The notes beneath the pieces are model-generated. The model saw nothing but the letters and a program-made list of their open reading frames with translations, had not been told where the DNA came from and did no database searches. A stretch of DNA of 34,242 nucleotides from Peribolospora baueri (taxonomy: Eukaryota): the NCBI GenBank assembly GCA_029717555.1, contig JAMDHS010000034.1:186001-220242 (forward strand), written 5' to 3'. Below are positions 1 to 34,242 of this stretch, piece by piece. Position 1 is the stretch's first letter; each line of letters begins with the position of its first letter. Position numbers and translations under genes: made by a program.

Positions 1-900
1 CACCGCGTCCCCGCCGCCCACTGTAATCCTCCGCACCATCCGCCTAACGCCGCCTCTCCTTCCATTGTCCCCCGGTACCGCCGCCTACACCCGTCTCACC
101 TCCCGATTGCCCGCCTCGGCCCCGAGGCGGAAAGTCGACGACGCCCGACGGCGACGCAGCCGGTGGCGTCCGGAGTGGTTATGCACCTGGACATCACGTG
201 CGCAAGCTACTTACCGCAGCAGAGATGATCGTTGGTCATGTGTCTCGACGCATCCCGCCGATCATCCGCCCTTCCTTATCGGCACATCCGCCACCGCAAT
301 CCGCCAGCTGCCAGGTGAACGGCCGACCCCCGCCTGGCACAGCATCGTGTCGGAAAGACTGGCGCAGGGGGACTGAGCTTGCTGTTGGAAGGCCCCCCCG
401 TATTCTACCGCCATCATGGTCACATCCCTACGCCCTCGACCCCCACCGCCTCTTTCCCGCCCACCTCGATAGGTAAAGAGCCAGGCCGGCGGCATGGCAA
501 AAAGTTGACTTTTCCACCTTTGCTTCATCGGGCCAGGACGTGGCCTTTTTCCTGTCGTCCAACGGCCTGCGCATCACTCAAAACCAGGCCGCGATCCAGT
601 CCAAATATTATAACACTTCCACCTGCGCCACCCTTACCGCCGCCAAGAACATCTGCAAAGTCGACTGAAGGATCGACGGCCACCGCGTTCTGCTCCGACA
701 AGCCTGTAACACAATTGCCGTGGCTCGTAACATACATCCAGTCCGCCTCCATGAGCGGAGACATGAAACGGACGATACGGTGCATCCGTGTGAGGAAGGC
801 TCAGCGTCAGTTCAATTCTGAGTACTGCCTCCAACCAATCATATCATTCCAGCCATCTTTCGGCGGGTAGAACGCGATCGTCGTCACCAGGTTAAATTGC
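1..900 (+). mobile_element. Heavily decayed retroelement relic, most like DIRS/Ngaro (tyrosine-recombinase retrotransposon) RT thumb-RNase H
   Basis: Frameshifted + strand fragments occur in the expected order: GVVMHLDITCASYLPQQR (~LGxxxDxxxxxxxLPxxK), MIVGHVSRRIPPIIRPSL (~GxLxxxxxVxPxxRPFL), RKDWRRGTEL (~DLxWW), GHRVLLRQACNTIAVA (~GxxVxxxxDNxxxV), then MKRTIRCIRV..QF and NAIV. Stops and frameshifts are present, with no splice structure. Confidence 0.4.
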
Positions 901-1282
901 CTCGGACGAGCAGAACGTGCTCTAAGCAGCAAGATCCCGCCGATCGCTAACCGTCATAGAGGCGCTGGACGAGGTGGAACCACGTTGTCGACGTCTTCTA
1001 TCGCGTACGTGCCGATAGCCCGAGCCGCGACGACTCCTCGGCCCCGTCCTTCTCTCGCGCCTCAATCCCTTTCCAACGTCTCCATGGCGGGTGTTTTGTT
1101 CTTGTCGCTGGTCGCGACGAACACGGGACTGTTGACGTCTGTCAAATAGGGGTGCGAGAGCGCGACAGGGCCGCCGCGACAGTATGCGCGTCCCTGGCGT
1201 GGGCGGGACGTGACAAGTTGCAATCGGCAACCTTGACCGTTTCCATCATTTTAAATTGTGTCACGCAACGCCGTCCTTTCCT

Positions 1283-4200
1283 TCATCCACCGATCTCGTG
1301 AAATAATACTATGTCCGTCCCTCCCGTCACCCATCCTCGGTCCCCGCTGGCTGTGATCATGTATCGACACGTTGCGTCCACCACTGCGGCGGATGTGTAG
1401 AAAAAGAGAGACGGAAGCGGGTGTCAGACAATAATTGTGTCCGAGGGGACGGCGCGAAAGACCAACAAAAACGCACGGATTTGCGATATCGCGCCACCAT
1501 GATGACCGGCGACGATGCGGAATGGTACGGCGGCTTTCGAGTTGGGCTCCGTGTTCCACAATCGGACATTGTCATACGAACCACTGTCGTTCAAGCCGAC
1601 ACAGTCAGCAGATGATGGGGACCGGACGATACGACCTCCATCAGGACCGGTGGGCTCACCTCAACAGATGCTTCCCATCCGGCATCGCTCGCACGCAGCT
1701 CACCGGCCCGCTTCCGCCGGGCAGCTTGTACTGCCTCTGCAACCTCGGGTTGCCCATCCTTCTTGGCACTTCGAGGCCCGACGCGGAGTACTCCGACCCT
1801 CCATCCGCATCAGCTGCGCCAGTCATTCGAAGATCCCACTCATCTATCAATTCGTTGCGTCGGCCGACGTAGATCGAAGTCCCTGTTGCAGACCAACATG
1901 CCTGGAGGAACCGAAATCATGAGTCGTCAAAAGCTCGCGAACGGACGGGTTGTTCCAGATTCTGCGCTCACCGAAGCGCACCACGGCGGCGTCCTCTCTG
2001 GCAAACCTAGACTTCGGACGGCCGCCGAGTTACCCGCCATTCTCCTGTCCCAAAGCATGACCTGACCAGTGATGGTGGTGCTGAGCATCACATCGGATGA
2101 GAACTTTGTGATGTCCGTCCCGCCGAAAGGGTCCTTCGACGTGGCCAGTGAAGGCGGAGGTAGCCGCGATCGACTGCCGCCTGCCTGGCCCATCGACATA
2201 GACGACAGTCCAGTACCATTGACGCCCTTGCCCATATCCTTCTGGGAGAGGGACGTGCCGGCATCCATGGCGCCCAGACCCGAAGCGGACGACCCAAGAC
2301 CATCCGTGCCTACATCGAGAGCGAGTGCATTATCCACCTCCCCTTCGGCATCGGCATCCGCCTCGCCTTCCGCGTCAGCGTCGGCGTCATCGTCTTCATC
2401 GAACAATGAGTTGGCAGACGCCTCGCTCTTCGCGTCAGTATCCTCATCCTTCGAAGACCTCCGGAATGAGCGAGGCAGATCCGTGTTTTCTTCCACAGTG
2501 TCGCCCTTCCCTTCCCAGTCGTCCTCTTTCCTCTCATCTCTGTCTCCATTGCGGGCCTCACCCAAAGAAGAGGACAAGGGAATGTCGGCACTGACATCGC
2601 TATTGGCGTCGGCCGGCGCTCCAGTGCCAATACTTCCTTCGGGCGCCAATCCAAGGCTGGCGCTGTGAGCCAACTCGGCGTTGAGCTCTGCCTCCAGGGC
2701 GAGATCCGCATCGTATTCCGCTCCCACCTCATCCCCATCCGTTCCTTTCCTTTGATCGTCCTGTTCACCTCCACCACCCGGCTCGTCTCCTTGAGCGCCC
2801 AGTGTCCCCGAGCTCGTCGACTCCTTGAGCGTGTCGCCATTAGAGCTGCCCAGTGGGCTTCTCTGCCTCCCGTCTTCCTCCCCTCCCCTCCAGTCCTTCC
2901 CAGGCGAGCGAGCGCGGCTACTGGAAGGGCTTGCAGGAGACGACTCGCGAACGGCTGAAAAGCCTACCATGATACTGGGAGACGTCGTCGTCGTCGTCGA
3001 CGACGACGGGAGCGGCCGGAAAGAAAGAGATGAGACTTGGCCTCCGTGAGGAGAGTAGGAGCGGACGATCTGGCCTGTGTTGAGGTCCCATTCCTGTCTT
3101 CCAGGCGAGGAAAGCGTCAGGAGCTGCTGTGGATTGAAGAGAAACGGAAGGTCAAACTCACGTGGACAGCTTTGTCCCAGCCTCCGCTCACGAGGTGAGT
3201 CTCGTCGCCGGTGAGAGCCATTGCGGAAACTGGGCCTGCATGTGCGGTTCGAGAAGATGATGACCGGTCGGAGAATGTGTGGCGCGTTAACCCCTCATCG
3301 TGTCGGATGCCAAAGAGATGCATATTCCCGCTCTGGAAGAGCAGAAAAGGAAAGGTGAGAATGGATCAAAACGTACATTAGCGCCTGCATGGCGGTGGCT
3401 CACCTTTGTCCCGCTGATCCCCCAGAGGGCGTCTGGATGGACGACGAGGCTATGCACCGCACACGGCGCAAACTCGCCATTGGCATTCAATGCGTACTTT
3501 GTCCCCTGCTGCTGGTCCACTCCGCCGTCGTCCTCCTTGTCTGCCTCTTGCTCTCTTCTTCTCTCTTCCTTGATCGCCAGCTCTTCCTCATTATCCCAGT
3601 AACCCAAAAGAACGCCAGCCTTCACCACGCCTTCGCTCTGCCCCTGCCTCTGGTTCTGTGTGAGCATTTGCTTGCTGTTCATGGTGGCCCAGAAGTCGTA
3701 CCGCCTCACAAATCCGTCCGCGCCGCCGGTGAGCAAAACAGACATGTCGAGTGACGCTGCCATGGTGTGGACGTGACAGCCGTGAGGTGCCGCACCGACA
3801 GGATCGATGTTGTATGTTCGACAGTGAAGGGCGGAGGAAGGGGGTGTGAACAGAGCACGTCTCTCCCGGACACGGTTCAGAAAGGAAGACGGCGATTCGG
3901 GTGGCGTTGAGGAAGGAGAAGCCGGAGGCTGGATTCCATCTGGGGAAACGAAAACGCTCGGTTCACATCGACAAGCGTATTCGACACGGCAGAAGGGGCA
4001 GTCTCACCATCCATTTCCATGTCCGCCACATCGTCCACATCTTTCCTGCAATTCCAGGTTCCGCAACGTCGGAAAAATGATCGTCCGACCATGCAACGAT
4101 GTGAGGAAAGCTCGGTCGCACAAGCAAACAGCGGTGGACAAAACGCTCACCCTTCGTTCTCGTCCTCCTCGTCCTCCTCGTCCGCCTCATCTCCTGCCAT

Positions 4201-4284
4201 CCCGTCCTCCGCTCCGGCCATAGACACATCCTCTTCCTCCTCCTGCGACTCTTCTTCGTCGTCGTGGTCGTACTCGGCGAGCAT
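1283..4284 (-). CDS. SPT8: SAGA complex WD40 subunit Spt8 (multi-exon)
   Basis: ATG at 4284 gives an acidic N-terminus (MLAEYDHDDEEESQEEEE). Spliced exons give YNIDPVGAAPHGCHVHTMA, LLTGGADGFVRRYDFWATMN, VVKAGVLLGYWDNEE, SGGWDKAVHEWDLNTGQIVR, TPPWCASACWS, SGPVSCVRAMPDGKHLLSGSYDNVRLWN, PFRIVAGHHGGAISQILVDATCRYMITASGDRGW. These match the Spt8 motifs. TGA at 1283-1285. Confidence 0.9.
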
Positions 4285-4941
4285 GGTCTGGGTCCTGCTG
4301 CGTGCAGGTCGTCTCTTCCGGACCAAAGGAGCTCAAAACGTACACAGGCAATCAGCTGCGGCACGCACGGGACTACATATCGCAGCTGATAGCCGCAGCG
4401 ACCCCGCGACCAGGATCTGGCGACCTCCACCGGCCCGACGATGCATTTCAAATCTTAACAGACGACGTTTCTGGGCGTTCGGGGTCCATTTTCGTTCTAT
4501 TAGCACCTCTGCCAGGCGAGAGTACTGGCGTGGACAAGTGGGAGGCCAGTCTCCGCCAGGTTTGTGCCCAAAGGTGGTCGTACTACTTAGCAACGCAGAG
4601 GCGATTCCAGCTGAAAAAGACGTCATGCTGCCGAATCGAAACAACACGTCGAAACGGGAGAACCATGCAATTTTCTAGCCCATTTCGACGGAATATGCAC
4701 TGGCGCGCATCATCATATCACGTCTACAGCAAAGAAAGTGGAGACGATGGCTGTGAATAGAAAGGCGTCATCTTGAACGGGTCGTAAATCACACGTAAAA
4801 AGAAGAACCAAAGAAAAGGTCACCGCCGCCGACGGCCCTTCCTCTTCCTCGCAAAAACTCCGCATTCTCCAACCGAATCTCGCCGGGACCCTCGTGCGCG
4901 AGATGGGAGAATACCTGAATCCTTCATATCTGAAAAATACC

Positions 4942-6053
4942 TCAGATCTGGCGCGCATGCAAAGGAAGGAGAGCAAGCGTGAGCACAGACAGGACACTTT
5001 TCCGAGCGACGAGCAGCGCTAGTTACTCACATACTGCGACACCCAACGGAAACCCTCTCCGTAGCCCTGCCTCATGACGACGGAACACATGAAGATCTCG
5101 ATCGGACGGATGTCTTTCAGAGGCACCTTGCCCTGTGAATATGGGGATCGAGAGCGATGACGTTCAGCTTTGGAGGCTCTCCATCGCGTTGTCATTCTAA
5201 CCTCTGTAACCGTTCGCTCACCTTGCCAGTCGTCTGATACAGGCCGAGAGCATGCCGGAGGTCCTCCTCACTGACGGCACCAGGCGCATCGATCTTGTTG
5301 CCAAGAATGAGGAAGGGAACCTTGGCAAGCTCCTCGATGCCGAGAAGGGCATCGAGCTCGACCCGCGCCTCACCGAAGCGCTCGTGGTCCTGGGAGTCAA
5401 CGAGGAAGACGATGGCATCGACCTCTGGGAAGTAGTCCTTCCACACTCTGCGGGCTGTAAAAGACAGATACGACACGTCAGGCGGCCGTTGGTCAGCGAG
5501 CACGATGAATAGAATATTTTGGACAAGAAGACCTACCCTGAGTGTGGCCGCCAAGGTCGTAAGTAGTGAACTTGACCTGTCCAATCGCAAGTTCCTCGGA
5601 AGCTATCAAATATTACATGCAGATGAGCCGAGTAAGCGTAAGAAGAGGAAATACTGGCACTGCCGAAAGTGGTGCATATTAACTCACTCGGATAGAGGGT
5701 AGGCTGAAGGACGGCGAGCCTGTCGTTCTTGAGCATGTGCAGAAGGGTCTGCGCGTCCCGTACGTCGTAGTTCAGCTCCAGCCGCAAGGTTACGCAATGG
5801 AAAGCTCAGCCGTGGGCATCAACCAAAGGTGCTCACCGTCTTGCCAGCATTGTCGAGACCGAGGAAAAGAATCTTGGCGTTCTTGTGCGTAAGCCCTATG
5901 GTTAGAGATAGCCAGCAAATCTGTCAACAAAGATGCGCTCTCGCAAGCTGGCAGCGTCGTTCACCAATCCGCCATCTTGAACGCTAGAGAGCCAATGGTC
6001 GTCCACTCACCCAGAGAGGCCAGCACGTCCATCAACCAAGTCCAGATCCACAT
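4942..6053 (-). CDS. SAR1: Small GTPase Sar1 (COPII coat), 7 coding exons
   Basis: [121 protein letters not shown] introns; the last coding exon is ATC TGA at 4947-4942. Confidence 0.97.
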
Positions 6054-6063
6054 CGTTGCTTAG

Positions 6064-6297
6064 CTGCAAGAAAGTGGCGCATAATCAGCATTAGAGATAC
6101 AAACGTAAATAATCTGAGTTAGCAGGAAACCGGTGCACATCGTCGCATCGCCTTTGCGCTCTAGGAGTGCGCTCTTCCCAAAGCGAGCGCAACCAACATA
6201 GTCGTCCCCGGTCCTCAGCGGGCGCGAGACGCGATCTCCGTCCGCCACCAGCTTAGGACCGTGACGGACACCTCACGCGTGCACAGCGCACACTCAC
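6064..6297 (-). other. Probable 5'UTR intron of SAR1
   Basis: Minus-strand donor GTGAGT at 6297, CTAAC/CTAAT branch-like motifs, and TTTCTTGCAG acceptor ending at 6064, 10 nt upstream of the SAR1 ATG. Confidence 0.6.
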
Positions 6298-6864
6298 AGA
6301 AGAATCAGGAGGATGGAATCAAGGTGGCAACCTCGTGAGGTGAAAATGAACGTGGAAGGAAGATGGTGTTAACCGTCGATATGGGCGGATGACGATCAGC
6401 AGCACCGTCTGAGCCGTCTGGCCCCCCTGCCGGTTAGGGTTATCAAAGTCTCGCTGAGCCGCACAAAAAGCGGAGAAAAACGGAGATACGTGGAGAATCC
6501 CATCTCCCGGCCCGACGAACCAAGCCGCGGTGAGCCGGCGGATCCGGACAAAGAGCAATCCACGTAATGTACCTGTAACGACAGTGGACGGCAAAGACAC
6601 CTCGGTGGTTTCCCGTCCTGAATCGCGACTCATTCTGTGAACATCCATGTTGTTTTAGAAGGAGGATCACTGTAAGGTTTCGAGCTCAATAAACTGAGTG
6701 GAGTGGATGAATACTTTGTTACCTTCTCTCTTCCGCTCATCTGTAGGCCCATCAAGCCGTTGAGTATCTACTGTCTTCTTGAGGAGTACGCAAGGCATGT
6801 TCGAGCGTTGGTAACGTGTGGGATATCGTCAAAGTGTTATGTACAGACGTCACCAGGGTCCCCT

Positions 6865-8390
6865 TCAGAAGATGACGTCTTCGTCCTTGCCGGCGGCTAG
6901 TATATCTCCGCCGCCCACTTCACCTGCACCTTTGTCATCGGCTTTACCACTGCTTGTGTCTCGTCGTTCACTCTCGCTCGCTCCAGCTGCTGCCGCAGCT
7001 ACCGCCTGCTCCAACGACTGCTGATCGCGCTTCTTCTTGCCCTGGATCTGTTCATGTCCAAAGATGCGAGGCATGTCAGGACATGTACTTGTCAGGACGA
7101 TGTCAAAAACACGACGATGTGATGGAAAAAAAAAAAAAAAAAAAAAAAAAAACCATATTCTTCACCTTCTTCAGCCTGAAAAACTCCTCGCTTGAAAATT
7201 CATCGTTTCAGGAAGGTCGTGTGAGGTCAGATTACGAAGTGGACATTGACGCGATCACAAGTCAACGACGGTGATAAAAAAGATAATCGAAATCGCAGAA
7301 AGAATGCCAGGGGAGCGCAAGTAAAAGGCAATAAGAGAAAGCAAGAACAAAGCCATGCGTCAGCATGCGGGTTCATGGTTAGCTTTAAGAGTTTAGCATA
7401 TTTGACTGACCGGTCCATCTCGTCGAGCTCAGAAATGATATAGCTGATCGTGTTCTCCAACCGCGGGATGATGACGTGCTCAATGGCATTGACACGGCGA
7501 TTCGTCATTCGAATTACTTCGTCAAGGATTACGAAGGCGGTCTGGTGGAAAATAAAAGCCCAATAGAAAGGAAGAACTTGAGTATGAGCACGGGCCTTGG
7601 CTCCGTTCACGTGTCACAACTCGGCCACAAAAGCATTCTGCACGCACCTGCAGGCTCGCAAGCTCTACCAGCGTCTTGACAGCCTGAGTGTACGTCTCCT
7701 TGCTCTTCTGTACCTTCTGACCTCCACGTCCAAGGCCAGTGAGACCAAATTCTGCGACGCAAGAAAAGGTTAGAATGGTAGAGGAGGCCAAAAGGGAGAT
7801 AGACGAGCATGGTAAGAGAAATGCAGCCGATCTGACGCTATCTGTCAAGAGGAAACACAAATATTCACCATTTTGTCCATCCGTATACGCCTCAAAAGCA
7901 GGCAGAATAACACCGCTGACGTTGTCCTGCTTGGTGCGCACGCGAAATTGTGCCGTCTTGGCGCTTTCTTGGACTTGATAGGCGATGTCGCCGGTGACGT
8001 AAGTGACTTCGGCAAGGGAAAAGGCAGCCAACTGCATCACTCGGCCCATTTTGCGCTTGGCCTGTCAAGAAACGACGTGGGGGGAGGGGGGAGTAGAAGA
8101 CAGTGTTATCAGGGAACCGGCCATGAGAGGTAGCCAATCGCCCCCAGCACTCTGGGCAGGTTGAACTGATACGAAGTAAAGAGCTAGGCCATCTCTCCTC
8201 AAACATCCTAAATAATCGTAAGACTGACTTCATCAATCTTGTGTGTGATGTCCCTGAACCTCTTGGTCAGAGCCTCCGACTTCCGCTTGAGAAGCGAGTG
8301 GCCCGTCTGTGCGCCCTTGAGCCGAAGCTTGGTGTTGGTGAGCGCCATGCGCGTTGGGAAGACAGATTCGCGAGGACCGGTACCGGACAT
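6865..8390 (-). CDS. VMA8: V-type H+-ATPase V1 subunit D (multi-exon)
   Basis: [144 protein letters not shown]. Confidence 0.97.
7126..7152. repeat. A27 homopolymer (poly-T on the coding strand) in the last VMA8 intron
   Basis: Run of 27 A's read directly from the sequence. Confidence 0.9.
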
Positions 8391-8549
8391 GACGGGCAAA
8401 CATATAAGTACGACGCTAGTATATGGTGGAGTATATGGCTGAAAGACGAGACGGAGAGGATAAGGTGTTTGCGTCGGACAGATCCCAGCGACGGTGAGAA
8501 TGGAGGGGACGTCAAGATCGTGGGCGTCGAGCAAGGGGGGTGATCGGCG

Positions 8550-8935
8550 GTCACGTGCACCGGCCTTCACTGTGCGGTCCCGAGCTTGGTAAGGTCCTGG
8601 CTGGCCAACACAAGGGCCGCTGCCCCAATCTCCATAACTGAAACAGTAAATAAGGAGAACAGGAGGGAATAATGACGGTAAGGTAGTTGAGGCGGACTGG
8701 TATCGAACGGGTGATGGCGGCGGCGACCGTCTGAGATGCTGAAAGCGGTCCCGCACACGGGCTGATGAACCGGCCAGAACCCTGCCAACAGCCGAAGCTG
8801 GCCACAATGCCGACCCTTTAGGTTACCTGACATCCATAGAATGGCTGCCTGCAACTACTACTTTCATGAGCACTTCTTTGCTCCGGACTTCTGTACTACC
8901 TGTATTTGTCCCGCGCTGAATCGGTATCACGTGAC
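8550..8935. promoter_or_regulatory. Divergent VMA8/SPP promoter with two CACGTG E-box motifs
   Basis: GTCACGTG at 8550-8557 and ATCACGTGAC at 8926-8935, in the ~620 bp between the head-to-head ATGs at 8390 and 9012. Confidence 0.35.
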
Positions 8936-9011
8936 CAACTTGCTACCTGTGCTCGTGGGCGGCCCAACTTCCTTCTTCGTCAACCACTATCGAGGAGGAG
9001 AGAGAGACAAC

Positions 9012-10924
9012 ATGTCTTCCTCCGGTGCACAAACAGGTCTCTACATTGCCTATGGTGAGCACCCTGTCTGCGACGTGCTCTTGGTCTCCACATTCTGGTT
9101 CTCCGTGGTTATCCACTCCATAAGGTTGATCGTAATTAACGAACTACACCGTCCAGGCGCCCTCGGCCTCGGAGCTGTGGTTACCATTTATTGCGGTTCT
9201 TTCAGTTCTCTGAAGGTAACGTATTTACCATTGCTATTCCAAGGCGTAGGCAGATTTGATTAGACAGGGTTGGGCTGCTGACCCGCACCTCCATCCATCC
9301 ATCAGACGCCGAAAACGACGAAGAAGCTCCGCCGCGCTCGCGCGGTCCGCTCAGACGCTGAAGAAGAAGAAGAGTCCGAGGACGAAGGCGACGTCTCGGA
9401 GGTGCTCACCTCTTCCGATGCCTGGCTTTTTCCCATTTTCGGCTCCATCTCCCTATTTGGCCTCTACCTGCTCTTCAAGTACCTCGATAAGGAGTACATC
9501 AACAAGATCCTCAGTGCCTACTTCGCCGTCGTTGGCGTGCTTGCTCTTACTGAGGTAAGCGGTGATTCATATTGCTCAAGCGTCCTTTTTCAAGTTCTTA
9601 AGAGGTTGTCGTGCCGTTTAGACCAGCGTGGCTTTCGTGCGTGGCGCGGTGGGTCGAAACCTTTGGAGTAAGGTTGCCAAATGGAAGGTTTTGCTGCTCA
9701 AAGGGCCAAAAGGTGTGTGCGCATAGCTTCATTCGTTGCTGCGCGCCTAATAATTGGCACTTAATGACGTCTCCTCCCTCTGCAGAGGTCTTCCGCGCGC
9801 ACTTCACGGCCGTGCACCTCATTCTTCTTGTCACATCGGCGATCTTGACCGTCTACTACGTGATTACGAAGAACTGGATGGCGAGCAACGCTCTAGCTCT
9901 TTCTTTGGCGTTCAATGCCATCGGTCTCATGGGCCTCGATTCGTTCCGCACGGGAGCCATCCTTCTCGGAGGCCTCTTTGTTTACGACGTTTTCTGGTGC
10001 GTAACGTGTTCGTAGGCTGTCTTGGAATCGCGTTCCAACGTCTGACCTACGTATCAAATCTAATTTGCTGTGTTTTTCTCACGAACAGGGTATTTGGTAC
10101 GGACGTCATGGTCAGCGTCGCCAAGAGTTTTGACGCGCCGATCAAGATTGTCTACCCTAAGGATTTCAACCCACCTGCGGGCGAGAAGTTTGCATTTACC
10201 ATGCTCGGCCTGGGCGACATCGTCATTCCAGGTGAGCGTTTTCGTCTGTTGAGGCGTATATGATCTGATTTGTCTGACCATCTTGGCCCTCCTACCTTCG
10301 TCTCCAGGCATCTTTGTGGCCCTTGCTCTGCGATTCGATCAGCACCAGCATTCAGTTCGCAAGCCTTCCATCTCCTTCACTCGGCATTTCACCTCTTTCC
10401 CGAAACCTTATTTCACGGCCACTATGATCGCATATATCTTCGGCTTGGCAACAACCATGGCAGTGTGAGTTTGCTCCATTCAGCGTGGTCCAGCCACTCA
10501 ACTGACGCTGACAGCTTCTTCCATGCCCGGGCTGCTCAGTATGCATATTTTCAAGGCTGCCCAGCCCGCCCTCCTCTACCTGTCCCCCGCCTGCGTTAGC
10601 GCTGTTGCCCTCACCGCTTTCGCCCGCGGCGAGAACAAGACCGCTTGGGGCTGGACCGATGCGGAAGACGAAGCCTCGGAAGACGGCAGCGAGAAGGTCA
10701 AAACGGTAGAGCTAAGGAACAGTGAGAAGAATATTGGCAGCAAGCAGGCCCCGCGCGAGACTAACGCCACTGTCTCACTCACGTCCGATCACGACGGTGT
10801 TACAAAGTCCAACGGTTTGGCCGCTCCCGTCGATGCGGAAGCTGGAAGTGCGAGCGAGATGGAGGCCGATGGCGACGGGGAGGGCAAGAAGAAGCCGAAG
10901 AAGAAGAAGGGCAAGAAGAAGTAG
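9012..10924 (+). CDS. Signal peptide peptidase (GxGD intramembrane aspartyl protease, A22B; HM13/SppA/Ypf1 family)
   Basis: Catalytic GLFVYDVFWVFGTDVMVSVAKSFDAPIK and MLGLGDIVIPG, plus the HIFKAAQPALLYLSPAC (PAL) motif. Multiple TM segments; C-terminal KKKGKKK* fits a dilysine ER-retrieval signal. Confidence 0.96.
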
Positions 10925-11676
10925 TAGTGATCGAGAGGTGCTCGCTTCGAGGGGACGGACCCTGCGGTAAAGCTGGCGTCATTGACGTCCGTTAATACAT
11001 TCGACGGGAAGAACGTACGACGCGATGTGCATCCATGCACGTTGCCTCTTACCGGAAGTTCCGAGCAAGGCCTGCTCATAAGGGTAGACGAGGACCCGAT
11101 TTTGTGTGTGATGCTTTATACGTGAATAACTAAAAGTGACGTACGACAAGGAGCACGGCGGTTCTCATGCCATCTTACCTCTTGAGGACGTCCCCCTTTT
11201 CTGGTCCACAGACTTCCTCGCCTCTATTCAATCCTCCAGCCCCTCGTCGCTTTAGGCGATGAATAGGCGCTCGTCACCGTCGACAGCCTGTCTCCTTCCG
11301 CGACTGATCAAATTCCTTGCTCTAGATCTATGCGGACCCACCACGCCGTTTCCCCTCCAGCTGTCCAAAGGAAATATGGGTTTACTCTGTCCAGCGGAAA
11401 GATCTCGGCCCTCGTTTTCAAGGGACGACCATATTCGCTTGACGGGCAGACACGGTACAACGAGACAGCGCAGAACAAGTACAGGCATATGTACAGGTAC
11501 ACCACATACAGGCAGGCGCGCTCGACGAGTACATGACCCCGCATCGAAACAGAACGAAAACTAACAGCGGGCGCTTCGAAAGATACACGTGAGGACAAGA
11601 GCGGATGCAATGAAGAGATGTCTGTGAACAAAAAAAAATAGATAGGAACACACTCAGGACCCCAGTAGGTGCACGT

Positions 11677-14600
11677 TCATATCCCCACTTTCGTCACCAC
11701 GCCAAGACCTTTCGTCTTTCCCTCGCGGAAAAGCAGCTTCTGGCCCTCTTTAATGAACTCCGCTCGAGATACGAACTTGTCGCGAGGGTATGACAGGAGA
11801 GGTTAGCTTTGCTACCGAAAGAGGGTATATCGCCATGGATACAGTGCGGACGCTCACCTCGAACTGTACTGTGGCTCGGTCCCCCGTACGTATGACGGAT
11901 TGGTTCGTGTTAGCCGTCGATATGGACAAGATCTTCACCGTCTGCAGAAGAAAGCATGGGAAGAGAGCCACCAGCAACATGTGAGCCGAAAAAACATTCG
12001 ATAACGACGCTGCGCCGTCTGCTACACTCACCTGTCGTATGGCGCCGGAGTGCAGCATACTCTGATACCCGCGTTGAATGGTGGTGTTGTGGTAAAGAAC
12101 AAGGACATGTCCCTCAAATCGCCTGTGAGCCTTAACTTGCGAGTCCTTGGACATGACGACCATGCCTACACAGAAAGGAAGCACAAAGCTGAGCCATGGG
12201 CAAACATGCACACCTCAACCTTCTCCACGGAAGCGTACCTTTCCTGACTCCGCTCCTCTTCACTCTTTTAAGAGCGAAGCTAACGCTCTGTCCGGCCTCA
12301 GCAAAATCTACAGCTGCCCGCTTCCGCTCTATGCTCTTAATCACGGTTGTCTGGAAATTGCCCAAACTGTCGGGACCGAGGAGGACAGCATCGCCAGTGC
12401 GAACTGTGCCGGAAAGGACCACTCCAGAAACGACCGTGCCTGCAGAAGAAGAAAAGAAACCTTCAGGTTCCGCTTCCTAGCGTAAGGCAAATAGTTCCTG
12501 GAGACGACCCAAACATTTACTCACCAACGAAAGGAACACTGAAGACGTCCGATATTGAAAACTAAAGCAGCAAAGCACCATGCTCACATGTTTCAGTAAT
12601 GACGGTCTATGACGCTGTCGAACTCTGTTTGACTCACCTCCAAAGGGCGGTCAACATCGTATTTCCCCTCGCCACCAATGGGGAGAACATTGTAGAACGT
12701 CTTGAGCTCCTGTAAGCCCTGTCCGGTGACGTTGCTGACGAGGAACACAGGGCAGAGCCTGTCCCTGACGAAGGTCCGGGCGATATTGACAGCTGTTTCC
12801 TTGCCCCAGCCCTGCATGCGCTTGTCGCTAGTCGGCACAAACACAGGCTGCTTTCTGCACCCGGGCGAGCGGAGGATCTTGGTGAGCTGCTTCAACGTGT
12901 CGGCGAGCACATGCGGAGGGGTCATGTCTATCTTGGTCACGACGACGATGATGGGCACGGCAAGTGCGATGGCGACCGACAGATGCTCTTTACACATGCC
13001 GACCAGCCCGGCATTGGCACCTATGCATTAAATGATGGTAGGACTGAGCGTCAGGCATTAAGGTGACCTCATCACCAGTCAAGCTTACTCACCGATCATA
13101 AGGGTGACGAAGTCGGCTACGAATAAAAGACAACATGTCCTGTTAAGTCTGACAAAGATGGACTCTTTCCATAGGGGAACCAAAAAGTGACTTACGGGCG
13201 CAGCCAGTTAGTCCGAACAGGGTCGTCTGAAGAGTGATGAGGGGCAAAAAAAAAAGGCGAAAGAGGTCAGAGCTCGGGTTCGGCTCGAAACGCTCCTCCG
13301 CATCGCCGTGCTAGCCCACCTTGAGGTACTTCTCGTGTCCGGCCAAGTCGATGAAGCTGACAACCTTGCTGCTTCCCTTAACCACCTCGTCCCAAGCCTG
13401 GGCCTGGGAGATGTGCCTCCTCTGCCCAGCGGCAGACGCTTCATCCTCTTTCTCTTCCTTCTTGGGATTCGCGCCAGCCTTGATCGCTCTTTCAGCCTTT
13501 TCTTTCTCTCTCTCCCTGTCTTTGACGCCAGGGACAACCTGCCGGCCCTTATCGTCCCAGCCCATGATCTCCATGCCCACAGAGCTGGTGCGTCCAGAAT
13601 CAATTTCGTGCTGGTGTCTGAAAAGGGCAACGCGCGCCGCTCCCCTGCCGTCGTCCAGTCCAGCCCGAGTGAGCACGCCGAGGAGGGTGGATTTGCCGGC
13701 GTCGACGTTGCCTACGACTGCCATGCGGAGCTCTGACAGCTCCGACGCAGATGCGGTGTGCAAACGAGCAAGTATATGCGCGTATGTGCACTGTATTGGT
13801 TGGCTGGCCTCCTGAGACACCGAGTCCTGCTCGACCGTGCGCTCAAGCAGGACGGACATGCCGGCGCCGATAGAGGAAACGACGCGCTCTAGGTTTGCGC
13901 AGGCTTTCTTGTATTCGTCGGGAGAGAGACAGTCAGACTCTGGTATTCGAATATCCTCCGCAGGGTTCTTGGTCTCAGCTGCTTGTACCTCCATGGCCTT
14001 CTTGGCTTCTTTGGCGGACAAAGAGATATGGCCCCGCGTGCCGGGCCCGCTCCCTGTGGGGGGAGCATTGCCACCCTCCGTCTTGACGATCTCGGCGGCC
14101 GGAGGGGGCATGCCCAAAATTCCCATGTCGAGGGCGGGGAAGGTCTCGAAAGGCTTGTGGGCGTCGTACGCAGAAAAAGCCGAGGGCGCAGGAGCGCCTA
14201 AGCGGAGAATGAGTTCGGAGGACGATAAGGAGAGGTGGGTCGATATCAGCGAGGCCAAGTGCCGAAGGCGCTCGGGTAATGGAACGGAGGTGTCTTCAGG
14301 CAAATCGCCAAGCAAGTCGACCTGTGCACGAGCAGGTGAGAACGGGACGACGGCGTCGTTTGAGCATATAATACTACGGGGAAGGCAATGGGACCAGCTC
14401 AAACACGCCGAATCAGCAGGCAGCACAAGTAACTGACCTTGTAATCGCTCAGGTCAATATCCTCGATGTCATCCTCCATGGCCATCTTCTCTACCTCCTC
14501 CGCGAGTGAATCTCCCACACTGTCCTCCTTCTGTGCGGCCGACGCCTCCTTTGACGCCTCCTTCTTCACCTTGGCGCCGCCCGTCCCGCCAACAGCAGGG

Positions 14601-14749
14601 CCTCGTCTCTTGACAGCGGGTGACGCGGAGGCATTGCCTTTGATAGAAGGGGCGTTCTCCTTTTCCTTCTCCACGCGAGCCTGTAATCGCTGGGTGGCCT
14701 CGCGCTCGGATATCTCGCTTTGGAACGCGCGCAACGAGGTGGCGGCCAT
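11677..14749 (-). CDS. GTPBP1/GTPBP2-family (eEF1A-like) translational GTPase
   Basis: [84 protein letters not shown], domain II VPFVGTVVSG, domain [46 protein letters not shown] (TGA at 11677-11679). Confidence 0.93.
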
Positions 14750-15086
14750 GATATGATGATCGGCGGAAGCTCAAAGGATCGTGCCGGGTGTTGGCCGGTT
14801 CTCCGGCAGATGAATGTGCAAAGTTGGACGACAAGGACGTGTGACTGGGTTCGGAAAAAGGATATACGGGGAAGATATATATATACGTCGTCGAGGTCAA
14901 GGTCAAGGTACCACGAGTCGAGTCGCTCGAGTCCGTCGCCGAGTCAGCCCCAGTCCGATCTGCGCACGTGCCCGTCTCGATCACGTGCCCGCACGGCAGC
15001 CGCGTGTAAATGGCCTCCTTCCTGCCGCTCGGGCCATCGTCCATCACATTTGCCCGCACCAACGACAGGGGACGGCGCTTTCCAAG

Positions 15087-16886
15087 ATGTCCAATCGCAC
15101 TATGCGCAGCTCTAAGGTCAAGCGTGCGGCTTCGGAAGACCCAGAGCCTGTCGCGCAGGCGGACGGCTATCACAGGCGGACCGGATCCGGTGTGGCGGCC
15201 AAAGCGCGGGGTGAGCCACTCAAGAAGGTCAAGCTCGATCCCGGCGCGGCCGACGTGGTTTCCGGCTCCTCTGCGCCGTACACGAGCACAGAGACCTTGC
15301 CGGTTCGGCACGAACCACCGTCAAGTGTACAGCAAGCCTGTGCTCCATTGGACGGGAGAGCTAAAGGGAAGGGTAGACATAGTTCCAATAGCAAGCGAAA
15401 GGAGAACCAGTTGGAGAAAAGAGCCGCTCGATGGAGAACGCATTGTCCGACGGCGCTGCAGGAACGGGTGCACAGGGTTCTTTCGCAAGTGAATTTTATC
15501 TTTTCATTCTCAGGAGGAACGATGGTCATTTTCAAACGCTGAGGTTACGTCTGAAACTTACTCTTGTTCACTACACTCCCCTTTGGTCTGCTCTCGTGCA
15601 CAGAGAATGTTTATGGTCGATAGGTTTCGCGGTGGTGACGAACTCAAGGAGACGTTTCGTGTACTGGGCTCGAGTGAGTACTCAGACAAGTTCAGAGACG
15701 CACTTTTTCACGGTCACGCGCAGCTCTACGTACCCTAATCATTTGTTTTTTTTTTTTTTTTTACACCGATCGCCTTTCCTCTGCAAACGTATTATCTTTT
15801 TTTCAGCCGGCAATATCTACGATGTGGAAATCTCTCACAGGCCCAACTGTACATGTCCGGATTTTTGTGAGTACGACAGCATGGACGTTCTTCGGGTTCT
15901 CTAACAACCTGCGTGTGTTGTCCCCGTTTCATATATTTTCCTGTGGCTTGGACGTTCGGCGGTGACGCTGTCAGTGCGACACGCCGATTCATGCAAGCAC
16001 ATTCTTTTCGTGTTCCTTAAGGTTCTTGGCCGCAATTCGGTTACGGACGACCTTTACTATCAAAAGGCATTTCTAACCCCCGAGCTGCAGCGCATCTTTG
16101 ATGAGGCCCGTGTGTCGCCACTCGTCGCCGCCTCTCCTGCTGTGAAAGCCGCTTGGGAAGCTATCAAGGAAGGCAAGTCATCGGAGGATGTGAATGTTGG
16201 AGGGAAGGTAGAAGGCAATAGGAGGATGCCGAATGAGGGAGATATGTGTCCAGTGTGCTACGAGGAGTTTGAAGCGGGCAAGACCGATGGCCTGGTGTAC
16301 TGTGAGAGCGCTTGTGGGTGAGCATATATCTTTCGTGTCTTTTTATTCCCTTCACCTTTATTTGTTTGAAACCTTGTTTCCTCGTTGACATTTTTTTTCA
16401 CACGTCTCTTGGGCGATACTGCCCAACCGACCCTTCAGCAACCCGCTGCACGCGCCTTGTTTTGACCAGTGGAAGGCCTCAAAAGGCATTAATGTCACTT
16501 GCGTCTACTGCCGAGCAGTTTGGCCACAGAAGACCAGCAGCCCGACGGAGGACGAAGGGTATCTTAACCTCGCCCAGGTTGCCGGCATGTCCGGCAGGAG
16601 GGATTCTAGCACGTATTACCGGTAAGTCTTGTTTCAACACAACGTATTGCCTCGGGTAGTATCGGTGATCTTGTCAGTTATCGATGATTTACCCACCTCT
16701 CCTGCTTGCCTGGCAATCTTTTGTGCCGACTTGATCCACTTTGCTAGGGGCCCTCGTGAGTCTTCGCTCCTCTTCAAGCATGGCTGAATTTCGAACGCTC
16801 TTCTCTTGACGACCCTTCTAATCTGACTTCTCTTTGATTTCACAGGCCGCGGCCAGCGATGGAACCGCACTTGGGATTGCTCCTGA
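15087..16886 (+). CDS. SWIM zinc finger + RING (C4HC3) protein, putative E3 ubiquitin ligase (ZSWIM2/MEKK1-like module)
   Basis: Spliced: RVLSQRMFMVDR..FRVLGS.GNIYDVEISHRPNCTCPDFLRHADSCKHILFVFLKVL (SWIM, CxC..CxH); CPVCYEEF..CESACGNPLHAPCFDQW..CVYCRAVW (RING). The 3' end uses a predicted microexon. The start may be 15087 or 15102. Confidence 0.85.
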
Positions 16887-17308
16887 GTGGGAAATGTAGA
16901 TTTCGAACGTGTCTCAAGGAGAGAGTCCAGGGCTTGGAGAGGCGAAGCGTCCATCTACTAGGTTCCTTCCGCACTCATAAGACGTGAGGGGATCCCCGTG
17001 GTGCCGATCTTCCCAGCTTCGTTATACCAGCTGGAAAAAAAGAGTAACTGAAACAGAGCGAGTGAGAGTCCCATACACAGTTGTAATCTAGCGGTTGAAC
17101 GAGCTCGCTCCAGAGACATGGGATAGTGAGGAAAAATGAGCGGATGGCCCTGACGAGGGACAGACTTGAACTGATCCGCGTCGTGGAGTCAGTCGCGCGT
17201 CGGCCGATCGATGACAACACCGACCGTTACGCGCCCCACTTGTGTTCCGCAGCCTGTGACGACGGTCGACCAGCCTAATATCTTTCGACTACCACCATCT
17301 CCCTCAGC

Positions 17309-20300
17309 ATGGCCGAGCCACGGCCCTCCACCGACGACGACTCCGCTCCTCTCCTCGAGCGTGGCGACGGCGACGGCGAGACCCAAGCTCCGTTGCTCTT
17401 GGATCGCATCAAGGCCCACGCCGCCTCTATATTCCAGCCTCTGGCCGAGCCTGACTCGCTCCGCCCGCTCGAGCGCTTCCTTGTCTTCGTTGCCCTTCTC
17501 TTTCTACTTCTCTTCGCCATCTTCGTCGGCCTTTTTGCCGGCGCTCAACACCGCGTCAACCATCTCCCATTTTGCGACCCCGGTGATGGAGGCATCACCA
17601 CATCCACCAACCCTCATCCTGGCCCCACCGTCACAGCTACTACAACCAAGATCCCCAGCGTCCCTGGGCCCACAGGCTCTCCTTCTCCTTCACCCGGCAA
17701 TGACGGCCGCCGCGACAACATATGTTTGACGAGAGAGTGTGTTCTTGCCGCGAGCACCATCATCACCTCGCTCGACGAGAGTGTGGACCCGTGCACCGAC
17801 TTTTACCAGTTCTCCGTGGGCGGATGGCTCAAGCAACATCCCATTCCCCCTGGTGAGTTCTTATTGTGGCATGGGCCGTAATATCTGCGCATTGCGGTCA
17901 GGCCGTTGACCGCAAGCTCTGCCCTTTCGCCTTGTACCCCTCCGCCCCCTGCCCCTGTTTCCAGGCAAGGGCGCCTTTGGGGCTTTCAATCTCCTCCAGC
18001 AGCAGAACCTGGACCTCATCAAGTCAATCATCGACGATGCGTCTCCCGCCAGGCTGGCTTCATCAGCTTCCGAGCATTTGTCGGACGCGGACGTCGGCAA
18101 CTTGGCGACTCTGCGCGAGTTCTACGACTCGTGCATGGACGAGAAAGCGCTCGATCAGATGGGCACCCAACCCCTTTTGGAGATTGTTCAGGAGATCAGG
18201 AAGCTCTACTCTTCCGGGCAGGAGGATGACTTCCGGTGGGACGAGTGGCAACGCAATTCCGCTGTCGGCGAGCAACCTGTTTTCGCGATCCAAGACGGTA
18301 ACCGTTCTCCCCAGCCTCCCCCGCCTGGTGCACCTCGCCCAGCTCCGACGGATGAGCGGCCGCCCAAGCCTAACCCACATCCTCATCCCCCTACCGAATT
18401 GCCCAAGCCAGGTCCCCTCCCGCCTCGTGGGAAAGGCTTGACGAACGCCCTCCTCTGGGCCCAATCCAGAGGTGAGTCGAACACTGGTCCTCGAACACTT
18501 GCCCTCGCGCCTGTGTGACTACTTACCTATCCCTACGAGTTGCTTCTAGGTATTGATGCCTTGTTTCGCTTCGAGATCTCGGGAGACTACAAGAACGACC
18601 CGACGCGCAACGTCATCTTCCTGACCCAGGGCGGTCTCGGTCTGCCTGACAGGGTTAGTGCTCACATGGCCGTGCTGAAATTGGCTGTACCAGTCGCTGT
18701 CACGAGAAGTTGACGCTGTGTACGTCTTCAAACCTTCAAGTCATACTACAAGGATGACGAGACCGTCAAATTCTACCGCACCATCGTCCATGGAGTCCTC
18801 AAGGAGCTGTATGAGGTGCAAGATGGGAATGGCGAACAGGCTGACGGCACGCTGGCGGACAAAGTGGTCGACTTTGAAATGGAGATCGCAAAATTCTCGC
18901 TCGACCCGTGAGTATCGGATGTCACTCTCCCTTCAAAGACACCCCCATGTCTAACAATCAGTCCCGACTGCCTTTTTACTGAATACCAGTGTCGACCTCG
19001 ACGATCCATATGCGACCTACAATCCGGTCTCCTCTTTCCGCCTTTCCATCCTCTTTCCGCACGTCATCTGGCCCGACTTCTTCGGCGGTTTGAACGTGCG
19101 CGGACCTGACTATCCTGCCTATCCATCGAGGATCATCCTGACGAGCCCGGACTATGTCAAGAAGCTCTCGCACCTCGTCTCACGCACGCCCTCTCCCGTA
19201 TTAGAGGCCTACCTCGTCTGGCATGCCGGTAACGCCCTCGGCCCAAATCTCGGCCCGAAGCAGCCCGTCCGCCAGGCTCTCGAAAATTTGAAGAGCAGGC
19301 TCAGAGGCTCCGAGGGAAAGCCTGAAAGAGAGACGACGTGCCTCGAAGAGGTTGAGGACAAATTCGGCTTCCTTGCCGGAAGATATTTTGTCGAAAGGGC
19401 CTTTACTGGCGATAGCAAGGACAAGGCCGAAGGGATCATCAGGGACGTCATCGCCGCATTCAAAAGACGACTGTCCGAGCTCGACTGGCTCGACGAGGAC
19501 ACACGGAGTGCGGCAGAAAAGAAGGTAAGCAACCGGTCAGGTGCGAAGGTAAGCCGTTTCCTCCGTCGATTTGTCTCATATCCCGCCTCCATCCTTTCAT
19601 CGGGGCAGGCCGACTTCATCCGCGTCAAGATCGGCTATCCTCTCTCTCCTAACACGGAAGACCCCAAATCGCTTGCGCGGTACTATGCCCTTTCCGAAGT
19701 GAAAGACGGTGACCACTTTGGCAATGTGCTGCGTAATCGAGTGGCTGATCAGGTTAGGCGGTGGGCCATGGCTGGCAGGCCCAAGGACGAAAAGGCTTGG
19801 GTGGACTTCGTGCCTAGTACGGTCAATGCCTATTACACTGCCGAGGACAACGAGATTGTGGGTCAAAACTGCATCGTAATGGGGGCTAGCAAAGTGATGG
19901 GGTGGGTTGAGGTGGAGAGTGCTGACATTCATGAACAAACCATCCACCGTATCTTGCACCCGCAGGTCTTTCCAGCTGGCATCCTCCAGCCAACCTGGTT
20001 CCACAAAGACTGGTGAGCACTCGTGACCTTTCAAATGACGAACCGTCATCCGCTGATTGACGAACTTGCCGCCGTTCAGGCCCGAGTATCTCTCCTTCGG
20101 TGCCTTCGGCAGCGTCGCTGGCCATGAGCTCACGCATGCTTTTGACAAGACGGGTGAGTGGCGCCCTGGTAACCCCCTTTCGAGGCCTTGCCTGATCGCC
20201 TTTGACCACTCTTTATCTGCACAGGTCGTCTCTTTGACGGCGAAGGATACCTCGCGAACTGGTGGACGAACAAAACGGATCGCGCCTTCACAAAGCGGCA

Positions 20301-20795
20301 GCGTTGCCTGGAAGAACAGTACGGTAACCTGACCTTGCCCGGCACAGATAAGCACTTGAACAGTCGCCTGACCATCGGCGAGGACCTTGCGGATCACGGC
20401 GGCCTCGCCCAGAGCCTGCGCGCCTGGAGGGATCGCTTCGCGGTCGAGGGCACGAATGGCGATGACCAGCATCACAATCTTCTCCTCCCGGGCCTCAACT
20501 ACACTCGAGAGCAGCTATTCTTCGTGTGAGTGGCTGGCGCAAGACGTCTCGTTGTTTTGAAACTCACACTTCGTCCTTCCTCATCGCCGGTACACTTTTC
20601 ACCAGAGCCTACGGGCTTGGCTGGGCTCGCAATGTCAGTCCGCAGGAGGCCCTCCTCCGGCTGCGAACCGACCCACACTCGCCAAACCGGTTCCGCACCA
20701 TCGGCACGTTGTCCAACAACCTTGACTTTGCCAAAGCCTTCAATTGTACCTTGGGCAGCCCGATGGCACCCAAGGATCGGTGTGCTATCTGGTGA
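17309..20795 (+). CDS. M13 family zinc metallopeptidase (neprilysin/endothelin-converting enzyme-like), type II membrane protein
   Basis: N-terminal TM (FLVFVALLFLLLFAIFVGLFAG), CLTRECVLAAS..SVDPCTDFYQF, FYDSCMD, VNAYY, VFPAGILQP, zinc motif GHELTHAFD, GEDLADHGG, DPHSPNRFR and C-terminal CAIW*. Confidence 0.95.
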
Positions 20796-20949
20796 AGCTG
20801 GCATGGAATCGCCGGACGGAAGTTTGGAAACTTCTGCTTTTTTTTTCTCGTACCGTTATCAGACCTTGTGGACGTTTAGGAAATATGATTCCTTCGAAAA
20901 CTACCATGAATGGCTCGGTGGGGTGGCGAGAAAGAGTGACTAGTGACTA

Positions 20950-21639
20950 TTAAACTGTCCGTTCTTCGCCAATGTCCGCTTCGTCCTCATCGTCGAGATC
21001 CACCTGATCGGGAACTGCGAGTCGAGGAGAAAAAGAGACAAGCGAAAAAGGCAAATTATGGTCAAGGCCGCATCCGTCTTACAGACTCAATCTTGAAGCG
21101 CACAACGAAAGCTCACACCAGCCGAATTGGGACAGCGAGACTCTCCATCCCATCGCCGTCTGCGTGACCTCGACCCCTTCCGCACGCAAAGCGAGCGCCT
21201 GCCTCATCGCGCCTTCCCCGCCGTCTCCCCGAGGTGAGATGGCGCCGGAAGAGCCCAAGACTCGCTGCCACGGTACGGAGGGGTCGCCAACAAACTTGAG
21301 CGCCTGTCCCACCATTCGCGAGTGCGAGGGATGACCGGTGAGTCGGGCGATATGGCCTGCGTGCAGGATGGATGACACACATGTAGGCGGAGTGATCGGG
21401 GTCAGACGAGACGGCCATCCTCGTGAGAGGAGAGCCAGATCTAGTGCTAGAGCGCACCATAAGTGGTCACCTATCCAACCCGACAGAAGTATATCCAAAA
21501 ATGGAAGACAAACAATGAGCGGGGCCGTCCGAGGACCAGCACAGGAGTCGAAAATTATCAGACTGACCTTTCCAGGAGGGATCAGTCGACAGATGTCGTA
21601 TACCGTCGCGTGGAACTCTGCAGCGTCGACCACTGGCAT
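20950..21639 (-). CDS. ATL1: Alkyltransferase-like protein (ATL; MGMT DNA-binding family)
   Basis: EFHATVYDICRLIPPGK|VTTYG|HIARLTGHPSHSRMVGQAL..VPWQRVLGSSGAIS..QALALRAEGV..FGWFPDQ..V*. Trp replaces the catalytic Cys of PCHRV, which is the ATL hallmark. Confidence 0.9.
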
Positions 21640-22004
21640 CGCTCCCTTTCGGCCCCTTCGGCTGAGTGACGTCCTCTACAGCGACAGAGCGGCTCCCAGC
21701 GGCAGCGCGTTGGTCCAGAAGGGAAGTTGGGTCGAAGAGGAGAACGGAGCGGGACAGATCACACCACCATGCCTCGGCGCACGATACGAACGCGATCGGC
21801 AGCGGCGACAGCCAATTTACGCGCAAGCAATTTAGGTACGCGACACCCTCGTCGGATGTTTCCTTTTCACCAGCATCGCTTCTTTATACATGGTATAGGA
21901 AGAAAGGATCGACATAGAATGAGAGCGAGAGAGAGTATCGACTTTAGGATGTACATAGCGCATTACGCGGTCACGCCAGCACACACAGCGGATGCCCAGT
22001 TCAA

Positions 22005-24433
22005 TCAAGCAGACTCGCCCGGCGTCGTACCTCCACTTGCTCCACTTGCACCCTCTGGCGGGGTCCCTCTGGCTCCACCTTTCCCCCGGGCCCGCCCCCT
22101 ACCTTCGCCCCTACCGCGCCCCCTGAACTCGCCCCTACCCCTGCCCCTCCCACGCGATCCTACCTGACCGTTCTGGCCTTCGCCGCCGGACTCCCTCCTC
22201 CAAGACCCTTCGCGGTCCGAAGAGCTTTGTCCAGCCTTATCGAAAAACCCTCCACGAGGGCGCCCACGTCCGCGACGTCCGCGATTAGCAATCACCTCAA
22301 AGCCCTCCTCATCGACCTCCGCTTCTGCCGGTCGTCCGCTCGCGCCAGGGTGACCGCCGCTCGCTTCTCCGTTCACATCTTGCTGCTGCTGATAACTGCC
22401 CCTTCCGCGTCCACGTCCGCGTCCACGTCCACGTCCCCGACCACGCGGCACTGCCGGTTCCGGGGGAGTCTGTGAAGGCAGCGCGTCTAGCACGGGGAGG
22501 ACCTCGGTGTTAGCCTCCTCGACCTCGGCGGCCCAGTCAAAGCTTGAAGTCGCTGCAGTCGCTGGCGCATCAACTACGCCAACGACCTGAAGAGAGATAA
22601 GGGCATAGATAAGACGAAGATAGCCTGAGTCAGTAGATGCTTATGCCAGAGCTCACGCACTACACTTCGCACAAGACTATTGAACGTACGTTTATGATCA
22701 CCTCCTTAGCCGCACTTTCCTCGGTCTTGTCAGGCAAGACATCCTCAACATCAGGAACGAAGTCCGGGTTCGTACCAAGCAGCTCCGGATCAGCGACGCC
22801 AGGTTCATTGACAGGAGTGGGTGCTGCAGTCGTCTCAAGGTCGGGCGGTACGGGCGCGTCTTCCACGCCACCTCCTTCGGGGTCGAGCAATTTGCCATGC
22901 TCGGGCACGTCGGGCTCCTTACCCACTTCGACGACCGGACTCGGCCCTTCACCATCATGGGAGCTCAAAATCTCGCTCTCTTGCATGAAAAGGATGCCTG
23001 GTCCGCCGGCGTTTGTGTTGGCGAGTCCGAGGTCAACGGCGCCACCAACGGAGGGCACAGCAACATCGGAATTGTTGACAGCAGACGTTCCCTCGCCATT
23101 GAAAGAAGCGACGTCCCCTGAAGCGGTCTCTTCATCGATCAGAGGATCAACCAAAAAAGACGTCTTTGAGTCTCCAGTGTGAAGCGGAGGCTCATGGGGA
23201 GGACAGGTGAGATGGTAGATGATATCCTTGATACGAGCATCTGAAGAGGGAGCAAAGCGTGATCTTGAGCTATATTTAAAGGGTCTGATAGGACAGATAG
23301 TGCCACACTCACAAGAAACGCCCTCGAGAATTTCGCCCTCATCGCCTCGCTCGAGCTTCTCCAGTTCTTCCTGCGCATCACCAGCACCTCCCATGAGGGG
23401 TCCATTCGCGAGCGTGTCAAACAGCTTTCCGGCAGCAGCAGCCTCTTGACCGCTTGCTTTGGCGACAGCCGGAGGCAAGCTGGGAGGCGCGAACGAGTGC
23501 ACCGCCGGTGAAGGGTGCAGGAGGGAGTAGAGGTGCAAGAATTGAAGAAGTAAAAGGAGGCGAGCGTCGCCTGCTTTCTGGGTTTTGGACACGGCAAAGA
23601 GGCACTCGGGGTCAGTATTAATAGAATTTAGAAAGGACACCAAACTCCACGCTCACCTCGCCAGCCTTTCTCGCACTGCCGAGCTTTTCCTGCACGGCCG
23701 CCTCTTCGGCCCGCTTTTCCGCGTCCCGGTGTTTGTTTTCCTCAATCTCGCCTACTTCAATAGCTCGGACCACCTCGTTCAGTTCCTTGATAGTAGCTTC
23801 GAGTGAGGGTTTGGTGGCAACGGTGCGCCTTTGATCTTCGTTCAGAGTGGACGGGTCCGCGGAGGAATATGACTCGATACGTTGCTTACGGGATGCGAAA
23901 GAGAAGGGCAAGAAAGTGAGATCAACAAACATTTTTTTCCAAGAAAACGACATGTCAACGACCCGGATCGTTTGTGGCCAAAAACCGTTTTGTTCTCTTC
24001 CACTCACCAGCTTCTTGGTCAATCCCTTCAACCTTTTCCCGATGATTTCAACGGCCACGCTCCTTTTCGCAACCGTAGTAGCCCCTTCCCCACCTTGCTT
24101 CTCCTTCCGTTCCACCGCCTCTACAGCGACCGGCGCCGCGTCCTTCTTCACCTCCCCGGTAAGCTCCCTACGGCTCACTTTGAGATCTCCGCTGACATTT
24201 TCAAGCGCTGGCGCGCTGCTCAGCAGAGTAGCCTCTTTGGGCCCGATGGCTTTTTCGTTCGACTCGGCGTTAGTATCAGAGGTGCCCGTGTTGGTGTTAG
24301 GAGTGGTAATGGGAGTCAGGCCGTCATCAGCCTTGACCGACACTTTCTTCTTCTTTTTGGACTTGGACTTGGACGACGTCAGTGGGGCGCCGGGGATGCG
24401 CGGCGTCGGCGGTTCAGAGGTCGGCTCAACCAT
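22005..24433 (-). CDS. Caprin-like RNA-granule protein (HR1-like coiled coil, FMQES motif, C-terminal RG/RGG)
   Basis: VEIIGKRLKGLTKKL|QRIESY..LNEDQRRTVATKPSLEATIKELNEV resembles Caprin HR1 (KKLRNLEKKK..LNQDQ). It is followed by a helical region, an acidic disordered linker with ILFMQESEI, then FDWAAE, DEEGFEVI and RG-rich tracts. Confidence 0.7.
22398..22448 (-). repeat. Imperfect hexamer repeat (GGACGT/GGACGC) encoding an RG dipeptide tract
   Basis: + strand ccgcgtccacgtccgcgtccacgtccacgtccccgaccacg translates on the minus strand as PRGRGRGRGRGRGRGRGS. Confidence 0.8.
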
Positions 24434-25045
24434 GGGCGTTGAACAGCGCGGGCGACGTCGCGGAGATCCTATCTCACAGATACAAGGATGGTTGGTGGGA
24501 CGGTGAAGGGCGAGGCGATGGTCGACGATGGAGTCTGGTCCGAGATGGATGAGATAGACGACAGGAAGAAGCGCGGCCCCCGCTTCCGTCATCGCCATGA
24601 TTGCCGCTTTCGCCCGTCTTTCCCCGGCACTGGCCCATGCGCAAGCTCGATCGATCGATCTCCATTTTGACACGCGGGGGCGGACAAAATCTTGTGAAGA
24701 TTTTACCTAATCGGTGACAGATTCGGTTGGCTGAAAGACCGCCAACAAGGCTTGAGTAAAAGGAATCTGAGTTCCTGGTGGACGAGGTGACGAGGAGCAT
24801 CCTCCGGTGCTGGCCTTGAATTTACGGTTTCACTTGGATCCCTAACGCTTTCTTCCATCCGACTTCTTGCAGCATATATTAAGCATAGAGGAGCAAGCAG
24901 AAAGGGAACAGAGAGAATGGGGTAACAAAAGGTTTGGGCACGTCGCATACGGCCTCAGGCCGCCTTCTCGAGATATGCACCAACATGCGAGGTAATCTAA
25001 TGTCGTCCCATTTCCGGAAGTATAATGGAGCGGCCATGATCGTCA

Positions 25046-28000
25046 TCACATCGACATGGAACGCAGACGCGAGCCCGTCAAGAGACGGCTCGGGGGCCGA
25101 CCCCTCGTATTGTCCGCCTCTCCGGCGAATAAGCTTTCTTCACCGGCGAGCGACGCGCGAGGATCAAACGGCTTCGGTGATTTGAAGGTGTACCCGACGA
25201 AGGCTAGCTGCTTCCGCATCTCAAGGAGGTGTTCGCCGTGTAACTTGTCCCGGAGCATCGGGTCACGAGGCTGATCAGCAGCAACCGGGTTCTCCGCCGC
25301 CCCGGGGGGAGCCAGAGGTTTGTCTTCGATGTCGTCTTCAAAGTGCTTCGTGTCAGCGGGATGGGAGAGCGCGGGCTGGAAGGGAGGGGTGTGGTTGTGG
25401 AGGTTGGAAAAGTCGAGACCGCGGAACCACGGATGGGACATGAGCTCCTCGACGCCGTCCGCCAAGCCGGACGGATTCGTCGTCCCTCCAGGACCTGCCT
25501 TGAATCCGGAGCGACGAGCAGACTGGAGGAGCGAGTTTGGTCTCGACACGGATGCCGTGGACGTCGAACCGAGCCTGTCCTCCTTCTCGCAAATGAGTCG
25601 CTCGATGAAGTCTTGTGCGTCTCGGCTCACGCGCGGCCTCTGTGGAAAACGGAGGGTCTGGCGCCAGTTGAGGATTTTCTGGCGCGTGAGGTGACGAGAT
25701 TTGGAGACGAAGGGAGGGTATCCGAAGAGCATCTCGAAGACGATCACTCCGAGCGACCACCTAATAGCGTACGACGGGCCCATCCACACCGACGTCGATC
25801 GATGTCAGCCAAATAGGGACGTAAAGGACGATAAAACGAAAAAAACTCACCAATCACAAGACTGATCATAGCCCATTCCGCGCAAAACATCCGGTGCCAT
25901 GTAGTTGTTTGTGCCTGCCCCACGAGAAGTAAGACATGACCATCGACGTCAGACCCGGTTCCAATGTCGTACCCGTCGGCTCCTTTCCAAGCTCAAGACA
26001 GTCAGGAAACTCACCTACAACGGAATAAGCCACCTTTTTTCTGTTCTTCTCCCTGAACGTCAGCACGTGGGTCACAGGAGTGCCATCCTCGTTTCGATCG
26101 CTCATGACCTGATCGAGCTCCTTCTGGTCAAGTCCGGCGCCGCGGACGGCGCGGCTGTCTGCACCTCTGGCAGCGCCGGGTCGACCTCTCCCGGCTCCCG
26201 CTGCCTTTGTAACTGGGTAGTCGTCGAGATCAATGCCATGCTTGTGTAGAAGGTGCTTACGTTGTTGGTCATAGTAGGCGCCGTCGTGCGCCCAATGGAA
26301 GGACTACAAATCGGGAAAGAGTCAGAAGCGCCTAGGGTCAGTGAGATGCCTTCCCCTCAACGAACGACAACAAATCAACTGTATGCTCGCCTGACACAGC
26401 CCAAAGTCTGCGAGCTTGATGTGTCCGTCACTGGTGAAGAGAAAGTTGTCAGGCTTGATGTCGCGGTGGATATAACCGAGCCCATGGGCCTCGTGGATGG
26501 AAAGGATCATTTCGGCGACGTAGAAACGCGCAAAGTCCTCTTCGAAGACGTCCCTGTCAATGAGGAGGTTGAGAAGGTCGCCGCCACCCATGAACTCCCT
26601 ATAGGCAAGAGCGGTTGAATGAGCACGAAAAGGAAGACCCAGTGGTTTCAGTGTACCCTCCACACAGTATAATCAGGCAGTAAGACAGACAAAGACCGAA
26701 GGAAGGACAGGCACCAACATGATGAGGTAGAGATGATCGACATCCTGGAAAGAATATTTGAGGTTTACGATCCATCGCACGCGACTGCTTGCGGCGGCGC
26801 TCGTCATCAGGTCCCTCTCCGCCCTCACGTGTCCCTCCTGACCCTTCCTTAGCATGTCTGCCTTGCGCAGCTGCTTCATCGCATAAAGTTGCCCTGTCCC
26901 CTTCTCCTTCACCAAGCTCACCACCCCGAACGCGCCGTGGCCGATGGTCTTGAGCCGCACGAACGCATTGGCGCTCACACGGGCGCGAACGTCGCGGAGG
27001 TAGTCGCTCTCGGCGGCCAACCAGGCCTCCCTGATCCGGCGCTTCTCCGCGTCGGGGATGCGGAGCGAGGCGAGCTCGGCTTCGAGGCCCGCTCGACGGG
27101 TGTCGCGATCGCGAGGCTTCTTGAGAAGGGCGTAGTAGACAGTCTCAAAGTAGATCTTGGCAGCCACGCACTTCTCCACCGTGGCAAGGCTGGGCACAAA
27201 GTCGGGTTGGTCCACAGAAGCCGCTGTAGCAACCAGCGCGGCCGCTTGCTCCTCATCGGAGACCTCGTCCAGCACGAGCATCGAGGTGGGTCGCCCACCA
27301 ATGGTGGAGATGCTCGCCAATGCGTTCACGGAGCCTGGAGTGGACGGCAGACCGTCGAAGGTCCTTCCGCCCACCTTTGCAACGACACACTCAGGGGACA
27401 GAGGTTGGTCCTTGATGACCGTCATCTCCGCAGTGTTAGTTTGCACCGAAGGCGGGATCACTGGCCTGCCCTGTGCGCTCACAGAAGGATCGAAGTCGAG
27501 ATTCAGAATTCCTCCCACGGGGCTCGCAGGCGGAAGTCCAGCCTTGAGAGCGGCGGGAATCTCCTGCTGGGGTGTGACGGCGGCGTTTTCCGCGGTTCCA
27601 TACGCCTCCTCGCCGATGCCTAAAAGGGGGTTGTGAGGCTGACCATCTGGATTCCGCGGGCTGGGGAGCTGCCAAGTGCCGTCCATGTTCTGCACGCCCT
27701 TGATGGTCGTCGCACCGCTCAAAGTGCTCCCAGAAGCGGCGCCGCCCCCGTTAACGACGTGCAGCTGACGCTTCTCCTCCTTGATAATGCTATTGTTGTG
27801 CATGTTAGTCTGAATCCGCGCTATAGCTTCCGCTTGTGCTCGCGCAGCGGCTAAGCGAGTTGCTTGCTTAATTGGAAGGGCCCACGCAGGATCTGAACGA
27901 GGGCGGTCCAGAAGGCTCGGTGTCAAGTCTGACTGAAATCGCGGGATGAGGAACGGCAGCACCTAGACGCTCTACTCACCGGCAACTTTGCCCACGCCAT

Positions 28001-29158
28001 CTCTGCTCCATCGCATGAGAATAGCCTCAGCCTGATCGGCATCGCTGGCGTGGACGGCGTGTATGAAGCCACGAGGGGCGGAGATTTGATCAATGCTGAT
28101 CCTCTTTTTCGCCGCCCTCTGCACTGGGGGGGGAGGACTAGCAGCCGCAGGTGTCAAGGGCTTAGGCGGAACAGCCGGTTGCGCGCACGACGGTAATGGT
28201 GTGGCAGCAGTGGAAGAGTAAGGTACAGAGAAGCCGTCGGCCGGAGGAGGGGCCATGGGAACGGGCGTCGCTCGAGATGCGGTAGCCTGCCAGAAGCCTG
28301 GCTTACCCCGAGCCGTGCCTCCTCCGTTGACAGCTGACGTAAAGCGTGAACCGGCAAGTCCACCGGGAGTTTGAGAGTTGACAAGAGAGAGCAAGTCGAA
28401 GAAACCCTTGTGCTGCAGAGCGGGAAAGCATCGGAGAGTCGGATAATGAGAACACAAGGGCCAATATAAACATCGATCGCGCGAAGAGGACGAAAAGACG
28501 TAGGACATGACAAGACTTCCCTCTGATGCATATCCCCTCATCCACTCACCATGAAAGCGCTTCCACCGCCAAACTTGCTGCCTCTCGTCGCGCCAAACCT
28601 GTTTTTGTTGCCAGCACCAGCTCCCCTTCCTTCCGGCGTGCCGTCATCATCCGGATTGGAGAAGGCGGTGGTGTTCGCGCGGCCTCCTCCCAACCTGCTT
28701 GTTGTCGCTGGTGGCGGTCGACTTCCCACTTGTTGCCGTTGCTCCTGCTGCGGGTGACGCAGAGGAGAAGAGGGAGCATGTTGCTGGCGGTGGTAAGGCC
28801 TCATGGCACCAGGAGGTAGACCTCCCCCTACCACCCTCATCGGGGTCGGCGTGAAAGCAGCGTAGGGGTGAGGGGCCTGTTGCGCTGCTGCCTGGTCCTC
28901 AATCTGTGTTGGTCGTTGCTCATATGCATTGCCGGGGCTCTCTGGCGGAGGGGTGACGTACCGAGGAAAGTATACTCTCTCAGCGAGGGGGTCGTACGCA
29001 TAAACGTCTTCAACAGGGTAGTAGGGTGGAAAGAGCGCCGCCTGAATGGGGAAGGAAGTGCCGCCGGAGACGCCGCCGGAGACGCTGCTGAAGGGTTGGG
29101 CCGCTGTAGCCGGGAGTGCTCGACCGCGCTGTGGGCGGGGCCCGCGCGGAGCTGCCAT
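25046..29158 (-). CDS. NDR/LATS-family AGC Ser/Thr kinase (Cbk1/COT-1-related paralog) with a long N-terminal extension carrying a CRIB-like motif
   Basis: Mob-binding NTR ([17 protein letters not shown]), [45 protein letters not shown], long activation-loop insert ending [26 protein letters not shown], and hydrophobic motif AFVGYTF. Confidence 0.9.
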
Positions 29159-29809
29159 GGAGTAAGGAGAGCGGCGAAGGATAAGACGGTCGCGTTAGAA
29201 GGAAAAGGAAGCCGTGCAGAGATTGTCGTCGTGGTCGTCGTCGTTGTCTGTCGTCAGTTGTTGTCGTCGTACTCGTCCTCGTCTCGGCGTTGTTCCCCAG
29301 CTCGGCCTCCATTAGGCTGGCCGAGTGCAGCCCTCGCCCGCTCAGGGGCCGCGGCCACGTGCGATCTCCACGTGGCGATCGCGCACGAACCACCGATCCC
29401 TCGCGACCTCCGGGCCGACATCGACCTAGACGTTCGCGCCGGAGTAAGATGGACCAAGCATTTCTCGGCTCAAGCAAAGCAGCAACTTGACAGTGACGCA
29501 GCAACGACCTAAAATAATGGGCGATGGACTGCGCCTTGGGGTACAGGAGCTTGTCCTTTCCACTAACCTCAGCGTCTGCCATTCGATCCAAGACCAGCTC
29601 TTGGCTGTCGTTCCGATCTCCAGCGGCAGGAAGTCTCCCATGCGCACTTGACAGTATTATTTCTTTTAAATATTGATAATTATACACGGCTCGGCTGAAA
29701 CAGGTTTGTCCTCCTCCCTCTTTCCTACGAATTTTTTTCAGAAACTAAAAACGCAGGAGAGGAGACTCGGAGAGAGTTCACGGCCATGCAGGACGCCGTC
29801 GAGGTCGAG

Positions 29810-30455
29810 CGCGAGGACAAGAGTGCCAAGGTCCGCGCCGTCATCTCCAGTAGCACTAAAGAGCCATGTCACGGCCTGGATCATTCAGAGCACTGGTGTC
29901 ATATACGACGTCAGCTTTTGTAACGACTGAGCACTTTGCTCAGTCAATTCCAGTGTGAATTCAAATTTGTGCACCGAGATTAGAACACGGTCGTCTATAC
30001 TCAGGATTGCTTTCGCGGACGTCAAAATACAGCTACGTAGTGATGCGACCTGCTCCGACGTGATTTCCCACCTTTCCAACGCCTTCCGCAATCCCGGGTA
30101 TCGCTATGACGCGTCAAATGGAAGGCTCAACGTCAACCTCGTCATAATGCGCGCTCAGACGCCTTCACTTCTTCCATTCTTATTGTTTCCCTCTAGCACC
30201 ACCTCTAGGCGCTGCATTTCCAAAGAAGCAACGCCGCCTTGTCTTCGGCCAAATGATAGTCGGCATACTCAGCGATGAGACCTTCCCTATCCTATAAGGG
30301 AAGATCAACACTGGTAAGACCTACCGAGGCGAAATCTTCGAGACTCAACACAAATAACCTTGAATGACGGATCGAGCTAGTCGTACCGCGATCATCCAAG
30401 AGTTGTTCAATTACAAGATGGGCAACAAGCACGTCGCTGCAGAAGCGCTCCGGAA
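29810..30455 (+). mobile_element. Decayed Ty3/gypsy pol fragment (RT thumb/connection-RNase H)
   Basis: Ordered degenerate motifs: AKVRAV, GSFRALVSY (~RSFLGLxSYYR), AFADVKIQL (~AFxxLKxxL), YDASNG (~TDAS), and YKMGNKHVAAEALR (~YxPGKxNxVADALSR). Many stops and frameshifts. Confidence 0.55.
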
Positions 30456-30639
30456 TAGGCATTCTTCTACCACCATCTCAAAGCAAGACACTCTGGACCC
30501 TGTACACATGTAGTTACCGCATACCTGGACGGGAACATCGGCCACAAGATGCCTTCAGCTCATCTCTCGCCGAAGAGATGGAATCTTTCTGCTCTCTATG
30601 GCAGCAGTCAAATTTGCCAGTCTCCCTGACTGACTGGCG

Positions 30640-31602
30640 TGAAGCGATTCACTTTCTCCTCCATGGTTACGCTCAACTCTCTCCTCTTCTCCACAAATGC
30701 AGCCAAGTACACAACAGGGCCGGATGAAATACCGGCTTTCCTTCTTCAAGCGGCCTGGCCTGTCAAAAAAAGATCCCTTATTCAGCTCGCCAGAGCGTCC
30801 TTCACCCTTGGTCACTACCCGCGGCTCTTCAACCTACACGTGCGTTCTTCGCAAGCCCGGCTAGACCGATTGCACGATCCCCAAGGCATACCGCCCCATC
30901 GCTCTATTTTCTATTGCCGCCTCAAGGCAAGGTCCTCGAGTCGATTATGGCAGGACGGCTTTCTTACATCGCTGAGGCCGGGCTAGGGCTGCCCAATACC
31001 AACTTTGGAGGTCGTCCTCCGCGCTCCACCTCCGACGCGCACATACCTCATTGAGACGATCCGTAAGCCTGGCGACATGAGGAAAACCGTGCGGCACTGT
31101 TCTGTAACGTCACGGGCGCCTTCGACAACGTCAATCTTGGGCGGCTGGGTTACAGCCTGCGCAGGAGAGGATTGAACGACTTATGTCAGGTGGACTCGGA
31201 GCTGCCTCTCGGAGTGCACTACATCGATCCGGATGGGCACCTATACCCATCCGACGGCGTCGATCGAGGTTGGAATACCTCAAGGATATCCGCTCTCCCC
31301 TACCCTCTTGCTCTTCTACAACGCGGATATGATAGGGCTCAAGACGACGCACGCAGGGTCGATTGATTACGTTGACGACGTCGCGCTTCACGCACGAGGC
31401 CCGTCAGCGGCAGCAGCGACATACCGCCTTGAGCGCTTCGCGCGCGGGGCCGAGGATTGGGGCTGAGAGACATGAAGCGCGCTTTGATCCGTCCAAATCC
31501 CAGCTCGTCGTCTTGGTACCTCCTGGGTCGAGTAGGCACGCCGACAGGCTTTCAACGCTTAGGATGCGGATTCGGAGATGACCGGTAGTCCCTCGGAAAT
31601 CA
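30640..31602 (+). mobile_element. Non-LTR (Tad1-like LINE) ORF2 reverse transcriptase pseudogene, 5' part
   Basis: GPDEIPAFLLQAAWP, LGHYP, VLRKPG*, PKAYRPIAL, GKVLESIMAGRLSYIAE, FGGRP, GAFDNV, VGIPQGYPLSPTLLLFYNAD, YVDD (31368-31379), ARFDPSKSQL, VVPRKS. Several frameshifts. Confidence 0.88.
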
Positions 31603-33591
31603 AACACATTCCGTCGACTCGCTTTTTCGAAACAGTACATGTATCGTCTCTGGTTCGTGGGACAAGACCCTTCGAACGTGGGCTGCACCCTGTGGTAGTG
31701 CTCTCGAAGGCAACTATAAGAATTAGTTCGACGGTGATATCATAATTGTAACAATTTATTATAAACTTTCCCGGCCAATTCTATACACCAATCTTGCGCC
31801 TCCACCAAGGGAACCTCGCAGACGACTGCTTCTAGCTTCACCCCTGACACGCTCCGATGATTTTGATGAAGGTGGTTGTGACACCGCCCAGCTCAAGCAC
31901 ATTAGGGTCCCTTGGTGTCCTGGATTTACTTGGATCTCGTACATATGTACTCGCACCTTGTGCAGAACTTCATGGATGCACGTCCTAACCAGAAGCAGTC
32001 TGCCAAGAACTGGCTAGATCAGCAGAAACAGAACCCGTCTAGGCCGATCGGTGCCCGAAGTGGTGGCCCTCAGGGGTCGCTTATCAACCGCCCTAGCGAC
32101 CCTTGGCGGCTCGACCGGCAGCTCGCTTCGTACGAGGAACCGTTTCAAAAGGTCATTGTAAATTTCCAAGTGGCTGTCAGCATGGAGGGTGCTGCTGCCG
32201 CCCAGGAGGGTGCCTCCGGAATATCCGAGCATCGACGCGAGCACCAAGAGAAGGGTTCGTGTATTCTGTCTGCGCATGGCACAGTCTCCATGAGAACTTA
32301 CTTAGTTCCTAACAAAATCAAATAACGAGGAATTGGCTGAGTGAGTGGAGGCTCGGGAAGGGTATACCGGACGAGGGCGCCGGCTTTCCTTCTCTTCCTT
32401 CATCGCGCCCAAGTCGCCTCTAGCGGGAACGAGTATGGGAGGTCTCTCGGCTGCTGGCTGCTCGTCGGTCAAGACGCGTAATCGAACTCTTTGAAGCCTT
32501 CGGAGACGGTGCCGGTCTCTTTGAACACGACCTATCTCGGCACCCAACGCGCTGGCCGTGTGGGACAACTTAACAAAAGAGCGATGCTCAACCCTCCACC
32601 GCTTTTCAAAGGGATCATGAACGGACAGATTGAACGGAGTTGGATCTTGCGACGTATGAGACTCGGAATGCCGCTTTCCTCCGAATTAATTCCGAAAACC
32701 CACTTCTCCAATGTCCTCTTATTTCTACTCCATTGTTTGCCGCCCGCGGCCCACTATCTTTCGCATTCCCTATTGTGCGCACGCCTCTCCGGTTGGCCCT
32801 CGTGGTTTCCCAGCATGTATATTTATGGCCGTTTGACCCTTCTCGACGATGGGAAAAACCAGATCTCACCTCGCGAAAGCGTCAGGCACGGGAATTTGGG
32901 TGGCCGCAGCCGAACCCGAGCCGGACGTGTTGCCTGTACTCTGATCGTAAATGCCCGAGTGGATGGTTTTGGATGGATATTAACGATTTGTTGCTAGAGA
33001 ACAACTAGTTCGTTACACCAGATCGCGATACTAGAACCGAGAAAGGAGCGGAGCCGCAGCATATCATAGTCATAACACCGCTCGCTATCGGCGGGTCCCG
33101 TCGCTATCAATACCAGCATCATCTACCCCTCGTCCCCGCTCAGCAGAGCCCGGCTTGACTGTGGTCGGCCTGTCTACGGTGGTTACGTCCAAAAGCACTG
33201 GTGGCAAACAAGGAAGCTGTCTCACCATACCGTACCGACGGCCTCTTGACCCGTACGGGACGTTTGAAGAAAAGATCCGGCGTCCGCCGAAAATTGGCCG
33301 CTTGCCGGTCGCTGGCACGAGCGGCGCCCTCCTTCCCTGCGCCCCCAACCGCGTGGAGACTCCAACACAGCCAGCGTGGTCATCTCGCAGTCCAGGTTGG
33401 AATCGCCACTCCGTCCTGATTCGCCAATCGGTCATTGCCCCGCTTAATATTCTCAAGGCAAGTATCTGTCTCAACAGTCTTGGTGACACGCCAGCATCGG
33501 TACAACGAATCTTCGATACTATTCGTTCATGGTTCTGAATCTAGCCGCTTTTGCACTGCGACCAAGCAGTCGTACAGAATCAGACGGGTCA
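31603..33591. mobile_element. ~2 kb insertion nested in the LINE RT; possibly a decayed TIR DNA transposon
   Basis: The LINE reading frame stops at ..VVPRKS (31602) and resumes at LHYLGF (33592). Imperfect inverted repeats lie at 31608-31639 and 33552-33580, and TCA occurs at both junctions. Confidence 0.45.
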
Positions 33592-33990
33592 CTTCACTAC
33601 CTGGGGTTCCGCGCGAGCCCCACACTGGACGGACACAGCGACAGTTCGAACGAGCGCGCCATGTCAGGTCGGGAGAGCCAATCAGAGCCGTTCCGTCGCA
33701 CTCCCTCCTATGTCAACGCTACGCGAGGCTGGCGAGGATGATGGGCGCAAGAGCATGAGCCAGAGGCACACAGCAAAGATATGAGATGCAGGTGGCCGAA
33801 ATTGCCGGCAGAGAAGGCGTACAAAAAACGCGTGGAGGATGTGTGGCAGCGGGCTGACTCGTCACGCGGCTTTGCGCAGCGGGCGTTCGCCTTCAGAATG
33901 CGCTTGCCGGGTCACAACGCTCGTGACGCACTCGCCGCCTCGGACCGGCAGATTGTAGCCGACGGGGATGAGTTCAAGAGGGCTATTCTG
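33592..33990 (+). mobile_element. Tad1-like LINE ORF2, 3' continuation (RT thumb region)
   Basis: LHYLGF (the YLG motif that follows RT domain 7), NATRGW (~STWG) and AQRAFAFR (~R.IxGAFR). Degenerate. Confidence 0.55.
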
Positions 33991-34242
33991 ATTTCGTAGG
34001 GTTCGGGTCATGCTGACAAGCATAAAAGGCGAGACGACCGGCGTTCGTTGTCGCGTTCTTCCCATCCTCTTTTCTCATCATCTCTCTTCCTCTTCTACTC
34101 GCGCAGGACGCGTTTGTCTACCTCTTCTATCCTTCGTCCTGTTTTGCTTCGAGTGCCGGTCACTCTTTTTCCGAAACACCTCTTCCCCTCACGATTTATC
34201 ACGTGGTCTAAAGGATGCAGCTCGTCAAGTCGTTCATCCTCG

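Follow-up and report, generated by a model that had tools for sequence, protein, structure and literature searches.

A Ukc2-type fungal NDR kinase with a probable divergent CRIB motif in its N-terminal region

The window (the whole stretch of DNA analysed here, 34,242 nucleotides) carries on its minus strand an open reading frame in seven exons, 25046-29158, whose coding sequence of 3492 nt is translated into an NDR-type AGC kinase of 1163 amino acids. The ATG start of this frame lies at 29158-29156, and tblastn searches with three orthologues are collinear over 28421 to 25049 of the window. The tblastn matches of the orthologues leave exon 1 uncovered, which makes the start codon the point of the gene model that is most open to doubt. 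The sole small GTPase gene found in the window belongs to the Arf family. The parts of the kinase gene are listed below, with the basis of each assignment in brackets.

25046..29158, minus strand: whole coding region of an NDR-type kinase, assigned as orthologue of Ukc2/UMAG_02741 (splice sites, lengths, tblastn collinearity)
28550..29158, minus strand: exon 1, 203 amino acids, a low-complexity N-terminus rich in Pro, Gly and Gln (open frame, GTGAGT donor)
27980..28412, minus strand: exon 2, 144 codons and one base, with the HKGFFDLL motif and the candidate CRIB module (flanked by AG and GT)
28380..28412, minus strand: HKGFFDLL-containing motif, 11 residues (invariant columns in alignment A1)
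28086..28109, minus strand: basic lead-in KKRISIDQ, the putative extended N-terminal part of the CRIB (conservation in alignments A1 and A2)
28050..28085, minus strand: candidate CRIB core, 12 residues (exact mapping of the minus-strand translation of 27981-28412)
28008..28049, minus strand: predicted helix directly after the CRIB, 14 residues, family-specific (invariance in alignment A2, structure models)
27893..27979, minus strand: intron 2, 87 nt, GTGAGT...GTTCAG, interrupting the module after GKVA and before DPAW (orthologues are continuous)
27810..27892, minus strand: module end in exon 3, the shared D and 27 residues, a predicted long helix (invariance in alignment A2, structure model)
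26719..27892, minus strand: exon 3, with a variable linker, a putative N-terminal regulatory region of the Mob-binding type and the kinase N-lobe (Pfam Pkinase)
26391..26598, minus strand: exon 4, with the catalytic loop and DFG (DFGLCQ at 26391-26408) and a GC donor (sequence reading)
26015..26303, minus strand: exon 5, the NDR-type activation-segment insert, which ends at the activation-loop AYSVVG (sequence reading)
25851..25914, minus strand: exon 6, 20 residues (sequence reading)
25046..25760, minus strand: exon 7, which encodes the kinase C-lobe and the AGC C-terminal tail and closes with the stop codon TGA, 25046-25048 (Pfam Pkinase and Pkinase_C)

Within exon 3 the N-terminal regulatory region begins at about 27194 and the GHGAFGVV of the N-lobe lies at 26919-26942. 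The intron that follows exon 4 (26390-26304, GCGAGC...TTGTAG) is of the GC-AG type, and exon 7 contains the hydrophobic motif FVGYTFK at 25181-25201. The HKGFFDLL motif of exon 2 has H179, G181, F182 and D184 invariant in alignment A1, which comprises 31 basidiomycete orthologues; in a wider set of 56 full-length sequences it is found in basidiomycete rows only, none of which is from Tremellales. An earlier note on this DNA, made from the letters alone, had proposed that exon 2 splices in frame into the kinase exon, and homology bears this out: the junction, made by a GTGAGT...CAG intron, reads GKVA, D, PAW, orthologues read GKVADPxW without interruption, and the tblastn matches run through it. 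Judged by this homology, exon 2 is spliced to the kinase exons.

The kinase domain is of the AGC type with its C-terminal tail, as indicated by Pfam Pkinase and Pkinase_C matches and by the presence of the hydrophobic motif. About 90 residues, provided by exon 5, separate DFGLCQ from AYSVVGT, and a distance of this size between DFG and SVVGT is what we take to be the hallmark of NDR/LATS kinases. The best solved relatives of an orthologue are Cbk1 (359 bits) and STK38/NDR1 (309 bits), followed by MRCK, ROCK and DMPK at 211-239 bits, and the alignment with the Cbk1 chain starts at residue 21 and includes the N-terminal regulatory region. In a full-length model of the Podila protein, three confident helices (residues 179-246) precede the kinase. 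By its AGC domain, the activation-segment insert and its nearest solved relatives the kinase is assigned to the NDR family.

In blastp searches with exons 3 and 7, the best matches were members from Ustilaginomycotina, including the UMAG_02741 cluster, with 47-50% and 71-77% identity, respectively; the C-lobe encoded in the window is 71% identical to members of the Ukc2 cluster. On this homology the gene is an orthologue of Ustilago maydis Ukc2 (Cbr1), the second NDR-type kinase of that fungus, and it carries the module described below. We also considered that the gene is the Cbk1 orthologue itself, and rejected this because the accessible text of Lanver et al. 2014 (PMC4102580) separates Ukc1 from Ukc2, which are 45% identical to each other. 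The same separation supports the suggestion of the earlier note that the kinase is a paralogue of canonical Cbk1/Ukc1, while the novelty claimed there has to be given up as far as the kinase family is concerned, for it is already described in U. maydis as Ukc2/Cbr1. According to that text (PMC4102580), ukc2 is induced 4-fold in filaments, and its deletion leads to less filamentous growth, 50% fewer appressoria, 70% fewer tumours and sensitivity to Congo red. The name Cbr1, for "Cbk1-related", comes from PMC6268829, and the accessible parts of both papers leave open whether Ukc2 belongs to the MOR pathway. Those parts contain no mention of a CRIB for Ukc2/Cbr1, and neither Cdc42 nor Rac1 occurs in the accessible text of PMC4102580. 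By score, a member from Pneumocystis (376 bits) is no closer to Cbk1 than a basidiomycete member (359 bits). Ukc2 of U. maydis (um02741, UMAG_02741) has 1224 amino acids and contains the same module (KKRISIDMVGAPQTQTFVHAAHASDAEQAE...) at residue 361. The source of the window is a Ustilaginomycotina-like species other than U. maydis, and the two differ in the spacing between the P and the F of the CRIB, which is two residues in the window (ISAPRGF) and four in U. maydis Ukc2.

The CRIB consensus, I-S-x-P-x(2-4)-F-x-H-x-x-H-V-G, reportedly goes back to Burbelo et al. 1995. The core in the window, which lies downstream of a basic patch, agrees with six of the eight defined positions, namely I, S, P, F, H and H, and their order and spacing are as the consensus requires. 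The pattern [ILV][SG]xPx(2-4)FxHxxH has a single match in the six frames of the window, compared with a mean of 0.01 in 300 residue shuffles (at least one match in three of the 300). Both the core at 28050-28085, which the earlier note had reported and which maps exactly, and the basic patch noticed there before it, KKRISIDQ at 28086-28109, are confirmed. The V that ends the motif was correctly said to be replaced by A; the following G is replaced as well, by S, and H-A-S is found in all basidiomycete orthologues, while other phyla have H-T-E, H-A-E or H-A-N after the second His. Among solved CRIBs, PAK6 reads H-T-S and PAK4 H-T-G at the H-V-G position, and because PAK6 is an accepted CRIB with H-T-S, we do not regard the A-S in place of V-G as disqualifying. 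A Pfam PBD scan, proposed earlier as a check, stays below threshold on the window sequence: the exon of the window itself has no PBD match even at E<=10. A PDB search with 53 residues from the window returned three matches, all to ribosomal protein bS20, and no CRIB chain.

P, F and both His are kept in 39 of the 40 homologues of exon 2 that were found, the remaining one having a deletion; the strict CRIB pattern is present in 24 of the 40, and in a further 15, among them P0038 with its variant downstream tail, the S is replaced by G. In the set of 56 full-length sequences, drawn from Mortierellomycota, Glomeromycota, chytrids, Pneumocystis, Tremellales, Agaricomycetes and Pucciniomycotina, no residue ahead of the regulatory region is invariant except the P and both H of the CRIB, and F reaches at least 90% conservation; the conservation of both His, which was to be looked for in an alignment of orthologues, therefore holds across fungal phyla. 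The relaxed CRIB pattern occurs in all 56 family members and in none of 87 unrelated control kinases (92,981 residues). The conserved module, about 70 residues long and shared by orthologues from Basidiomycota, Mortierellomycota, Glomeromycota, chytrids and Pneumocystis, is larger than the CRIB core: upstream it includes a basic KKRISxDM of the WASP/Borg type, with R, I and S invariant in alignments A1 and A2, and downstream the family-specific ASDAxQAExxLxRW...GK...PxW, in which A, S, D, A, Q, A, E and W are invariant in alignment A2, as are P, W and K at the module end. Outside the main basidiomycete groups the downstream segment reads TETEAEAE, AESGEQAE, ASTFEEAT or ANNKEEA. One chytrid orthologue has three tandem CRIBs. 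Of 125 further family members, which come from many independent annotations, 114 have module and kinase together in a single protein. As judged from this distribution, both the age and the range of the module go far beyond Basidiomycota.

The relation of the module to accepted CRIBs was examined with profiles. Searched against 1.84 billion proteins, the module profile gave 122 matches at E<=0.001, 52 of them at E<=1e-10. Multi-CRIB proteins of crustaceans are among its matches (E 2e-13 to 4e-6), and these same proteins match Pfam PBD at E 5.7e-34 to 4.6e-8; single true PBD repeats reach up to 23.8 bits against the module profile, always at about profile positions 9-34. In the PDB, four of the 12 matches of the module profile at E<=10 are CRIB chains, aligned on profile positions 4-35 (WASP 1cee_B, N-WASP 6uhc_H and 8s5t_A, PAK6 2odb_B), every one with E of at least 0.47, and the top matches are non-CRIB proteins, namely DXP synthase (E 0.058) and PII. 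An N-terminal fragment of a Mortierellomycota member had three PDB matches, all three to PAK4/PAK6 CRIB peptides (best E 0.12), and an agaricomycete fragment had five, all to oligoribonuclease and none to a CRIB chain. Single matches to accepted CRIBs are thus individually weak, at most 24 bits and, in the PDB, E of at least 0.12. Pfam PBD (PF00786) matches 19 of the 56 members at E<=1 and gives no match in the other 37, and it is the sole non-kinase family common to many members; among the 31 basidiomycete orthologues it matches two at E<=10 (best E 0.024). Its gathering score of 21.3 bits is passed by the chytrid orthologue only (33.1 bits), while sub-threshold scores of 17.4, 15.7 and 13.1 bits were seen in others. 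The UniRef name of the N-terminal fragment of Kwoniella bestiolae is "CRIB domain-containing protein", so that the label is already present in automatic annotation on one orthologue fragment. An AlphaFold2 model of the module alone (mean pLDDT 62) has an irregular CRIB followed by two helices (34-46 and 58-84). In the full-length Podila model the post-CRIB helix spans 77-89 with pLDDT 63-67, and the CRIB core has pLDDT below 50 and is predicted to be disordered, which is as expected for a CRIB without its GTPase.

Among the known proteins that come close to this kinase are PAK/Ste20/Cla4, especially the type II PAKs (PAK4, PAK6), which likewise have an N-terminal basic stretch and a CRIB. The Mortierellomycota version of the module aligns residue for residue with the CRIB peptides of PAK4 and PAK6 (ISxPxNFEHxxHT), and PAK6, like the present family, is without V-G. 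The catalytic domain here is of the AGC/NDR type and is accompanied by a putative N-terminal regulatory region of the Mob type, an insert in the activation segment and a hydrophobic motif, whereas that of PAKs is of the STE20 type; the segment after the CRIB is presumably unrelated to the inhibitory switch of PAKs. MRCK, a Cdc42-binding kinase of the DMPK family, belongs to the AGC clade that is nearest to NDR and also possesses a CRIB; among solved structures its kinase domains rank directly behind Cbk1 and NDR1, with 239 bits. In MRCK the coiled-coil, C1, PH and CNH domains all precede the CRIB, which lies at the extreme C-terminal end; in the present family the CRIB is N-terminal and all these domains are absent. 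Cbk1, which stands with Ukc1, COT-1 and Orb6, is the closest solved structure, aligned over both the N-terminal regulatory region and the kinase, and the canonical NDRs share with this kinase the activation-segment signature (DFGL..xFHxxHD) and the hydrophobic motif. To our knowledge, no CRIB is known in canonical fungal NDR kinases. WASP and N-WASP resemble the module in the lead-in, where KKRISxDM[VI][GS]xP matches the extended CRIB K-K-x-I-S-K-x-D-[MI]-[IG] and the chains align from the basic stretch onward. The repeats of the crustacean multi-PBD proteins read [RK]ISKDMI[GS]xPxNFxHVxH, and their [KR]ISKDMI aligns with the lead-in KKRISIDQ. Unlike the present family, WASP/N-WASP and the animal multi-CRIB proteins are not kinases and keep H-V-G.

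We think that the motif is probably a real, ancient and divergent CRIB on an NDR kinase, and three other explanations have to be weighed against this one. The probability that the match is a functionless chance resemblance in a low-complexity N-terminus is practically negligible. Short motifs can of course arise by chance somewhere in a proteome, and the window sequence on its own finds no significant database match; however, a pattern seen once in the window against 0.01 expected, and in every one of the 56 members but in no control kinase, makes chance a poor explanation, the more so as the key residues stay invariant in 56 sequences across phyla while their flanks diverge freely, and as the module profile retrieves its 52 strongest matches from 1.84 billion proteins. 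It is also very unlikely that exon 2 is part of another gene or transcript lying upstream, with the kinase starting downstream and the fusion being an artefact of gene modelling. Such a split does appear in annotations: the Kwoniella bestiolae locus is divided into a CRIB-bearing model of 546 amino acids and another of 465 (an older model has 996), and Podila verticillata has adjacent models of 383 and 736 amino acids. Against it, intron 2 cuts through the module itself, the two halves of which are contiguous (GKVADPxW) in every orthologue, the collinear tblastn matches extend from exon 2 to the end of the kinase, most of the further family members have both parts in one protein, and in the compact Podila protein the CRIB precedes the kinase domain by only about 190 residues.

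A more serious alternative, although still a rather unlikely one, is that the stretch derives from a CRIB or converged on one but no longer binds Rho GTPases, and together with ASDAxQAE..RW..GK..PxW forms a family-specific unit for another partner (a scaffold or a protein of the Mob type) or for autoregulation of the kinase. The strictest run in basidiomycetes is indeed H-A-S-D-A-x-Q-A-E and not H-V-G, the invariant downstream segment (ASDAxQAE..W..GK..PxW) is foreign to any known PBD, most basidiomycete members fail Pfam PBD, weak matches to an unrelated model, DUF7939 (E 0.12-2.1), cover the module in three of 10 proteins and in eight of 31, and the post-CRIB helix is moderately confident in both models. 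Yet what is invariant across all phyla is the P, H and H of the CRIB and not the downstream segment, which changes; the full-length Podila model does not dock the CRIB on the kinase with confidence (pLDDT below 50); and true CRIBs with solved structures have T-S or T-G after the second His. A reading of the RRIS/KKRIS stretch as an NDR pseudosubstrate was tried and rejected: its Ser is not conserved outside Basidiomycota and Mortierellomycota, and the stretch lacks what we assume to be the His at -5 of the NDR consensus. When the U. maydis module was looked up in the ESM Atlas, no match of use was obtained.

Returning to the reading that we favour, the Ukc2-type kinase would possess a genuine, though divergent, CRIB within a long and mostly disordered N-terminus, through which it would, on balance, be expected to engage Cdc42/Rac1, so that Cdc42 or Rac may control the kinase directly. 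Where growth is polarised, GTP-bound Cdc42 and/or Rac1 would bind the CRIB as an extended strand, and this binding would recruit the kinase and/or relieve its inhibition. A Mob co-activator would bind the conserved N-terminal regulatory region, and phosphorylation would take place, as it does in other NDR kinases, on the Ser of the activation loop (AYSVVG) and the Thr of the hydrophobic motif (FVGYTFK). Going by the published deletion of ukc2, the kinase would be expected to support filamentous growth, the formation of appressoria and the integrity of the cell wall. The binding of a GTPase, its dependence on the nucleotide, the choice of GTPase and the effect on kinase activity are what we infer here. 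A search of the openly accessible literature found no paper describing a CRIB on an NDR kinase.

It is also conceivable, though we hold this more doubtfully, that the family represents a third ancestral branch of fungal NDR kinases besides RAM/MOR (Cbk1) and MEN/SIN (Dbf2), one that is wired directly to Rho-family GTPases, with Cdc42/Rac-GTP on the CRIB of a Ukc2-type kinase switching on a Hippo-like kinase at polarity sites. The origin of such a branch would go back to chytrids, and it appears to be absent from the model species of Saccharomycotina and Pezizomycotina, an absence that would explain why the branch has never been described. If true, this would answer the question of whether Ukc2 acts in MOR or in a separate pathway.

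The NDR/LATS kinases and the Rho GTPases are two central systems of fungal polarity and morphogenesis, and the links known between them are indirect, as in the action of Orb6 on regulators of Cdc42. An NDR kinase with a CRIB of its own would connect the two systems directly, the GTPase acting on the kinase in a single step. The present family ranges over smuts, rusts, mushrooms, arbuscular mycorrhizal fungi, Mortierella, chytrids and Pneumocystis, and its U. maydis member is needed, according to the accessible text of PMC4102580, for full filamentation, appressorium formation and virulence. The pathway question of Ukc2 thereby becomes a simple test, namely whether the module binds Cdc42/Rac-GTP and what role its two His residues have in this binding.

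The kinase gene lies on the minus strand (25046-29158), and its model was obtained by reading positions 25000-29500 and their open frames. It consists of seven exons, whose coding sequence of 3492 nt yields a protein of 1163 amino acids.

Exons of the kinase gene (open-frame reading)
29158-28550, minus strand, exon 1
28412-27980, minus strand, exon 2, encoding 144 residues
27892-26719, minus strand, exon 3
26598-26391, minus strand, exon 4
26303-26015, minus strand, exon 5, NDR-type activation-segment insert
25914-25851, minus strand, exon 6
25760-25046, minus strand, exon 7

The introns are 87-137 nt long, five being GT-AG and one GC-AG (26390-26304, minus strand). The GC-AG reading of this intron 4 (26304-26390, GCGAGC...TTGTAG) is required to obtain DFGLCQ/SFHWAHD, which agrees with the orthologue consensus DFGLATDLHWAHD. 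The earlier note proposed that exon 2 is spliced in frame to the kinase exons, and homology argues for this: the exon 2/exon 3 junction reads GKVA/D/PAW in frame, orthologues read an unbroken GKVADPxW, and three of them are collinear with the window from 28421 to 25049 (tblastn). The splice of exon 2 is therefore predicted from homology. Exon 1, predicted from its open frame and lying outside any homology cover, is the weakest part of the gene model. Some public annotations divide the locus, placing the CRIB in an N-terminal protein separate from the kinase (P0064/P0157 versus P0158 in Kwoniella bestiolae; P0167 versus P0161 in Podila verticillata), while older or other models give one protein. 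Elsewhere in the window, Pfam searches of open frames between 1930 and 21675 identified the neighboring genes.

Neighboring genes in the window (Pfam)
1930-4003, minus strand, SPT8-type beta-propeller
5195-5602, minus strand, Arf-family GTPase
7230-8822, minus strand, V-ATPase subunit D
9282-10921, plus strand, signal peptide peptidase
12135-14453, minus strand, EF-Tu-type translational GTPase
17279-20013, plus strand, M13 peptidase
21082-21675, minus strand, O6-methylguanine methyltransferase

Pfam matched Pkinase and Pkinase_C in the kinase family, and the best solved relatives of an orthologue were yeast Cbk1 (359 bits, the alignment spanning both the N-terminal regulatory region and the kinase) and human NDR1/STK38 (309 bits), which outscored MRCK, ROCK and DMPK. 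Three NDR features are present: an activation-segment insert of ~90 residues in exon 5, the activation-loop AYSVVGT and the hydrophobic motif FVGYTFK. The Ustilago maydis orthologue is UMAG_02741, where the ~70-residue N-terminal stretch that we call the module (a basic lead-in, the CRIB core, a family-specific helix and an end in exon 3) is found at residue 361.

The CRIB-like motif described in the earlier note is real: the translated core of exon 2 maps exactly to 28050-28085 (minus strand), and a six-frame scan of the window gives a single match to the pattern, where 300 shuffles predict 0.01. Exon 2 alone as a query retrieved 40 longer proteins, kinases almost throughout, from Exobasidiomycetes, Agaricomycetes and Sporidiobolales. 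The strict CRIB pattern is present in 24 of them, a further 15 have G in place of S ([IV]GxP) while keeping F-x-H-x-x-H, and one has a deletion that is probably a gene-model error. The N-terminal columns that do not vary among 31 full-length basidiomycete orthologues read R-I-S..M...P....F.H..H-A-S-D-A.Q-A-E....R-W.....G-K...P.W....K. A second conserved motif, HKGF[FY]DLL[SA]L (28380-28412, minus strand), opens exon 2 with H, G, F and D invariant in the same orthologues; in a 56-sequence set it is confined to basidiomycetes other than Tremellales.

Wider searches found the family also in Ustilaginomycetes, Tilletia, Pucciniales, Tremellales, Mortierellomycota, Glomeromycota, chytrids (Spizellomyces, Entophlyctis) and Pneumocystis. 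In the 56-sequence cross-group alignment the CRIB Pro and both His, whose conservation the earlier note had proposed checking, are the sole invariant residues N-terminal to the regulatory region, and conservation reaches at least 90% at the Phe and at one Ala in the helix behind the motif. A relaxed CRIB pattern was found in 56 of 56 members (twice in the chytrid) versus none of 87 unrelated kinases, and a profile of 23 module stretches scored at least 15 bits in 114 of 125 further members, the remaining 11 being mostly N-terminally short models or very divergent Pneumocystis or Spizellomyces forms. At the level of sequence, these comparisons establish that the kinase is of NDR type and that its N-terminal part carries a CRIB-type motif with deep conservation. 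When the kinase region of the Mortierellomycota member Podila was used as a query (3504 matches at E<=1e-40), the best 120 of the 3504 included no Saccharomycotina or Pezizomycotina protein; the only Ascomycota among them were two Pneumocystis proteins (P0381, P0383), whose motif reads IS[SL]P[VI]DFRHLAHAN. Tremellales orthologues come from Kwoniella, Tremella, Naematelia, Kockovaella and the non-pathogenic Cryptococcus amylolentus, wingfieldii and floricola. C. neoformans and C. gattii were absent from the 107 matches of the word-based search containing Tremellales, which may reflect loss in the pathogenic clade or the limits of such a search.

Is this motif a CRIB? The Pfam PBD model did not match the window's own exon, so that the formal PBD assignment fails for this gene, and it matched only two of 31 basidiomycete orthologues (best E 0.024). 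The V-G of the CRIB consensus is A-S in the window gene; the same positions are T-S in PAK6 and T-G in PAK4. Two single-sequence PDB searches returned no CRIB chain. The top PDB matches of the module profile were unrelated enzymes (E 0.058-0.11), with every CRIB chain at E>=0.47; CRIB chains nevertheless made up four of its 12 matches at E<=10 (WASP, N-WASP twice, PAK6), all aligned to the CRIB part of the profile. DUF7939 gave weak matches over the module in three individual proteins (P0013, P0012, P0008) and eight of 31 members (E 0.12-2.1, far under the 27-bit cut-off), probably by chance.

Several observations point to CRIB. All three PDB matches of a Mortierellomycota N-terminal fragment were PAK4/PAK6 CRIB peptides (best E 0.12; KRISKNMISEPRNFEHLIHTE aligned with KRKKRVEISAPSNFEHRVHTG). 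PBD was found at E<=1 in 19 of 56 members and was the sole non-kinase family common to many. The chytrid orthologue P0139 (Entophlyctis helioformis), the only member above the PBD gathering score (33.1 bits versus 21.3), has three tandem CRIB-like stretches (residues ~3-20, 81-121 and 147-180) ahead of its NDR kinase domain, and a Kwoniella bestiolae fragment is labelled "CRIB domain-containing protein" in UniRef. Among 1.84 billion proteins the module profile retrieved crustacean proteins with 2-8 tandem repeats (E 2e-13 to 4e-6) reading [RK]ISKDMI[GS]xPxNFxHVxH, which an independent Pfam scan identified as PBD (E 5.7e-34 to 4.6e-8); single repeats reached at most 23.8 bits, always at profile positions ~9-34. 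All evidence combined, the stretch is, as judged from sequence, a divergent CRIB. This well-supported identity bears out part of the earlier note's interpretation. The crustacean clusters (P0079, P0087, P0119, P0106, P0084 and P0093, from Procambarus clarkii and Penaeus japonicus, with unnamed relatives) are uncharacterised; these proteins have an unusual architecture, with 3-8 tandem CRIB/PBD repeats between low-complexity linkers (Pfam PBD E down to 8e-38).

The kinase itself, which the earlier note put forward as the best candidate for an undescribed module, has been studied before. Lanver et al. 2014 (PMC4102580) named um02741 ukc2, a second NDR kinase with 45% identity to Ukc1 (Um04956). 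Its deletion left cell morphology normal, lowered filamentous growth, halved appressoria, reduced tumours by 70% and caused Congo red sensitivity; whether Ukc2 acts in the MOR pathway or in another pathway "needs to be investigated". The main text of that paper contains none of the words CRIB, Cdc42 and Rac1. In a teaching paper (PMC6268829) the same gene is Cbr1, "Cbk1-related"; inhibition of its analogue-sensitive allele had no effect, and the paper makes no reference to a CRIB. Both the kinase family and the type of motif are known. Their combination appears new to the literature searched, which covered few subscription journals and contained no description of a CRIB on an NDR kinase, although automatic annotation does pick it up in a few orthologues. 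The new element would be this N-terminal CRIB on an NDR kinase, which is ancient in fungi.

The module alone was predicted with low confidence (mean pLDDT 62) as an irregular CRIB followed by helices 34-46 and 58-84. In a full-length model of the compact Podila protein, built from 56 sequences, the kinase and the three helices of the regulatory region are predicted confidently, the pLDDT of the CRIB core is below 50 and that of the next helix is 63-67. This fits a CRIB that stays disordered until a partner binds. The main rival explanation, that an element derived from a CRIB has come to serve a different partner or to act within the protein itself, we consider less likely; the full-length Podila model gave no sign of confident docking of the CRIB on the kinase.

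The mechanism that we favor as reasonably probable is binding of a GTPase to the CRIB. Cdc42-GTP and/or Rac1-GTP would bind the basic lead-in and CRIB, which would recruit the kinase to growth sites and/or activate it there, and the helix behind the CRIB may provide extra contacts or autoregulation. By analogy with other NDR kinases, Mob binding and hydrophobic-motif phosphorylation would complete activation.
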